In this document: piece after piece, positions 1-64,000 of the stretch
Layout of the letters: each line of letters opens with the position of its first letter
How positions within the stretch are numbered: position 1 is the stretch's first letter
NCBI GenBank assembly: GCA_964579265.1
Contig: CAZOFO010000002.1
Location: forward strand, 1 to 64,000
DNA: 64,000 nt
DNA from: Candidatus Micrarchaeota archaeon
Lineage (GTDB): Archaea; B1Sed10-29
Direction of reading: 5' to 3'
The notes under the pieces: model-generated
What the model saw: only the letters and a program-made list of their open reading frames with translations
Told to the model about the DNA's origin: nothing
Database searches by the model: none
Translations under genes and position numbers: made by a program

Positions 1-2
1 AA

Positions 3-296
3 AACGATTTCTTAGTTACAAGATCCCCTGCAAGTCAATCCGCAGCAGATCTATATGTAATGGGGGAAAAAAATAACTACCTGGTTCAATGCAAGACCAC
101 TGAAAAGGACAGACTCTACATATACGAATTAGGGGAGCTAAAAAAGATAGCTGACGAAAACAATGCTGTACCCCTATTAGTCTACTCCTTCAATTATACC
201 CCTCCCTACGTAAAAAAAGTTAAAAAATCAAAGGAAAAGCTAAAGAAAGATGAAAACCATAAAGAACTAAGAGAATTCGTAAAAAAAATAGAATAA
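3..296 (+). CDS. Holliday-junction-resolvase-like PD-(D/E)xK nuclease, 5'-truncated by window edge
   Basis: Frame is open from the window start: NDFLVTRSPASQSAADLYV...YLVQCK resembles the Hjc pattern F-x-V-x-R-x-x-x-S...D...(E/Q)CK. Confidence 0.6.
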   Translation, partial: NDFLVTRSPASQSAADLYVMGEKNNYLVQCKTTEKDRLYIYELGELKKIADENNAVPLLVYSFNYTPPYVKKVKKSKEKLKKDENHKELREFVKKIE

Positions 297-422
297 AAGA
301 AATAAAAAAGAGGAAGAACAAGAAGAAAAAGAAGAATAAAAACCTGAAAAACCAATTAAGATACTTAAAGGCTTACCCAAAGGTGATTACAAATCGCAAC
401 AGGAATAAAAATAGATGAGATA

Positions 423-941
423 ATGACAAAAGCCGTTATAACGGCAAAACCAACGGATACAATAGAAAAAGTAATAAGAGTAATGGATAAAACAGGAGTA
501 GGCGGACTAGTAATAGAAGAAAACGAAGAAGTGAAAGGAATAATAACAGAAGGAGACATAATATCGGAAATAGCAGAAGACTGTGAATCGCTTGAAAAAC
601 CGATCTCAGGAGTAATGAAAACACCAGTAAAAACTGTTCCAAAAGAAATAGATCTCGAAGAAGCTCTAAAAGTAATGAGAGACTTGGATATAGAAAGACT
701 ACCAGTAGTAACAGAAGAAAATAAACTAATAGGACTAGTAACAGAAAGAGATCTTATGAAAGTAGAGCCAGCACTAATAGAAATGGCAAGAGAAAAGAAA
801 GCACTAGAAGCAATAAAGCAAAATAGAAAAGAAGAAGTAAAAGGTACAGGAAACTGTGAAGAATGCGAAATGTACAGCAACAACCTAAAAGAATTCGAAG
901 GTAAATTCCTTTGCTCAGAATGCCGAGAAGAAAGAATATAA
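423..941 (+). CDS. CBS-domain pair protein with C-terminal Cys4 motif
   Basis: GIITEGDI and GLVTERDL CBS signatures; CEEC...CSEC tail. Confidence 0.85.
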   Translation: MTKAVITAKPTDTIEKVIRVMDKTGVGGLVIEENEEVKGIITEGDIISEIAEDCESLEKPISGVMKTPVKTVPKEIDLEEALKVMRDLDIERLPVVTEENKLIGLVTERDLMKVEPALIEMAREKKALEAIKQNRKEEVKGTGNCEECEMYSNNLKEFEGKFLCSECREERI

Positions 942-950
942 AGTGAAAAA

Positions 951-1760
951 ATGATCCAAGTAAAAGACTACATGACAAAAAAGGTACACGCAGTATCCCA
1001 AGAAGACCCGATAGCAAGAGTTAGGAATATATTCCTAAGCAAAGGAGTTTCAAGAGCATTAGTATACAACGGAGAACTAAAAGGAATGATAACAGACGGA
1101 GACATAGTAAGAGCATTCACAAAAGAAAGAAGAACAATAGAAGAAGTAAAAGTAAGAGAAATAATGACAAGATCACTAATAACCACCGTACCAGAAGAAA
1201 AACCTGAAAAAGCAGCTGAAAAGATGAAGGAAGAAGACATATCAGGATTACCAGTAATAAAAAACAACGAAATAAAAGGAATAATAACAAACACGGACCT
1301 AACCAAATACTTCTCAGATAACTACAGAGGCAAAGTAAAAGTAGAAGAAGTAATGAATAAACCAGTAAAGACTGCTAGAGAAGGACAATCAGCATTCCAC
1401 GCAGGCAGAATAATGGAAGAAGAAAACATATCAAAAATAGTAGTAACAAGAGACAAAGAAGCAATCGGAATAATAACAGAAAAAGACATATCATTCGCAT
1501 CACCAGGCAAAAGACCTCATAAAATAAAATACCCATCAAAAGAAGAAGGAAAAAACAAAAGAATCAAAATCCAACCTATGATAATAGGAGACATAATGAA
1601 AGAAGACCTAATAACAACACATCCAGATAAAGACGCTTCTAAAGAAACTGAAAAAATGATAAAGAAAAATATAGGTAGCCTAGTAGCAACTGAAAGTAAA
1701 AAACCAATAGGAATACTTACGAAAACAGATGTAACAGATTATCTAGCTAAAGAAAAATAA
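951..1760 (+). CDS. Four-CBS-domain protein
   Basis: Four repeats of the G-(I/M)-(I/L)-T-x-x-D CBS motif. Confidence 0.85.
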   Translation: MIQVKDYMTKKVHAVSQEDPIARVRNIFLSKGVSRALVYNGELKGMITDGDIVRAFTKERRTIEEVKVREIMTRSLITTVPEEKPEKAAEKMKEEDISGLPVIKNNEIKGIITNTDLTKYFSDNYRGKVKVEEVMNKPVKTAREGQSAFHAGRIMEEENISKIVVTRDKEAIGIITEKDISFASPGKRPHKIKYPSKEEGKNKRIKIQPMIIGDIMKEDLITTHPDKDASKETEKMIKKNIGSLVATESKKPIGILTKTDVTDYLAKEK

Positions 1761-2073
1761 AAACCTATAAACTACTTTTCTTAACCATAAAAAATAATAA
1801 AAATTAGCAGGAATCTTTCGAAAGAAATAAAAACACTGAGTGAAAAAAATATACATACAAGTCAAAAAGATCTCACTGGTCAGTTCAATCAAAAATTCAC
1901 ATATCACCAAAAACACACTAACCACTCCTCAAACCCAGAGGAAAAACACATAACACCCAAGGACAAAAAAGCAATACACAAAGTAATAGAAAAGAAGTAG
2001 AAAGAGACCTGAAAGAGATAAATACTAATTTTGATTGAACCCAGTGAGAAGTAGAGTTAAATATACCTAAAAA

Positions 2074-2457
2074 GTGAACAAAGTGGAATTCAAAGAATTA
2101 AAAAAAATAATAGAAGAAATGAAAGAAGATAAAAGAAAGAAAATAGTAGAAGGAAAAAGAGACAAACAAGCATTAAACAAACTAGGAATAAAACAAGTGC
2201 AAACAATAAAAACAAAACCACTAAGACAAATAACAGGAAAGGAAAAAGACAAAGAAGTAATATTATTAACGGACTTCGACAAAACAGGAAAATCACGATC
2301 AAAAAAACTGATAAAACTCTACAAAGCAGAAGGAATCAAAACGGATTTAAAATACAAAAAAAGACTCGGAAAACTTCACGGAATATCCGAAATAGAAGAA
2401 CTACCGAGCAAATACAAAGAACTAAAAAATAAAAATAGAGGTGCTAAAAATGGCTAA
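2074..2457 (+). CDS. Small Toprim-domain protein (RNase M5-like/UPF0292-like)
   Basis: IIVEGKRD and VILLTDFDKTG Toprim motifs; lies next to dnaG. Confidence 0.8.
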   Translation: MNKVEFKELKKIIEEMKEDKRKKIVEGKRDKQALNKLGIKQVQTIKTKPLRQITGKEKDKEVILLTDFDKTGKSRSKKLIKLYKAEGIKTDLKYKKRLGKLHGISEIEELPSKYKELKNKNRGAKNG

Positions 2458-3601
2458 AACATACATAGATACAGTCAAATATCTTATCAAAGCAGACATA
2501 GAAGTTGACGGAATTGTAGAAAGACCAGACGTAGTAGGAGCAATATTTGGACAAACTGAAGGGTTACTAGGAGACGAACTTGACTTAAGAGAACTTCAAA
2601 AAAGCGGAAGAATAGGAAGAATAGAAGTAGAAATAGAAAACAAAATGGGAAAATCAATAGGAAAAATAAAAATACCCTCCAGTCTAGACGCAGATAAAAC
2701 ATCCGCAATAGCAGCAGCACTAGAACAAATAGAAAGAGTAGGACCATCAGAATCACATATAAAAGTAAAAGAAATAAAAGACACAAGAGAAAACAAAAGA
2801 GAAAAAGTACTAGAAAGAGCACAAGAACTAAGAAGCAAAATGATGGGAAAATCCAGACCAGAATCAAAAGAAATAAGCAAACAAATAAGAGAAGGAGTAA
2901 GAAGCAACGAAATACAAAAATACGGAGAAGAAAACCTAGCAGCAGGACCAAAAATAGATGAAGCAAAAGAAATAATAGTGACAGAAGGAAGAGCAGACGT
3001 ACTAAACCTTCTCAGAGCAAACATAAAAAACGTGATATGCCTACACGGAAAAAACATACCAGAAACAGTGAAAAAACTATCAAAAGAAAAGAAAACCACG
3101 CTATTCGTTGACGGAGACAGAGGAGGAGAACTCGTAGCAAAACAATTCGATACTGAAGCAGAACCAGACTACATAGCACAAGCCCCAGAAGGAAAAGAAG
3201 TAGAAGAACTAACCCAAAAAGAAATACTCCAAAGCCTAAGAAAAAAGAGGAAAAAAGACCAATGGATAAAAGAAAGAGACAACGGCAACTACAAAGAAAA
3301 GGACAGTAAAAAGAATAAAAGAAAAGGAAAATCGTTCGGAGAAGTAATGGAAAAACTCAAAGGAACAATGAAAGGAGCATTACTAGACAATAACGATCAA
3401 ATAATAGCAAAAATAGATGTGAAAGACCTAAAAGACGAGATAAAAAAACACGAAGACATAAAAGCCGCAGTATTCGATGGAATAATAACCCAGCAACTGA
3501 TAAACACAGCAAACAAAAACAATGTAAAGTACCTAGCAGGGAGAAAAAAAGGAAAAATCAAAAAAGAAAGAGGCATAAACCTCCTAACTTACCCTGATTG
3601 A
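2450..3601 (+). CDS. dnaG: Archaeal DnaG (exosome-associated)
   Basis: VERPDVVGAIFGQTEGLLG, TEGRADV, DGDRGG; start chosen after GAGGTG SD. Confidence 0.95.
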   Translation: MAKTYIDTVKYLIKADIEVDGIVERPDVVGAIFGQTEGLLGDELDLRELQKSGRIGRIEVEIENKMGKSIGKIKIPSSLDADKTSAIAAALEQIERVGPSESHIKVKEIKDTRENKREKVLERAQELRSKMMGKSRPESKEISKQIREGVRSNEIQKYGEENLAAGPKIDEAKEIIVTEGRADVLNLLRANIKNVICLHGKNIPETVKKLSKEKKTTLFVDGDRGGELVAKQFDTEAEPDYIAQAPEGKEVEELTQKEILQSLRKKRKKDQWIKERDNGNYKEKDSKKNKRKGKSFGEVMEKLKGTMKGALLDNNDQIIAKIDVKDLKDEIKKHEDIKAAVFDGIITQQLINTANKNNVKYLAGRKKGKIKKERGINLLTYPD

Positions 3602-3617
3602 AAGGAAAAAATTAAAA

Positions 3618-4208
3618 TCAATGAGATTTGGATTGGTGGATATGTAACCCTCTTTCAGAATCAAAAGATTTGCCGCATTTAGAGCATACAAACTCCTCTC
3701 TAGCTTTAACGTACCGAGGTCTACCCTCTACCTTCCTTTTATTTTTTTCTGAATCTTCTTCATCATCGTCTGTAAACTCTTCATCCTCCTCATCTTCGGA
3801 AGAATCTCCCTCATCAGAAGAACCTAAACTATCAGAACCCTCAGACCCTCCTTTACCTTTAAATTTCTCTATAGTCTCAGTGACCGGGAATGCAATTCCT
3901 CCTCCTTTATAGATAGCAGCTCCAAAAACGAATAGAGCGGACCAGAACATTACACCAGCAAAGGGTTTGAGAACCAAACCTAACTTAACACTAGAATCAA
4001 GATCACCAACCTCTTGCTCTATGACTAAATCACCAAACTCCAGGATAACTGATTCTCCCGCAGGACCTAAAACTATTGAGACAATTGAAATCAAACTATA
4101 AACACTATTGAGCAACATTAACCCAGAGCCAACAAAAATAAAGGCACCTATCAGTTTTATCAAGTGAAGTTTTCTAGATCCGATTCGAATCAATATTTTT
4201 TCCTTCAT
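3618..4208 (-). CDS. Two-TM membrane protein with acidic linker and C-terminal C2H2 zinc finger
   Basis: Two hydrophobic segments, D/E/S-rich linker, CSKCGKSFDSERGLHIHQSKSH. Confidence 0.75.
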   Translation of the reverse strand: MKEKILIRIGSRKLHLIKLIGAFIFVGSGLMLLNSVYSLISIVSIVLGPAGESVILEFGDLVIEQEVGDLDSSVKLGLVLKPFAGVMFWSALFVFGAAIYKGGGIAFPVTETIEKFKGKGGSEGSDSLGSSDEGDSSEDEEDEEFTDDDEEDSEKNKRKVEGRPRYVKAREEFVCSKCGKSFDSERGLHIHQSKSH

Positions 4209-4316
4209 CCAACCACGTTAAATAACTATACATCCGAACCTTAAAAACATATTCCCCAGAAAGAAAAAACCCTCATGAATATATAAACCAATGAATAAAC
4301 GCTATATAGAAAAAAG

Positions 4317-4389
4317 GGGTCCGTAGTCTAGTGGCTATGACGATACCCTTACAAGGTATAGATCGGTGGTTCAAATCCGCCCGGACCCA
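4317..4389 (+). tRNA. tRNA-Val(TAC)
   Basis: Cloverleaf; GGGTCCG/CGGACCC acceptor; ATACC-CTTACAA-GGTAT anticodon arm; TTCAAAT T-loop. Confidence 0.95.
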
Positions 4390-4472
4390 TCACCCACTAA
4401 AACTAACTCAAGAGGCTTAGAAACTAAAAAATACTTGAATAAAAACTAAATAGACTTAAAAAAATAAAAACA

Positions 4473-4543
4473 GCGCCGATGGTCCAGTGGTAAGACACGA
4501 GATTGCCATTCTCGTAACCCGGGTTCAAATCCCGGTCGGCGCA
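4473..4543 (+). tRNA. tRNA-Gly(GCC)
   Basis: GCGCCGA/TCGGCGC acceptor; CGAGA-TTGCCAT-TCTCG anticodon arm. Confidence 0.95.
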
Positions 4544-4576
4544 TAGAAAAACCGTAAAACGGAGAAAAAAGATAAA

Positions 4577-5842
4577 ATGATACCGATAAAAACAATAAGA
4601 AACGAACCAGAAAAAATAAAAGAAACCCTAGAGAAAAGAAATATAAAATTTCCACTGGAAAAATTGAGAGAACTGGATGAAGAATGGAGAAATAGAAAAA
4701 AGAAAGTAGATAACCTGAGACACAGAAAAAACAAAATAAATAGAAAAATAGCCAACAAAAAGAAAAACGGAGAAGACGCTGAAAAAGAAATATCGAAAGT
4801 AAAACAGATGAAAGAAGAACTAGAGACAAAAGAAGAAGAAATAGAAAAAATCAAAGGGGAAAGAGACGAATTATGGATGCAACTACCAAACCTACTAGAT
4901 CCAGAAGTGCCAGAAGGAGAAAATGAAGAAGATAACAAAGAGATAAAAAAATGGGGAGAAAAACCAGAAAGAGACTTCGAACCAAAAGCACACATGGAAA
5001 TAGCCCGAGAACTAGACCTAATAGATGAAAAGGCAAGTGAAGTAACAGGAGAAGGTTTCTACTACTTGAAAAAAGACCTGGCAATGCTGGATATAGCACT
5101 ACAAAAATACGCAGTAGACAAATTAATTGAAAAAGGATACAAGCTAATAGAACCACCGTTCATGCTAAGAGAAAAAACCTACAAGAAAGCCACCAATGTA
5201 GATAAATTCAAAGAAGACATGTACGGAATAAAAAACACTGATAAATACTTAATAGGAACCTCAGAACACCCAATGGTCGCAATGCATAAAGACGAAGTAT
5301 TCCAAAAAGAAGAACTGCCAAAAAAATACGTAGCAATAAGCCCATGCTTCAGGAAAGAAGCAGGAACACATGGAAAATACAGGAAAGGACTTTACAGAAT
5401 GCATCAATTCAATAAAATAGAACAATTCATAGTATGCAAACCAGAAAACGAAGAAAAATATTTCAAAGAACTACAAAAAAACGCCGAAGAAATATACCAA
5501 GAACTAGAAATACCTTATAGAGTAGTGATAAACTGCAGCGGAGACACCCCAAAAACCCAAGCAAAAACGCACGACACAGAGCTTCTAATGGTGGACGGCC
5601 AATACAGAGAAGCAGGATCAAACAGCACCAGCAAAGCCTACCAAGCAAGGAGAATGAATATAAAATACGAAAAAGAGAAGTACGGGGAAAGAGAATACAC
5701 TTACACATTGAACAACACAGGAATAGCAACTAGTAGAACGATGCTAGCAATACTAGAGAACCACCAGACAGAAAAAGGAGAAATAAAAATACCTAAACCC
5801 CTACAGAGTTACATGAATGGGAAGAAAAAAATAAAAAAGTAA
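4577..5842 (+). CDS. serS: Seryl-tRNA synthetase
   Basis: N-terminal coiled coil; LIGTSEHP, CFRKEAG, GLYRMHQFNKIEQF, TLNNTGIATSR. Confidence 0.97.
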   Translation: MIPIKTIRNEPEKIKETLEKRNIKFPLEKLRELDEEWRNRKKKVDNLRHRKNKINRKIANKKKNGEDAEKEISKVKQMKEELETKEEEIEKIKGERDELWMQLPNLLDPEVPEGENEEDNKEIKKWGEKPERDFEPKAHMEIARELDLIDEKASEVTGEGFYYLKKDLAMLDIALQKYAVDKLIEKGYKLIEPPFMLREKTYKKATNVDKFKEDMYGIKNTDKYLIGTSEHPMVAMHKDEVFQKEELPKKYVAISPCFRKEAGTHGKYRKGLYRMHQFNKIEQFIVCKPENEEKYFKELQKNAEEIYQELEIPYRVVINCSGDTPKTQAKTHDTELLMVDGQYREAGSNSTSKAYQARRMNIKYEKEKYGEREYTYTLNNTGIATSRTMLAILENHQTEKGEIKIPKPLQSYMNGKKKIKK

Positions 5843-5849
5843 CAAAGAT

Positions 5850-5975
5850 GGGCCGGTAGCTCAGTCTGGCAGAGCACCAGGCTCTTAACAACCTCTTGGA
5901 AAAAGCTCAAATCAAAACTTTTCTAAAGTTTTGGGAGAAACCTGGTAGCCGCGGGTTCAAATCCCGTCCGGCCCA
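5850..5975 (+). tRNA. tRNA-Lys(CTT) with 52-nt intron at 37/38 (5888-5939)
   Basis: CCAGG-CTCTTA|intron|A-CCTGG; BHB helix CTCT/GGAG; exons match the Lys(TTT) gene at 39863 except the anticodon. Confidence 0.93.
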
Positions 5976-6029
5976 TAACAAAAAACCTTTCTAGAGAAAG
6001 AAATAAAAACACCCCCTCAATAAATAAAG

Positions 6030-6398
6030 ATGAGGAAAATGAAAAAAATTGGAGAAGTAACAAATAAAGATCTAGAAAGAGTAAGAAAAGATCTAGCTCC
6101 AAACGAAGAAGTAAGATTAATCACAGGACTAAAATCAAAAAGAACAAGCGGAAAACACTACCTAGTATTAACTAATATAAGAACTATATTCTGGAAAAAA
6201 GGAAGAGAAAAACTTGTAAAAGAAACAGAATCCTATCAAGATTTTACCTATCAAACAATTTCAAGAGTATATGTAGAACCAAAAAAAGACTATGATTTAT
6301 TCAAGATAGAGATGGAAACAGGGTCAGAAGACGAAATAATGGTTCCAAAAGGAAAAGGAAAAGAAGTAGCAGGGATACTAAGAGAAAAACAAACTTAA
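6030..6398 (+). CDS. Bacterial-type PH-domain protein (putative)
   Basis: LAPNEEV...YLVLTNIRTIFW...FTYQTISRV pattern typical of bPH domains. Confidence 0.6.
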   Translation: MRKMKKIGEVTNKDLERVRKDLAPNEEVRLITGLKSKRTSGKHYLVLTNIRTIFWKKGREKLVKETESYQDFTYQTISRVYVEPKKDYDLFKIEMETGSEDEIMVPKGKGKEVAGILREKQT

Positions 6399-7447
6399 TA
6401 ACCAAAAATAACTCCAATCAAAACCATGGAAACAGGTAAAACTATAAGGAAGACCACAAAAAGCAATAAAAACTTAGTTCTAAGAAGTATAAAGTTTATA
6501 GTTCTCTTAACTATTTCAGAATACCAATCATAGAAATAGAGGAAGATTAAAGTGATCAATATACTGCTTAAAGCAGCAGCTAGAACAACATTGAAAGCCA
6601 CTGAACTCTCCAACAACATCGAGGCAACGAAATGACTGATAAAAGTAGCTACATTAGCACCTAAAATATAAGGAATAAGGTTTCTTCTCTCCAAGTAGCC
6701 CATATTATAAAGAGGAACCAATATACCTAAAGATATAGATACAGAAGCCGCAATAAGAGTTATACCAACCCCTATAAAAAAAGAAAACCATTTCCTCCTC
6801 ATAGCGAAAGAAATAAAGCTAGATTTAAACTGATGAACCTCAATATTCTTAAAAGCTTTATTAAAAACATTCAAACCGAAAATAAGCATTACAAAAGAAA
6901 CAAAAAAGCTAGGTAAAGCACCAACTAAACCAATAATCCTAGAAGTAAATAATTCGAAAAAACTACCTATACCAAAAACCACCGCACCAGGAGAATAAAC
7001 AGCCAGACCCTCCAAAGGACCTAAAAATAACAAGCCTAAAAACAAGGCAGGAATAAAAACAGTGTAAGTAATTATGAAGCTCAAAAAAGCAAGAGAAGTA
7101 GAATCAACCAGGCTCTCACTCTTTCCTCTAAAATACTCAATCAAACCTATAACTATCAAAATAAAAGCAGCACCCAATCTAGTCCCCATAACCATCATAT
7201 ATGAAGAAAAACGAGTTAAAACACCCATATGGAGAAGATTAAGAGATAATATAGCAGGAGGAGCACCAGAAAGCATAACGTAAGAGAGACTCCAACCAAA
7301 ACCTAAAGAAGCAATTGGAGAATCCACATAGGAAATATAAGTTTCAAAAAGAGGTAGAAGAAACTCAGCACTATCTTTAAGCAAAACGATACCTAGTATA
7401 AATAAAAATAACCCTAAAAAAGCATAGATAATCCTTCTAAATTTCAT
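6395..7447 (-). CDS. Na+/phosphate cotransporter family membrane protein
   Basis: Multi-TM; repeated MGTRLG and YILGANVAT motifs, SVSISLGILVPL. Confidence 0.8.
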   Translation of the reverse strand: MKFRRIIYAFLGLFLFILGIVLLKDSAEFLLPLFETYISYVDSPIASLGFGWSLSYVMLSGAPPAILSLNLLHMGVLTRFSSYMMVMGTRLGAAFILIVIGLIEYFRGKSESLVDSTSLAFLSFIITYTVFIPALFLGLLFLGPLEGLAVYSPGAVVFGIGSFFELFTSRIIGLVGALPSFFVSFVMLIFGLNVFNKAFKNIEVHQFKSSFISFAMRRKWFSFFIGVGITLIAASVSISLGILVPLYNMGYLERRNLIPYILGANVATFISHFVASMLLESSVAFNVVLAAALSSILITLIFLYFYDWYSEIVKRTINFILLRTKFLLLFVVFLIVLPVSMVLIGVIFGY

Positions 7448-7606
7448 AAATAACCTTCACCTCAAAATAAACCTACATTTAATAATACATCACTGAATTA
7501 AAACAATTGAGGAAAAAATAAAAATTTAAAAACATACGAAAATCGTAAAAAAACAAACCTTTAAAAAAGATAAGAGAAAAAATAGGCAACGTGAGAAAAA
7601 TGGAAA

Positions 7607-7858
7607 GTGAGTATTTTAAACTCGGAAGAAACAAATGTTGAAGAAGCTCCTCCCTTAGTTCTTAATCCCTCACACGAAGACATCAATGACTTTCTAGATG
7701 TAGAAATACTCAAAATGCTTAAAGTAAATAGTAGGATGCCAAATACAGAAATAGCTAGAGAATTAGGGATATCCGAAGGAACAGTGAGGAGAAGGATAAA
7801 CCGAATGATCAAAGCAGGAGTAATAAAGAAATTTACTGTTGAATTAAAGGGTTTGTAG
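7607..7858 (+). CDS. Lrp/AsnC-type HTH protein lacking the C-terminal effector domain (possibly a fragment)
   Basis: DVEILKMLKVNSRMPNTEIARELGISEGTVRRRINRMIKAGVIKKF; stop TAG lies inside the downstream tRNA-like element. Confidence 0.7.
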   Translation: MSILNSEETNVEEAPPLVLNPSHEDINDFLDVEILKMLKVNSRMPNTEIARELGISEGTVRRRINRMIKAGVIKKFTVELKGL

Positions 7859-7964
7859 CTCAATCTGGTAGAGCACTAGGTTTTTAATAGAGGTAAAACT
7901 CTTAATAAGAACATACTCATCAGGTGAAACCTAGAAGATAGGAGTTCAAATCCCCTCAGACCCA
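7849..7964 (+). tRNA. Diverged tRNA-Lys(TTT)-like element with 42-nt anticodon-loop insert (7887-7928); functionality doubtful
   Basis: GGGTTTG/CAGACCC acceptor, GCTC/GAGC D-stem, CTAGG/CCTAG anticodon stem, TTCAAAT loop; A-C mismatch in T-stem and weak BHB (TTTT/GGTG). Confidence 0.7.
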
Positions 7965-8060
7965 TCCAAAGGGGAAAGAAAAGAGAGGAAAAAGAAAAGG
8001 CTCACCCAACCCGCTCTTTCCCCTTTTCTCAAAACCTGAAAAAGAAAAAGAGGTAAAAAA

Positions 8061-9656
8061 ATGACAGACGTAACACATTGGGCAGATCAAAAAGCCAATG
8101 AAATAATAAAAGAAAGAGGAGAAAAAGAAAAATACGTATTCAACTCCGGTATGTCCATATCCGGAAAGATGCATATCGGAAACTTAAGAGGAGAACTCAT
8201 AATAACCTCAAGAATACAAAAAATATTAGAAAATAAAGGGAAAAAAGTAGAATTCAAAGGAGTTTACTACACTCAAGACAGATTTAAAGGTAAAGAACAA
8301 CAGCTAAAGCAATTCTCAGACCCGAAAAAAGCGGAAAAATACACAGGATGGAGACTTATAGATGTTCCTGACCCAAAAGGATGCCATGATAACTGGGTAG
8401 AGCACTACAACTCACAGAATGACCCATACCTGCAAAAATTCGGAATAAATGTCAACCCAATAAACAACACCGACTTCTACAAAAGAGAAAAAACAATAGA
8501 ACTAGTTAAAAAATTCCTAAAAAACAGAGAAAAAATCAGAAACATACTGAATAAATTCAGAGATAGAAAACCATACCCAGAAGACTGGATACCTTTCGAT
8601 CCATTCTGTAAAGAATGCAACAGGATAGATGAAACAGAAGCCCTAGAAGTAGATCTAAATACAGAGAAAGTAAAATACAAATGCAGCCACTGTGGCTCAG
8701 AAGAATGGTCAAAACTAGAAAAAGGAAAATTAGCCTGGAGACTAGAATGGGTAGCACTATGGCACGTACTAGGAATTGACTTTGAACCTTATGGAAAAGA
8801 TCACGCAACTCCAGGAGGATCCAGAGACAGCTGTGTAGAAATATGTAAAGAAATGGAACTAAACTACCCTACAGGATTCGCATTCAACTGGGTATACCTA
8901 AAAGAAGACGGAAACCCTCAAGTAATGACCTCTTCAGGAGCCAAAGGAATCACAGCAGAAGAATACCTAGAAATAGCTGACCCAAACGTACTAAATTACT
9001 TATATCTCTCTACAAAACCAATGAAAGAGATATATTTCGATCCAAAAGAGATACCAATACACTACAGACACTTCGACAATGCAGAAAAAATCTATTTCGG
9101 AAATAAAGAGGCAGAATCAGAAAAAAGAAAAGAAAACATAAAAAGAAACTACGAATTAGCTGTGAACAAGATTCCAGACCAAGAAAAACAGAAAGTACCC
9201 TACGGATTCTGCTCCACAATAGCACAAGTAGCTGAAAGTAAGGAAAGAAGAAAAGAGATTCTGAAAAGAACAGGACATTTAGAAAACCCAAGCAAAATAG
9301 AAATAAAAAAAGCTCTAGAAAGGATAGAAAAAGCTGAAAACTGGGTAGAAAAATACGCTCCTGAAAAATACATATACAGAATACAAGAAAAAATACCCGA
9401 ATCAGCTAGAGAAATAGACAGAGAAATACTTAAAATATATGAAGAAGTAGCTGAAAAAATAGAAAAAGGAAAAAACGGACAAGAAATACAACAATTCATC
9501 TATGAAAATGCTAAAGAAAAAGATATGAATATAGGAAAAGTATTCAAATCAGGATACAAACTAATACTAGATCAAAACCAAGGACCAAGACTAGGACCAT
9601 TCCTAACAACTTTAGATAAAGATTTCGTGGTTAAAAGACTAAAAACAGAGAAATAA
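8061..9656 (+). CDS. lysS: Class I lysyl-tRNA synthetase
   Basis: HWAD, SGKMHIGNLR (HIGH-like), FEPYGKDH, QGPRLGPF. Confidence 0.97.
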   Translation: MTDVTHWADQKANEIIKERGEKEKYVFNSGMSISGKMHIGNLRGELIITSRIQKILENKGKKVEFKGVYYTQDRFKGKEQQLKQFSDPKKAEKYTGWRLIDVPDPKGCHDNWVEHYNSQNDPYLQKFGINVNPINNTDFYKREKTIELVKKFLKNREKIRNILNKFRDRKPYPEDWIPFDPFCKECNRIDETEALEVDLNTEKVKYKCSHCGSEEWSKLEKGKLAWRLEWVALWHVLGIDFEPYGKDHATPGGSRDSCVEICKEMELNYPTGFAFNWVYLKEDGNPQVMTSSGAKGITAEEYLEIADPNVLNYLYLSTKPMKEIYFDPKEIPIHYRHFDNAEKIYFGNKEAESEKRKENIKRNYELAVNKIPDQEKQKVPYGFCSTIAQVAESKERRKEILKRTGHLENPSKIEIKKALERIEKAENWVEKYAPEKYIYRIQEKIPESAREIDREILKIYEEVAEKIEKGKNGQEIQQFIYENAKEKDMNIGKVFKSGYKLILDQNQGPRLGPFLTTLDKDFVVKRLKTEK

Positions 9657-9789
9657 ATCTAATAAAAAAGAAATCCTAGAGGCAAATACAAGACAACTAG
9701 AGCCTAATCTTTCCAAAATCGACATTCAACGAAGATAAAGAATATAAAAGACTAATACTTAACATCTAGATGAAGAAAGAGGTGAAAAA

Positions 9790-9891
9790 ATGATAAAATC
9801 AAATTCAAAAGGGAAAAAAAGAAGCTTAGGTGGAAAAAGCAAAGACTGTGATGACAAAGACTGTAAGGATTGTAGAAATCCACTTTGTTAA
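9790..9891 (+). CDS. 33-aa Cys-rich microprotein (not in ORF track)
   Basis: GAGGTGA SD upstream of ATG; MIKSNSKGKKRSLGGKSKDCDDKDCKDCRNPLC. Confidence 0.55.
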   Translation: MIKSNSKGKKRSLGGKSKDCDDKDCKDCRNPLC

Positions 9892-10682
9892 GAAAAATCC
9901 ACAGAATTACCCTCATCCCAGAGATCCTTAAAATACATATAGAGAGTATCAGCTATAGACTCACTATTTATACGAATACCTTTTCTAGACTTAGCGGAAG
10001 GGTCTCTCTTAATAGTTAAACCACACCTACACCTATCAGAAATAACCAGACTATAAGAGATAGAACCAGGATCAACTAATTTTATAGAAACCCCCTTTGA
10101 ATAAAGATTCTGAATTTCTTTACACCCAGGATCAACAGAAGAAGGTAAAATCATCTTCATTTCAACCCCTTTTCCACCCATATCTTCTAAAGAACTTAAA
10201 AATTCTTCAGAAGAACCTATATTTTTCCAAGCAGTAAATATCACAGCTAAAAACTCTTCTTCAGTCTTAGAAGGAACTGAAATTAACTCAGCTGTAATAG
10301 CATCTCTAGAAGGTAGAAACCAAACTGGCATCTCTTCCAGATAGTCATCTCTTGAACCCATACTTTTAATCCTCTCCAGTTCAGAATCTAATTCTTCCTC
10401 TAAAGCATCTATCTCCTCCCTTTTATTCTCCAATATCTTAGATTTCAAATCCTCAGGATCCAAAACAGAATATTTTTTAGGTCTCTCTAAACTACTTCTT
10501 ATGTACCCTTTATTCTCCAGAGTTTTTAAAACAGAGTAAATCTTGGTATAAGGAACGCTTGACTCCTCTGAAATACCTTTAGCTGTCATATTAGAATTCT
10601 TTAATAATACAGAGATTATTTGAGACTGGTAATCAGTAAGACCAGCCTTTTCAAAAACTTTAGGTACTTCATTAACCTCCAT
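9888..10682 (-). CDS. TrmB-family regulator (HTH plus PLD-like C-terminal domain)
   Basis: GLTDYQS...VPYTKIYSVLKTLENKGYI...RPKKY. Confidence 0.9.
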   Translation of the reverse strand: MEVNEVPKVFEKAGLTDYQSQIISVLLKNSNMTAKGISEESSVPYTKIYSVLKTLENKGYIRSSLERPKKYSVLDPEDLKSKILENKREEIDALEEELDSELERIKSMGSRDDYLEEMPVWFLPSRDAITAELISVPSKTEEEFLAVIFTAWKNIGSSEEFLSSLEDMGGKGVEMKMILPSSVDPGCKEIQNLYSKGVSIKLVDPGSISYSLVISDRCRCGLTIKRDPSAKSRKGIRINSESIADTLYMYFKDLWDEGNSVDFS

Positions 10683-10714
10683 TCTTATCCCCCTGATAAA
10701 CTCCTATTATTCCT

Positions 10715-10740
10715 TTAACTCCTCAAAGTTAATAAATTTA
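10715..10740 (-). promoter_or_regulatory. TATA-adjacent inverted repeat TTAACT-N6-AGTTAA upstream of TrmB gene
   Basis: Same architecture upstream of the paralog at 15970-15995. Confidence 0.6.
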
Positions 10741-10776
10741 AGTACTAAAAACTATTTAATCTAAATAAAATAAAAA

Positions 10777-11103
10777 TCAATTAATCTTTGATCTAACTAT
10801 ATTCAAAGCTTTTTCTCCATTCTCTTTGATTTCCTTATATCTATCTTTTTCCTTACGGATTAAAAAACCAACGATATACTCTGGATCAGAGGCAACATAT
10901 CTTTTTGGTCGTCCTAACCCAGAATTAAGAAAATTCATTTCCTCCAGAGAATCAAGAACAGAATATACCTTAGTATAAGGTATACCTGTACTTTCAGATA
11001 TTTCTCTAGCAGTACAATCAGAGTTCTTCAAAACATACGCAAGAGCCTTGGACTTGTACTTAGTCAAACCAAGCTTTTGTAACTTAACCGCAATCTCATA
11101 CAT
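10777..11103 (-). CDS. Short TrmB-family HTH protein
   Basis: LGLTKYKS...IPYTKVYSVLDSLEEMNF...RPKRY. Confidence 0.88.
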   Translation of the reverse strand: MYEIAVKLQKLGLTKYKSKALAYVLKNSDCTAREISESTGIPYTKVYSVLDSLEEMNFLNSGLGRPKRYVASDPEYIVGFLIRKEKDRYKEIKENGEKALNIVRSKIN

Positions 11104-11333
11104 CTTAGAACCTCCTATATTAGAGCATTTATAAACTTTCTTACCAATACAAATTGTATCAAACGCTCTTTAAATGGATTTTGAAACAAAAATACGTTAA
11201 AACCAGAGTAAACGAAGTATTCTAAAACTCTTATAAACTAAAAAGACTCTTAAATCGACAATAGACGAACCAGAGATTTATAAATAAGGATGACTTCGAA
11301 AATAAAGGAAGAACAAATAAAAGGAGCTAAAAA

Positions 11334-12446
11334 ATGGATCAGAAAATAGAAGTAGATCAAGAAAGAATGGAGAAGTCATTGGGAAAATTAAAGAACTGGA
11401 GAGAAGAAATAAACAAAGCCCTGGAAAAAGACTTTAAAACCTATGGGAAAAGAGCCGGAGAAATACACGAAGAAGGAGAAAGGATGGTTCGATACCTCAG
11501 AAAATTCTCAATGAGAGGAGGAAAAAGAATAAGACCAGGATTAGTCATCGCAGGGTATAAAGCAGTGGGTGGAGAAGATCATGAAAGAATACTGGAAGCA
11601 GCTACTTCTATAGAAGCATTCCAAACCTATGTACTGATACATGACGATGTAGAGGACGAAGACGATGAAAGAAGAGGCGGTCCAACAATGCACAAGATGT
11701 ATGAAAAACTCTACGAAGAAAGAGAAATGATAGGAGGAAAAGAAAAATACGGAAGGAACCTAGCAATAACCGCAGGTTCACTAGCAGATTCATATTCAGT
11801 ATATACACTTGCAAAATCAGACTTCGATCCAGAAACAAAGATAGAAGCAATAAAAAAATTAGAACAGATACACCGATACACAGCAGTAGGCCAAACTCTG
11901 GATCACACAACAAACCACAAAGGACCAGAAGAAGTAAATGAATCAGATATTCTAAAAGTACATGAACTTAAGACAGCAAGGTACACAATGGCAGGACCTC
12001 TAGAACTAGGAGCAATACTAGGAAAAGGAAACGAAAAGCAAAAAGAAATTCTTAAGAAGTACGGGAGGAGAGCAGGAAGAGCATTCCAAACATACGATGA
12101 CATATTAGGATTATACGGAACAAAAGAAAAACTAGGCAAACCAGTAGACTCAGACCTAAAAGAAGGAAAGAAAACACTCCTTATGATAAAAGCATATGAA
12201 AACGGAGATGAAGAACAAAGAGAAAAAATAAAACAAGCACTAGGAAACAAAAACATAACCAAAAAACAAGTAGAAGAAGTAAGAAAAATAGTAAAAGAAA
12301 CAGGATCATACAAATACTCAAAAAGAAGAGTAAAAGAAATGATAGAGAAATCTAAGGACGTTTTAAAGAATTCAAACCACATAGATGAAGAAATGGAAGA
12401 CTTCTTAATCGGTATAGCCGATTACATAGTAACAAGAGAATTTTAA
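11334..12446 (+). CDS. trans-Polyprenyl diphosphate synthase (IdsA/GGPPS-like), copy 1
   Basis: GGKRIRP, HDDVEDEDDERRG (FARM), KTARY, FQTYDD, SDLKEGKKT. Confidence 0.93.
   Translation: MDQKIEVDQERMEKSLGKLKNWREEINKALEKDFKTYGKRAGEIHEEGERMVRYLRKFSMRGGKRIRPGLVIAGYKAVGGEDHERILEAATSIEAFQTYVLIHDDVEDEDDERRGGPTMHKMYEKLYEEREMIGGKEKYGRNLAITAGSLADSYSVYTLAKSDFDPETKIEAIKKLEQIHRYTAVGQTLDHTTNHKGPEEVNESDILKVHELKTARYTMAGPLELGAILGKGNEKQKEILKKYGRRAGRAFQTYDDILGLYGTKEKLGKPVDSDLKEGKKTLLMIKAYENGDEEQREKIKQALGNKNITKKQVEEVRKIVKETGSYKYSKRRVKEMIEKSKDVLKNSNHIDEEMEDFLIGIADYIVTREF
12105..12319 (+). repeat. 215-bp block identical to 13239-13453
   Basis: Read base by base; offset 1134 bp. Confidence 0.9.
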
Positions 12447-12467
12447 TTAGAATAGGAGGCGGGAAAA

Positions 12468-13580
12468 ATGGAGACAAGAATAGATATTAATGAAGAAAGA
12501 AAGGAAAAAGCTTATGAGAAACTTAAAAAATGGAGAAATGAGATAGATGAAGAATTAGAAAAAGATCTAGAAAGAGCAAAAAAAGAAGCAAAGAATATTG
12601 ATCGAGAAGGAGAAAGAGTAATAGAATACCTAGAAGATTATACTTTAAGAGGAGGAAAAAGAATAAGACCAGGATTAATAGTCGCAGGATGCAAAGCAGT
12701 ATCAGATAAAAACCATGAAGATATAATAAAAGCCTCAATAGCAGCAGAGCATTTACAATCATACCTTATAATACAAGACGACATATACGATGAAGACGAC
12801 CTACGAAGAGGGAAAGCCACAGTACACAAAATGTATGAAAAACACCATGAAAAAGAATTAGGAGAAGGAAATAAACAAAAATTTGGAAGAGACCTAGCTA
12901 CAATAACTGGAGATGTAGCAGCATCCCTAGCGACTCACAAATTAATAAAAAGCAATTTCGATAAGGAAACAAGACTAAGAGCAATAGAGAAATTAGAAAA
13001 GAGTAATAGAGAAACTAATTACGGACAAGCTTTAGATATTAAAACAAACAATACAAAACTAGAAAATGTTGAAGAAGAAGACATAATAACAGTACACAAA
13101 ACCAAGACAGCTAGATACACCATAGCATACCCTCTAGACTTAGGATGGATACTAGGAAACGGAGATAAAGAGCAAAGAGAACTATTAAAAAATTACGGTA
13201 TGAAGATAGGGGTAGCATTCCAACTATACGACGATATGTTAGGATTATACGGAACAAAAGAAAAACTAGGCAAACCAGTAGACTCAGACCTAAAAGAAGG
13301 AAAGAAAACACTCCTTATGATAAAAGCATATGAAAACGGAGATGAAGAACAAAGAGAAAAAATAAAACAAGCACTAGGAAACAAAAACATAACCAAAAAA
13401 CAAGTAGAAGAAGTAAGAAAAATAGTAAAAGAAACAGGATCATACAAATACTCCAGAGAAAAATGCGAAGAACTGATAAAAGAAGGTAAATCAGTAATAG
13501 AAGATACTGAAAAAATAGACAAAGAAATAAAAAACTTCCTACTCGGAATAGCCGACTACATAATAACAAGAGAAGTATAA
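12468..13580 (+). CDS. trans-Polyprenyl diphosphate synthase, copy 2
   Basis: GGKRIRP, QDDIYDEDDLRRG, KTARY, FQLYDD. Confidence 0.93.
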   Translation: METRIDINEERKEKAYEKLKKWRNEIDEELEKDLERAKKEAKNIDREGERVIEYLEDYTLRGGKRIRPGLIVAGCKAVSDKNHEDIIKASIAAEHLQSYLIIQDDIYDEDDLRRGKATVHKMYEKHHEKELGEGNKQKFGRDLATITGDVAASLATHKLIKSNFDKETRLRAIEKLEKSNRETNYGQALDIKTNNTKLENVEEEDIITVHKTKTARYTIAYPLDLGWILGNGDKEQRELLKNYGMKIGVAFQLYDDMLGLYGTKEKLGKPVDSDLKEGKKTLLMIKAYENGDEEQREKIKQALGNKNITKKQVEEVRKIVKETGSYKYSREKCEELIKEGKSVIEDTEKIDKEIKNFLLGIADYIITREV

Positions 13581-13718
13581 AACAGAACTAAAAACCTTCA
13601 CTCCTCCAAGGGCAGATAAAGACTCTTAGAAAAAATACAAGTGATTCTTGAAACTTTCTAAGAGAAGTTTCTAAATAAAGTTTTAAACTTAGAAAGAACT
13701 ATAAACATATAGAGTAAA

Positions 13719-14588
13719 ATGAAGATAATAAATTTCTTCAAACTCCTAAGACCAAAATTCCAAATTCCTTCCATATCATCCTTCATAGTAGGAATAACAC
13801 TAGCACTAATCCTGATACAACCAGTAGAAATAAACTACTGGAAAATTATAGTTGGTCTGCTAATAGTAGGACCATTAACCTGCGGAGGATCACTCTCAAT
13901 AAACCAATACTTTGATTATGAACTTGACAAATCAGCAGGTAAAGAAACTCCTCTTCTAAAATATAATATACCGAAAAATAGATCACTGGAAACCGGGCTC
14001 ATACTCCTTTCCCTAGGTGTTATCCTATCAATCACCATAAATATCTACGCGTTCTTAGCAACTTTAATAGCTACTGTTCTATCTTTAATGTATCATATCC
14101 CTCCAATAAGACTCAAAGAAACTACATATATAGATAGCATTTCAAACGGAGTAGTATACAGCTTCCCCCCTGTTTTAGTAGGTTGGAGCATTATATCTCC
14201 AGTAAAATGGGATGCAATCATTATATCAATACCTTTATTACTGTTATTCACAGCAGGACACATGCTATTAGCTATCCCAGATATCGAAGAAGATAAAAAA
14301 TTTGGAATAAACTCAACAACAAGCGCCTTAGGAATAAAAAAAACTATAAAAATTTCTTTAATACTGTTCACAGCAGCATATGCTCTTATCCCTATCAAGA
14401 TATACCTAGGACTCTACCCCATACTGACAATCTCAACCTTAATACCAGCATCTTACACAATTAAAAGACTATTCGAACTTCACAGAAACCCTGAACTACC
14501 TTTCAAAAAACTTAAAAAAGGAATTTTAGCCGTAGGAATATTCTTTATAATCTCTCTAATTATTCCTCTACTTCAGACTTCTCTCTAG
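13719..14588 (+). CDS. UbiA-family membrane prenyltransferase (LyeJ/CrtEb-like motifs)
   Basis: LLRP, NQYFDYELD, YHIPPIRLKETTYIDSISNG, AIPDIEEDKKFG. Confidence 0.85.
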   Translation: MKIINFFKLLRPKFQIPSISSFIVGITLALILIQPVEINYWKIIVGLLIVGPLTCGGSLSINQYFDYELDKSAGKETPLLKYNIPKNRSLETGLILLSLGVILSITINIYAFLATLIATVLSLMYHIPPIRLKETTYIDSISNGVVYSFPPVLVGWSIISPVKWDAIIISIPLLLLFTAGHMLLAIPDIEEDKKFGINSTTSALGIKKTIKISLILFTAAYALIPIKIYLGLYPILTISTLIPASYTIKRLFELHRNPELPFKKLKKGILAVGIFFIISLIIPLLQTSL

Positions 14589-15120
14589 AACCTAAAAAAT
14601 TAATTATCTCTTCTTCAAAATCTTCAGCGGATTCACAATACAGAATTTCAGCTTCCTTAAGATGTTCTATTCCTCCTACTTTATCCTTAACTTCTTTATT
14701 ATGAGTCAATATAGCATCTACTTCTAAAGAAACCATCCACATCTTAGCCCAAAAATCTAGAACCTCCAAATCATCAATTAAAACTATTATAGATTTTCCT
14801 TCCGCAGCAGCATAACCTAATTCCCATGAACTATCAGCTCCAGGGATATCTCCTGCCTTATCAGAAGGACTATAAGGAGATATATATGCTAAGATAGCAT
14901 CAGAACAATCTATAGCTTCTCTACATTTTTCCGCTATTTCAATAGGGATTAAATCGTGAGAAAGTTCAGGAGTAATTCTTCCAGGTTCGAATAAATCGAT
15001 TTCATTATTCAAAATTTCAGAATAATCATCCTTAAATTTTTCTTTCCAAACTTCTATAGGGCCTGCTAAATATAATTTAATGCTCATAAGATCTTTTAAC
15101 CTCCTTACAAAATAAATCAA
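14560..15120 (-). CDS. Nucleoside 2-deoxyribosyltransferase/NMP N-glycosidase family protein
   Basis: KLYLAGP, AIDCSDAILA, DSSWELGYAAAEGKSI; true start possibly 15087. Confidence 0.8.
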   Translation of the reverse strand: MIYFVRRLKDLMSIKLYLAGPIEVWKEKFKDDYSEILNNEIDLFEPGRITPELSHDLIPIEIAEKCREAIDCSDAILAYISPYSPSDKAGDIPGADSSWELGYAAAEGKSIIVLIDDLEVLDFWAKMWMVSLEVDAILTHNKEVKDKVGGIEHLKEAEILYCESAEDFEEEIINFLGSREKSEVEE

Positions 15121-15164
15121 ATAAATTTTTGTTCTCTAACTTTTTAAAATGACCTGTTAAAACT

Positions 15165-15962
15165 CTAATCAATCCTATCACCTTTTTTCCAAAGATTTTT
15201 GAAATATATATAGAGAGCATTAGCCAACAATTCATTATTAACTCTAAGTGCTCTATTAGCTTTGGTCTGAATTTCCTCCTTAGCAGGTAACCCACATTTC
15301 TCCTTATCAGTTACTACTAAACTGTAAAATATTTCATCTTCATCGACCCCTCTTATATCAACCCCTGATTCCCTTAATCTACTTAATTCCTCTTCACCTT
15401 CAGAAGCCTTTTGCCGAGGAAGAACTATCCTTACTCGAGTACCATTATTTTTTAACTCTTCAAAAGCATTTAAAAAGTCTTCTGAATTAGCCAGATCTTT
15501 CCAAAGAGTGTAACAAACAATTGAAACTTCATCTTCAGCCTTTAAAACAAGTGAAGAAAGCATTTCATCCCAAAGGGAATCTCTAGAAGAACAAAGCCAA
15601 ATAGGGACATCTTCAAATTCATCATCTGAAAACTCTCTTTTCAAACGATCCATAGAAGAATCCAGATATTCTTCCAAACTTTTCAACTCCTTTTTCTTGT
15701 TCTCTTTTATCTTTTTACAAAGTATTTCAGGAGGGAAGGTAGAGTACTTTTTAGGTCTCTCCAAATTACTTTTTATATAATCCCTATTTTCTAAAGATCC
15801 AAGCACAGAGTATATCTTAGTATAAGGAACACCTGATTCTCTAGATATCTCCTGAGCAGTCATCTCATTATTTTTAATCAAAGCAGACATTATCCGAGAT
15901 TGGTACTCCGTAAACTCCAAATTTTCAAAAATTTCCCGAATTTTTTCAGACATCTCAATCAT
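15165..15962 (-). CDS. TrmB-family regulator (paralog of 9888-10682)
   Basis: FTEYQS...GVPYTKIYSVLGSLENRDYI...ERPKKY. Confidence 0.9.
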   Translation of the reverse strand: MIEMSEKIREIFENLEFTEYQSRIMSALIKNNEMTAQEISRESGVPYTKIYSVLGSLENRDYIKSNLERPKKYSTFPPEILCKKIKENKKKELKSLEEYLDSSMDRLKREFSDDEFEDVPIWLCSSRDSLWDEMLSSLVLKAEDEVSIVCYTLWKDLANSEDFLNAFEELKNNGTRVRIVLPRQKASEGEEELSRLRESGVDIRGVDEDEIFYSLVVTDKEKCGLPAKEEIQTKANRALRVNNELLANALYIYFKNLWKKGDRID

Positions 15963-15969
15963 TATTCTT

Positions 15970-15995
15970 TTAACTTACCATAGTTAATAAATTTA
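15970..15995 (-). promoter_or_regulatory. TATA-adjacent inverted repeat TTAACT-N6-AGTTAA
   Basis: Duplicate of 10715-10740 with a different spacer. Confidence 0.6.
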
Positions 15996-16318
15996 TCCTC
16001 CTCTACCCCACTATAAATTAAGTAAACCTCTTCAAGATTCGACGCGTGACGAGAGAAGAGAATAAAAAGAAAAAACTCCAAAAGGATAGTAATTCAAAAT
16101 CTTATCCAAGGAAAGGAGAATTTGCCTCCCCCGTATTTCAGGGGGAGGAAGGCTCACCCAAAGGACAGAATTCGCGTATATGAATAGGGAACATTAATAC
16201 TTAAATAGTTTTTGCGAAGTTATTTAGTTTAATCGCGTTTAATTCAATGGGACGGATGGTAAAAAATAAAAATAGAAAAAACGTAAAGCAAAAAAGAGAA
16301 GAAAACCAGGAGAAAAAG

Positions 16319-17353
16319 ATGGCCAAAAATAAAAAAACACAGAAAAGAAAAATAGACCACATAGAACTATGCAAAGAAGAAGAAGTAGAATTCAATAATA
16401 AAACAACTCTTCTAGAAAAAATAAAACTTCCAAAAACTATCCCAAATATAAATCTAGAAGACATAAATACAAAAACATCGTTTTTAGGGAAGGAAACTTC
16501 AGCGCCTATTTTTATAACTGCATTAACAGGAGGAGAAGAAAGAAGTGAAAAGATAAATAAAGACATAGCGCAAGCAGCAGGAGAACTAAGGCTAGGAATG
16601 CAACTAGGAAGCCAAAGATCAATGCTGGAAAACGAATCGTTAACATACACCTACAATGTAAAAAGAAAAGTTGAAGAAGAACCATCATTTCTAATAGGAA
16701 ACATAGGGATAGTTCAATTAAAAGAATACTCGATCAAAGAACTGAATAAAATGATAGAATCAATAGAAGGCGACGGATTAGCAGTACATGTAAATCCAGC
16801 ACAGGAAGCAGCACAACCAGAAGGAGACACGAACTTCAAAGGAGTAATGCCAAGACTAAAAGAAGTATCAAGAAAATTAGAACACCCTGTAATAGTAAAG
16901 CAAGTAGGAGAAGGGATATCAAGACGAACAGCAAAGAAACTAGAAAAAATGAACCTATACGGAATAGATATCGGAGGATCAGGCGGATCAAACTGGACAA
17001 AGATAGAAAACCTGCGCTCAAATGAAAAAGACAAAGAAACATTCTTAAACTGGGGTATACCAACCGCAAAATCACTAATACAGACAAAAGAAGAATATAA
17101 AAGCGGTAAGATAACTGCTACCGGAGGAATAAGGAACGGTCTAGATGTAGCTAAATCCATAGCATTAGGAGCAGAAGCTTGTGGAGTAGGTTTACCTATC
17201 CTAAGAGCTCAACAGAAAGAAGGAAAAAAAGGAGTAAAAGAAACTCTAGAAAAAATGATAAAGGAACTGAAAATAGCAATGTTCCTAACCAATTGTAAAA
17301 CAATAGAAGAATTGAAATCCTTGGAACCAGAAATAACTGAAGAGCTTAATTAA
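16319..17353 (+). CDS. fni: Type 2 isopentenyl-diphosphate isomerase (FMN)
   Basis: RKIDHI, ALTGG, LGSQR, HVNPAQE, QPEGD, VIVKQVGEG, TGGIRNG; start after AGGAG SD (track start 16247). Confidence 0.95.
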   Translation: MAKNKKTQKRKIDHIELCKEEEVEFNNKTTLLEKIKLPKTIPNINLEDINTKTSFLGKETSAPIFITALTGGEERSEKINKDIAQAAGELRLGMQLGSQRSMLENESLTYTYNVKRKVEEEPSFLIGNIGIVQLKEYSIKELNKMIESIEGDGLAVHVNPAQEAAQPEGDTNFKGVMPRLKEVSRKLEHPVIVKQVGEGISRRTAKKLEKMNLYGIDIGGSGGSNWTKIENLRSNEKDKETFLNWGIPTAKSLIQTKEEYKSGKITATGGIRNGLDVAKSIALGAEACGVGLPILRAQQKEGKKGVKETLEKMIKELKIAMFLTNCKTIEELKSLEPEITEELN

Positions 17354-17377
17354 TAATTAAAAATCAAAGAGAATCAT

Positions 17378-18163
17378 ATGAATAGCTTAGATAAAAAAAG
17401 AATTGAAAAAATCTGCAAGCCATATTATGAAGACGCAGAAAGTGTGATCCATAGATGGGGTCATGTAGAAAGAGTAGCGAAATCAGCTCCTTTTTTTGTA
17501 GAATTTCTAGGAGGAAATAAAAAAGAAAAGGAATTAAGTTACATCGCAGGTATCCTACACGATATAGTTAGACCTAGAACCGAGGAAATATGTCATGCAA
17601 AAGCAAGTTCCAATAAAGCAAGAGAAATACTAGAAGAATCAATCGAAATAGATGAAAGAGAAATAGAAAAAATCTCAAAAGCAATTAAGGATCATAGAGA
17701 ACCGGCAAAATGGGAAAGCCCACTTCACCAGAGCGTATACCTAGCAGATAAAGTTTTTGAACATATGGGAGCATATTTAGATTTCAGAGCAAGCGTATGG
17801 GCTGGCGAACTATCACATACAGACTACAAGAACAAGGAACCAATAGAAGCTATACTAGATTACTATGAAAAAGCTTCAAACAAATTTCTAGAATTAAAAT
17901 TCCCAGAATCTTTGGAAGAATTGATTAACTACCAAAAAAGCTGGAATGAAGAATATAAAGAAGCACTTGAAAATAATGAAAAATGGGTTTTGGACATGGG
18001 TAGAAGACTTTTCAAATCAGGCAGACAAGGTAAAGATTTCGATAAAACACTAAAAAAATTTAATACAAAAAATAAGAAACAAGAAAGATGGAAAAAAGAA
18101 ATGAAGAAATACATAAGATTTGAAACAAATAAAAAACCTTTATCAATAATAAAAAGACGATAA
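17378..18163 (+). CDS. HD-domain phosphohydrolase
   Basis: HRWGHVERV, GILHDI, YLADK. Confidence 0.8.
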   Translation: MNSLDKKRIEKICKPYYEDAESVIHRWGHVERVAKSAPFFVEFLGGNKKEKELSYIAGILHDIVRPRTEEICHAKASSNKAREILEESIEIDEREIEKISKAIKDHREPAKWESPLHQSVYLADKVFEHMGAYLDFRASVWAGELSHTDYKNKEPIEAILDYYEKASNKFLELKFPESLEELINYQKSWNEEYKEALENNEKWVLDMGRRLFKSGRQGKDFDKTLKKFNTKNKKQERWKKEMKKYIRFETNKKPLSIIKRR

Positions 18164-18166
18164 AAT

Positions 18167-18760
18167 TCATTTAAAATTCTCTAAAGCCTTTTCAACGGAC
18201 TTCATATCTCCTATATCCCTATGACCAGGTAATAAATATTTAAAATCAAGTTTATTTACCTTCTCCAAACTTCTTTTCAAATCTTCTTTTGAACCACCAT
18301 CTAGATCAGTTCTCCCAAAAGAACCATTAGCAAAAACCAAATCACCTGAAACAAGAATCTTACCCTCCAAGTAAAGGCTACAAGAACCTTCAGAATGACC
18401 AGGAGTATGAATAACTTTGAAAACACTCCCACCAATCTCTAAATCTCTCTCTTCATTTAATCCTAAGACTTCAAAACCCGTCTTATTCTCTATCCTCTCA
18501 CTGTCCGGATGAAAAGCAATTTTTTTAGCCTCTGGAAAAAAAGAAACTCCTTCAAAATGATCGTAATGTCCGTGTGTGAAAAAAACCATCTCAATATCCT
18601 CAAAAGAATTTCCAGTAGCTTCCAAAATATCTTGAAAATATCTTCGGCTCTCAGTACCAGGATCAACTATAACAGGATCCTTCCCGTCTATCAAAACTGT
18701 ATTAGAATCAAATACAGGTTCTTTAGGCTGGAAAAAATAAATATTCTCCTCACGCCACAT
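18167..18760 (-). CDS. Metallo-beta-lactamase-fold hydrolase
   Basis: THGHYDH, HTPGHS, SGDLVF, PGH. Confidence 0.9.
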   Translation of the reverse strand: MWREENIYFFQPKEPVFDSNTVLIDGKDPVIVDPGTESRRYFQDILEATGNSFEDIEMVFFTHGHYDHFEGVSFFPEAKKIAFHPDSERIENKTGFEVLGLNEERDLEIGGSVFKVIHTPGHSEGSCSLYLEGKILVSGDLVFANGSFGRTDLDGGSKEDLKRSLEKVNKLDFKYLLPGHRDIGDMKSVEKALENFK

Positions 18761-18851
18761 GAAGAATTATTAATTCAGTTTTCACTTAAACCAGTTAGGG
18801 AAGAATTTTATACACAGGCACACAAATATTAATCAGAAGTAATTAAAAAAG

Positions 18852-20213
18852 ATGATTCAAATGGTTGATGAAGTTCTAGACAACTCAGAAAAAATAGTTG
18901 AAAAAATAACAAATGAGTCGGATTTATCAAAAGAAGAAGTAATGGAAAAGATAGAAGAAAAAAGAGAAAAATACGGAGGCCTACTAACAGAAGCAGGAGC
19001 AGCCTACTCAATAGCAAAAGACCTAGGGATAAAAGAAGAAGATTCAGATAAGAAAGAACTAAGAGGAACTGAAAAAATCAAAATAAAAGAAATAAATAAC
19101 GAACAAAAAAACGTAGATCTAGAAGCCCGAATAAAAAGAATATATGAAACTAGAGAATTTCAAAGAGAAGACAACAAAGGAAATGTAACTAATATAGAAA
19201 TAAAAGACGGAACAGGAGACATAAAAGCAACATTATGGAATAAAAAACCATTGATAGAAAAAATGGAAAAAAATACACCAATAGAAATAACTAATGGATA
19301 TGTAAAAGAGAGAAATGGAGATCTAGAAGTAAATGTAGGAAGTTATGGATCAGTAGAAATATTAGAAAACACCGAAATACCTGAAATAAACATCGAAGAA
19401 AAAAATATAGAAGAATTAGAACCTGAAATGGAAAACATAGATGTTTATGCCCGAGTAGAAAGAGTATTCCCAATAAATAAATTTACGAAGAACGAAGGAC
19501 AAGAAAACGAAAGAGAAGGAAAAGTTACTAATGCACTAATAAGAGACGGAACAGGGAAAACAAGACTAGTACTATGGGGAGAACAAGCAGAAAAAGTCCA
19601 AGAGCTTAATAAAAATGACCTTATAAAAATAGAAGGAGGATACACAAAAGACAGAGATAAATACAAAAGTGAAGATCAAATAGACACAGAAATACACGTA
19701 GGATGGAGAGGGAGGATAAAAATAAATCCAGAAAACACTGAAAAAGAAATACCAAAGATAGAAACAAAAAGAAAAACCATACCCGAAGTAAAAGAAATGG
19801 AAACAGGAGAAAACGCTTCGATAAAAGCAACAATAGTCCAAGCTTACGAACCAACAATCATACCAACATGCCCAGAATGCGGTTCAATGGCTAGAGAAAA
19901 AAAATGTAAAGAACACGGAGAAATAGAAGAACCAAAACACGTACCAATACTAAACATAGTAATAGACGACGGATCAGATACAATAAGAAGCACACTATAC
20001 AGAGAAAAGGCAGAAAAACTAATGGAAACAAAAGGAGAAGAACTAAAAGAAAACGAAGAAAAATTTAAAGAAGTAAAACAAAACATACTAGGACAAGAAA
20101 AAATATTCACAGGAAGAATAGAAGAAAATGAAGAATTCGACAGAAAAGAATTCACTATAAACTCCTTCCAAAAAATAGATGTCGAAGAAGAAATAGAAAA
20201 AATCAAAGATTAA
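18852..20213 (+). CDS. rpa: Replication protein A large subunit (multi-OB fold, Zn finger)
   Basis: GGLLTEAGAA N-terminus, repeated DGTG..LW OB folds, CPEC...CKEH. Confidence 0.88.
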   Translation: MIQMVDEVLDNSEKIVEKITNESDLSKEEVMEKIEEKREKYGGLLTEAGAAYSIAKDLGIKEEDSDKKELRGTEKIKIKEINNEQKNVDLEARIKRIYETREFQREDNKGNVTNIEIKDGTGDIKATLWNKKPLIEKMEKNTPIEITNGYVKERNGDLEVNVGSYGSVEILENTEIPEINIEEKNIEELEPEMENIDVYARVERVFPINKFTKNEGQENEREGKVTNALIRDGTGKTRLVLWGEQAEKVQELNKNDLIKIEGGYTKDRDKYKSEDQIDTEIHVGWRGRIKINPENTEKEIPKIETKRKTIPEVKEMETGENASIKATIVQAYEPTIIPTCPECGSMAREKKCKEHGEIEEPKHVPILNIVIDDGSDTIRSTLYREKAEKLMETKGEELKENEEKFKEVKQNILGQEKIFTGRIEENEEFDRKEFTINSFQKIDVEEEIEKIKD

Positions 20214-20284
20214 TACTCACAAATAAACAAAAAGAACGAAAACTAAAAAAATAATGAAGAACCTGAAAAATAAAGTGAACAAAA

Positions 20285-21232
20285 ATGACTGAAGAAATAA
20301 ATGAATTAGAAGACCTACCAGGAGTAGGAGAAGCAACCGCTGAAAAACTAAGAGAATCAGGATATAGAGACCTAGAATCAATAGCAGCAGCCTCAAGAGG
20401 AGACCTTGAAGAAAAAGCAGACATAGGAAAAAAAACTGCTCAAAAAGTAATAACAACAGCAAGAGAATCCTTAGATATAGGCTACGAATCAGCAAACGAA
20501 CTAATGGAAAAAAGAAAAAATGTAACTCATCTAACAACAAGCTCTGAAGAACTAGACGAACTTTTAGGAGGAGGAATAGAAACACAAGCAATAACAGAAG
20601 TATATGGATCAAATGCATCTGGAAAAACCCAATTATCCCTACAATTAGCAATAAACGCTCAAAAAGACAAAGAAGAAGGAGGACTAGGAAGAGGAGCACT
20701 ATACATAGATACGGAAAAAACCTTTAGACCAGAAAGAGTAAAACAAATGGCAGAAGCAGCAGACCTAGACCCAGAAGAAGCACTGGAAAAAATACAAGTA
20801 GCACAAGCATTCTCATCCGATCACCAAATATTACTTCTCGAAGAAGCTCCAAAAATAATAAAAGAAGAAAACATAGGACTAATAATAATAGACTCCCTAA
20901 CCGGAAAATTCAGATCCGAATACGCAGGAAGAGGACAATTAGCAGATAGACAACAAAAATTAAACAAACACCTACATAAACTGCAAGAAATAGCAGACGT
21001 ACATAACTTATCAGTATTAGTAACCAACCAAGTAATGAGCAACCCAGGAATGATGTTCGGAGACCCAACTACACCGATAGGAGGAAATATAGTAGGTCAC
21101 CAATCAACCACAAGAATCTATTTAAGAAAAGGAAAGAAAAACAAGAGAATAGCAAGACTTGTAGACTCACCATCATTACCCGAAGGAGAAGCAGTATTCC
21201 AAATCTCCTCAGAAGGAATAATAGATAAATAA
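20285..21232 (+). CDS. radA: DNA recombinase RadA
   Basis: LPGVG HhH, GSNASGKT, YIDTE, GRGQLADRQQKL. Confidence 0.97.
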   Translation: MTEEINELEDLPGVGEATAEKLRESGYRDLESIAAASRGDLEEKADIGKKTAQKVITTARESLDIGYESANELMEKRKNVTHLTTSSEELDELLGGGIETQAITEVYGSNASGKTQLSLQLAINAQKDKEEGGLGRGALYIDTEKTFRPERVKQMAEAADLDPEEALEKIQVAQAFSSDHQILLLEEAPKIIKEENIGLIIIDSLTGKFRSEYAGRGQLADRQQKLNKHLHKLQEIADVHNLSVLVTNQVMSNPGMMFGDPTTPIGGNIVGHQSTTRIYLRKGKKNKRIARLVDSPSLPEGEAVFQISSEGIIDK

Positions 21233-21254
21233 GAAATAATAAAGAGGTGAAAAG

Positions 21255-21497
21255 ATGTCCGAAAAGAAAATAAAACTATACTCAACACCCACCTGTGCAC
21301 ACTGTGGGAAAGTAAGATCAATACTAAAAGAAAAAAATGCAAACTACAAAGAATACAACGTAAAAAAGAACCTGGAAAAAAGAAAAGAAATGATAAGAGA
21401 AACCGGACAAAGATCCGTACCAGTAGTAAAAATAAACGATAAAACAATAGTAGGATCTAACACACCAAGAATAAAAAAACTACTTGACAAGATGTAA
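21255..21497 (+). CDS. Glutaredoxin/NrdH-like redoxin (CAHC)
   Basis: YSTPTCAHC, TGQRSVPV. Confidence 0.9.
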   Translation: MSEKKIKLYSTPTCAHCGKVRSILKEKNANYKEYNVKKNLEKRKEMIRETGQRSVPVVKINDKTIVGSNTPRIKKLLDKM

Positions 21498-21509
21498 AAA
21501 GGTGAAAAA

Positions 21510-21746
21510 ATGACTAAAGTAGAAGTATATTCCACACCAACATGCCCACACTGCGACAAAGTCAAAAAATTCCTAGAAGAGAACGATGTAGAATATACAG
21601 AATACAACGTACAGCAAAACCAGGAAAAAGCAAAAGAAATGATAAAAAAGACCGGACAAAGATCCGTACCAGTAACAAGAATAAACGGAGAAATAATAAT
21701 CGGCTCAAACATAGAAGAATTAAAAGAAAAACTTGATATTAAATAA
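21510..21746 (+). CDS. Glutaredoxin/NrdH-like redoxin (CPHC)
   Basis: YSTPTCPHC, TGQRSVPV; tandem paralog. Confidence 0.9.
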   Translation: MTKVEVYSTPTCPHCDKVKKFLEENDVEYTEYNVQQNQEKAKEMIKKTGQRSVPVTRINGEIIIGSNIEELKEKLDIK

Positions 21747-21757
21747 AACACCCATGA

Positions 21758-21943
<186 letters not shown>

Positions 21944-21954
21944 AAAAGAATAAA

Positions 21955-22383
21955 ATGAGAAATTACGAATTATTCCCCCACCCGGCAGACCAAGGGATAA
22001 GAGGATACGGAGAAACCTTAGAAGAAGCATTCCAAGAAATAGCAAAAGCACTACAATCAATAATGGCAGACCTAGATAAAGTAGAAAATAAAAAAACCAG
22101 TAAAATAAAAATAGAAGCAGAAGACACAGAATCGCTTCTAATAAAATGGCTAAATGAATTACTATATCTCTTTGATGTCAAAGGAACAATATACAAAGAA
22201 TTCAAAGTAAAAATAAACAAGGATAAAAAAGTACTAAAAGCCGAAGTAAAAGGAGAAGAATACAATATAGAAAAACATGGACCAGGAGACATAGTAAAAG
22301 CAATAACCTACAACGAACTTAAAATAGAAAAAAGAGAAGGTAAAAAACAAAGATGGATGGTTCAATGCGTAGTAGATATGTAA
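21955..22383 (+). CDS. Archease
   Basis: HPAD, GETLEEAF, WLNELLY, VKAITY; directly upstream of rtcB. Confidence 0.93.
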   Translation: MRNYELFPHPADQGIRGYGETLEEAFQEIAKALQSIMADLDKVENKKTSKIKIEAEDTESLLIKWLNELLYLFDVKGTIYKEFKVKINKDKKVLKAEVKGEEYNIEKHGPGDIVKAITYNELKIEKREGKKQRWMVQCVVDM

Positions 22384-22392
22384 GGTGAAAAA

Positions 22393-23835
22393 ATGAAACT
22401 AGAAGAAAAATTTGAAAAAATAGATAATTACAGATGGAAACTACCAAAAAAAGGAAAGATGAACGTTCCAAGCATATTCTTCGGATCAAAAGAACTAGTA
22501 AAAAACGTCATAAGAGATGAAAAAGTAGTAGAACAAATAAAAAACGTTTCAAAACTACCTGGAATACAAAAAGCTTCAATGGCAATGCCTGACGCTCACA
22601 GAGGGTACGGATTCCCGATAGGAGGAGTAGCTGCCTTTGACCCAGATCAAAAAGGAATAATATCAGCAGGAGCAGTAGGATACGATATTAGCTGCGGAGT
22701 AAGAGCAATGAATACAGGTTTAAAGAGAAAAGAAGTTAGAAAGAACATAAATGCTCTAGCAGAAACCCTATACAACATAGTCCCAGCAGGACTTGGAAGT
22801 AAAGGAGAATTAAAACTCAGCATAAAAGAAATGGACGAAGTACTAGAAGGAGGAGCAAAATGGGCAGTAGAAAAAGGATACGGAAATAAAAAAGACCTCA
22901 AACTTATAGAAGAAAACGGAAAAATGGAAAACTCAGACCCTTCAAAAGTATCAAAAAAAGCTAAAGAAAGACAGAAAAAAGAAGTAGGGACACTAGGATC
23001 AGGAAACCACTACTTAGAAGTTCAAAAAGTTACAGAAATACACGACAAAGAAAAAGCAGAAAAACTAGGAATAGAAAAAGACGATGTCACTGTAATGATA
23101 CACTGCGGATCAAGAGCTCTAGGACATCAAGTTGCAACGGACTACACTGAAAAAATGAAAAAAGCATCGAAGAAACACAATATAGATCTACCTGACAAAG
23201 AACTAGCTTCAGCACCCATAAAATCAAAAGAAGGACAGGAATACTTGAAAGCAATGAATTCAGCAATAAACCTCGCAGCAGCAAACAGACAAGTAATAGC
23301 AGGACTAACAAGAAGAGCCTTTGACCAAGTAATGCCAGAAGCAAAACTAGAAACAATATATGAAATTAACCACAACACATGCAAAAAAGAAACTCACAAA
23401 ATAAATGGAGAAAAAAGAGAACTATACGTTCACAGAAAAGGATCAACAAGATCATTCGGACCAGGTCACAAGATACTTCCAAATAAATACAAAGGAATAG
23501 GACAACCAGTCCTAATAGGAGGAACAATGGGAACATCATCCTACATATTAACAGGAACAGAAAAAGCAATGGACAAAAGCTTTGGATCAACCTGCCACGG
23601 CGCTGGAAGAACAATGAGTAGAAACAAAGCAAAACAAAAATTCTGGGGAGAAGACGTAGTAAAAAGACTGAAAAAAGAAAAAAATATCTTAATAAAAGCT
23701 CATTCAATGGCAGGAGCAGCAGAAGAAGCACCTGGAGCATATAAAGATATAGATAAAATTGCAGAATCAGTAGAAAAATCAGGACTAAGCAAAAGAGTAG
23801 CAAAAGTAGAACCAATGGCAGTTATAAAAGGATAA
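22393..23835 (+). CDS. rtcB: tRNA-splicing ligase RtcB
   Basis: MPDAHRGYGFPIGG, GYDISCG, LGSGNHY, HRKG, CHGAGR. Confidence 0.97.
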   Translation: MKLEEKFEKIDNYRWKLPKKGKMNVPSIFFGSKELVKNVIRDEKVVEQIKNVSKLPGIQKASMAMPDAHRGYGFPIGGVAAFDPDQKGIISAGAVGYDISCGVRAMNTGLKRKEVRKNINALAETLYNIVPAGLGSKGELKLSIKEMDEVLEGGAKWAVEKGYGNKKDLKLIEENGKMENSDPSKVSKKAKERQKKEVGTLGSGNHYLEVQKVTEIHDKEKAEKLGIEKDDVTVMIHCGSRALGHQVATDYTEKMKKASKKHNIDLPDKELASAPIKSKEGQEYLKAMNSAINLAAANRQVIAGLTRRAFDQVMPEAKLETIYEINHNTCKKETHKINGEKRELYVHRKGSTRSFGPGHKILPNKYKGIGQPVLIGGTMGTSSYILTGTEKAMDKSFGSTCHGAGRTMSRNKAKQKFWGEDVVKRLKKEKNILIKAHSMAGAAEEAPGAYKDIDKIAESVEKSGLSKRVAKVEPMAVIKG

Positions 23836-24231
23836 TTATTCTAATAAACTATCAAAAAAGAATAAATGACTATCACAACCACAATCAGTACATCCAAACC
23901 CATCTACCGAACCATCAGAAACCTTATCAATTTCAGAAGCAACATCACATTCATTTTTGTTTTGAGACGGAAACTCACTATAACCCCATAAATCAAAATT
24001 ATCAGAAACAATAAGATAATCGACGTGCCAATGAACAGAACCTTTGCCTGAGAAGAATAGTGACGCATGTCTATTAACACGAGTTTCGATAGATTGATTC
24101 TCCCCGAACGCAGAACCGATATAAACATAAACCCCTCTCGAAAAGAACTTCTTACCCAAAGAACCTACGATCAATTCAATATCTGAGAGATTTTCAAAGA
24201 TTAAACCATAACTACCTTTAATTTTCAACAC
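23836..24231 (-). CDS. GIY-YIG (DUF123-type) endonuclease family protein
   Basis: GVYVYIGSA, HWHVDYL, GFGCTDCGCDSHL. Confidence 0.85.
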   Translation of the reverse strand: MLKIKGSYGLIFENLSDIELIVGSLGKKFFSRGVYVYIGSAFGENQSIETRVNRHASLFFSGKGSVHWHVDYLIVSDNFDLWGYSEFPSQNKNECDVASEIDKVSDGSVDGFGCTDCGCDSHLFFFDSLLE

Positions 24232-24338
24232 CTCTAAAAACCCAATAAAAATTTATTATTAGTAAAGTTTTTAAAGAAAGCACTCTTAATTAGAAAAAGA
24301 AACAAAAAAATAAAAAATCAAAAAAATAGGAGATAAAA

Positions 24339-25088
24339 ATGGGAAGAGTAAAAACAGGCATAGAAGGTCTAGACGAAGCTTTACAAGGAGGAATACCTGA
24401 AAACAGAATGATCCTCTTATCAGGAGCAACAGGAACAGGTAAAACAATTCTCTCAATGCAATACCTAATTCAAGGAGCTAAAAACGGAGAACCAGGAGTA
24501 TTCATAACTGCAGACGAAAGACCAGACCACATAAGACAAGACATGGATAATTTCGGGTGGAATTTAGAAAAACTAGAGAAAGAAGGAAAACTAGCAATAC
24601 TCGACGCATCAGCAGCAAAAATAGGATACGCATCCGACGAAAAATACTCAGTACCACAAATAGGGCTAGACGTAGAAGAACTAATACTGAAATCAGTGGA
24701 CCTGATAAACAAAATAGGAGCAAAAAGAGTAGTATTAGATTCAATACCAGCAATAGGAATGAAAATGGAAGACGAAGCAGAGATAAGGAATACAATACTA
24801 AAAATGAACTACATGTTCGGAGAAGAAGATGTAACAGCAATAATGACCAGCGAAGTACCGGAACAAAACCTAAAAGTAGATAGAATGAAATTCAGCAAAT
24901 ACGATGTAGAAGCATACGTAGCAGACGGAGTGATAATGCTACACTACTTAGGAGTAGGAAGCGAATCAAACAGATCAATATTCATAAGAAAAATGAGAGC
25001 AACAGAACACACAGAAGATATCCTACCAATGGAAATAACGGAAAAAGGAATAGAAGTAAAACCACCTGAAAGAGGATACGAATACTAA
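24339..25088 (+). CDS. KaiC/RAD55-family single-domain ATPase
   Basis: TGIEGLD, GATGTGKT, VVLDS, IRKMRAT. Confidence 0.92.
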   Translation: MGRVKTGIEGLDEALQGGIPENRMILLSGATGTGKTILSMQYLIQGAKNGEPGVFITADERPDHIRQDMDNFGWNLEKLEKEGKLAILDASAAKIGYASDEKYSVPQIGLDVEELILKSVDLINKIGAKRVVLDSIPAIGMKMEDEAEIRNTILKMNYMFGEEDVTAIMTSEVPEQNLKVDRMKFSKYDVEAYVADGVIMLHYLGVGSESNRSIFIRKMRATEHTEDILPMEITEKGIEVKPPERGYEY

Positions 25089-25136
25089 AAACCAAGTAAT
25101 TCTACAAAACAAAAAGACAGCAAGAAGGCAAGGAGC

Positions 25137-26069
25137 ATGGACAGAAAAGAATTAGAACCAGTTGAAGACATAGACCCAAGAAAAATAAATTCTAAAGAAC
25201 TTATCAAACAATACGAAAAAAGCGGAGGATTCACAACAAACCTAATAGCAGAAGCAAGTAAAATATTAAAAGAAATAAAAGAAAAAGGAGAAAAAACACA
25301 TTTCTTTTTATCCTTCCCAGCATGTATAACAGCAACAGGAACGAGAGGAGTAATAAAAGAACTAGTAAAAACAGGAGAAGTAGACAGCATAATAACAACC
25401 TGCGGTACACTAGATCATGACCTAGCAAGAACCTGGAAAGAATATTACAAAGGATCATTTCAACTAAACGATAAAGAACTGAAAGAAAAAAAGATACAAA
25501 GACTTGGAAACATCCTAATACCAGAAGAATGCTACGGACCAGTAATAGAAAAAAATTTAAAACCAATACTAGAAGAAATAAATGAGGAACATAGAGAAAT
25601 ATCTACCAATACACTCGCAAAAGAGATAGGTAAAAAGATAGAAGACAAAAACAGCATCTTACACTGGACAGCAAAAAAAGACGTAAATGTCTACATACCA
25701 GGCATAACCGACGGAGCAGTAGGAACTCAAATATGGAGCTACCAACAAGATAAAGATCTAAAAATAGATATCTGGAAAGACGAAGAAGAACTAGCAGACA
25801 TAGTATTCGAAGAAGAAGATACCTCAGCCTTAATGATAGGAGGAGGAATAAGCAAACACCATGTAATATGGTGGAACCAATTTAAAGAAGGATTAGACAG
25901 AGCAGTATACATAACCACAGCACCAGAATGGGACGGGTCCCTATCAGGAGCAAGATTAAAAGAAGCAATAAGCTGGAAAAAACTTAAAAAACAAGCAAAA
26001 CACACAACAATCCCAGGAGAAGCCACCGCGATTCTACCAATACTTACCTCAGAATTCCTGGAAAAATAA
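25137..26069 (+). CDS. dys: Deoxyhypusine synthase
   Basis: RLGN, ITDGAVG, GGGISKHH, DGSLSGA..EAISW. Confidence 0.93.
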   Translation: MDRKELEPVEDIDPRKINSKELIKQYEKSGGFTTNLIAEASKILKEIKEKGEKTHFFLSFPACITATGTRGVIKELVKTGEVDSIITTCGTLDHDLARTWKEYYKGSFQLNDKELKEKKIQRLGNILIPEECYGPVIEKNLKPILEEINEEHREISTNTLAKEIGKKIEDKNSILHWTAKKDVNVYIPGITDGAVGTQIWSYQQDKDLKIDIWKDEEELADIVFEEEDTSALMIGGGISKHHVIWWNQFKEGLDRAVYITTAPEWDGSLSGARLKEAISWKKLKKQAKHTTIPGEATAILPILTSEFLEK

Positions 26070-26111
26070 AAAAGAAAGATAAAGTTTTTAAAGACAGAGT
26101 ACTTTCTTTAA

Positions 26112-26897
26112 ATGAAAAACAAGAGAGTGAATAAAATGGAGAGAGAACCAACAGGAATACCAGGAATGGATAAATTAATTGACGGAGGAATCCCAAAAAA
26201 ATCAGTTTCTCTAGTATCAGGATCCCCCGGAACAGGAAAAACCATATACTCCCTACAGTTCTTGAGAGAAGGAGCAAAAAGATACGACCAAAGATGCCTA
26301 TACATATCATTTGAAGAAGAACCAGAAAGCATAATCAAACAAGGAGAAGGATTCGGATGGGATCTAAAAGAACTTCAAGCATCAAAAAACTTTAAAATAA
26401 TATACAACGACATAACTAGAAGAACACTAGGAGAAAACGAATCATACCTAGACGTAATAAGAGGACAAATAGAGAGATACAAACCCGATAGACTAGCAAT
26501 AGATTCCTTAACAACACTATCAAACTTCCCAGTATCTTTTGAAGAACTCTCACAATACGGATTAGCAACAGATTTCGATAGATTCTCCCCAATAGGAATA
26601 CAACAAGACCTATTAATAAGACTACAAATGCACAAACTAATAAAAGTAGTCCGAAACGCAGACTGCACATCCCTACTGATATCAGAGATACAAAAAGGAA
26701 GCGAAGAAATGTCATCGGACAAAGTAAGTGAATTCCTAAGCGATAATGTCATTCTACTCAAATACCCAGGTGGAAATATAAAAAGAACTCTAAAAATAGA
26801 AAAAATGAGAGGAACAGACCACTACGAAGACGAAGCATCAATGGACATAACAGAAGACGGAATACAGGTCGAAAAAATAGAAGAACAATTCAAATAA
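26112..26897 (+). CDS. KaiC/RAD55-family single-domain ATPase
   Basis: TGIPGMD, GSPGTGKT, LAIDS, IEKMRGT. Confidence 0.92.
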   Translation: MKNKRVNKMEREPTGIPGMDKLIDGGIPKKSVSLVSGSPGTGKTIYSLQFLREGAKRYDQRCLYISFEEEPESIIKQGEGFGWDLKELQASKNFKIIYNDITRRTLGENESYLDVIRGQIERYKPDRLAIDSLTTLSNFPVSFEELSQYGLATDFDRFSPIGIQQDLLIRLQMHKLIKVVRNADCTSLLISEIQKGSEEMSSDKVSEFLSDNVILLKYPGGNIKRTLKIEKMRGTDHYEDEASMDITEDGIQVEKIEEQFK

Positions 26898-26946
26898 ACC
26901 TCAATCAAAACAATTAAACCCCAATCCTACATGTGTATACAGCAAA

Positions 26947-26959
26947 TGTAGTGCCTAAA
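26947..26959 (+). repeat. TGTAGTGCCTAA motif copy
   Basis: Exact copy, intergenic. Confidence 0.9.
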
Positions 26960-27048
26960 GTTTCCAAAAACAGCTTTAGTAACTGAATCAAAAACAAATC
27001 TAAAAATAATGCATAAAAAGTTTTAAACACCATCTACATAACTATAAA

Positions 27049-27954
27049 GTGGTGAACATGGCTTCGAAGAGAGTCAAAGACAAAAAAAGAAAATTGGCGG
27101 AGAAAGCAAGAGCAAAGAAATTACCCAGCAAAAAAGAACTTGATAAAAAAATGAAAAAGAGATTAAATGAAATCAAGAAAGAACAAGAAAAGATGAAGAA
27201 AAAATTCGCCAAAGAAAAAAAAGGAGGATTCAACTCATCTAAAGCTAGAAGGATGAGCTCAAAAAAAGAAGGAGTCAAAAAACCCAAGGAAATGAAAGAC
27301 GAAGTAGTAAAAAAAAGAGCAGAGAAAAGGTTAAAAAAATTAAGGGAAAAATCTAAAGATAAGATAAAGAACTTGAATAAAAAAGAAGGAGTAATAGCTG
27401 TTCTGCCATCACCCTACAAAGGTGAGGAAATAGTTCTGAGAAAGAGGGAAGTAGCGGATCATGTTGAAATAGAAGCAATGAGGAAAAAAGGAAAGGAAGA
27501 GGAAAAAATAGGATTTATAGGAGCTAGAGAATCTAAAGAGATGGGAGAAAAAATAATTGAAATACCAAGCATGAGAGTCGCAAGAGAATACAGAAAAGCA
27601 GGGATAGGAACAGCTCTGGACTCAGCACTCCAGCTGGAAATAGAGAAGAAGAAAGGAAAAGTTGATTATTCAATCCAACCTGCAGGGAGAGAAGGTAAAA
27701 AATTCTGGGAAAAAAGAAGAAAGAGAGGAAAAGAATTTGAAATAAAAAATAAAGATAAAAAAATAGATACTAAGAGTTCATTAAAAGAAATCAAAAAAGC
27801 AAGGGATCCAATCAAAAAAGCCAGTAAACTGGTAGAAGAAGGTAAAATACAGAAGAGGAACTATAAAGAAGTATCAGAAAAATTAAAGAAAGAAGGAAAT
27901 ACAATAATTGCTAAAGAAATAGAAACAATAATCGAAAAGCACCCTGCTATCTAA
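27049..27954 (+). CDS. Lys-rich hypothetical protein with a GNAT-like motif
   Basis: Highly basic N-terminus; MRVAREYRKAGIGTAL resembles GNAT motif A. Confidence 0.6.
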   Translation: MVNMASKRVKDKKRKLAEKARAKKLPSKKELDKKMKKRLNEIKKEQEKMKKKFAKEKKGGFNSSKARRMSSKKEGVKKPKEMKDEVVKKRAEKRLKKLREKSKDKIKNLNKKEGVIAVLPSPYKGEEIVLRKREVADHVEIEAMRKKGKEEEKIGFIGARESKEMGEKIIEIPSMRVAREYRKAGIGTALDSALQLEIEKKKGKVDYSIQPAGREGKKFWEKRRKRGKEFEIKNKDKKIDTKSSLKEIKKARDPIKKASKLVEEGKIQKRNYKEVSEKLKKEGNTIIAKEIETIIEKHPAI

Positions 27955-27992
27955 TTTTGTAGATTTAAGAAAATACCATTCTATAATCTCCG

Positions 27993-28005
27993 TGTAGTGT
28001 CTAAA
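27993..28005 (+). repeat. TGTAGTGTCTAA variant motif copy
   Basis: One mismatch from consensus, intergenic. Confidence 0.75.
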
Positions 28006-28044
28006 AGCCAACTATTAATAAAGTCATGAGAGAAAAAAATCTAG

Positions 28045-29070
28045 ATGATTAAAATGCAGAAACACATACAACTACCAAGCAACTTCTGGATAGGTAAAAA
28101 CGCGTTGGAAAATCTTGAAAAATACAAGGAAAAAAACACATTAGTAGTAACCGGGCCAACAACACGGAAAGTAGCCGGAGATAAAGCCGCTGAAATACTT
28201 GAAACAGATACGCTAATAGTGGAAGAGCCCACCACCAAAGAAGCAGAGAGAGTGGAAAAAGAAATCAAAGAAAACGATAAAGACATAGCCATAGCAGTAG
28301 GAGGAGGGAAAGTAATAGACGTAACAAAGTCCGGGAGTTACAGAGCAGGTAAAAAATTCATATCAATACCAACAACATTAGCCAACGATGGAATAGCAAG
28401 TCAAATGGCCTCATTACAAGAAAATGGAACTAGAGAATCAAAAAAAGCAGAAACTCCAGAAACAGTGATAGTGGACTCGGGAATAATAAAAAACTGCCCG
28501 TATGAACTTATAAGAGGAGGAGTCGGGGACACTTTATCAAACCTCACAGCAGTAAAAGACTGGAAACTCGGTCACATAGTAAAAAATGAATATTACGGAG
28601 ACTATTCATCCTCACTAACCAAAATGGTGGGAGAATTAGTGAAACAGAGATCGAAATCAATAAAAGAAAAAAATAAAGAAGGATTAAGCACATTAACAGA
28701 AGCACTAATATCATCAGGAGCAGCAATGGGAATAGCAGGAAGTTCAAGACCAGCTTCAGGATCAGCACATAAATTAAGCCATACTTTAGATAAAATAGCA
28801 GACAAACCAGCAATCCATGGAGAACAATGTGGAGTAGGAGCAATAGCAATGAAATACCTACAAGGAGGAAACTGGAGAGAAATAAAAAACGCTCTAAAAG
28901 ATGCTGAAGCACCCACTAACGCAGAAGAACTAGGAATAGAAAAAGAAACGATGATAGAAGCAATGGTGAAAGCGAAACAGATAAAACCAAAAAGATATAC
29001 AATACTAGAACATATAGACATAGATAGAGAAATAGCAAAAAACACGCTTGAAGCAACAGGAATAATATAA
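28045..29070 (+). CDS. egsA: sn-Glycerol-1-phosphate dehydrogenase
   Basis: GGGKVID, PTTLANDGIAS, SSRPASGSAH, HGEQCG. Confidence 0.95.
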   Translation: MIKMQKHIQLPSNFWIGKNALENLEKYKEKNTLVVTGPTTRKVAGDKAAEILETDTLIVEEPTTKEAERVEKEIKENDKDIAIAVGGGKVIDVTKSGSYRAGKKFISIPTTLANDGIASQMASLQENGTRESKKAETPETVIVDSGIIKNCPYELIRGGVGDTLSNLTAVKDWKLGHIVKNEYYGDYSSSLTKMVGELVKQRSKSIKEKNKEGLSTLTEALISSGAAMGIAGSSRPASGSAHKLSHTLDKIADKPAIHGEQCGVGAIAMKYLQGGNWREIKNALKDAEAPTNAEELGIEKETMIEAMVKAKQIKPKRYTILEHIDIDREIAKNTLEATGII

Positions 29071-29082
29071 AAAGGTGATAAA

Positions 29083-29838
29083 ATGGAAAAAAATACGACA
29101 GAAAAACTCAAAAACATCATTGAAAAGGAAGGAGCATGCCACTTGACCCTGATAGACCCTGACGAACAAAGCCCTAAAGAATCAGTTAAGATAGCAAAAG
29201 AAGCAGAAAAAGCAGGAACAGACGGAATAATGATAGGAGGATCAGGAGTAGACCAAGATGCAGTAAGAAAAACAAGTAAAAAAATAAAAGAATCTACAGA
29301 CATCCCAAAAATAATATTCCCAGGAGACACATCCAGCATAAACAAACACGCTGACGCAATATTTTTCATGTCTCTATTAAACTCAAGATCCAGATACTGG
29401 TTATCAATGGCCCAAGCATTTGGATCATTCAGCGTGAAAAAAGCAGGATTAGAGCCAATACCTCTTGGATACATAATACTTGAAACAAGCAATAAAACAA
29501 GTGTAGAATTCTACGGAGACGCAAACGTAATCCCAAGAGATAAACACAAAATAACAGCAGCATTCGCACTAGCAGCACAGTACATGGGAATGGAATTCGC
29601 CTACCTGGAAGGAGGATCAGGAGCAGCAGAACCAGTACCTAACAAGATGATAGGAATAACTAAAAAAACAGTTGATATCCCAATAATAGTAGGTGGAGGA
29701 ATAAGAGATAAAAAAACAGCAGCAGAAAAAGTGAAAGCAGGAGCAGATGTGATAGTAACAGGAACAATAGCAGAAGAAGCTGAAAATGTAGAGAAAAAAC
29801 TAAAAGAGATAGTAAAAGGAACAAAAGTAAATAAATAA
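29083..29838 (+). CDS. Geranylgeranylglyceryl-phosphate synthase
   Basis: HLTLIDPD, MIGGS, FMSLLNS, YLEGGSGA, VGGGIR. Confidence 0.95.
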   Translation: MEKNTTEKLKNIIEKEGACHLTLIDPDEQSPKESVKIAKEAEKAGTDGIMIGGSGVDQDAVRKTSKKIKESTDIPKIIFPGDTSSINKHADAIFFMSLLNSRSRYWLSMAQAFGSFSVKKAGLEPIPLGYIILETSNKTSVEFYGDANVIPRDKHKITAAFALAAQYMGMEFAYLEGGSGAAEPVPNKMIGITKKTVDIPIIVGGGIRDKKTAAEKVKAGADVIVTGTIAEEAENVEKKLKEIVKGTKVNK

Positions 29839-29845
29839 GAGAAAA

Positions 29846-30865
29846 ATGATAGAGATAGACGGATCAGAAGGAGGAGGACAAATACTAAGAACAGCATCTT
29901 CCTTAGCAGCCGTTACAGGGAAAAAAGTAAAAATAGAAAACATAAGAGGATCAAGACCAAACCCAGGTCTAAAAGAACAACATCTCAAAGGATTAAGAGG
30001 TATAGCCGATATAAGTAATGGAGAGCTAGAAAACGATAAAAAAGGATCAAAGGAAATAATATTTATACCTGGAGAAAAAATAAACCAAGATCAAAAAATA
30101 AAAATAGAAACAGCCGGATCAATAGGACTAATTCTACAGCAGTTTCAAATACTAGCTCTTAAAAAGAAAATAAACCTAGTAATAGAAGGAGGAGGGACAA
30201 GTGTAAAGTGGTCCCCACCTGTAGAATACATGTCAAAGATATTTCTACCTCTAATTAAGCAATATGGTTACAAAGGAGAGATTAAAATAGAAGAACACGG
30301 GTTCTACCCAAAAGGAGGAGGAAAAGTAAAAGCTCAGTTAAACGGGAAAAAACTTAAGAGGATAAATATAGAAGATAAAGGAGAAATAGAAAAAATAGAC
30401 GGAATTTCAAAAGCCAGTAGAACTTTGAAAGAACAAAGAGTAGCGGAAAGACAAAAAAAGAGAATAAAAAAATTAGTAAAGGAGAAAATGAAGAAAACAC
30501 CATCTATAAAAGAGAAATATGTAAAATCTCTTTCCCCTGGTTCAGTAATCCTATTGAGAGCAAAAACTGAAAAAAGCATTATCGGATCTGACCAATTAGG
30601 AGAAAAAGGTAAAAGAAGTGAAAAAGTTGCTTTAGAAGCTTTTGAAAAACTAAAAAGAGAAATAGATTCTAATTCCTCAGTAGATATTCATATGGCAGAC
30701 CAATTAATACCATATATGGGTTATCTGGAAAAAGAATCAATGATAAAAACTAGAAAGATAACTCAGCATATAAAAACCAATATAGATACAACTAAAAAGA
30801 TATTGAAATCAGATTTCAGGATAGAAGGAAATAAAATCAGGTGCTTAGGAAGAAACACACTTTAG
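29846..30865 (+). CDS. rtcA: RNA 3'-terminal phosphate cyclase
   Basis: EGGGQILRT, RPNPGL, GFYPKGGG, VDIHMADQ. Confidence 0.95.
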   Translation: MIEIDGSEGGGQILRTASSLAAVTGKKVKIENIRGSRPNPGLKEQHLKGLRGIADISNGELENDKKGSKEIIFIPGEKINQDQKIKIETAGSIGLILQQFQILALKKKINLVIEGGGTSVKWSPPVEYMSKIFLPLIKQYGYKGEIKIEEHGFYPKGGGKVKAQLNGKKLKRINIEDKGEIEKIDGISKASRTLKEQRVAERQKKRIKKLVKEKMKKTPSIKEKYVKSLSPGSVILLRAKTEKSIIGSDQLGEKGKRSEKVALEAFEKLKREIDSNSSVDIHMADQLIPYMGYLEKESMIKTRKITQHIKTNIDTTKKILKSDFRIEGNKIRCLGRNTL

Positions 30866-30870
30866 TAAAA

Positions 30871-31749
30871 CTAAATAGTAACCCTAACTAGATACAGGAA
30901 AGCATCACCTATAACCAAACTGATTAGAAGAGCTAAAAAGATATATGGGACAAAAATAGGGAGATCTTCACAGACAGGAACTTTTTCATAATTAGATTCT
31001 TCCGCTTTTTTCTTAATATTCTTCAATTCAGGACTAGTAAATGTTTTTCTCCATAATCCAAGTTCCTCTTGCTTTTCTTCACTAATCTGCTCAAGTGCAA
31101 GAACATCATCATCATTCAAATCCTTTATAGGTTTCTTAACACTATAGAAAAGATCTATCATGTCCTCCTTAAATGGTATTAAAGAAACAGTAATAGCCAT
31201 AGGTATGAATAGAAATAGAAAAGCAATACTCATATAAATCCAAATCAGGAGCAAAGGTGTTAATAAAGCAGCAAACAGTAATCCTTTTTTAATCTTTCTA
31301 GAATACTCTTCTATTTCATTCTTCTTTTTAAATATTTTATAATGGTTTTGTATCGATATAGCAAACATAGGTCCTATTATACCTGAAAGAATGAATACAG
31401 ACCCTACAAAAGGATAAACTGGTATAGCTGGATTTATACCTATTGATTCTGCAATTGGTTTCATTATATCAGGGTAATAAGGTACTAAAAGAGCTATTGC
31501 TGTGAATAGTTTTACATCTCCTCCTCCTATCTGTCCGAAAGAATACATTGCAAACCCAATTCCAAAAACAATTGCAGCTACGCTATATATGAATAAAAGA
31601 TTATTATGGACTATTGGAGCTAATATTATGCCTGAAGCGATCATGAAATGGCTTAATTTATCTGGTATAATGCTTGATTTGTAGTCAGTATAAGCTGCTA
31701 TGCCTGTTCCTATTACAACTATCAATAGATTGATTATTATAGGGTCCAT
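30871..31749 (-). CDS. A24-family prepilin/prearchaellin peptidase
   Basis: YTDYK..IPD, IGGGDVKL, LPIFVPYI; multi-TM. Confidence 0.85.
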   Translation of the reverse strand: MDPIIINLLIVVIGTGIAAYTDYKSSIIPDKLSHFMIASGIILAPIVHNNLLFIYSVAAIVFGIGFAMYSFGQIGGGDVKLFTAIALLVPYYPDIMKPIAESIGINPAIPVYPFVGSVFILSGIIGPMFAISIQNHYKIFKKKNEIEEYSRKIKKGLLFAALLTPLLLIWIYMSIAFLFLFIPMAITVSLIPFKEDMIDLFYSVKKPIKDLNDDDVLALEQISEEKQEELGLWRKTFTSPELKNIKKKAEESNYEKVPVCEDLPIFVPYIFLALLISLVIGDAFLYLVRVTI

Positions 31750-31770
31750 TTTATCAACTTTTCATTTTTA

Positions 31771-33006
31771 TCAATGAATCTCTAATACATTTAATTTTTC
31801 AGTTTCTAGTTTATTCCTCATAGATTCAGCGAAACTAGGTCTTGTTCTACCGTAATCACCTGAAACAAGTTCTTTTATGTAAGTACCTGCTTCCGCTTTT
31901 ATCTTAACTTTGAATCTTTTATCCTCTATCTTTTCAGCTTCTACTTCTTTTATTTCTCTTTCCCTTGCTTTATCTGCTCTTCTGTGGTTAACTCTAGTCG
32001 GTGTTCTTTGCTCTATTTCTTTATTTTTAAATTCTTCTTCCAGTTTTTTCATATCTTCTTCTGTCACTTCTTTTTCAGCTTTTACCCATATTTCATAGGT
32101 TTTGTTACTTCTCTTTGATTTCAAATCAATTACTTCTTCCTTATCAGATTCTCTTAAATCTTTTATCTCTATTTTACCTTCAGCATTTTCCTTTACCTTT
32201 TCTTTAAATTTTTCTAAGTCTATATTTCTTTTCTTTGGTCTCAGAGCCTCTATAACAAAGGGTCTTCCCTCACCTAGCATCAGAGCATCTTTATCTTCTC
32301 TTCCTTGACCATGGAACTTTGATTCTTCTGCTCCTGTCATTTTGAATAGAGGTCCTGCTATTATTCCTTCAACAGTATATGGGAACTGTTGACCTGAATC
32401 ATCACACTCTTCGCATCCTTCTCCATCGCAGTGTCTACATGGCCATTTCGTTTGGGGTATTTCTCTTTCCAATTTTCTGTATCTGCCGTAGATGTATAGA
32501 GATTTGATTTGTGTTTCTATTTTATTCTCTTTGAAGTTCAATATGAATGTTATTTCTGGATCTTCGAACTCTACTTCCTTATTTGTATTTTTCTCTATTT
32601 TTTTACCTGTTTCTCTGTTGATTTGTCTCTTTATTGGTTCTGCATCTTCTGGTACTATTTCAGACCATATTTGTTCTTCGTTTTCAGCTATTTCTCCAGG
32701 AACCTTTGTTCCAACCAGGAAATTATTGAATTCCCATTTTTCAGCTTCTTTAAATAATTTTGACTGCATTTTAGGGAGTTCTTTGAGTAATCCGTTACAT
32801 ATTTGGCAATTTTCTTTTTTCTGAGGATTTAAATTCTCTTTCTCTATTATCTTTTCTATTTGTTCCTGGTCCTGAGCTTTTCTTAATGCTGCGCCTATTG
32901 TTCCATTTGGTATTCCTTGATGTTTAAGTGTTATTTGTCTTCCTAAACAATGATCACATATTTCTCCTCTTTTCATTAATTTTTCTTTTATTTTAATTGA
33001 ATTCAT
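31771..33006 (-). CDS. pus10: tRNA pseudouridine(54/55) synthase Pus10
   Basis: CDHCLGR, GRYRK..PQTKW, GREDKDA, QRTPTRV, AGTYIKE. Confidence 0.95.
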   Translation of the reverse strand: MNSIKIKEKLMKRGEICDHCLGRQITLKHQGIPNGTIGAALRKAQDQEQIEKIIEKENLNPQKKENCQICNGLLKELPKMQSKLFKEAEKWEFNNFLVGTKVPGEIAENEEQIWSEIVPEDAEPIKRQINRETGKKIEKNTNKEVEFEDPEITFILNFKENKIETQIKSLYIYGRYRKLEREIPQTKWPCRHCDGEGCEECDDSGQQFPYTVEGIIAGPLFKMTGAEESKFHGQGREDKDALMLGEGRPFVIEALRPKKRNIDLEKFKEKVKENAEGKIEIKDLRESDKEEVIDLKSKRSNKTYEIWVKAEKEVTEEDMKKLEEEFKNKEIEQRTPTRVNHRRADKAREREIKEVEAEKIEDKRFKVKIKAEAGTYIKELVSGDYGRTRPSFAESMRNKLETEKLNVLEIH

Positions 33007-33520
33007 AGGTTTTTATCTCCGTTTTATCTTCTTTTATTTTTTTTATTTTGATTTTTTGGTTTATTTCAATGGTTATGAAGCTTGGTTTGGGGTTTGATCC
33101 TCCACCGCTCCAGGCTCCTGTAGCGGTTCCTGGATTTACAAATAATTTTTCTTTTATTTTTTCAATGTCGAGTTGATGTGTGTGTCCGTGGATTAATATA
33201 TCTGTATCTTCTTGTTCAGCTATGTATCTTAATCTGTCTTTGTTTCCTCTTGGGAAGATTTGGTCTCCATGTAAGGCTGTGATCTTTATTCCTTTTTTTT
33301 CTAACTGTATTTTTCTTGGAAAGTTTTCTTTATCTGTATTTCCTTTAACTGTTTTGGTTTTCGCTATTTTTTGAAGTTCTTTTAATGTTTTTTTGTTTCC
33401 TATATCTCCTGTACAGATTATTATTTCCGGTGATTCTTCTTTTAGCTTTTTCTTTATTTTTTCAGGGATTTTACGTACTCTGGAGGGTATGTGGAAATCT
33501 CCTATGACTGCTATTTTCAT
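32993..33520 (-). CDS. MJ0936/YfcE/Vps29-like metallophosphoesterase
   Basis: GDFH, TGD, GNTD, HG, GHTH, NPGTATGA. Confidence 0.9.
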   Translation of the reverse strand: MKIAVIGDFHIPSRVRKIPEKIKKKLKEESPEIIICTGDIGNKKTLKELQKIAKTKTVKGNTDKENFPRKIQLEKKGIKITALHGDQIFPRGNKDRLRYIAEQEDTDILIHGHTHQLDIEKIKEKLFVNPGTATGAWSGGGSNPKPSFITIEINQKIKIKKIKEDKTEIKTYEFN

Positions 33521-33538
33521 TTTTTATCTTTTTTGTTT

Positions 33539-34861
33539 TTAAAATAGTCCTCCTCCGCCTCGTTCCTGCATTTTTTTCATCATTTGCTGCATATTCCTGC
33601 CTTTTCCTCCCTTTAGTTTTTTGATCATTTTTTTACCTTTGTTGAAGTGTTCTATTAATTCTTTTACTTCCGCTTCGGTTCTCCCTGATCCTTTTGCTAT
33701 TCTTTTCTTTCTACTTTGGTTCATTAGGTCTGGATTTTTCATTTCTTCGTTTGTCATTGAGTCCAGTATGTACTGGTATTTCTGCATTTTTTCTTCAGTT
33801 GCTTCTAGTTCTTCTTTTGGCATTTTTTTCTGTATTCCTAGTGCGCTGAATATTTTCCCTAGGGAACCCATTTTGTTAACTGCTTCTAGCTGCTTGTAGA
33901 AAGTTTGGAAGTCGTATTTTCCTTTCATTAGTTCCTGTGGATCTAGTTCTGTTTCTTGTGTTGCTCTTTGAACTCTTTTTAGTAATTCTCCGAGGTCTGG
34001 TTTTCCAAGGAGGTTTGCCACGAAGTCTTCAGCTTCGAATATTTTGAATTCGTGTATTTTTTCTCCCGTTCCTATGAATGATACTGGGATTCCTGCTTGT
34101 GAACATGCTGTTAGTGCTCCTCCTGCTTTTGCTGAGGTGTCTGTTTTTGTTACTATTACCCCTGTTAGACCTATTTCTTTGTTGAAGTCTTCTGCTATTC
34201 TTTCAGCTGTTTTTCCTGTATCTGCTGAGAGGACTAGGAAAGATTCTTCTGGGTTTAGTTTTTTCTCTATTTCATTTATTTCTTTTAGGAGTTCTTGATT
34301 GACATTGTCTCTTCCTGCGGAGTCAATTATTCTGATATCGTAGTTTTCAGTTTTATCCAGGTATTTTTCAAGTACTTCTGTTCCTTTTTCAGCTTCCGGT
34401 TCTCCGTAGACATCTAGGTTGGATTCTTCTCCTAGTTGTTTCAGTTGTTCGTACGCTGCGGGCCTATCGGTATCGGTGGTTATGGCGCATACTTTCATTC
34501 CTCTTTTAGAGTAGAAATTAGCTAATTTAGCTACTGTAGTTGTTTTTCCTGATCCATATAAACCTGTTAGTAATATATCATGGCCTTTCATCCTTGGTTT
34601 GTATTCTTCTCCACCAAGAGCTTCTTTTAGTTCATTATATATGAGTTTAGTTATGAATTCTTTTTTGGAGACACCTTTTGGAAATTCTTTTTCTTTTATT
34701 TCTTCTTTTATATTATCAGTTATTTGTTTTACTAATTCTACTGATACATCTGCCTGTATTAATATTCTCTGTATATCTTTGGTTATTTCTTCAACTAGTT
34801 CCTCGTCTATGACTCTTGATTGAGTTATTTTGTTCATTACGTTCTGCAGTTTGTCTAACAT
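33539..34861 (-). CDS. srp54: Signal recognition particle protein SRP54
   Basis: GLYGSGKTTT, DSAGR, TKTD, M domain SRKKRIAKGSG. Confidence 0.96.
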   Translation of the reverse strand: MLDKLQNVMNKITQSRVIDEELVEEITKDIQRILIQADVSVELVKQITDNIKEEIKEKEFPKGVSKKEFITKLIYNELKEALGGEEYKPRMKGHDILLTGLYGSGKTTTVAKLANFYSKRGMKVCAITTDTDRPAAYEQLKQLGEESNLDVYGEPEAEKGTEVLEKYLDKTENYDIRIIDSAGRDNVNQELLKEINEIEKKLNPEESFLVLSADTGKTAERIAEDFNKEIGLTGVIVTKTDTSAKAGGALTACSQAGIPVSFIGTGEKIHEFKIFEAEDFVANLLGKPDLGELLKRVQRATQETELDPQELMKGKYDFQTFYKQLEAVNKMGSLGKIFSALGIQKKMPKEELEATEEKMQKYQYILDSMTNEEMKNPDLMNQSRKKRIAKGSGRTEAEVKELIEHFNKGKKMIKKLKGGKGRNMQQMMKKMQERGGGGLF

Positions 34862-34888
34862 ACTAACACGTTATTATTTCTTTGTTCT

Positions 34889-35839
34889 TTAAGGTATTAT
34901 TTTATCTATAAACCATTGTTTTTTAAATTCTTTTAAATCTTTGATTTTTTGACCTGTTCCTATGTAGTGTATTGGTTTTTTTATGATACTGGAAAGGGAT
35001 AATAAGCAACCTCCTTTAGCGTCTGTGTCTACTTTGGTTACTATAAATCCGTCTATCCCTATTTTATCATTAAATTTCTTTGCTTGATCGACTGCAGCAT
35101 TTCCTGCTACTGCTTCAGTGACATAAATGGTTTTGTCAGGTTCAGTTACATCTTTTATTTTTTCCAGTTGCCTCATGAGGTTTTTATCGAGTTCGCTTCT
35201 ACCTGCAGTGTCTATGAGTACTACATCTTTGTTTTTTGCCTCTGCGTGTTCTTTAGCATCGTAACATACTGCAGCAGGGTCAGCTCCGTATTCGTGTTTT
35301 ATTAGTTTAGCGTCGAGTTTTTCAGACCATTTCTCTATTTGTTCTATACTAGCTGCTCTGAAAGTATCTGCTGCTGCTAGTACTATTTCTTTTCCTTCTT
35401 CTTGAAGCATTTTTCCTGTTTTAGCTATAGTGGTGGTTTTACCATGCCCGTTTGGACCTAAAAAAAGCACTAGGTAAGGTTCTGAGTCTTTTTTATCCTT
35501 TATTTCTTGGTGTAAATAGGTTTCTGGTTCCTTAAGATGTTCTTGTAGAATATTTTTTATTGTTTCTTTAATTATCTTTGTTAAATTCTCTTTAGCTTTT
35601 ATTTCTCTCTCTGTTAGAGCATCTTTAATTTGTTTTTCTATATCTTCTGCAACCTCTAGGGAGACATCAGAGCTCAGTAAAGATAATCTGAGCTCTTCTA
35701 ATGGTTCTTTGATATCTTTCTCTTTTATAGTTGTTTTTCTTTTTATTTTTTTCTTCAGTTTTGTCTCCAGAGATGGTTTTGCCTCAAGCTCTTCCTCTCC
35801 GAGGAAGTCTTGAAACTGTTCTCTCAGCTTCTCAAACAT
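34889..35839 (-). CDS. ftsY: SRP receptor FtsY
   Basis: GPNGHGKTTT, DTFRAAS, DTAGR, TKVDTDAKGG. Confidence 0.96.
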   Translation of the reverse strand: MFEKLREQFQDFLGEEELEAKPSLETKLKKKIKRKTTIKEKDIKEPLEELRLSLLSSDVSLEVAEDIEKQIKDALTEREIKAKENLTKIIKETIKNILQEHLKEPETYLHQEIKDKKDSEPYLVLFLGPNGHGKTTTIAKTGKMLQEEGKEIVLAAADTFRAASIEQIEKWSEKLDAKLIKHEYGADPAAVCYDAKEHAEAKNKDVVLIDTAGRSELDKNLMRQLEKIKDVTEPDKTIYVTEAVAGNAAVDQAKKFNDKIGIDGFIVTKVDTDAKGGCLLSLSSIIKKPIHYIGTGQKIKDLKEFKKQWFIDKIIP

Positions 35840-35850
35840 TTTTTTATCCT

Positions 35851-36261
35851 TTACTGTCCTGATTGAGGTTGTGGCCTCATCTGGCTAGCCATTTGTTTGT
35901 ATTGGTTCTGTAATTTTTGCAGTTGAGCTTTTAAGTTTTTTCTAGCTTCTATTAAGCTGTCTTTTCTATCTCCTAATGTATTTATTGCTTTTTTAGGTGT
36001 TTTTTCTATTACTACTCCTGCTCCTGCTTCTACCAGTGTTTTTTCTGTATTTTTTATCTCTGCAGGCATGTAAACTCCTTCTCCTACTGGTGAGATTATT
36101 TCTTGTTCTTTTTTTTCCGATATTTCTTCTATTCCTTCTCTAGTTGAATCTATTCTGTTTATCTGTTGGTTCACCTGTTGTAGGTCTTCCTGTATTTTTT
36201 TCATCCTTTGTTGTATTCTTCTTATCTGTAGAGCCATTTTTTGTTGTTCTTGTTGAGTCAT
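35851..36261 (-). CDS. pfdA: Prefoldin alpha subunit
   Basis: Coiled coils around PVGEGVY...VEAGAGVVIEK; operon position. Confidence 0.92.
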   Translation of the reverse strand: MTQQEQQKMALQIRRIQQRMKKIQEDLQQVNQQINRIDSTREGIEEISEKKEQEIISPVGEGVYMPAEIKNTEKTLVEAGAGVVIEKTPKKAINTLGDRKDSLIEARKNLKAQLQKLQNQYKQMASQMRPQPQSGQ

Positions 36262-36282
36262 ATTCTGTTACCTCCTATATCA

Positions 36283-36915
36283 TTAATCGAGTACAAATAC
36301 TTCGTCTATCCTATTTATTTCTGGTCCTGTGGTTTCTTTTCCTACTAGTATTCCTTCATTGTTTCCTATTATTCCGTTTTTTATGTATGGATCTCCAAAA
36401 TTTACTGTGCCTATTTTTCCTTCTACTTCATATGTTTCTTCTAGTTTTTCGATTTCTTTTTCTTTTGTATTTCTGTGGGCTAGAAATCCTTTGTCAGTAG
36501 CAAAGACAGTTGATCCTACTAAAGTTGTTCCTGCTATTTCCAGTGTTGGTGCTTCTACCTTTTCTTTTAAGAATTTACTTGTAGCGATTCCATTGTTATT
36601 CATTGCTACTAAATTACCTATTGCTGTATATTTAGTATCAATAACTTCTATTTCTTCGAAATAATTCTCTAGAGTTTCTTTTTCGTGTTCCATTATTGTT
36701 GAAGGTAATATTATCCTTTTATCATTCATTGCAGTAAATACTCCTATTAGATTGGAGTTGCATATGGTTGTTTCAACTATTTCGGTTTTTAGAGTTTCTT
36801 TTATTTTTTTCCTGTAGTTTTCAGTGGATGTAGGTGGGACTATGGTTATCTCATTATTTGATTTTGAGAATACTCCTATCTCAGATGATTTTTGATAACT
36901 CGTTCTACCTATCAT
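36283..36915 (-). CDS. eif6: Translation initiation factor 6
   Basis: IGVF, GTVNFG, TTGPE; operon position. Confidence 0.93.
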   Translation of the reverse strand: MIGRTSYQKSSEIGVFSKSNNEITIVPPTSTENYRKKIKETLKTEIVETTICNSNLIGVFTAMNDKRIILPSTIMEHEKETLENYFEEIEVIDTKYTAIGNLVAMNNNGIATSKFLKEKVEAPTLEIAGTTLVGSTVFATDKGFLAHRNTKEKEIEKLEETYEVEGKIGTVNFGDPYIKNGIIGNNEGILVGKETTGPEINRIDEVFVLD

Positions 36916-36949
36916 TTTAGCACCATTTGTTCCTTTGCTTTGCTAGGGT

Positions 36950-37444
36950 CTACTGTTCCGCCGGATAAGCAGTTGCTCTTTCAGGAGTCATTTCAACTTT
37001 TATTTGGATCTTTGATGGGGGTTTATTTCCTTTTTTCCAGATTTCTTCATTTAGTTGCCCTGATATCTTTACTTCTCTTTTTAGATGTTTTTTAAGATGT
37101 TTTCTTATCACTTTTGCTGCTTTCTTTGATCTTTTCTTTCTTGGAGCTCTTTTTGCTTTTTTCAGAGGCACTGTAATGTATCTTTCTTCTGTAGGTACTT
37201 CTATCTCTTCTGGTTCTTCCTCTTCAGCTGCTTCCATTGTTTCTTCTAGGCCTGCTTCTTTTAGTTCTTCCTGTATTTCTTCCATTTCTGGTGTTTTTTC
37301 AATATCTTCTGTTTCTATTTTAGTTTCTTCTGTCTCTTCTATATCTTTTTCTTCCGGTTCTTCCTGTTCTGCTTCTTCTATTTGTTCTTCATTTTCTTCT
37401 TCTTGTTTCGATTTTTCGTTTTCTTCTTCTGGCATTTTAGGCAC
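36950..37444 (-). CDS. rpl31e: Ribosomal protein eL31 with ~80-aa acidic N-terminal extension
   Basis: ERYITVPL..RAPRKKRSKKA..LNEEIW..PPSKI. Confidence 0.9.
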   Translation of the reverse strand: MPKMPEEENEKSKQEEENEEQIEEAEQEEPEEKDIEETEETKIETEDIEKTPEMEEIQEELKEAGLEETMEAAEEEEPEEIEVPTEERYITVPLKKAKRAPRKKRSKKAAKVIRKHLKKHLKREVKISGQLNEEIWKKGNKPPSKIQIKVEMTPERATAYPAEQ

Positions 37445-37448
37445 CTTT

Positions 37449-37646
37449 TTATTCGTTTTTCTCCATTTTGTTCTTTATTCTGTTGGAAAGTTTATTTCTT
37501 CTCCAATCTCTTAGTTCTGCTCTTTTCCTCATTGGATGCCAATTTATATCTTCAGTTTTCTGCATTACCCATATTGGTGGCGTTTGATTGGATTTATTGG
37601 CGCTTGCGAGTCGTTTCTTCATTTCTTGGTCTTTGTTGCTTGACAT
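37449..37646 (-). CDS. rpl39e: Ribosomal protein eL39 (slightly extended)
   Basis: KKRLA..KSN..PIWV..KT..R.WRR..L; position; GGTGA SD. Confidence 0.85.
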   Translation of the reverse strand: MSSNKDQEMKKRLASANKSNQTPPIWVMQKTEDINWHPMRKRAELRDWRRNKLSNRIKNKMEKNE

Positions 37647-37699
37647 GTTTCTCACCTAATTTTATATTAACTTTATCTTGGTTTTGTTCTTCCTTTTAT

Positions 37700-38032
37700 T
37701 TATTTTCTTTTGATGTTTAATTCTTTTTTTCCCTTATTGATTTGTTTTAGGAGTTCTTTTAGTTTTTCATCGTCTATTTTACCTTTTATTTGTCCTGATC
37801 TGTGTAGTCGGATTATTAGTGATTCTATTTTTTCTGCTTTTTCCGGTTTTGCTGCTCTTATTCTGCCCAGTCTTTCTCTTGCTTTTTTTGTAAGTGCTTG
37901 TTTTAGCATTTGTTTTTTCATTGCTTCTGCTTGTTTCTGTGCTTGTTCCTGTTTCTCTTGTCTTCCTTCTCTCATTTTTTCTTTTAGTTCTTGTTTTTTC
38001 TTTTCTCTTATTTCAGAGAGGTCTTCAGGCAT
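37700..38032 (-). CDS. PDCD5-like DNA-binding protein
   Basis: LTKKARERLGRI..KPE..IE..I. Confidence 0.92.
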   Translation of the reverse strand: MPEDLSEIREKKKQELKEKMREGRQEKQEQAQKQAEAMKKQMLKQALTKKARERLGRIRAAKPEKAEKIESLIIRLHRSGQIKGKIDDEKLKELLKQINKGKKELNIKRK

Positions 38033-38050
38033 TTTTTATCCTTTTTTAAC

Positions 38051-38470
38051 TTATTTATTGCTTTTTATTTTATTAGTGGTTTCTATAAGCAGAGATTTTC
38101 CTTCTGGAGTGGTCTTTCTTCCTTTTTCTGCCTTTTCCAAGTATCCTGCATCTTCAAGTTGTTGTGTTGCTGTTCTTATTATTTTTCCACTTGCTTTTCT
38201 GTGTTTTTCCGGTGCTGCTCCTCTATCTTTTCTTCCGCCGTACCAGGATCTCAGGGAGTTTATTCCTATTTCTGGGTTCAGGTGTACTTTTCTAAGTATT
38301 GATGCTGATCTCTTATACCACCAGTCTTCTTCTTTTGGTCTTCTTTCTCTGTCTTGTCCTGTTTTAACGTGTTCTGCCCATTTTGGCTTTTTTATTTTTT
38401 CTTCTTCTTTCAATTTCTCTGCAACTTCTTCTATAAGTTCAGATGCTTTTACTTCCTGAATATTAACCAT
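38051..38470 (-). CDS. rps19e: Ribosomal protein eS19
   Basis: VKTG..RER.P..DWWY.RSASILRK, YGG, SGKIIR. Confidence 0.96.
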   Translation of the reverse strand: MVNIQEVKASELIEEVAEKLKEEEKIKKPKWAEHVKTGQDRERRPKEEDWWYKRSASILRKVHLNPEIGINSLRSWYGGRKDRGAAPEKHRKASGKIIRTATQQLEDAGYLEKAEKGRKTTPEGKSLLIETTNKIKSNK

Positions 38471-38614
38471 TTAATCACCTTTAAAAATTTTTCTAGGTTT
38501 TCTCTGTTCTTTAGAGAATTCTGTTTTATGTTTGTGTATGGTTTTTTGTGTTCTTCTTATTTATAACTCTTAATATCAGATGATGATACAGGCATTTTTT
38601 TAGGTTTTTACTTT

Positions 38615-38923
38615 TTATTCTTCATTGTAACCGTAGGTTCTTTTTTCTTTACATTTAAAGCATTCGTATATCATTCTACTATTTTTAGAGTCTATTCGAA
38701 CTTTAACTGTTTCTCCTGGAACCCAGTAGTTGTAGCAATCAGGGCAGAATCTTTTTTTGAAGCCTTTTGGAATAGTTTTGTTGTATTTTTCAGATATATT
38801 GTGGGCTAGTTCCATGTATCTTCTTGATCTTTCAGGATTATCTTCAAACTCTTTTTTAGCTTGTTCAAAGAGCCTTCTTATCCTTTTTTCAGCTAGTTTT
38901 TTTACCCATCTTGGTTTTGACAT
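38615..38923 (-). CDS. rnp4: RNase P protein Rpp21
   Basis: RSRRY, KRFCPDC..VPG..VR..CFKC. Confidence 0.9.
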   Translation of the reverse strand: MSKPRWVKKLAEKRIRRLFEQAKKEFEDNPERSRRYMELAHNISEKYNKTIPKGFKKRFCPDCYNYWVPGETVKVRIDSKNSRMIYECFKCKEKRTYGYNEE

Positions 38924-38993
38924 GGTTAATACCTATGGTTTGTGGTCTCGGTTTATTTTTGTTCTGTGTGCTTTAAAATTATTTCAGAAGAAT

Positions 38994-39006
38994 TTTAGGC
39001 ACTACA
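38994..39006 (-). repeat. TGTAGTGCCTAA motif copy
   Basis: TTTAGGCACTACA on the + strand, intergenic. Confidence 0.9.
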
Positions 39007-39056
39007 TGTATTTTTTGAGTTCATAAATCAAGAAAGAGTTTGAAGTATAATAAGGA

Positions 39057-39159
39057 TGCGCCGACCGGGATTCGAACCCGGGTTGTTGGCTTGGAAGGCC
39101 AATGTTTGTTAGTCCAGCTGTTGTTCCAGGTGGACTCTTAACCCCTGGACCATCGGCGC
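39057..39159 (-). tRNA. tRNA-Gly(TCC) with 31-nt D-arm intron (39106-39136, about position 23/24)
   Basis: Removing the intron restores the GTC/GAC D-stem; bulge-helix-bulge with GTTA/TAAC helix and AGA, AAA bulges. Confidence 0.9.
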
Positions 39160-39188
39160 TTTTCTTTACTTATTATTTTTTTAATGTA

Positions 39189-39743
39189 TTACTTTAAATC
39201 CTCTAGTGTTATTTCTTCTTCAAAAGGTTTGGTTCCTTTAGGATGGTTTATGAATGGTGTTATTAGGATTATACCTATTATCGTTATTATTACTATGCTT
39301 ATTATAACTACTAGATTATCTAGTATGAAGTTTATTAAGGTTGTTCTATCGCTTTCTTCGAACGCTGGGTCAGGTTCAGCTTCTATTTTTCTAGTTTCGA
39401 TATTTCCAAGTATTTCTGATACTATTGAAACTTCAAATTCTTCTTTTTGAGTTATTCTAAAATTAAAAATATATTTTTTTGTTTCATCCCCCTCTATGGA
39501 CACTTCCTGTGTTTTATAACCTGTTTCTTCCGAACCTGCCTCTATTTTGAAGTTTTGAGGTTCTCCACATTGATTTTCAACAAATACCTGTATTTCTAAT
39601 TGGTTTCCTTCTACAGTTTTTCTAATATTAGTTATTTCAAGGCAGTTGCTGCTTCCGGTTTCAGCTATGATTGGAAGAACGAGAAAAATGGAGGATAATA
39701 TTAAAATTTTTCTTATTGGTTTTTTAGAGAGTCTTTTTTTCAT
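39189..39743 (-). CDS. Putative membrane-anchored surface protein
   Basis: N-terminal signal-like segment, beta-rich middle, C-terminal TM. Confidence 0.65.
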   Translation of the reverse strand: MKKRLSKKPIRKILILSSIFLVLPIIAETGSSNCLEITNIRKTVEGNQLEIQVFVENQCGEPQNFKIEAGSEETGYKTQEVSIEGDETKKYIFNFRITQKEEFEVSIVSEILGNIETRKIEAEPDPAFEESDRTTLINFILDNLVVIISIVIITIIGIILITPFINHPKGTKPFEEEITLEDLK

Positions 39744-39780
39744 ATTATTACTTTTTATTTTTGTTTTTGAGGTAGAGGAA

Positions 39781-39852
39781 TGGGAAGACGGGGATTTGAA
39801 CCCCGGACAACCGCCTCTTCAGGGCGGCGCTCTCCCGCTGAGCTATCTTCCC
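39781..39852 (-). tRNA. tRNA-Phe(GAA)
   Basis: GGGAAGA/TCTTCCC acceptor; CCGCC-CTGAAGA-GGCGG. Confidence 0.93.
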
Positions 39853-39862
39853 TGGTAAAAAA

Positions 39863-39968
39863 TGGGCCGGACGGGATTTGAACCCGCGGCTACCAGGTTT
39901 CTTCAGGGTTTATGTATTAATATAACCCTTTAAAAGCCTGGTGCTCTGCCAGACTGAGCTACCGGCCC
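39863..39968 (-). tRNA. tRNA-Lys(TTT) with 32-nt intron at 37/38
   Basis: CCAGG-CTTTTA|intron|A-CCTGG; BHB helix CTTT/GAAG. Confidence 0.93.
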
Positions 39969-40147
39969 TTTTAATATCCGGATCATAGGATAAAGGGCAA
40001 TACTATAACTATATTGCCACTTTAAAACATATGTCGAATCTTGTTATCCTCCTCATTAAATCAGTTTTATCCTCTCTTTGTTTTTAATCATTCGTTTTAT
40101 TAATTCCTTATTCCCAGAGACTCTTGAAATATAATATCTGGCTTGAA

Positions 40148-40159
40148 TGTAGTGCCTAA
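40148..40159 (+). repeat. TGTAGTGCCTAA motif copy
   Basis: Exact copy in divergent intergenic region. Confidence 0.9.
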
Positions 40160-40222
40160 TTTTTCTATTGATTTACCATGCTAATTATTTTAACAGGTAT
40201 GAGAATAAATCAATTGGATAAG

Positions 40223-40750
40223 ATGCTAAAAGTTCTCAGGCTCGGGCACAGGAGAGAAAGAGATAAGAGGATGACAACCCACACAGCCCTCACAGCTAGG
40301 GCTTTAGGAGCAGATGAATTCATATTTACAGGAGATAAGGATAAAAAACTATTAAAGAATATAAGGGACGTAGTAGATAGATTTGGAGGAGCATTCACAT
40401 TAAGACACAGCAAAGACTGGAAAAAAACTGTTGATAAATTTAAAGAAAAAGGGAAGGTAGTTCATTTAACAATGTACGGGGAAAAAATACAGAATTTAGA
40501 AAGAGAAATAAAGAAAATGGAGAAATGCCTAGTAATAATAGGAGGTAAAAAAGTACCTGGAGAAGCATATGAAACAGCTGATTATAACATTGCAGTTACA
40601 AATCAACCTCATTCAGAAGTTTCCTCCCTTGCAGTATTCCTAGACAGATATTACAATGGAGAAGAACTAGATTTTGAGTTTCAAGGGGGAAAAATAGAAA
40701 TAAAACCAAATCAATCAGGTAAAACAGTAAAAGAAAACCAAAAAGAATAA
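40223..40750 (+). CDS. trm56: tRNA (cytidine56-2'-O)-methyltransferase
   Basis: LRLGHR.ERDKRMTTH, VHLTMYG, NQPHSEV. Confidence 0.95.
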   Translation: MLKVLRLGHRRERDKRMTTHTALTARALGADEFIFTGDKDKKLLKNIRDVVDRFGGAFTLRHSKDWKKTVDKFKEKGKVVHLTMYGEKIQNLEREIKKMEKCLVIIGGKKVPGEAYETADYNIAVTNQPHSEVSSLAVFLDRYYNGEELDFEFQGGKIEIKPNQSGKTVKENQKE

Positions 40751-40827
40751 AAAATGAGATAAAAAAGAAAAGAACAAGGAGAAAATAAGAATAAATAATA
40801 CGAAAAACAAAAGAGGAATAGACTTCT

Positions 40828-41397
40828 ATGGATATCAATCTAGATAGCCCCTTAGTAAAAGATTTCGTTGAAAAAAAAGCAGGTCCAAAAGCCTATTCAA
40901 TACTAAAAGCAATGAACAAAGATAAAAAGAATACAGAAAAATCAGAAGACATCAACGAAGAAAACAGAAGCGATCCAGATAAAGAGGGAAGAACAGACCA
41001 AGAAATAAAAGAAGAAGTTGAAATAGAAGAAATAAACGAAATAAGATCAGTTCTAAACAGGCTTCATTACTTAGGAATAATAGAATACGATAAAGAAAAA
41101 GCAAAAAAAAGTAATTGGTATACGTATACATGGTCTATTAAAAGAGACAGGATAAAAGAATTACTAAAAGAAAGATACGAAGAAGAACTAGAAAAACTGG
41201 AAAAAGAACTAGAAATGAAACAAAACTATGTTTTCTTCGAATGCGAAAACGGATGTGACAAACACCCATTCGAAGTAGCCTACGAATACGATTTTGAATG
41301 TCCTGATTGTGGAGAAAAGATGGATAAATCCAAAGAGAATGGAAAAGAAGAAATAAAAGAAAGAATAGGAGAAATAAAAGAATTCCTAGGTAAATAA
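40828..41397 (+). CDS. tfe: Transcription factor E alpha
   Basis: wHTH with W-Y-x-Y-x-W, FFEC...FECPDCG Zn ribbon; next to trm56. Confidence 0.9.
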   Translation: MDINLDSPLVKDFVEKKAGPKAYSILKAMNKDKKNTEKSEDINEENRSDPDKEGRTDQEIKEEVEIEEINEIRSVLNRLHYLGIIEYDKEKAKKSNWYTYTWSIKRDRIKELLKERYEEELEKLEKELEMKQNYVFFECENGCDKHPFEVAYEYDFECPDCGEKMDKSKENGKEEIKERIGEIKEFLGK

Positions 41398-41398
41398 A

Positions 41399-42031
41399 AT
41401 GCCTGAAACTAATGTAAAATTAGTTGAAAAACTAGTTGAAGAAGGAATAATAAATACTGAGAAAGTAAAAGAAGCTTTTCTAAAGATTAAAAGAGAAGAT
41501 TTTGTTCCAGAAAAATTAGAAGAATACAGCTATCTAGATAAACCTCTATCAATAGGATCCGGACAAACTATTTCTGCACCTCACATGGTAGCTATGATGA
41601 CAGAATACTTAAAATTAGAGAAAAATTCTAAAGTAATGGAAATAGGAACAGGTTCAGGATATCAAGCAGCTATTATATCACACATAATCGGAGAAGGAAA
41701 ACTACATACTATAGAGAAAATAGAAGAACTATACAAACAATCAAAAGAAAAACTGAAACCTTACAAAAACATAAAAGTCTATAAAGGAGATGGATCTCTA
41801 GGAATACCGCAAGCAGCCCCCTTCGACAGGATAATATCAACCTGTGGAGCACCGGAAATTCCAAATTCCTGGGGAAAACAACTAAAAGAAAATGGAATAA
41901 TAGTAGCTCCAGTTGGAGGAAAAAGACACCAGAAACTTAAAAGATATGAAAAAAGAAAAGGAGAACTAAAAGAAGAAGATTTGAATATCCCGTGCGCATT
42001 CGTACCTATGAAAGGAAAGAATGGGTTTTAA
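41399..42031 (+). CDS. pcm: Protein-L-isoaspartate O-methyltransferase
   Basis: GQTISAPHMV, EIGTGSGYQAA, APFDRI, FVPM. Confidence 0.96.
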   Translation: MPETNVKLVEKLVEEGIINTEKVKEAFLKIKREDFVPEKLEEYSYLDKPLSIGSGQTISAPHMVAMMTEYLKLEKNSKVMEIGTGSGYQAAIISHIIGEGKLHTIEKIEELYKQSKEKLKPYKNIKVYKGDGSLGIPQAAPFDRIISTCGAPEIPNSWGKQLKENGIIVAPVGGKRHQKLKRYEKRKGELKEEDLNIPCAFVPMKGKNGF

Positions 42032-45000
42032 GCCCTTTTTTTCTGATTAAAAACACTATTAAAGAAGAAGTCATTAAACCTAGGAAAATGAAGTAAAAAT
42101 ACTTATTAGATCTTAAATCTAAGTAAGAACCTGTTAGGTTTTTTTCTTCTTTAGAAAAATCTTTAATAGGTTCTTTTCTCATAGAAATATTTTCTATTAC
42201 TTTAAAATATTTTTTCCGATGAGATCTACTGCACTGAACTTCTATTGAATGTTCCCCTTCTTCCATATTACTGTATCTTTTCCTTATTATATTCTCTTTT
42301 CTTTCTGGATTTTCCCATAACCCATTATTTATTCTAACAAAACAGTTTTCATCATTTATTATCCTTGCTTTAAATTTGAAGGATTTATTTTCCTTTTCAC
42401 TTGGTGAGATTATATTTATTTCACTTTTATGTTCTTTTGTTTCAGCTAGCTCTTCATATTCCTTTTCCCATTTTTCTTCTATCGTTTTATTTTCTTCAAA
42501 ACTTTCATTTTCTTCTTCATCATCTTCTTCTGAAGGAATCTCTATAGGGCTAATTGATCCGGATCCTCCTGAAGACCCTCCAGAACCTCCTCCGGAATCA
42601 GGAGGAGAAGTTTCATCTTCTTCAATTTCGAAAATTAATGTATGTTCATTAACCACTGAGCTATTATGTTCAGATTCTAGCCAATATTCTACTTTATAGT
42701 GGTTTCCATTTGGGAGATCAAAGTTTTCTTGATTAAGTATATTTTCTCCCTTACTTAGATTTTTCCAATTGCTCCAGAAATCTATCTTAGTATTATTGGA
42801 TTTATCTACTCCTAATCGAACTTTAAATTTGTTTTTGAAGGAACTATTATGGGTTTTATTACTTGTTTCATTCTTTTCATTATTAGAAATGTTTATCTTG
42901 AAATCTTTTAATTTGGATTTCTCTTTATAATTAGTATCCCAGGTTCTTGAGAACCAAGTACCAATATTTATATCCTCCAGATGAGTTTTTTGGAAATTAG
43001 AAATATTTCCATGATTATTCATGTTACTTTTATCATGTACTGTGTTATTTTTGATTTTTTCCATTGTCCAAAATAAAGATTCATTTCCAATCGGAAAATA
43101 CCTATATTTATACAGGTCTTCTATATTTTCTTTATTTAAAGAAAATTTATAGGTTCTTACATCATCTATTCTGCCTTTAAAATAGCTTTTATTTTGGTTT
43201 GAACCTCCAAGAGTAAGTTTAGATACATTTAATAGATCTATATATGAATTATTTATTTTTTCAGTTTTCTTCAATTCATTATCTATGTATATTTTAGTTT
43301 TATTTTCATTTATAGAGGTAACTATATGTTGCCATTCATCTTTTTTTATTCCTGAAGATTCTATTTTAATTGATTTATTTTCTAATTCTCCCTCAGTATT
43401 TAAATAAAGTTTTAATTTTCCGTTTTTTATCCTTAGATTCTTTTTAGTTTTTCCTTCTTCAGAATCAATTTGTATTATCTCTTGTTCGGATTTATTATCT
43501 TGAAAGCGAATCCAGAAACTTGTGGAAAAGGTATTGTTTATTCCAGTAATGTTTTTAATGGAAACTTTAGTTTCATTAAATACAAGAGAACTGATTTTAT
43601 TTGTCGTTAAAAACCCATCCTCTATCTCTATAAAATTATTGTGATCAGACCAGTATTCCCAATCTTTTTGTGTTTCCTTCCTCCATTCTCCTGGGTTATT
43701 TTTTGTTCTAAATGACTTTATCTTTCCTTTATCATAATTACTCGTGTTACCTTGTTTTTCTTTAATCTTTGAATAAAATTCATAATGTGTATCGGGATCT
43801 AATTCTTTGATTGTTTGATTAAATCTTTTACTTTCTTTTATTGTTCCTAAAGAAATATTTTTCCAATTTGAATTTTCTTTTTTCCAGTAAAAATAAGCTT
43901 CTTTTTCAGTTTCTTTATCAGTATCTAAGTCTCCATATAGTTCAGCAGATTCATTGGTAATATTTTTCGGATCAAGAGTTTTAGAGTTAAAATCTAGTTT
44001 TTTGTAAACATTTCCCTTTTCATTAACTATGTATTTTCCTTCTTCACTCCATTTTATCTTTTCTCCACCATCTTCTATAGTTTTTATTTTTGTCCAATTT
44101 TGAGTTTCGTGAATATGGATATCACCATCACTGAAAGCTAGATATTTTTGATTAGGAGACCAACTTGGTTTCCCATACTCCTCAAATTCAGCTATTTCCG
44201 CATAGTTATTTTTACTATCTAGTACATGAGAACCTATAGAAAGATATCTATTATCTGGGCTGAATTCTATTCCTTTAATATCCCAATGTCCAGGCATTTC
44301 TGGAAAACCAGATCTTTCCCCCCACTCTGATATCCTAGTATGTTCTTCAGTTTCCCATATTGATAAAAACTCTTCTGATCTCCAGAAAACAACAAGAGAA
44401 TCATTAGGAGATATTTCTAATTCGTCAATTACTAAGATGCTGTCTTTATCTCCCATTTCAGAGTAATTCCATTTATTTTTAATAGAAATTTCAGGATTTT
44501 CTGATAAAAATAAGTAGTCATCACTATCTGATATGATGGCATTACCACCAACGAACAAATTTTTACCTGAACTTAAGAAATTAACATGCTTATTATATAC
44601 ATAAGAAGATTTTCTTTCTAATTCAGGTGCTTCAAATACTCTTAGATTCTTTCTAGATCTTACATCTGTTGGATGAACTGAGTACATCCCTACTATCACT
44701 TCACCATCTAATGTAGTATCTAAACTATATACTGGATAAGTTTCAAGTTTATTTTTTTCTTTGATACTCCATTCTTCCTTTTCGTAAGATATTATCCAAT
44801 AATAATCGTCTTCTTCTGTATTAGGGGTAGTAAACAAAGTTTTATTAGTGAATCCGAAAGTATTTCCGTAATTACTACTACCTTTGAATTCTTCTAAGGT
44901 TTCTTCAAGTGTAAAGCTGATTGAATTTTCTCCTAATCCCCAAGAAGCTTTTACAGGTTTTTCCGTATCTAAAACCTCTACTTCAATTTCTAAGGTTTTA

Positions 45001-45563
45001 TTAGTCTCTTTTAACATTTTAGAGCTTTTATTTGTTTCAGAACTTTTTTTTGATATTCTATCAGGTATTTTTTTAACATCATAATCTTTTACTCTATTTA
45101 TTCTTAAAGGAATTTCTTCAAATTTGTTTCTTAGTCTTTTATATTCTTTTAAAGAAATTTTTTCCTCTCTAAACCTATAAAATTTTTCTTTAATTAACCT
45201 AGAATCTTTATAATATTCTTCTATGTTTTTTTCTTTATCTTGAATATCGTTATAAATCAATTGACCAAAGCTCGTCTTAGAAAAATTTATTTCTATATTA
45301 TATATTCCATCATCTATCTTTTCTTTGTTCTTATTTTCAATTCTAAAAGGATATGTATCTTCCCAATCTCCTGTTTCCTCATTATATTTTTGTATTTCTT
45401 CAGTCATCTGGTATTCTAAGGAAAGATGTTCTTCGGTTAGGGCAGATTCAAACTCTAAAGAAAGACCTATATTTAAGATAAAAGATAATAGGATAAGTGA
45501 GAGAAATATTTTTAGTTTTATTCCTCTTGTATTTGAATTATAGTTACAGTGGTTCAGGTTCAT
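42006..45563 (-). CDS. Large secreted/surface protein: beta-propeller-like repeats, LamG-like domain, Gly/Ser linker, C-terminal TM
   Basis: Signal-like N-terminus; FSPDNRYL/WSPNQKYL repeats; FSTSFWI..WQHIV..YIDN..FKGRIDDVR; terminal hydrophobic helix. Confidence 0.8.
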   Translation of the reverse strand: MNLNHCNYNSNTRGIKLKIFLSLILLSFILNIGLSLEFESALTEEHLSLEYQMTEEIQKYNEETGDWEDTYPFRIENKNKEKIDDGIYNIEINFSKTSFGQLIYNDIQDKEKNIEEYYKDSRLIKEKFYRFREEKISLKEYKRLRNKFEEIPLRINRVKDYDVKKIPDRISKKSSETNKSSKMLKETNKTLEIEVEVLDTEKPVKASWGLGENSISFTLEETLEEFKGSSNYGNTFGFTNKTLFTTPNTEEDDYYWIISYEKEEWSIKEKNKLETYPVYSLDTTLDGEVIVGMYSVHPTDVRSRKNLRVFEAPELERKSSYVYNKHVNFLSSGKNLFVGGNAIISDSDDYLFLSENPEISIKNKWNYSEMGDKDSILVIDELEISPNDSLVVFWRSEEFLSIWETEEHTRISEWGERSGFPEMPGHWDIKGIEFSPDNRYLSIGSHVLDSKNNYAEIAEFEEYGKPSWSPNQKYLAFSDGDIHIHETQNWTKIKTIEDGGEKIKWSEEGKYIVNEKGNVYKKLDFNSKTLDPKNITNESAELYGDLDTDKETEKEAYFYWKKENSNWKNISLGTIKESKRFNQTIKELDPDTHYEFYSKIKEKQGNTSNYDKGKIKSFRTKNNPGEWRKETQKDWEYWSDHNNFIEIEDGFLTTNKISSLVFNETKVSIKNITGINNTFSTSFWIRFQDNKSEQEIIQIDSEEGKTKKNLRIKNGKLKLYLNTEGELENKSIKIESSGIKKDEWQHIVTSINENKTKIYIDNELKKTEKINNSYIDLLNVSKLTLGGSNQNKSYFKGRIDDVRTYKFSLNKENIEDLYKYRYFPIGNESLFWTMEKIKNNTVHDKSNMNNHGNISNFQKTHLEDINIGTWFSRTWDTNYKEKSKLKDFKINISNNEKNETSNKTHNSSFKNKFKVRLGVDKSNNTKIDFWSNWKNLSKGENILNQENFDLPNGNHYKVEYWLESEHNSSVVNEHTLIFEIEEDETSPPDSGGGSGGSSGGSGSISPIEIPSEEDDEEENESFEENKTIEEKWEKEYEELAETKEHKSEINIISPSEKENKSFKFKARIINDENCFVRINNGLWENPERKENIIRKRYSNMEEGEHSIEVQCSRSHRKKYFKVIENISMRKEPIKDFSKEEKNLTGSYLDLRSNKYFYFIFLGLMTSSLIVFLIRKKGLKTHSFLS

Positions 45564-45626
45564 GTGTTATTTCTGGAAATCAGAGAAATAAAGTAATTTT
45601 TCCAAATTTTTAAGTTAATTCTAGTT

Positions 45627-45651
45627 TGTAGTGCCTAATGTAGTGCCTAAA
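45627..45651 (+). repeat. Two abutting TGTAGTGCCTAA copies
   Basis: TGTAGTGCCTAA-TGTAGTGCCTAAA. Confidence 0.92.
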
Positions 45652-45870
45652 TCAAAGATTTGGAAAAAATTAAGAAAAAGGAAAGTAAAAGTGTCAGACC
45701 GCCTATCATTCTTCATCGGTGCCGCGGGATCCTCAGAATTAAAGGAATCATCATCCACATATATTTTGATTTTACCTTTTTATATAAGGGTGATACTAAA
45801 GAAATACATAGAAAGAAAAACAAAAAATTCAATTTCTCTTTGTTTTTAGATGTTTTAAATAATACTATAA

Positions 45871-45945
45871 AGCGGGATAGGGCAGCCTGGAGTGCCCGAC
45901 AGGCTCATAACCTGTAGGTCGGAGGTTCAAATCCTCTTCCCGCTA
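45871..45945 (+). tRNA. Initiator tRNA-Met(CAT)
   Basis: A1-T72 (AGCGGGA/TCCCGCT); GGGC/GCCC D-stem; ACAGG-CTCATAA-CCTGT. Confidence 0.93.
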
Positions 45946-46095
45946 TTTTAAATTTATTGATATGAGTCAATGATGATTATAATTGGAAAAAAGAATTTTA
46001 TGAATGAAGATTGAGAATATTTTGAGTTATTTTAGAAAGATTTGAATCTAGATAATTTGAATTAATTGTTAGTATTTCAAAAGAAAAAATTAAAT

Positions 46096-46208
46096 GAAAT
46101 AGGGGGTCACTTCCGGTATTGTAATTTGTTTATTTCACTAAAAGAACTGATTATATTAGTTTTTCAAATATTTTTCATCAGAGAGTGGCACCCCTGTTCC
46201 AGTATTAA
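46096..46208 (-). promoter_or_regulatory. Two ORB-like boxes (AATACCGGAAGTGA..., AATACTGGAACAGGGGTG)
   Basis: GC-rich islands in AT-rich DNA; match boxes at 47637 and 47930 in the opposite orientation. Confidence 0.55.
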
Positions 46209-46472
46209 CTATTTTTGGTTAGAAATAGATAATTTTTAATTTTAAAAAACAGTTCAAATTGTTTTTAATTATGTTTTAGAATATTAAAATCTTTATCTAA
46301 AGTATTGGAATAATATAATGTGTTTATTTTTTTATTAAAGGAAAATTAAGTTATTTGGATGTTTTTAGTTTATTAAGATGAAGTTATAATAATATAATAC
46401 ATAAATATATTTGTATAATATTTGCAGGAGTATTGAGTGTGTGTAATGTAAACTTGATTCTAGTAATATTAT

Positions 46473-47123
46473 TTATTTAGAAAGAGTTTTAATAAATTTA
46501 ACTGCTTCATCTATATTTGAATCAAAAGGAAAGTCTTCTAAAATTGGTTCAACTTCATCTGAATATTCTAATGCTCTTTCGAGTAGTTTCGACTCTTTTT
46601 CATTAAATCCTTTACTATGGATCTTTACTCTTATTTTACCTTTATTCTTTTCATTATTGTAACAATAAAAAAGATTCAAAATTTTCCAGAAGAAGTTTTT
46701 TATTTCTTTTTCTTCTAAAAATCTATAGAACATAGCTGTTAGATTTAAATTAACATCTTTTAGTACTGGTAGATTGTAAAATTGTGATTCTTCTGATAAA
46801 TAAAAGAAGTTTATTTGATATAATTCTTTTAAATTGCGTGGTTTTCTTTTTCTTTCTTTTTCATACTCTTTTTTTAGTAATTCTCTTGCTGAATCCCATA
46901 TTTCATCTTCTTCAGTGTATTTAACAATTAAATTTTTTTCTAATAGATCTTTTAACACTTTTTCCCTTATTCTATTAACTACTCTGTATGGATTGGTATT
47001 TGGATAGAAATCAGGAACTTCTTCTTTTAATTTTCTAACTATAGAAACTGGTGTTCTTGGTACTGGATATCTTAAGTAGTTTAAAGTTTCTTTCTTTGCT
47101 TTATTTATATTATAATTTACCAT
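46473..47123 (-). CDS. Hypothetical protein (possible wHTH N-terminus)
   Basis: 216-aa AT-rich ORF; PRTPVSIVRKL...RIREKVLKDLLEKNLIVK. Confidence 0.6.
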   Translation of the reverse strand: MVNYNINKAKKETLNYLRYPVPRTPVSIVRKLKEEVPDFYPNTNPYRVVNRIREKVLKDLLEKNLIVKYTEEDEIWDSARELLKKEYEKERKRKPRNLKELYQINFFYLSEESQFYNLPVLKDVNLNLTAMFYRFLEEKEIKNFFWKILNLFYCYNNEKNKGKIRVKIHSKGFNEKESKLLERALEYSDEVEPILEDFPFDSNIDEAVKFIKTLSK

Positions 47124-47266
47124 TATTTCATTTCTTTATTTTGAAATAATTGTTATTATCCTAGTATTTAATGTTACATAAAACATGTAAGTTAAAATAC
47201 TTTATTTTCGATATTTTCAAAGTGTTCAGAAAGAAGAAACTAAAAAGGCTTTAAACTACTTTTTAT

Positions 47267-47560
47267 TTAGATTGAAGGTTTAATTGGTGGTTCTTCCGTA
47301 TTTTCTTTTTTATTATTCTTTGTTATATTACTTCCAAGTAGAACTATATCTCCTACTGATTCTACTCTATCGTATTTTATACTATCTTCTTTCATTATTC
47401 TTCTTAGTTCTCTTTTTCCAACATTCTTTAGTTCTTCTGTTATTAATCTTACTGCTTCTCCTTCTTCTGTGTCTATTACTATATCGTTTACTGTTCCAAG
47501 GAGTTCGCCTCCTTTTGAATAGATTGGTTTACCGTATATTTCTGATATTTTATTTGTCAT
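47267..47560 (-). CDS. PRC-barrel protein (CdpB-like)
   Basis: IYGKPIYSKGGELLGTVNDIVIDTEEG...IKYDRVESVGDIVLL. Confidence 0.88.
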   Translation of the reverse strand: MTNKISEIYGKPIYSKGGELLGTVNDIVIDTEEGEAVRLITEELKNVGKRELRRIMKEDSIKYDRVESVGDIVLLGSNITKNNKKENTEEPPIKPSI

Positions 47561-47636
47561 ATTTATCAAAATCTAAAAAGTACTCTTTACTTAAATACTT
47601 TTTCCTTGGTTTACTAGAAATCACACTGGAAAAAAG

Positions 47637-47659
47637 TAATACTGGAAGTAAGGGGTCAC
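47637..47659 (+). promoter_or_regulatory. ORB-like box TAATACTGGAAGTAAGGGGTCAC
   Basis: Repeat of the family at 46.1-46.2 kb and 47.93 kb. Confidence 0.55.
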
Positions 47660-47674
47660 TGAGATATTTATACT

Positions 47675-47686
47675 TGTAGTGCCTAA
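47675..47686 (+). repeat. TGTAGTGCCTAA copy between TATA-like TTTATA and start of 56-aa ORF
   Basis: Exact copy; TTTATA at 47667-47672, ATG at 47702. Confidence 0.9.
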
Positions 47687-47701
47687 GAATTTATGATAGA
47701 A

Positions 47702-47872
47702 ATGGTTTATGTGAGAAAGAAAAAAATAAATGGAAACGAATATTGGTACGCTTCGAAGACTAAAAGGAAAGATGGGAAGGTTAAACAGGAAACAGTTGCT
47801 TATATAGGCCCATGTAGAAAAATAAACTATGGAGAAGCTAAAAAAATAGCTAGGGAAAAATCGGAAGACTAA
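47702..47872 (+). CDS. 56-aa basic putative beta-sheet DNA-binding protein (not in ORF track)
   Basis: MVYVRKKKINGNEYWYASKTKRKDGKVKQETVAYIGP resembles the K-x-I-x-G-x-x-Y-x-Y...GKV...Y-(I/L)-G pattern of IS1634 N-termini and archaeal viral proteins. Confidence 0.7.
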   Translation: MVYVRKKKINGNEYWYASKTKRKDGKVKQETVAYIGPCRKINYGEAKKIAREKSED

Positions 47873-47929
47873 AAGAGTTATCATTATATTTAATTTAAAT
47901 ACTATTTATTTCCATTTTTATAGTTTAAG

Positions 47930-47953
47930 AATACTGGAAGTGAGGGGGTGTCA
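47930..47953 (+). promoter_or_regulatory. ORB-like box AATACTGGAAGTGAGGGGGTGTCA
   Basis: TGGAA core followed by a G-string. Confidence 0.55.
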
Positions 47954-48013
47954 TACTATTTAAATTTTTTCCAAAGTAATAGCATAGAAAATGTTTAGAT
48001 CCTTTCAAAACTT

Positions 48014-48598
48014 TCATTTACCCTCAAAATTTAATAATTCTTCTTTATCCATATTAAGTCGATAGAAGACTTTTCTACCTACTCTTTTCTTAGAAAGGTA
48101 ATTAGCTTTAAATAAGGTATTTAATAGTTCTGAACATCTATTACGGCTTAGTCCGAGTTCTTCTGATAATTCTGAAGAATCTAATTCTCCTTTTTCTCCA
48201 ACTATCTCAAGTATCTGTCGAAGTCTAGGCGACAGATTCGACACTTTTCGAGACTTTGTCGAGACCTGTCGCGACTCATCTCGACCTTCTAGATCTTCAT
48301 TTTTACTTATTTCAACCATCCAATCTAGCATATCTTCGTATAATTCTTTTATTTCTAATAGTTCATCTATTTTTTTATTCATTTCCCAGAGTAATTCTCT
48401 TTCTTGTATGGTTTTCTCCTTCTTACTATCTTCTTTTAGTTTTTGAACTGTTAAAGCTCCTTCTTCTGATTTTTCATAGTTTTTATTAGTAGAATTAGCT
48501 TCTTTATCTTCTATTAGCTTCTTTTTTTCTTTTTTAAGATCTTTATCTTCTTTTTCGTTTTTGAATAGAGATTTGAGAAAAGGGAACAGACCCCTCAC
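48014..48598 (-). CDS. Coiled-coil plus C-terminal winged-helix protein
   Basis: LSPRLRQILEIV..ELDSSELSEELGLSRNRCSELLNTL..YLSKKRVGRKVFY. Confidence 0.8.
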   Translation of the reverse strand: MRGLFPFLKSLFKNEKEDKDLKKEKKKLIEDKEANSTNKNYEKSEEGALTVQKLKEDSKKEKTIQERELLWEMNKKIDELLEIKELYEDMLDWMVEISKNEDLEGRDESRQVSTKSRKVSNLSPRLRQILEIVGEKGELDSSELSEELGLSRNRCSELLNTLFKANYLSKKRVGRKVFYRLNMDKEELLNFEGK

Positions 48599-48687
48599 CC
48601 CCTGCGTCGCTCTGCGGCACTATCTATGATTATTATCTCACACATACTTAAATACTTTTGGTTGTTTTTCTCTTTCATATACTCCAA

Positions 48688-48966
48688 TGTAGTGCCTAAA
48701 AATTTCTTTTAATTGGATTTTCTCTATTCTAGTATAATTTACTCACGTGTAGTGCCTAAAATTATTTCTTTTTAGCTCCTCACACACCCCTAACCTTCCT
48801 ATTTTCATCATTTCACTGTATTTGCCTTGGATCCATCCAAAATTCCTCACGTGTAGTGCCTAAAACCGCTGTTTTTTAGCATTTTTGAAGGTATGTAGGG
48901 GGATCTTTAGCTTTACTTCTTGTTTTTTCCTGGTTTTTGTTTTTCTTCTTACATGTAGTGCCTAAA
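48688..48966 (+). repeat. Array of four direct TGTAGTGCCTAAAA copies (48688, 48748, 48852, 48954)
   Basis: Spacing 60/104/102 bp; two copies extend to CTCACGTGTAGTGCCTAAAA; followed by a T-rich tract. Confidence 0.92.
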
Positions 48967-49225
48967 ATATCTCTATTTCTGTTGATTCTCATTTTTTTGT
49001 TTTTTCTGAATTTCTTCTTTTTTCAGATTTTTTCTTTTGATTTTGAATTTTTTGTTTTGCTCTCACGTTTTTTCCATTCTCTTGTTAACTATGTTTTATA
49101 TTATCTTGTTTAATTGTTTTTTGTTGTATTTTTGCAGATATCAAACTTATTTATTATTACATATTATAAGTTTTTGAATACAAAGGTTTAAATATAATAA
49201 ATGTTTTTTATATGTTAGAATCGAG

Positions 49226-49552
49226 GTGATACCTATGTTAACCCCCATTTTCTTTAAGGAAAAACCAGTGCGAGCCCTTGCCTCTTTGGCCAATGATGAC
49301 AAAGCTTGGTACGCTTCCTTATTAGCAAAGGAAATAGACTGTACTCGCCCACATATGAATAATATCTTAGATAAATTCCATAAACATAATTTAATAGAGA
49401 CTGAAGAAGAAGGAAGGATAAAAAGGATATCTCTAACATCTCAAGGCGAGGATTTAGCAATAGAATTCCAAAATTTGCTTAGAAGAATGGAAAGAATTGA
49501 TGAAAAATCTCAAATGGAGCCAGAGAGCGAAGGGGAATCAGATGAAGAATAA
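49226..49552 (+). CDS. MarR-like winged-helix protein
   Basis: KPVRAL..YASLLAKEIDCTRPHM..LDKF..LIETEEEGRIKRISLT.QG. Confidence 0.85.
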   Translation: MIPMLTPIFFKEKPVRALASLANDDKAWYASLLAKEIDCTRPHMNNILDKFHKHNLIETEEEGRIKRISLTSQGEDLAIEFQNLLRRMERIDEKSQMEPESEGESDEE

Positions 49553-50246
49553 TGAAAATCTTAAAACCCGATACGCTACTTTGGATGATGTGCCTAAGTT
49601 ACTGGACCACCCCGGAGAATTTGAATTCTCTACAAAATATTTGCATGAAGCGATTAGATCCAGTAGACAAGGTATAATTATTTTAGAGGAAAATGAAGAA
49701 ATAAAAGCATTTGTACATGTTAGAAGAGGAGCAGAAGGAATTAAAATAGATAGTTACGGGTTTAGAAATAAAGAAGAAATAATTAAGCTACTTTCAGAAG
49801 TTGAATCTCTGACTATTGATCTTCCAATATACATATATGTTGATAAAAAGGATAAAGATATTTCTTTATTCAAAAAAGCAGGGTATAAAGAAGAATTAGA
49901 AACAGAAGACGGACAAGTAAAGCTGGTTAAACCTTGGTTGAAGATCCACGAAGACCGTAAAAAAGAACTGATATTTAAAGAAAAAGCTGAAGAAGCTAGA
50001 AAACAGCATGAGAAGATTTATCCTATATCCAAAGGCAGAATAAGTAATCTTGAATCTAATCTAATAATTTTAGAGAAAATAATAGAAGAAATGAGAGAAG
50101 AAGAGAAGGAAGAATCTTCTGATACGTCTAAGGAATCTAAAATGGAAAAGAAAGAGGATTTAGTCTCTTGTCCTATATGTGGAGATGAATTCGAAACTGA
50201 AAGAGGTATGAAAATCCATAAGACGAAAATGCACGGTTCTTCTTGA
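49542..50246 (+). CDS. Degenerate GNAT-like domain plus C-terminal C2H2 zinc finger
   Basis: RYATLDDVP...LFKKAGY; CPICGDEFETERGMKIHKTKMH. Confidence 0.65.
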   Translation: MKNNENLKTRYATLDDVPKLLDHPGEFEFSTKYLHEAIRSSRQGIIILEENEEIKAFVHVRRGAEGIKIDSYGFRNKEEIIKLLSEVESLTIDLPIYIYVDKKDKDISLFKKAGYKEELETEDGQVKLVKPWLKIHEDRKKELIFKEKAEEARKQHEKIYPISKGRISNLESNLIILEKIIEEMREEEKEESSDTSKESKMEKKEDLVSCPICGDEFETERGMKIHKTKMHGSS

Positions 50247-50247
50247 T

Positions 50248-50682
50248 TTATTCTTTTTTCTTTTTACTTATCTTTTTTTGTCTTTTGTGTATAGTTTCCC
50301 AACAGTTTGCTATCTCTTTTAACGTTTTGCTAAATTCCAAGGTTGTATGTATCCCTTTTTCCTGGGTTTTCTTTATCAATCCTCTTCTTTTCAGCATAGG
50401 GATCACCTTGTTCTGTATTGTAGATTTAGAATGTCCTTTCTCTTCTGTTAAGTGTTTCATTAATTCTTTTCTAGGTACTCCTTGGAAATTTTCTGGTTCC
50501 AACAAGTAATTTATCAGGTCTTTAGCTACTTCAGTAGATACTGGGTTAACATGGCTTGGATATATGTGTTCTATTATGTCTTCGGTTATTACGTGGTCCT
50601 TTTGTAGTTCTGTTGATGCTGATTCTAGATATAAGGCATTTTTTCTATTTATTTTTGCTGAATATTCTGGTGGTTTTGCCAT
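50248..50682 (-). CDS. Putative winged-helix protein
   Basis: GHSKSTIQNKVIPMLKRRGLIKK..LEFSKTL..ANCW; GAGGTGA SD. Confidence 0.65.
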   Translation of the reverse strand: MAKPPEYSAKINRKNALYLESASTELQKDHVITEDIIEHIYPSHVNPVSTEVAKDLINYLLEPENFQGVPRKELMKHLTEEKGHSKSTIQNKVIPMLKRRGLIKKTQEKGIHTTLEFSKTLKEIANCWETIHKRQKKISKKKKE

Positions 50683-50901
50683 TTTTTCACCTCTTTATTT
50701 TAATTTATATTTATCACACTGTTCCGGTATAAATTTGTTTTGGTTGTTGGTTTTTTCGGTGTTTTCCCATGTTTTTCGATTGTTTAGGCGAGGGTTCTGG
50801 GTAGAAAAACATTCATACACACCGGGCCCGTGTGTTGTTGTGTTCTTCTGAATTTGTCTCTTCAGATTCGTTATACTGGTTCGGTGTGATATAATTTGTT
50901 A

Positions 50902-51681
50902 TTATAGATGTGTTAGTTTATTTCCATAATACCATAGTAGGTAGATTAGTAGACCTACTAAGAAGAATATGATGAATAGTGGAACTAAGAACCCCATTAT
51001 AGGTACGCCTGTTGCTCTTTTCACCGGATCTGTTTCAGGGTGTTCTTCCGGATAAGGTTCTTCTAAAAGTTCTTCTTCCTCTTCTTCAGTTAGGTTTAAT
51101 GCTTCTTCTTCCATTGCTTGTTCTGTTTGCATATGTTCAGGAGGAGTTATTTCTCCTCTCATTGTTGTTGCTGCTATGAAGATTGCTGTTATTAAGAATC
51201 CGAGTATTATGATGATTGAGATTGGTTTCAGTACTTTTGGTTTTTTGACTTTTCTTTCTTTTTGTAGTTCTCTTTCTCTTTCTTCTTCTATCTGGGTTTT
51301 TGAGTCTTTTGGTCTTATATCCTCTACTTCGCTTGCAGGAATTTGTACTTTAACTGATCCTTCGTATCCACAGTCTTTGCAGTAGAATTTATTTGGTGCT
51401 CCTAGGCCTATTATTGTTTTTACTGATCTAGAATCCATTGAAGCGTATTCTAACCTTGGGCTACCACAACTAGGGCAGATTTGAACTTTTTTACCTTCTT
51501 TCTTTTCTTGCTCTTTAGTCTTTTTTTCTTTTTCCTTCTTCTGCTTTTCTTCTTGTTTTTTAGCCTTTTTTTCCTTTTCTTTCTCTTCTTTTTCATCTTC
51601 TTTATCGTGTACTCTTGCTTTGTGGATCTTAACGCCTCTTTCATTCTTTAATTCTTTCCCACATATGTCACATTTGGCCAT
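50902..51681 (-). CDS. N-terminal C2H2 finger, K/E linker, Cys4 Zn ribbon, two-TM membrane protein
   Basis: CDICGKELKNERGVKIHKARVH; CPSCGS...CKDCGY; two hydrophobic helices. Confidence 0.75.
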   Translation of the reverse strand: MAKCDICGKELKNERGVKIHKARVHDKEDEKEEKEKEKKAKKQEEKQKKEKEKKTKEQEKKEGKKVQICPSCGSPRLEYASMDSRSVKTIIGLGAPNKFYCKDCGYEGSVKVQIPASEVEDIRPKDSKTQIEEERERELQKERKVKKPKVLKPISIIIILGFLITAIFIAATTMRGEITPPEHMQTEQAMEEEALNLTEEEEEELLEEPYPEEHPETDPVKRATGVPIMGFLVPLFIIFFLVGLLIYLLWYYGNKLTHL

Positions 51682-52070
51682 GCTTAACTCCTTACTTATG
51701 ATAGTGGAGCGTATAATAAAAGCTTATCCCTACTTTTTCTTGTTTTACCCTTGCTTCCCGTCCATTGATAATATGTATTTTATAAAATGTATTTTAATAT
51801 AAGGCCAAAAACACGATAATTATAATTTAAATTATAAAATAAAGTTTAAAGAAAATCGATGTTATTCTCTAATATGTATAATGGATTTTATAAAAAATAG
51901 TTTCGGCGGATCAGGCCGGAGAAAATGAAATCTCTACAAAGTAATTGCAAAGAGGGTTTTCCACCTGATTTACCCTTGTTAGAATTTGCGGTTGAAATTC
52001 TAGGGTCTCACGTTTCGAAAATTAGTCATGAGTCTTCTGGAGCTGGTGTGAAAAGGGTGAAAACCGGGTT

Positions 52071-52083
52071 TTTAGGCACTACA
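52071..52083 (-). repeat. TGTAGTGCCTAA copy forming the last codons (C-S-A-stop) of the GNAT-PssA gene
   Basis: TTTAGGCACTACA on the + strand. Confidence 0.85.
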
Positions 52084-53202
52084 TTCTTCTTTTTCTTCTC
52101 CTTCTTCCAGTTGAACCGGTTCTATAGGGAACTTGATGTGGCTTACCATTAATAGGCTTATCAAAAATGTGATTAATATCACTGGGTAGAATCCGGGAGA
52201 AAGGAAGTAAATTACTGGATAAAGTACTCCTGTAGCTGTCCCTGGGAGACCTATAAAGTGCTTTCCATTCGGTTCTCTTGTTTGGAATCTAGCTAATCTA
52301 AGCACTTCAGCTATAAGTATGGATAATGCTGAGGCGTGAAGTAAAACAGTTTGAACCAAATTCTGAGGATTTAACCACGTCAATAGTAATATAGCAGGTG
52401 CTGCTCCGAATGAAACCAGGTCTGCTATATCTATTCTTTTCCCAAATTCTGTAGGTTTTGAGATCCTCCTCGCTACTTCTCCATCGAGCACGTCCATCGT
52501 TACTGCCAGTATCAGGAAGGATGATCCCGCTGTAAATCTTCCTTGAATGAATAGAAAGATTGAATAGATTCCGAAAACAGAGTTTAGGAGTGATATTATG
52601 TCTTTTCCCATCATGAAGTTGGTTATTTTGTTCTTTTTAGACATCCTTGGCATTCTTTCTTTCTCTATCCCTATCGATTCTAGGTATTTTTCTAGATCGT
52701 AAAATTCTTTTAGAGGGTGCGTGCTTCCTTTTTCAACCCCTAGTCTTTTCCCTAGTATCATAACAGTGTTCTCTGGTAATGGTTTTGGACTTATCTTTTC
52801 CAGGACTTTCCTCACTCTTGTTTTTTTGAATGTATTCTCTCCTAATTCTTCGATTATAGTATGATATCCTCTTTTCTTGTGTAAATTTAATGAAATTTCA
52901 TTTTCTCTGTGTATCCCTATCAGACAGATCTTTGCTCCTTTTTCTTCTAATCTCTCCTCCATTTTTTCTTCTAGATATTCTCCTGCTCCTTGTCCTCTCC
53001 AATTTTCCTTGATAAATAATGCTCCCATGCTCCCTATCTTCTTGAAGAATGTTTGGATGTACCCGCATCCGATTGTATATCCTTCGTGTTTCAGTAGAAA
53101 GTACTCTCTTTTTTCTGAATTTTTTCCTGGGCTCGTGATGTAAGGGTGATTGGAGCACATTCCTTCAATTTTCTCTACTTCTTCTGTTCTTTCGACTTTC
53201 AT
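52072..53202 (-). CDS. GNAT acetyltransferase fused to CDP-alcohol phosphatidyltransferase (PssA/archaetidylserine synthase-like)
   Basis: LFIKENWRGQGAG..N..SL.LH.KRGY; DVLDGEVARR..FG..D.AD.VSFGAAP; LRLARF, FIGLP, LMVS. Confidence 0.8.
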   Translation of the reverse strand: MKVERTEEVEKIEGMCSNHPYITSPGKNSEKREYFLLKHEGYTIGCGYIQTFFKKIGSMGALFIKENWRGQGAGEYLEEKMEERLEEKGAKICLIGIHRENEISLNLHKKRGYHTIIEELGENTFKKTRVRKVLEKISPKPLPENTVMILGKRLGVEKGSTHPLKEFYDLEKYLESIGIEKERMPRMSKKNKITNFMMGKDIISLLNSVFGIYSIFLFIQGRFTAGSSFLILAVTMDVLDGEVARRISKPTEFGKRIDIADLVSFGAAPAILLLTWLNPQNLVQTVLLHASALSILIAEVLRLARFQTREPNGKHFIGLPGTATGVLYPVIYFLSPGFYPVILITFLISLLMVSHIKFPIEPVQLEEGEEKEECSA

Positions 53203-53254
53203 TGGTTGTTTAACCTCTTATAGATATAAAATAATTTCTATGGTGTTTATTTTA

Positions 53255-53812
53255 TTAGACTTTGAATTCTTCTAGATCCTTGTCGGAGAGTATTTTTTCC
53301 CAGTTCTTCTTATATTGACTATATTTTTCTTCGAATTTCTTATTAGAGGTTTTCTCTATCTCAAGTTCTTCCAAAGCACTTTCTAGGTTTTTCTGAATTT
53401 TTTCATGGTCTTCTTCCTCTTCACACATTTTTTCTATCTCTATAATTTTCCCGTAGCCAGGGGTTTGGTCTATGCATACTGTGAGGCCCTTCCAGTTGAA
53501 TTTATGTCTTTTTCTATACCATTTTATCTCTACTTCGTACCCTAGGCTCTTCAAAAGTTTCTCTAGTTCTTTGAAGTCTTCTTTATTGAATTCTACTTCT
53601 ATTTCTTCCCTGTTATCCTCGTGTATTTTCCCTTCTTTTAACCAGAGTTTTGAAAATTTTTTATTCTTCTGTATTCTAAGGTCTTTTTCCCCTGTAAAAT
53701 AATATGTTACTTGTTTGTCTTCTTTAATCTTCTCAGCTTTTTCATTCATTTTATAGAGGAGTTCCTCGTACTCTTTGTCCGATATGAAGCTCCTTGTCTC
53801 CACTTCTTTCAT
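53255..53812 (-). CDS. CYTH/triphosphate tunnel metalloenzyme family protein
   Basis: EVETR, Q..YY, LRI, REEIE, RKR, EIE. Confidence 0.85.
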   Translation of the reverse strand: MKEVETRSFISDKEYEELLYKMNEKAEKIKEDKQVTYYFTGEKDLRIQKNKKFSKLWLKEGKIHEDNREEIEVEFNKEDFKELEKLLKSLGYEVEIKWYRKRHKFNWKGLTVCIDQTPGYGKIIEIEKMCEEEEDHEKIQKNLESALEELEIEKTSNKKFEEKYSQYKKNWEKILSDKDLEEFKV

Positions 53813-53898
53813 TTAGAATTCCTCATTTCTTTATTGTTTTTTTCATTTTTAGATTTTAGGGATATGATTAAATTTCTGGAAACACAGAAAATATATTA

Positions 53899-55260
53899 GT
53901 GATTTATATGAATGAATCTGAAGTTAAACTGATAGCTACATCTAAGGGAACTGAAAATGATGTCCTAGGTCCGGAGGAATTGACTGCTTATGGGGCATAC
54001 GGATGTTTTGAACAGGGGGCTTCCTATGAGGTCTTCAAAGAACACTACAAAGGGAATACTGAAGAAGAGTTTAAAGAGGAGGTAAAAGAGGTTCTAAAAC
54101 AAAGTGCGGGAAGAGGACACGGAGCAGTAGCTGATCAGAACGCTTTTACTTTTTCTATAAAAAACTTACCAAGAGCAGCTACTCTTCAGCTTTGCCTACC
54201 TGAATATTTGATGCATCTGCAGCAATCGATGAGAAGAGCAACTGCAGAGAGAGGATACGTCCTTCCGGACGAGATCAAGAATTCAGATATGTATGAAGAA
54301 GTAAAAGAAGTGCTAGACAATGCATTTGAAACTTACATGGAGCTAGTTGAAAACGAAATACCGAAAGAAGATGCTAGATTCCTCCTACCTCTCTATACTA
54401 GGACCAATATACAGACAACTGGAAATGCCAGAGAACTAATGCATCTGCACCACATGACAAAGAAAGAACCCGTTCCAACACCAGTAAAAGAAATAATAGA
54501 CGAGATGATAGAACAAGCAAGAGAAAAAGCACCTAACACTTTCAAGGACTGGGGTCACAACTACGAAAGACTCGCCTGGTACCCTTCAGCTCAGTTATAC
54601 GCTGAAGAGAATGCGACTCTGAACAAGATAATAGAGGAATACGATTATCCTGAAGAGACCACTTATGTTGAAAAAGAATTATCTGAAGAAGCAATTGAAA
54701 AGGCTGTGGAGCAGAGAAACGAAGCTGAACTATCCAACCTGAAACACATACACAACGGAAGCAAGGTAGAAGGATTCCTAGCACCGATGTCGATAGCCTG
54801 CTATCATCAATCCACCAGACAGAGAACATGGAACCACGCTGTAGAGTCCTTCTACGACGCTGCAGAAAGAGGAAACATGGTGGTGCCACCTACAGTGAAG
54901 AATTCAGAGTACACAGAGAAATTCAAGGAACAACACAGAGAAATGATCCGACTCTACAAAAAACTAATCAGCAAAGGGATATCCAAAAAAGAAGCAATAG
55001 GAGTAATACCTCATTCTGTCGAAATGTACGACTTTATACACGTCAATGGATGGAACTCCATACACTCCATAGGAAAAAGAACCTGTACAAAAGCCCAATG
55101 GGAAATAAGAAGTATAGCAAACAACATAGCAGAAAAGATAAGAGAAAAAAACCCGGCACTAGGAAAATACACCTATCCACAAGGAGTAGTGTACGGAGAG
55201 TGTCCGGAAGCAGATCCTTGTGATCTCTGCGAAAAAATAAGAAAACAAAGAGAAGAATAG
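53899..55260 (+). CDS. thyX: Flavin-dependent thymidylate synthase ThyX, duplicated-domain type
   Basis: RGHGAV, QQSMRR, KEDARFLLP, NAREL, second repeat RQR...RTC..AQWEIR; adjacent to glyA. Confidence 0.82.
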   Translation: MIYMNESEVKLIATSKGTENDVLGPEELTAYGAYGCFEQGASYEVFKEHYKGNTEEEFKEEVKEVLKQSAGRGHGAVADQNAFTFSIKNLPRAATLQLCLPEYLMHLQQSMRRATAERGYVLPDEIKNSDMYEEVKEVLDNAFETYMELVENEIPKEDARFLLPLYTRTNIQTTGNARELMHLHHMTKKEPVPTPVKEIIDEMIEQAREKAPNTFKDWGHNYERLAWYPSAQLYAEENATLNKIIEEYDYPEETTYVEKELSEEAIEKAVEQRNEAELSNLKHIHNGSKVEGFLAPMSIACYHQSTRQRTWNHAVESFYDAAERGNMVVPPTVKNSEYTEKFKEQHREMIRLYKKLISKGISKKEAIGVIPHSVEMYDFIHVNGWNSIHSIGKRTCTKAQWEIRSIANNIAEKIREKNPALGKYTYPQGVVYGECPEADPCDLCEKIRKQREE

Positions 55261-55288
55261 CACATAGATGATACATAGAGGTTACTAT

Positions 55289-56522
55289 ATGCCAGAAGCA
55301 ATGAAAAAAAAAAGATCCAGAGATAAATAAAGCTGTAGAAAAAGAACTGGAAAGACAGAGAAAACAGTTAGGTATGATAGCTTCCGAAAACTTAGCTGGA
55401 AAAGCTGTTCTAGAAGCACAAGGAAGCGTATTAACTAATAAATACGCTGAAGGGCTTCCAGGAGACAGGTACTACGGAGGGTGCGAGAACGTAGACGTAG
55501 TAGAAGAAAAAGCAATAGAAAGAGCAAAAAAACTATTCAATGCAGAGCACGTCAACGTACAACCTCATTCCGGAACCCAGGCCAACATGGCAGCTTACTT
55601 CTCAGTACTGGAACCAGGAGACACTATCCTAGGACCAAAACTCAGCCATGGAGGACACCTAAGCCACGGTTCACCCTGGAGCTTCTCCGGAAAACTATTC
55701 GAAAAGATAGAGTACAAAGTAGACAGAGAAACTGAAAGATGGAACCACGAAAAGATAAAAGAAATGGCTAGAGAACACGAACCCGACCTAATTCTCACAG
55801 GATACAGCGCCTACCCCAGACAAATAGATTTCAAAGCCTTCAAAGAAGCAGCAGAGATAGCGGACGCTTACCTAATGGCAGATATTGCCCACATCGCAGG
55901 CCTAGTAGCGGCAGGTGAACACCCAAAACCCTTCCCCGAAGCAGACATAGTCACAGGAACAACACATAAAACGCTAAAAGGAGCCAGAGGAGGATTCATA
56001 CTGTGCAAAGAAGAACTAGGCGAAGAAATAAATCTCTCAGTGTTCCCTGAAATCCAAGGAGGACCGATGATGCACGCGATAGCAGGAAAAGCAATAACAT
56101 TCAAACAAGCGATGACAAAAGAATTCAAAAAATATCAGAAACAAGTGGTAAAGAACTCTAAAGAACTCGCCCAAACTCTAGAGAAAGAAGAAATGAAAAT
56201 AATCACAGGAGGAACGGACACCCACCTAGTCTTAGCCGACGTAACTTCCTTAAACATAACTGGAAAAGAAGCAGAAGACAAACTACAAGACATAGGAATA
56301 GTTTTAAACAAAAACACCATCCCCTACGACAAAAGAGAACCTGAAGATCCTAGTGGAATAAGAATAGGAACACCTATACTAACAGAAAGAGGTATGAAAG
56401 AACCAGAAATGAAAAAAATTGGGAAAGCAATTATTAAAACATTAAAGGAAGAATCAAAAGAACAAAAAATCAAAGAGCAAGTTAAAAACCTTTGTAAGAA
56501 TTTCCCACTTCCCTACCAGTAA
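55289..56522 (+). CDS. glyA: Serine hydroxymethyltransferase (bacterial type); apparent +1 frameshift in A10 tract 55304-55313
   Basis: LTNKYAEG, NVQPHSG, GGHLSHG, TTHKTL; conserved DPEI..E..RQ..L.MIASEN lies upstream of 55374 with no in-frame start. Confidence 0.93.
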
Positions 56523-56574
56523 ACAAACATACAGATATTAATCCCAATTCCCAAATTACAAACAGGTGATACTA

Positions 56575-57159
56575 ATGAACGAAACAATGAAAAATCTTGT
56601 AAAAGCATTTATAGGAGAAAGTCAAGCCAGAAACAGATACAATATCTACTCAAAAAGAGCAAAGAAAGAAGGATACGAACAGATAGCGGAAATATTCAAT
56701 AAAACAGCCGAACAGGAAAGACAGCACGCAAAATGGTTATTCAGACTAATAAACGAAGTAAAAGAAGATGAAGAAGGAGATTTATCCGAAATAGAAGTAC
56801 AGGCATCAGCACCAACCACACTAGGAGATACAAAGGAAAATCTAAAAGCAGCTATAGACGGAGAACACTACGAAAACACCGAGATGTATCCAAGCTTCGC
56901 GGAAAAAGCCCAAGAAGAAGGATACCCAGAAATAGCTAAAAGACTGAGAGCAATAGCAAGAGCGGAAGAACACCACGAAAACAGGTACAAAAAACTCCTA
57001 AAAGAAGTAAGAGAAGGAACAGTCCACGAAAAACAAGAAAAGAAACAATGGGTATGCAGAAAATGCGGATACGTACACGAAGGAAGAAAACCACCGGAAG
57101 AATGCCCATCATGCAGCCACCCAACAGAATACTTCCAGCTAAAATGCGAAGAATATTGA
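56575..57159 (+). CDS. rbr: Rubrerythrin
   Basis: [37 protein letters not shown]. Confidence 0.95.
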
Positions 57160-57181
57160 AAAAAAAGGAGAAGGTTTTGAA

Positions 57182-57568
57182 ATGACCAACAAAGGCGAAA
57201 TATACAAATGCGAAATCTGCGGAAACATAGTGGAAGTAATACACGAAGGAGTAGGAGAACTAGTATGCTGCGGAGAATCAATGGAACTGCTGGAACCACA
57301 AACAGAAGACAAAGGATACGAAAAACACGTCCCAGTAATAGAAGAAACGGATAAAGGAATCAAAGCCAAAGTAGGATCAAATCCACATCCAATGGAAGAA
57401 AAACACTACATAGAATGGATACAAGTAAAACTAAAGAACGGTAAATCATACAGAAAATACCTGGAACCGGACAAAAAACCAGAAGCAGAATTCCCAGTGA
57501 AAAAAGAGGATATAGAAAAGATCAGAGAATACTGCAATGTGCACGGCCTGTGGAAAAACGAAATTTAG
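57182..57568 (+). CDS. dfx: Desulfoferrodoxin (2Fe superoxide reductase)
   Basis: [33 protein letters not shown]. Confidence 0.95.
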
Positions 57569-57583
57569 AAAAAGTGATCTACA

Positions 57584-57868
57584 ATGTTATCTGAAATACC
57601 TATAGATCTGGATAAAATAGATCAAGAGGATATAGACAAAGAGATACTCCGCAAAAGCCTGTTAGCAGAGCTAGACGCAATAGACCTATACGAACAAATG
57701 GCAAACATGACAAATGACGAAAACATTAAGAAAGTTCTCCTGGACGTAGCAGAAGAGGAAAAAGAACACGTAGGAGAATTCCAGGAAATGCTACTAAGAA
57801 GAGATAAAGAACAAGTAGAACAAATGAAAGAAGGAAAAGAAGAAGTAAAAGAACTAACAGGTAAATAA
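57584..57868 (+). CDS. Short ferritin-like protein (encapsulated-ferritin-like)
   Basis: AELDAIDLYEQ..EEEKEHVGEF. Confidence 0.85.
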   Translation: MLSEIPIDLDKIDQEDIDKEILRKSLLAELDAIDLYEQMANMTNDENIKKVLLDVAEEEKEHVGEFQEMLLRRDKEQVEQMKEGKEEVKELTGK

Positions 57869-57880
57869 AACCCCTTTCTT

Positions 57881-58477
57881 TTATTTTTCTTTTGTTTTAT
57901 CTTCCCTTATCTTAGCAGAAACTATATTCTCGTGCAGTTCATTCAGAACTTTTCTAGCTACATCTTGCTTTCTCTTCAGATTTGGGACAACTGAGTTAGG
58001 GTAGCTGAATTTTCTGAACTTCACGTAAAGTTTCTCGAGTTCTTTTTCCATATCTTCAGCTTCATTTATCTTTCCTTCTCCAAGCTTGTCCATTGCGTGC
58101 CTCTTCAATTCTCCTATTGCATCTCCCAGCCCTGTAAGATAGTACTTTGGAGGCACGTCTAGTTCAGGTAATTTTCTTTTCTCTAAATAGTTTTTGAGTA
58201 TGCATAATTCCGCGTATTCCTGGTAGCTCTTTCCAAGAGCCTTATCCTTCAGCACAGGGTATTTTTCTAGTTTTTCTTCACATTTCTTTATTATCCTTTC
58301 AGATTCTTTTTTCTTCTCTTCTGCTTTTTCGAACTCATTCTGATGTATGTGCTTCACTCCTTCCTGGCATAGAGGCAATATGTCTCTTCGTTCCTTTAAA
58401 ACCTTTTCTCTCTTTTCATACGCTTCCTCTAGTTCTTCTTCAATCTTATCTAGCATTTGTTTCACCATATTTAGCAT
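57881..58477 (-). CDS. Translin/TRAX-family protein
   Basis: QEYAE, YLTGLGDAIGELKR, LKRKQDVAR. Confidence 0.88.
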   Translation of the reverse strand: MLNMVKQMLDKIEEELEEAYEKREKVLKERRDILPLCQEGVKHIHQNEFEKAEEKKKESERIIKKCEEKLEKYPVLKDKALGKSYQEYAELCILKNYLEKRKLPELDVPPKYYLTGLGDAIGELKRHAMDKLGEGKINEAEDMEKELEKLYVKFRKFSYPNSVVPNLKRKQDVARKVLNELHENIVSAKIREDKTKEK

Positions 58478-58512
58478 TATAATTTTGTTTTTTCGCTCTA
58501 TATATTTTTTAT

Positions 58513-58827
58513 CTACTCTATTAAGATTTTAGGGTTTCTATAAATTACCTTTACTTCTTTTCCCTTTCTCTTTTTTTCCACCAGGCCAACGAACTCCAGT
58601 GTGTTCACGTCTCGAGAAACTGCTGATATCTTCCTATCTGTTTTTTCAGCGATTTCGCTCACGGACAACGAGTCCTCTGATCTCAGTAGCTCGTATATCT
58701 CGTTTTTCTTTGGGGTGAATATCTTGCCAGCTACCTTTGGCTTTATCGCTACTACTGGCCTGTCCGATTTCTTTGCTTCCATTAATCCTTTCTCCAGGTC
58801 AGTTATTGTTCTCATTTCTTTTTCCAT
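58513..58827 (-). CDS. HTH antitoxin-like regulator
   Basis: IFTPKKNEIY..SVSEIAEKTDRKISAVSRDVNTLE..GLV. Confidence 0.8.
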   Translation of the reverse strand: MEKEMRTITDLEKGLMEAKKSDRPVVAIKPKVAGKIFTPKKNEIYELLRSEDSLSVSEIAEKTDRKISAVSRDVNTLEFVGLVEKKRKGKEVKVIYRNPKILIE

Positions 58828-58846
58828 TATCTCACACCTCTATCCT

Positions 58847-59182
58847 TCATATGAGTTTGTTTTCTCTATATTTTCTGAAGTATTTCTTCCCGTTTTCTTT
58901 TATATCTTTTAAGGCGTATCTGTATTGCTTTTTCCTCTCTCTAACTTGGTTCTCAAGATCTACATTCTCTTTTTGTTTTTTATAATATTTATGGACGTGG
59001 AATATGTCGTGTTCGGTATCGTACTTTATTATCTCGTGATATTCGTCTCTTTTTGGGTTTACTGCGGACTCTACTACCACAAAATGTCCTGGTCCGTGGT
59101 TCCACCTGGCTCTTTGGTATACTTTTATCAGCCATCCGTCGATTTCCCATAGTGTATAGGTGAACTCTATCTCTCTGGCCAT
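58847..59182 (-). CDS. Putative toxin (TumE/DUF6516-like)
   Basis: IIKYDTEH..HVH motif; upstream of an HTH partner. Confidence 0.6.
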   Translation of the reverse strand: MAREIEFTYTLWEIDGWLIKVYQRARWNHGPGHFVVVESAVNPKRDEYHEIIKYDTEHDIFHVHKYYKKQKENVDLENQVRERKKQYRYALKDIKENGKKYFRKYRENKLI

Positions 59183-59232
59183 CTATCTCTGTCCTTCTTT
59201 CATCTGCTTTAATTTTTTCCCTTTCACATTTA

Positions 59233-59264
59233 ATGTTAAACATGTATCGTATTAAGTTTAACAT
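59233..59264. promoter_or_regulatory. Perfect 9-bp inverted repeat ATGTTAAAC-N14-GTTTAACAT (operator)
   Basis: Directly downstream of a minus-strand TTTTATATA TATA box of the putative TA pair. Confidence 0.65.
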
Positions 59265-59449
59265 GATATATAAAACCTTTTTTTTCCAAAGGTTATTGGA
59301 GTTAGGTTTACCAGAGAATTTAGAAATTTCCCAACATGTGTCGGTTAATGAGAGTTAATATTCGTCTTTGACACTCAAAGTTTGCGCGCCAGCACAATGA
59401 TCCACTCGAACAAATATAATCCTCGAAACACCAAATCTAATTGATCAAA

Positions 59450-60289
59450 ATGACCTTCAAACTAGGTTTCCACGTAAGTATATCGGACGGATTACCAAAC
59501 GCGCTCGACGAGCAGAAGGATTTAGGAGGGAACTGTGGTCAGATATTCGTGAAGAGCCCGAGATCCTGGAAATTCGCTGATCTGGATGAACAAGAAGTAG
59601 AGAAATTCAAATTAAGATATAATAAGAGCGATCTAAAACCATTCATGGTTCACGGAACCTATCTAATCAACCTAGCCACGCCAAAAGATGATCTCTTCGA
59701 AAAATCGATAGATTGCTTGAGAGGAGAGATAGAGAGAAGCGATAAAATAGGTTTACCATACATCACTTTCCATCCTGGAGCTCACACCGGCTCGGGAGAA
59801 GAAAAGGGAATGCAAAGAATAATAGAAGGACTGAATAGACTTTCAGAAACTTTGGAAAAATCAGAAACCGAATTACTTCTAGAAAATACAGCTGGAAAAG
59901 GAACAACTCTAGGTTACTCCGTGGAACAACTTAAAAAAATGATAGAAGAACCTGATACAGATGCAGAAATTGGTGTTTGCCTGGACACAGCTCACGCATA
60001 CGGAGCAGGTTACGACCTAGCCACCGAAGAAGGAATAAAAGAGTTCCTCGATGAAGTGGACGACACTATTGGGAAAAAATCAATCAAAATGATCCATCTC
60101 AATGATTCAAAAGCCGAACTAGGATCTGAAAAAGACCAACACTACCATCTAACGGAAGGAGAATTTGGTAGAAAAGGAATAAAGAACTTTGTCAGCCACG
60201 AAGCATTCAGAGACATACCTATGATAAGGGAAACACATTACGAACCTGAAGACGTTGACCTAGTGAAGAAATTGAGAAAAGAAGGATAA
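59450..60289 (+). CDS. nfo: Endonuclease IV
   Basis: GFHVSI, HGTYLINLA, FHPG, LENTAG, CLDTAH, HLNDSK. Confidence 0.95.
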   Translation: MTFKLGFHVSISDGLPNALDEQKDLGGNCGQIFVKSPRSWKFADLDEQEVEKFKLRYNKSDLKPFMVHGTYLINLATPKDDLFEKSIDCLRGEIERSDKIGLPYITFHPGAHTGSGEEKGMQRIIEGLNRLSETLEKSETELLLENTAGKGTTLGYSVEQLKKMIEEPDTDAEIGVCLDTAHAYGAGYDLATEEGIKEFLDEVDDTIGKKSIKMIHLNDSKAELGSEKDQHYHLTEGEFGRKGIKNFVSHEAFRDIPMIRETHYEPEDVDLVKKLRKEG

Positions 60290-60291
60290 AA

Positions 60292-61080
60292 ATGAAGGCA
60301 ATAGTGGTTTCAGAGAAAGATAAAGCGGGAAAGAACATATATAAACACCTTCTAGATAAAGGATTCGGCTCCACTCAGGGCAAATGGCAGGGAAAAACAG
60401 TTCACAAGGAAGGAAAATGGCTTTTGGTACGCACTGAATCAAGAATAATCCACGCGGACGAAGTAGATAATCTCGATGCGGATGAAATAATCTTCGCTTC
60501 AAAACATTCTTCCGAGTCAGGCAAACCAACACTAACTACCCATGCCCCTGGTAACTTCGGACCAGCTGACTACGGAGGCGAACCAGGAAAACTATGCCAA
60601 GTTAATGCAAACAGAATGAACGAACTTCACTCTCATTTACTAGAACCTACTTTCGAGTATAACGTGTCTCTTGAAGTGACGCATCACGGTCCTCTCATCA
60701 GGCAACCTTGCTGTTTCATCGAACTAGGATCAATCGAAAAACACTGGGGAAATCAAGAAGCTGGAGAATACATAGCGGAAGCAGTAATCAAGACAATCAG
60801 AAAAAAAGAAAAAAATGAAAAATTGGAAACAGCTATAGGGATAGGCGGGAATCACTACGCTAGAAAATTCAATGAAATACAGAGAAGAGAAAACGAAGCG
60901 ATGGGTCACATAATACCAAGATACGCCCAGAAACATTTAGATAGAGACATGGTTCAGCAGATGATCAAGAAAACGCATCCAAAGCCAGATAAGATATATA
61001 TAGATAAAAAAGGAACTAAGAAACAATCAAAAGTTAGAGAAATGCTCGAAGAGTTTGATGAAGAAGTTATACCTCTATAA
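60292..61080 (+). CDS. dtdA: Archaeal D-aminoacyl-tRNA deacylase (DTD2)
   Basis: FASKHSS, LTTHAPGN, LEVTHHGP, FIELGS, GGNHYA. Confidence 0.93.
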   Translation: MKAIVVSEKDKAGKNIYKHLLDKGFGSTQGKWQGKTVHKEGKWLLVRTESRIIHADEVDNLDADEIIFASKHSSESGKPTLTTHAPGNFGPADYGGEPGKLCQVNANRMNELHSHLLEPTFEYNVSLEVTHHGPLIRQPCCFIELGSIEKHWGNQEAGEYIAEAVIKTIRKKEKNEKLETAIGIGGNHYARKFNEIQRRENEAMGHIIPRYAQKHLDRDMVQQMIKKTHPKPDKIYIDKKGTKKQSKVREMLEEFDEEVIPL

Positions 61081-61082
61081 TG

Positions 61083-62486
61083 TTATTCTAACTGCTTCTT
61101 TATTCTTTGATTACTTATCTCTATGAATTTTTCTGTATTCTCTTCAGGTATTGTGGCTCCTGCGGCTACGTCGTGTCCTCCACCTTCTCCTTTTGTTTCT
61201 TCTGCGGCTTTGTGGAATGCTTCTCCAAGGTTCAGTCCTTTTTCAACTAATTCTTTTGTTCCTCTTCCGCTTATCTTTACTTCATTTTCTTCTTTTTCGG
61301 CCATCCCTATTATTGGTTTGTCTCTCTTTACTTCGTCCGTTGAGTACAGCATTCCAAGGACTATACCTATTATTGATGGTTCTATGTTTCCTTTAGAGTC
61401 GAGCAGATAAGTTGTTTCTTTTTTCTCTATTCCTTTATCCTTGGCGTACTTTATCCCTTTGCTCAGTTTTCTTCTGTGTCTTCTGAGCATCTTGACTGCT
61501 TCGTCCATCGCTTCGTCTCTGTCACCCATGTTTATTTTTACTCCTAGTTCCGGTCTTTCGTGTCTTCCACAGGCATTGAGTATTGTGCTGTATTCCTTTC
61601 CGTCTTTCAATGGTGATTTCTTCGGCTCTTTCTTTAATTCGTATACTTCTCCTATCAGGTTCCTAAGCACTGTTTCGGGTACTCCGTTTCTCCTGCCGTA
61701 GACATGTAGTCCGGATATCAGTCTCTTTTTTTCCTCTAGATCTAATTCGCAGTAGTATCTGGATTTTCCTTCTCCATTTTTGAGATCTATATCTAGGTTT
61801 TTTAGGAATCTGACGCAGTTGTTTCTTTCTCCTGTCAGCCCGGGTAGATATGGGTAGGTTGAATAGGTTAGGAATGAAACTAGGTCCCGTGAATGTCTTC
61901 CGAATAAAGTTATGTCCATTCTTCTTTCTATCTCTTCTGCTTCTTCTCCTTCTTCCAGTATCTCTCTGTTTAATCCCACTAGTCTGTTTTCTTCATTACT
62001 ATACTGCATGTCTCCAAGTGCTCCGACTATTCCTACTTTTGATAGGTCCTTGTTTTTCTCATCTATTTCTCTGGCTACGGCGTAGCTTAACCCGGATGAA
62101 CTTATTTCGCTGGATCCGTCTACTCCTGAGAGATGCGGGTTCAGGTGTGGTTTTTCCGTTTCTCCTTCTATCTCGTGGTGGTCTATTATGCAGTACTCTC
62201 CGTTTGTTATCTCTTTTTTTAACATGTCGAGGTATCCTGATCCAAAGTCTATTAGTATGAATGGATTGGAGTTGTAGTGTTTCTTGAATTCTTTTAATTC
62301 TTCCTTTGAGAAATGCTGCAGAGTGTGGGCTTCGTATTCTTTACCCATTCTCTCCAGTGTTTTTCTTATTATTCCACCGGCTGATAAACCGTCTGCATCG
62401 TAGTCGTTAAGAACTATGAAGTTGTCTTTTTCTTCTATGAATTCTACTACTTCTTTTAATCCTTCTAGGTTTTCGAGTTTCTTCAT
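61083..62486 (-). CDS. RecJ-like DHH phosphoesterase (GAN-like)
   Basis: DADG, DFGSG, IDHH, NACGR, GGGHDVAAG. Confidence 0.9.
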   Translation of the reverse strand: MKKLENLEGLKEVVEFIEEKDNFIVLNDYDADGLSAGGIIRKTLERMGKEYEAHTLQHFSKEELKEFKKHYNSNPFILIDFGSGYLDMLKKEITNGEYCIIDHHEIEGETEKPHLNPHLSGVDGSSEISSSGLSYAVAREIDEKNKDLSKVGIVGALGDMQYSNEENRLVGLNREILEEGEEAEEIERRMDITLFGRHSRDLVSFLTYSTYPYLPGLTGERNNCVRFLKNLDIDLKNGEGKSRYYCELDLEEKKRLISGLHVYGRRNGVPETVLRNLIGEVYELKKEPKKSPLKDGKEYSTILNACGRHERPELGVKINMGDRDEAMDEAVKMLRRHRRKLSKGIKYAKDKGIEKKETTYLLDSKGNIEPSIIGIVLGMLYSTDEVKRDKPIIGMAEKEENEVKISGRGTKELVEKGLNLGEAFHKAAEETKGEGGGHDVAAGATIPEENTEKFIEISNQRIKKQLE

Positions 62487-62607
62487 CTTTATCTTTGTTT
62501 TTTCTTTTTTGAGTGTTTTGTTTGAAGGTGTTTGTTCTATTTAATTCCTTTTCTCTTTTCGCGCAAGTTTTATAAATGTCTTTTTCTTTCTATCTAATGG
62601 TGAGTAT

Positions 62608-62748
62608 ATGAAGTGCATTGAATGTGGAGAAAAGATGGATGTAATGCTCTTTGAGAGAAGAGAGGGTATTCACTATGGTGCTCATAGGTGCCCTGAATGC
62701 GATAGAAAAGAGATTGAAGGTGGAAAAATAGGTTTGAATCCTTTTTGA
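62608..62748 (+). CDS. 46-aa Cys4 zinc-finger microprotein (not in ORF track)
   Basis: GGTGA SD; MKCIECGEKM...HRCPECD. Confidence 0.7.
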   Translation: MKCIECGEKMDVMLFERREGIHYGAHRCPECDRKEIEGGKIGLNPF

Positions 62749-62757
62749 ACTCTTTCT

Positions 62758-64000
62758 CTATATTTCGTACTCGTAGTCTTGTTTTGGAACGTAGGATTCT
62801 ATGTTTCTTTTTTCCAGTTCTCTATTCAGGTTCTTTGCTTTATTTTCTTCTCCGTGTACTATGAATGCTTTTTCCGGTGTAGGTAGATTTGATACGTATT
62901 CCAGAATTTCTTTTTTATCACTGTGGGCGCTGAAGTGAACTGATTTTACTTTTGCGTTTATTTCTATCTCTATTTTTTCTTCTCCGTTTCTATTTGGTAG
63001 TTTGATCTTGTTTGCTCCTTCTTGCAGTGCTCTTCCTGGTGTTCCTTCTACTTGGTATCCTACTAGCATTATCTTGTTCTTTGGGTCGCTTCCAAGTTCT
63101 TTCAAGTACTTTATTACTGGTCCGCCTGTCAGCATTCCTGAGGTTGTCAGGATTATTGCTGGTTCTTCTTTATCGGTTACGTCTGATCTATCTTTTGTCC
63201 TTGGTGGTTCGAAGTGTTCCGGATCGAACGGGTTTTCCTGTGCCATAAGTATTCTCTTTGGTATTTCTTCCTTCATGTGAAGCACGTTCTGTCTATGGAT
63301 GGAGTTAGCTTTCTTTATCATCCCGTCTATGTATCCTCTTGTGTTTGGGAGAAATCCTGATTGCATGTAGTTGTCCAGAGTTATCATTAGTTCTTGTGCT
63401 CTTCCTACTCCGAAGCTAGGTATTATTACTTTTCCTCCTTTTTGAATCGTTTTCTTTGCTTCTCTTGCTAGTTTTTGAGATTTCTTTTTCAATCCTGGTA
63501 GGTTGTCCTTTTCCCCTGCATATGTTGATTCAGTTATAAATGCGTCAAAAGGCTCTATATCTGTATCTGCTTCTTCAAGTATGTTTGTTGGTCTGTATGA
63601 GAAATCTCCTGTGTATAGTATGGATTTTTCTTCTTTCTCATCTTCTAGTCTTACTGTGGCTGCTCCCAGTATGTGTCCTGCTTTGTGCATTGTCATCTTC
63701 GTGTTTTTGGATAATTTTATATCCTCATCGAATTCAGCTTGTTTCGTGTCTCTCATCAGGTTGTTAAGATCCTGCATTGTGAATTCTGCTCTGTCGTTTT
63801 CCTTTGCTATGTTGAGGTAGTCTGCGAGGAGCAATTGCATTAAATCCCGGGTTGGTTTGGTGGTGTATACGTCTCCTCTCCATCCTCGGGCGTATAAATG
63901 AGGTAAGTAACCGCTGTGGTCTAGATGAGCGTGACTTATTATCACTGCGTCTAGTTTCTCCATTATTTCGTCGGGTATGTAGGGATATCTTTCGGATCTT
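62758..64000 (-). CDS. beta-CASP metallo-beta-lactamase RNase (aCPSF-like), 5' end outside window
   Basis: SHAHLDHSG, AGHILG, YTGD, ESTY, VGRAQE, SGML.GG, FSAH, VHGE. Confidence 0.92.
   Translation of the reverse strand, partial: RSERYPYIPDEIMEKLDAVIISHAHLDHSGYLPHLYARGWRGDVYTTKPTRDLMQLLLADYLNIAKENDRAEFTMQDLNNLMRDTKQAEFDEDIKLSKNTKMTMHKAGHILGAATVRLEDEKEEKSILYTGDFSYRPTNILEEADTDIEPFDAFITESTYAGEKDNLPGLKKKSQKLAREAKKTIQKGGKVIIPSFGVGRAQELMITLDNYMQSGFLPNTRGYIDGMIKKANSIHRQNVLHMKEEIPKRILMAQENPFDPEHFEPPRTKDRSDVTDKEEPAIILTTSGMLTGGPVIKYLKELGSDPKNKIMLVGYQVEGTPGRALQEGANKIKLPNRNGEEKIEIEINAKVKSVHFSAHSDKKEILEYVSNLPTPEKAFIVHGEENKAKNLNRELEKRNIESYVPKQDYEYEI

Follow-up and report, generated by a model that had tools for sequence, protein, structure and literature searches.

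Where does a genome start to replicate when its origin-type DNA does not adjoin its initiator gene? This question is raised by a locus in a window of 64,000 nucleotides from a Candidatus Micrarchaeota archaeon. A first-pass annotation of the window had proposed that positions 45627–52083 form a single module coupling origin recognition, chromosome anchoring and division. Our analysis reduces the locus to a core made of four ORB-like boxes, a gene that we call p216, a PRC-barrel gene and a tRNA-Met gene, and this core is found again in relatives. A chromosomal origin is the reading that we favour, with about half of our confidence.

ORB-like boxes around an AT-rich tract

The two long intergenic tracts reported earlier are present, at 45946–46472 (non-coding, GC 17–32%) and at 48599–49225 (627 bp). 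So are the ORB-like boxes: four boxes of the AATACYGGAAGTRAGGGG type lie between 46.10 and 47.95 kb, where they bracket a 17%-GC tract, p216 and the PRC-barrel gene. Box 1 (46102–46120, minus strand) is a C-string variant, AATACCGGAAGTGACCCCC, which also occurs in the relatives' loci L030, L031 and L040. Box 2 (46187–46206) reads AATACTGGAACAGGGGTGCC on the same strand, and boxes 3 (47638–47659, AATACTGGAAGTAAGGGGTCAC) and 4 (47930–47953, AATACTGGAAGTGAGGGGGTGTCA) are on the plus strand. Regular expressions for the G-string form of the box found no match outside the locus in the 760,915-bp genome.

Judged by their sequence, the window boxes resemble real ORBs. The box is identical at 15 of 21 ungapped positions to CTCCACAGGAAGCAATGGGGTGTC, the ORB upstream of cdc6 in outgroup G038. 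In our own comparison, a TGGAA core and a G-string are common to the box and to the euryarchaeal consensus, which is printed as GTTCCAGTGGAAAC-AAA----GGGGG (Norais 2007). Of the canonical ORB dyad, the box lacks the left half.

With at most one mismatch, TACYGGAAGTRAGGGG gave 35 matches, in 20 of 31 in-class genomes and in none of 10 outgroups, compared to 6 for a reversed-pattern control; where p216 was found, 20 of 30 matches lie within 3.5 kb of it. Boxes are present within 3 kb of p216 in 18 of the 20 loci fetched from relatives, and a (−)...(+) pair flanks the gene in 9 of these 20 as well as in the window. Across the class, the boxes are kept with the same genes. In family f2, the best boxes sit away from p216, and four genomes carry single perfect boxes upstream of aIF5A, without a skew switch there.

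The tract at 46214–46472, which separates box 2 from the 3' end of p216, has a GC content of 17% (minimum 12.5% over 80 bp) and is a candidate duplex-unwinding element. The 100-bp GC minimum lies 69–229 bp past the 3' end of p216 in the window and in 7 of 19 relatives' loci, among them G023, where it is 19% compared to 54% for the locus. A tRNA-Met(CAT) gene is present at 45871–45945 (plus strand; ARAGORN; Rfam 61.3 bits), and 12 of 20 relatives' loci also have a tRNA-Met gene no more than 1.6 kb from p216. The gene belongs to the conserved neighbourhood of the locus and is no scar of an integration event.

p216 and the PRC-barrel gene

p216 (46473–47123, minus strand) encodes 216 amino acids, with an N-terminal winged helix (residues 1–115) followed by a helical domain. 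It has no match in Pfam, NCBIfam or PHROG. Its AF2 model (pLDDT 92.4) gives generic winged-helix matches (Z 7–8), none of those listed being a specific match to a terminator protein; p216 also matches no Cdt1 family, and we found no sequence or specific fold link to WhiP/Cdt1. Only 41 cluster representatives exist among 1.84 billion proteins. In the 41 genomes searched, p216 was found in 21 of 31 in-class genomes, including all 11 that are at least 90% complete, and in none of the 10 outgroups. Identity across the class is 57–62% for Cdc6 and merely 27–41% for p216, which fits a near-invariant box being read by Cdc6.

The PRC-barrel gene (47267–47560, minus strand; 97 aa from the ATG; PF05239, 1.5e-9) lies upstream of p216; the genome has five PRC genes in all. 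It is matched by tblastn in 16 of 20 loci, and in 10 of these its distance to p216 is at most about 310 bp.

A family-specific cluster beside the core

The annotated genes are confirmed, namely winged-helix (wHTH) ORFs, a 56-aa ORF, the PRC barrel and two C2H2 proteins. No integrase, transposase, Cdc6 or ParA family matched in Pfam, NCBIfam or PHROGs, in agreement with the annotation. The 194-aa protein (48014–48598, minus strand) has a C-terminal ArsR/MarR-type wHTH (HTH_24 6.8e-6; NF033788 1.2e-9), and a 108-aa wHTH protein (49226–49552, plus strand) shows weak winged-helix family matches and a tblastn match in 16 of 20 loci. A third, weak winged-helix candidate of 144 aa (50248–50682, minus strand; DUF7399 0.002 and F-93_WHD 0.036, both below cut-offs) has an orthologue in G004 only. 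Both C2H2 proteins, described earlier as membrane proteins, carry fingers, and by their translations hydrophobic membrane-like segments occur only in the 259-aa one (50902–51681, minus strand; N-terminal finger, zinc ribbon, two hydrophobic segments; DUF7838 2.5e-4, below cut-off; orthologues in 7 of 20 loci). The other, of about 234 aa (49542–50246, plus strand; start codon uncertain, at 49497, 49500 or 49542), has a C-terminal finger (zf-C2H2_4, E 0.0045, below cut-off) and orthologues in G004, G008 and G009. In both G004 and G005, genes for PIMT and a LamG protein adjoin the region on the same side.

The 12-mer TGTAGTGCCTAA is indeed enriched in the window (12 sites with at most one mismatch for 0.18 expected; none of 100 shuffles reached 12), but the array is not origin-specific, as copies are scattered through the genome. 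Eight of the 17 exact genomic copies lie inside 45627–52083. Three genera have 17, 18 and 32 copies, on many contigs and mostly upstream of housekeeping genes. At the locus, a tandem pair (45627–45650, plus strand) precedes tRNA-Met by about 220 nt, one copy (47675–47686, plus strand) stands 15 nt ahead of the start codon of the 56-aa gene, with identical placement in G004 and G005, and four plus-strand copies (48688, 48748, 48852 and 48954, spanning 48688–48965) lie in the 627-bp tract that precedes the 108-aa wHTH gene. An inverted copy (52072–52083, minus strand) forms the 3' end of the GNAT-archaetidylserine synthase gene (52072–53202), namely its last three codons and the stop.

The 56-aa protein, p56 (47702–47872, plus strand), is modelled as a three-stranded sheet with a helix (AF2 pLDDT 87) and falls in 5 clusters only. 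Its best VIA match is the arm-binding domain of the HPI integrase (3jtz; Z 5.7, rmsd 2.9, 51 aligned), and AP2 6sy0 scores Z 4.2. The ORF is intact and its homologues are 64–84% identical. We tentatively pair p56, with its integrase-arm/AP2-like fold, with TGTAGTGCCTAA as a candidate binder.

TGTAGTGCCTAA is a separate, family-specific promoter-proximal motif. The single-module proposal is not supported, since its 12-mer, small-protein and wHTH part is confined to one family and the motif is promoter-proximal genome-wide. Phased GTCGNGAC repeats, taken earlier for a third family of cis-motifs, were ruled out as such. They lie at 48238–48276 within the 194-aa gene, with only two exact copies in the locus (48258 and 48268) and 6 in the genome, and encode a Ser/Arg-rich linker found too in 3 orthologues.

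Strand composition and polarity

Gene-orientation-corrected GC skew has its best change-point less than 7 kb from the locus in 5 of 9 in-class contigs. The distance is 0.6–6.6 kb in G023, G011, G008 and G015 (0/200 permutations each) and in G022 (5/200). These five contigs represent five families and share one sign throughout; given the 0/200 permutations in four of them, a chance coincidence is unlikely. Four-fold degenerate sites show the switch too, and it runs from + to − in every informative contig. In the near-complete G011 it is the sharpest switch of the genome (t = 8.3), and the skew fades past 100 kb. In contrast to these relatives, the window's own contig shows no switch (left −0.030, n=46; right −0.036, n=37; p = 0.97). 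G019 and G006 have none at the locus either, and the best change-point of G018 is elsewhere.

The sign of the switch is opposite to that of a standard origin: were the locus an origin, its leading strand would be C-rich. At the cdc6-adjacent AT-rich gap of outgroup G035, GC and TA skew both have the opposite, standard sign (9 genes vs 66). In the part of Norais (2007) drawn on here, inverted skew is documented for haloarchaea only. The proteome of the class is not acidic (median pI 8.6–9.1 in relatives, 6.6 here).

tRNA genes in the class lie 41:14 on the corrected G-rich strand, and the L2 ribosomal-protein cluster, about 86–106 kb off, reads toward the locus in G008 and G015. By our own tallies, about 53–61% of genes share this orientation in G011, G023 and G008. 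Past 50 kb, most genes point toward the locus in G011, G023, G015, G020 and G006; in the 100 kb to its right in G011, 74,180 coding bases point toward it vs 22,395 away. Within 20 kb on either side, 62% of coding bases point away from it (sum of 10 contigs). Under the usual co-orientation rule for genes and replication, the + to − sign, the tRNA strands, the ribosomal-protein operon and the gene orientation would be marks of a terminus. The opposite switch of G011 is weak and diffuse, and no further ORB-like cluster was found in this genome, including around that switch.

cdc6 and replication genes

The sole cdc6 of the genome lies on another contig (C3), and in the 6 genomes that have both genes on one contig it is 20–42 kb from p216. 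An origin beside cdc6, which is part of what the first-pass annotation had named as refuting its proposal, is not indicated: the gap between cdc6 and a sepF-like gene is only about 60–160 bp in 7 of 7 genomes examined. Genes for RPA, RadA, a DHH-CID RecJ/GAN-type protein, ThyX and GlyA are present within 30 kb of the locus.

Origin, terminus or neither

We put at about even the chance that this DPANN lineage has its chromosomal replication origin in the core, 45.87–47.95 kb. ORB likeness, class-wide conservation, a cdc6 located elsewhere and the skew switch of relatives speak for this part of the earlier annotation, and the polarity evidence contradicts it. At such an origin, the single Orc1/Cdc6, encoded elsewhere, would bind the four boxes. 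Boxes 2 and 3 face apart in what would be an ORB(−)/DUE/ORB(+) layout, with helicase loading between them and DNA opening at the 17%-GC tract (46.21–46.47 kb). The gene between the boxes would not be cdc6, unlike in textbook origins, but the PRC-barrel and p216 operon, and p216 may act at the origin as a bound accessory factor or regulator, with its expression coupled to the occupancy of the origin. The adjoining 47.6–52.1 kb would be outside the origin machinery, as a family-specific cluster of small DNA-binding proteins. The promoters of this cluster and at least seven further promoters in the genome carry the oriented 12-mer TGTAGTGCCTAA, to which the 56-aa protein probably binds.

The polarity evidence is what a terminus with a fork trap would predict, where converging forks are arrested by a protein on the oppositely oriented boxes and the origin lies elsewhere, possibly in an assembly gap. 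The arresting protein would be p216, with its gene between its own sites, or Orc1 itself. By the polarity of the G035 gap, the switch fits a terminus both in whole genes and at four-fold sites, its sharpness is as expected from a trap, and the tRNA strands, the L2 operon and the coding bases right of the G011 locus agree. In Bacillus subtilis, the rtp gene lies beside inverted Ter sites and RTP is a winged-helix protein, an architecture that the locus may parallel. We nevertheless regard a fork trap as unlikely. The boxes are ORB-like, no second cluster of them was found in the near-complete G011, and its opposite switch is diffuse, whereas an origin should be sharp. Moreover, cdc6 and several replication genes remain near the locus, genes within 20 kb point away from it, p216 has no specific terminator-protein match among the fold matches listed, and we know of no archaeal fork trap.

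An origin could also have its boxes read by p216 itself, as a lineage-specific winged-helix initiator like WhiP that forms a replicator-initiator pair in place of a cis-encoded cdc6. Such pairing is the rule in archaea according to the section of the Wu 2014 review used here, and p216 has a winged helix, has boxes beside it or on both sides in 18 of 20 loci, occurs in every in-class genome of high completeness and is restricted to the class having this box form. This is rather doubtful, since it is Orc1-type ORBs that the box matches, p216 evolves far more rapidly than either the box or Cdc6, and the best boxes of family f2 are away from it. WhiP and Cdt1 have two winged helices, compared to one in p216.

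It is still less probable that the locus is neither origin nor terminus, but a cluster that titrates Orc1 or controls the transcription of the PRC-p216 operon and adjacent genes, the skew switch being a coincidence of chromosome-arm structure. The aIF5A-upstream boxes of f2 do place boxes at ordinary promoters without a switch, the window's contig (G000), G019 and G006 lack one at the locus, and in Haloarcula a downstream ORB cluster regulates an origin (as summarized in the Wu 2014 review). Against this stand the change-points at the locus in five families with the same sign, four of them never reached in permutations. Finally, a decayed element integrated at tRNA-Met, with the inverted 12-mers at 45627 and 52083 as its ends and p56 as a remnant of an integrase arm domain, is scarcely credible. 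The inverted ends, a GC drop to 23–28% at 45–48 kb and the best fold match of p56 point to it. However, this reading is largely refuted: many families keep the synteny of tRNA-Met and the boxes with p216, the PRC gene and the 108-aa wHTH gene, PIMT and LamG have the same flanking side in G004 and G005, searches found neither an integrase nor a transposase, the 12-mer recurs 17–32 times per genome mostly ahead of housekeeping genes, and the p56 ORF is intact.

Comparison with known systems

Origins of the oriC1 type (Sulfolobus oriC1, Pyrococcus oriC, Haloferax oriC1) have the layout ORB(−)/DUE/ORB(+) and are bound by Orc1/Cdc6. The locus shares with them inverted boxes with a TGGAA core and G-string, an AT-rich tract in between, a single locus per genome and a switch of strand composition there. 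It differs in the distance of the initiator gene in the window's relatives, in two unrelated genes between boxes 1.4 kb apart here, in the missing half of the dyad and the C-string variant, and in the skew sign. A figure legend of the Ori-Finder-Arch preprint presents Hyperthermus butylicus oriC as an origin without an adjacent initiator gene; it has the same ORB/DUE/ORB pattern with no neighbouring cdc6, but here a conserved class-specific winged-helix gene takes the initiator gene's place. Sulfolobus oriC3, with its Cdt1-related winged-helix initiator WhiP, likewise links a non-Cdc6 winged-helix gene to origin-type DNA. Neither ORB nor miniORB is observed there in the account of the Wu 2014 review, in contrast to the boxes here, and p216 joins one winged helix to a helical domain.

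RTP-Ter and Tus-Ter, of Bacillus subtilis and E. coli, may be analogous in having oppositely oriented short sites beside the gene of a small DNA-binding protein, where G-rich strands and many genes converge. Unlike the present locus they are bacterial, no similarity in sequence and no specific similarity in fold was found, and the sites here are initiator-box-like. TGTAGTGCCTAA recalls the Sulfolobus ucm motif, described as short, non-palindromic and located near an origin and at many other sites, in being a second such motif near the locus and genome-wide. UBP, a small protein, reads ucm as a monomer by beta-hairpins on a 12-nt duplex (both from the portion cited of Dhanaraju et al. 2025, PMC12141716). 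Here, however, the 12-mer is at promoters, its pairing with the 56-aa protein is putative, and the p56 model matches UBP chain 9eff_B only at Foldseek rank 33 (E 1.6, TMq 0.29). The PRC-barrel protein is small and single-domain, like Haloferax CdpB; PRC-gene neighbourhoods described in the CdpB preprint hold translation, RNA-processing or cell-division genes, and its main text does not contain the words 'replication' and 'winged' (10.1101/2023.03.28.534520). Although its strand bias runs in the direction expected of a terminus, the locus marks a fixed point of chromosome replication throughout one class of tiny DPANN archaea, most likely the origin.

Organization of the locus

The window corresponds to positions 1–64000 of contig C2 of the source genome (G000), whose assembly comprises 760,915 bp in 41 contigs, is 91% complete and has a GC content of about 35%. 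Its median protein pI is 6.6, compared to 8.6–9.1 in its relatives; the class as a whole is therefore without an acidic proteome.

At the left end of the 45.6–52.1 kb interval lie two copies of the 12-mer TGTAGTGCCTAA in tandem, followed by a tRNA-Met gene and by ORB-like boxes 1 and 2 on the minus strand. An AT-rich tract of 259 bp with 17% GC (46214–46472) separates box 2 from the gene of a 216-aa protein without family (p216), which is followed by a PRC-barrel gene (PF05239, 38.2 bits for a cut-off of 21.2). Boxes 3 and 4 are on the plus strand, with the gene of a 56-aa protein sitting between both. Further right we find a 194-aa winged helix-turn-helix (wHTH) gene, a 627-bp gap carrying four 12-mers, a 108-aa wHTH gene, a C2H2 protein, a 144-aa weak winged-helix protein and a C2H2/zinc-ribbon membrane protein. 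The right end is an inverted 12-mer (52072–52083, minus strand), with which a fused GNAT-archaetidylserine synthase gene (52072–53202, minus strand) terminates: it supplies the stop codon and the three codons before it, for Cys-Ser-Ala.

The first-pass annotation of this interval had reported no integrase, transposase, Cdc6 or ParA, and family searches between 45.6 and 52.1 kb indeed gave no match to any of them. We rejected a decayed integrated element at the tRNA gene, as no integrase or transposase families are present and different archaeal families share the block in synteny. The same annotation had described GTCGNGAC as a phased DNA repeat, which does not hold: the two exact copies are both coding and lie within the 194-aa gene, where they specify a linker rich in Ser and Arg, which orthologues also have.

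Several other features were observed in and around this interval. On the minus strand, 45692–45758 contains a candidate C/D-box sRNA (ATGATGA ... CTGA ... ATGAAGA ... CTGA), with weak Rfam matches to sR5 (23.9 bits, E 0.029, below gathering), sR2 and sR23. The C2H2 fingers of the two proteins are paralogous and encoded on opposite strands (50175–50235 and 51606–51666; 61 nt, 70% complementary). A 42-nt segment of the 234-aa C2H2 gene (49604–49645) recurs with 81% identity in non-coding DNA at 51908–51949, which resembles a gene fragment. Replication and repair genes are found at 2074–3601, 18852–21232 and 61083–62486 of the window, encoding Toprim (DnaG-like) proteins, RPA, RadA and a DHH-CID RecJ/GAN-type protein, and ThyX and GlyA are encoded at 53.9–56.5 kb.

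Conservation of p216 and its neighbours

p216 was detected in 21 of the 41 genomes searched, that is in 21 of 31 in-class genomes and none of the 10 outgroups, and none of the 11 in-class genomes with a completeness of 90% or more lacks it. The family is small, with only 41 members among 1.84 billion representatives, all at E < 1e-10. Gene order is conserved in relatives: the PRC gene was found in 16 of 20 fetched loci (within about 310 bp in 10 of them) and the 108-aa wHTH gene also in 16 of 20. A tRNA-Met gene lies at most 1.6 kb from p216 in 12 of the 20.

The p216 model (pLDDT 92.4) consists of an N-terminal winged helix and a helical domain. Searches with the whole protein gave no clear link to WhiP or Cdt1: family searches were without match and the structural similarities, at Z 7–8, are to winged helices in general. 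A profile search of the PDB returned nothing below E = 0.18, Foldseek found nothing there at E ≤ 0.001, and protein-atlas scores did not exceed 0.86 and serve as leads only. Neither RTP nor Tus is among the fold and sequence matches listed, which are mostly generic winged helices.

The PRC-barrel domain is common to the cell-division proteins CdpB and the PRC gene of the locus; four more PRC genes are present in the genome. A predicted complex of p216 with the PRC barrel, both supplied as alignments, obtained a score of 0.00 for a mark of 0.32, which gives no verdict either way.

The ORB-like boxes

The ORB-like boxes noticed at first pass are present, four in all, and match the features of ORBs, namely the core, the G-string and an outgroup ORB. 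The TGGAA core and the G-string appear both in the box and in the printed ORB consensus of Norais 2007, and 15 of 21 ungapped positions are shared with the canonical ORB upstream of cdc6 in the outgroup G038, while the left half of the ORB dyad is absent. Boxes 2 (minus) and 3 (plus) flank the 17%-GC tract at 46214–46472, with two genes also between them. Elsewhere in the source genome, the box is absent in its G-string forms. A variant with an inverted G-run is represented here by box 1 and is also found in relatives.

The box pattern gave 35 matches in 20 in-class genomes and none in outgroups, compared to 6 for the reversed control. In 18 of the 20 fetched loci a box lies within 3 kb of p216, and in 9 of the 20 a minus/plus pair brackets it. 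One in-class family (f2) is a partial exception, with only degenerate boxes at p216 and its best boxes upstream of aIF5A on other contigs. One or two perfect boxes are found there in four stretches (L019, G013:C4; L020, G015:C3; L021, G006:C6; L022, G016:C33), adjoining a 3-methyladenine-glycosylase-like gene. No skew switch was detected at these aIF5A boxes, which may be Orc1-controlled promoters.

Amino acid identity across the class is 57–62% for Cdc6 and 27–41% for p216. As Cdc6 evolves slowly and the box is near-invariant, Cdc6 would be the likelier reader of the box, rather than p216.

Position of cdc6

The locus had been described as cdc6-less, and the sole Cdc6_C match of the genome is indeed on another contig (C3). 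In six relatives with both genes on one contig, cdc6 and p216 are 20–42 kb apart. This differs from an oriC1-type origin, where the initiator gene is adjacent, whereas here no cdc6 lies beside the boxes.

In the source genome, cdc6 and a sepF-like gene form a back-to-back pair (C3:4883–6603), separated by 161 bp devoid of repeats. This divergent arrangement, in which the sepF-like gene encodes about 117 aa and the gap measures about 60–160 bp, is seen in all seven genomes inspected (G000 and six relatives) and constitutes a conserved replication-division gene link. Beside cdc6, none of the seven has a gap or repeat able to hold an origin; the flanks are too short for one.

The 12-mer and the 56-aa protein

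Exact copies of the 12-mer number 17 in the source genome, 18 in G004 and 32 in G005, where many are spaced by 32 or about 50 bp. The incomplete genomes of the same genus, G002 and G003, have 3 and 1, and the other 26 in-class genomes 0–1 each. Outside the locus, seven of nine copies in the source genome are intergenic and directed at a same-strand ORF 18–148 nt downstream (C1:96496, C2:26947, C2:38995, C2:40148, C9:13892, C11:9318 and C19:4843). The downstream genes include Rpp21 and aTrm56, identified by Pfam; translations further suggest a RaSEA-ArcS fusion, a DRG-like GTPase, a small zinc-ribbon protein and others. Several of them serve RNA and tRNA maturation, which hints at a tRNA-processing regulon. 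At the locus, a 12-mer precedes the ATG of the 56-aa gene by 15 nt, and the corresponding place is occupied in G004 and G005. Given the distribution of the copies and their positions upstream of ORFs, the 12-mer is a putative promoter-proximal element of a family-specific regulon.

The 56-aa protein is restricted to the family that also holds the 12-mer (f1), with 5 clusters. Its AF2 model (pLDDT 87.2; strands 2–9, 12–23 and 26–37, helix 43–55) shows three antiparallel strands in a sheet that packs against a C-terminal helix, as in the integrase arm-binding/AP2-like DNA-binding fold. The structural matches have modest Z values; the best is the integrase arm-binding domain 3jtz (Z 5.7, rmsd 2.9, 51 residues), followed by the AP2 domain 6sy0 (Z 4.2) and by 1z1b (Z 3.4). 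With Foldseek, nothing reached E ≤ 0.001. From the shared distribution, position and fold, we infer that the 12-mer pairs with the 56-aa protein.

An 11-of-12 match to the 12-mer is found in the cdc6-upstream origin region of the outgroup G038 (G038:C1:105704, L167). It is probably due to chance. One-mismatch counts in five outgroups are near those of controls, although one outgroup, G037, has 4 exact copies on four contigs for an estimated expectation of about 0.25.

A skew switch at the locus

We computed GC skew per gene with the coding-strand effect removed, and scanned each contig for the best change-point with 200 permutations. The switch is at the locus in five of nine in-class contigs. 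Change-point and locus are at 100.7 and 97.9 kb in G023, 21.4 and 20.8 kb in G011, 210.4 and 207.8 kb in G008, and 225.6 and 219.0 kb in G015, with 0/200 permutations as good in each case; in G022 they are at 36.6 and 37.0 kb (5/200). G019 and G006 have no significant switch, the best change-point of G018 is away from the locus, and none is seen on the contig of the window itself (left against right, p = 0.97). The switch is also seen at four-fold degenerate sites, and its sign is always + to −. For the window, raw cumulative GC skew mainly follows gene strand, and we discarded it as uninformative.

In the near-complete G011, the switch at the locus is the sole sharp one; the opposite switch is weak and diffuse. 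No second box cluster was found in this genome, and other repeats near the opposite switch are chance matches only. A TTGGAAAGTGGGG pair in that region was rejected as coding sequence, corresponding to a LESG peptide repeat of a 515-aa gene. The 16S rRNA gene of G011 was also dropped as a sign of a terminus at the locus, because the opposite change-point is inside the rRNA operon; on G015:C2, no clean switch is seen at the rRNA operon of that contig.

About 200 kb of G008:C1 and G011:C2, from two families, are collinear with near-perfect gene order, so the gene layout around the locus is old. On G011:C2, 76% of the genes are on one strand, and a repeat of at least 24 nt with a 66-bp period at the contig end (230385–230470) resembles a CRISPR array.

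Origin or terminus

According to the usual rules of strand bias, such a + to − switch and converging genes mark a terminus. Our comparisons draw on the Wu 2014 review, on Norais 2007 and Dhanaraju 2025, and on preprints about PRC barrels and Ori-Finder-Arch. A title and abstract search found no published origins of this lineage and no PRC/winged-helix pair inside an origin, and the literature searched yielded no experimental work on where DPANN chromosome replication starts or ends.

One alternative to an origin is that the inverted initiator-like boxes and the embedded p216 form a sequence-defined fork trap, that is, a fixed archaeal terminus. Besides the sign of the switch, this agrees with the tRNA genes, which are on the corrected G-rich strand by 41:14 in the class, with the L2 ribosomal-protein cluster, whose transcription in G008 and G015 runs toward the locus, and with the distal genes, most of which converge on it. 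In the outgroup G035, the AT-rich gap adjacent to cdc6 has the reverse sign, for GC skew as well as for TA skew, and is flanked by diverging genes. However, a terminus is not what would be expected from boxes that resemble ORBs, nor from their ORB/DUE/ORB layout (DUE, duplex-unwinding element), nor from the cdc6, RPA, RadA, GAN and ThyX genes nearby. Within 20 kb, 62% of coding bases point away from the locus, and the faint opposite switch of G011, with no second box cluster, also speaks against a terminus. Moreover, an inverted skew is described at proven haloarchaeal origins in Norais 2007. On these grounds we prefer an origin, to which we give about an even chance, and consider a fork-trap terminus unlikely. 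The chief conflict with the origin reading lies in the strand bias at the locus.

Either way, the locus is a precise class-wide landmark: a set of 19-bp initiator-type boxes with p216 between them and a PRC-barrel gene as its conserved partner. If it is a terminus, archaea possess a sequence-defined fork trap. No archaeal equivalent of RTP/Tus-Ter in bacteria would have been known before, and this one may be made up of Orc1-type sites. If it is an origin, then origin and cdc6 are uncoupled in these organisms and a new winged-helix factor has been inserted into the origin. Most tRNA genes and the ribosomal-protein operon would then be head-on to replication, breaking a supposedly general rule.
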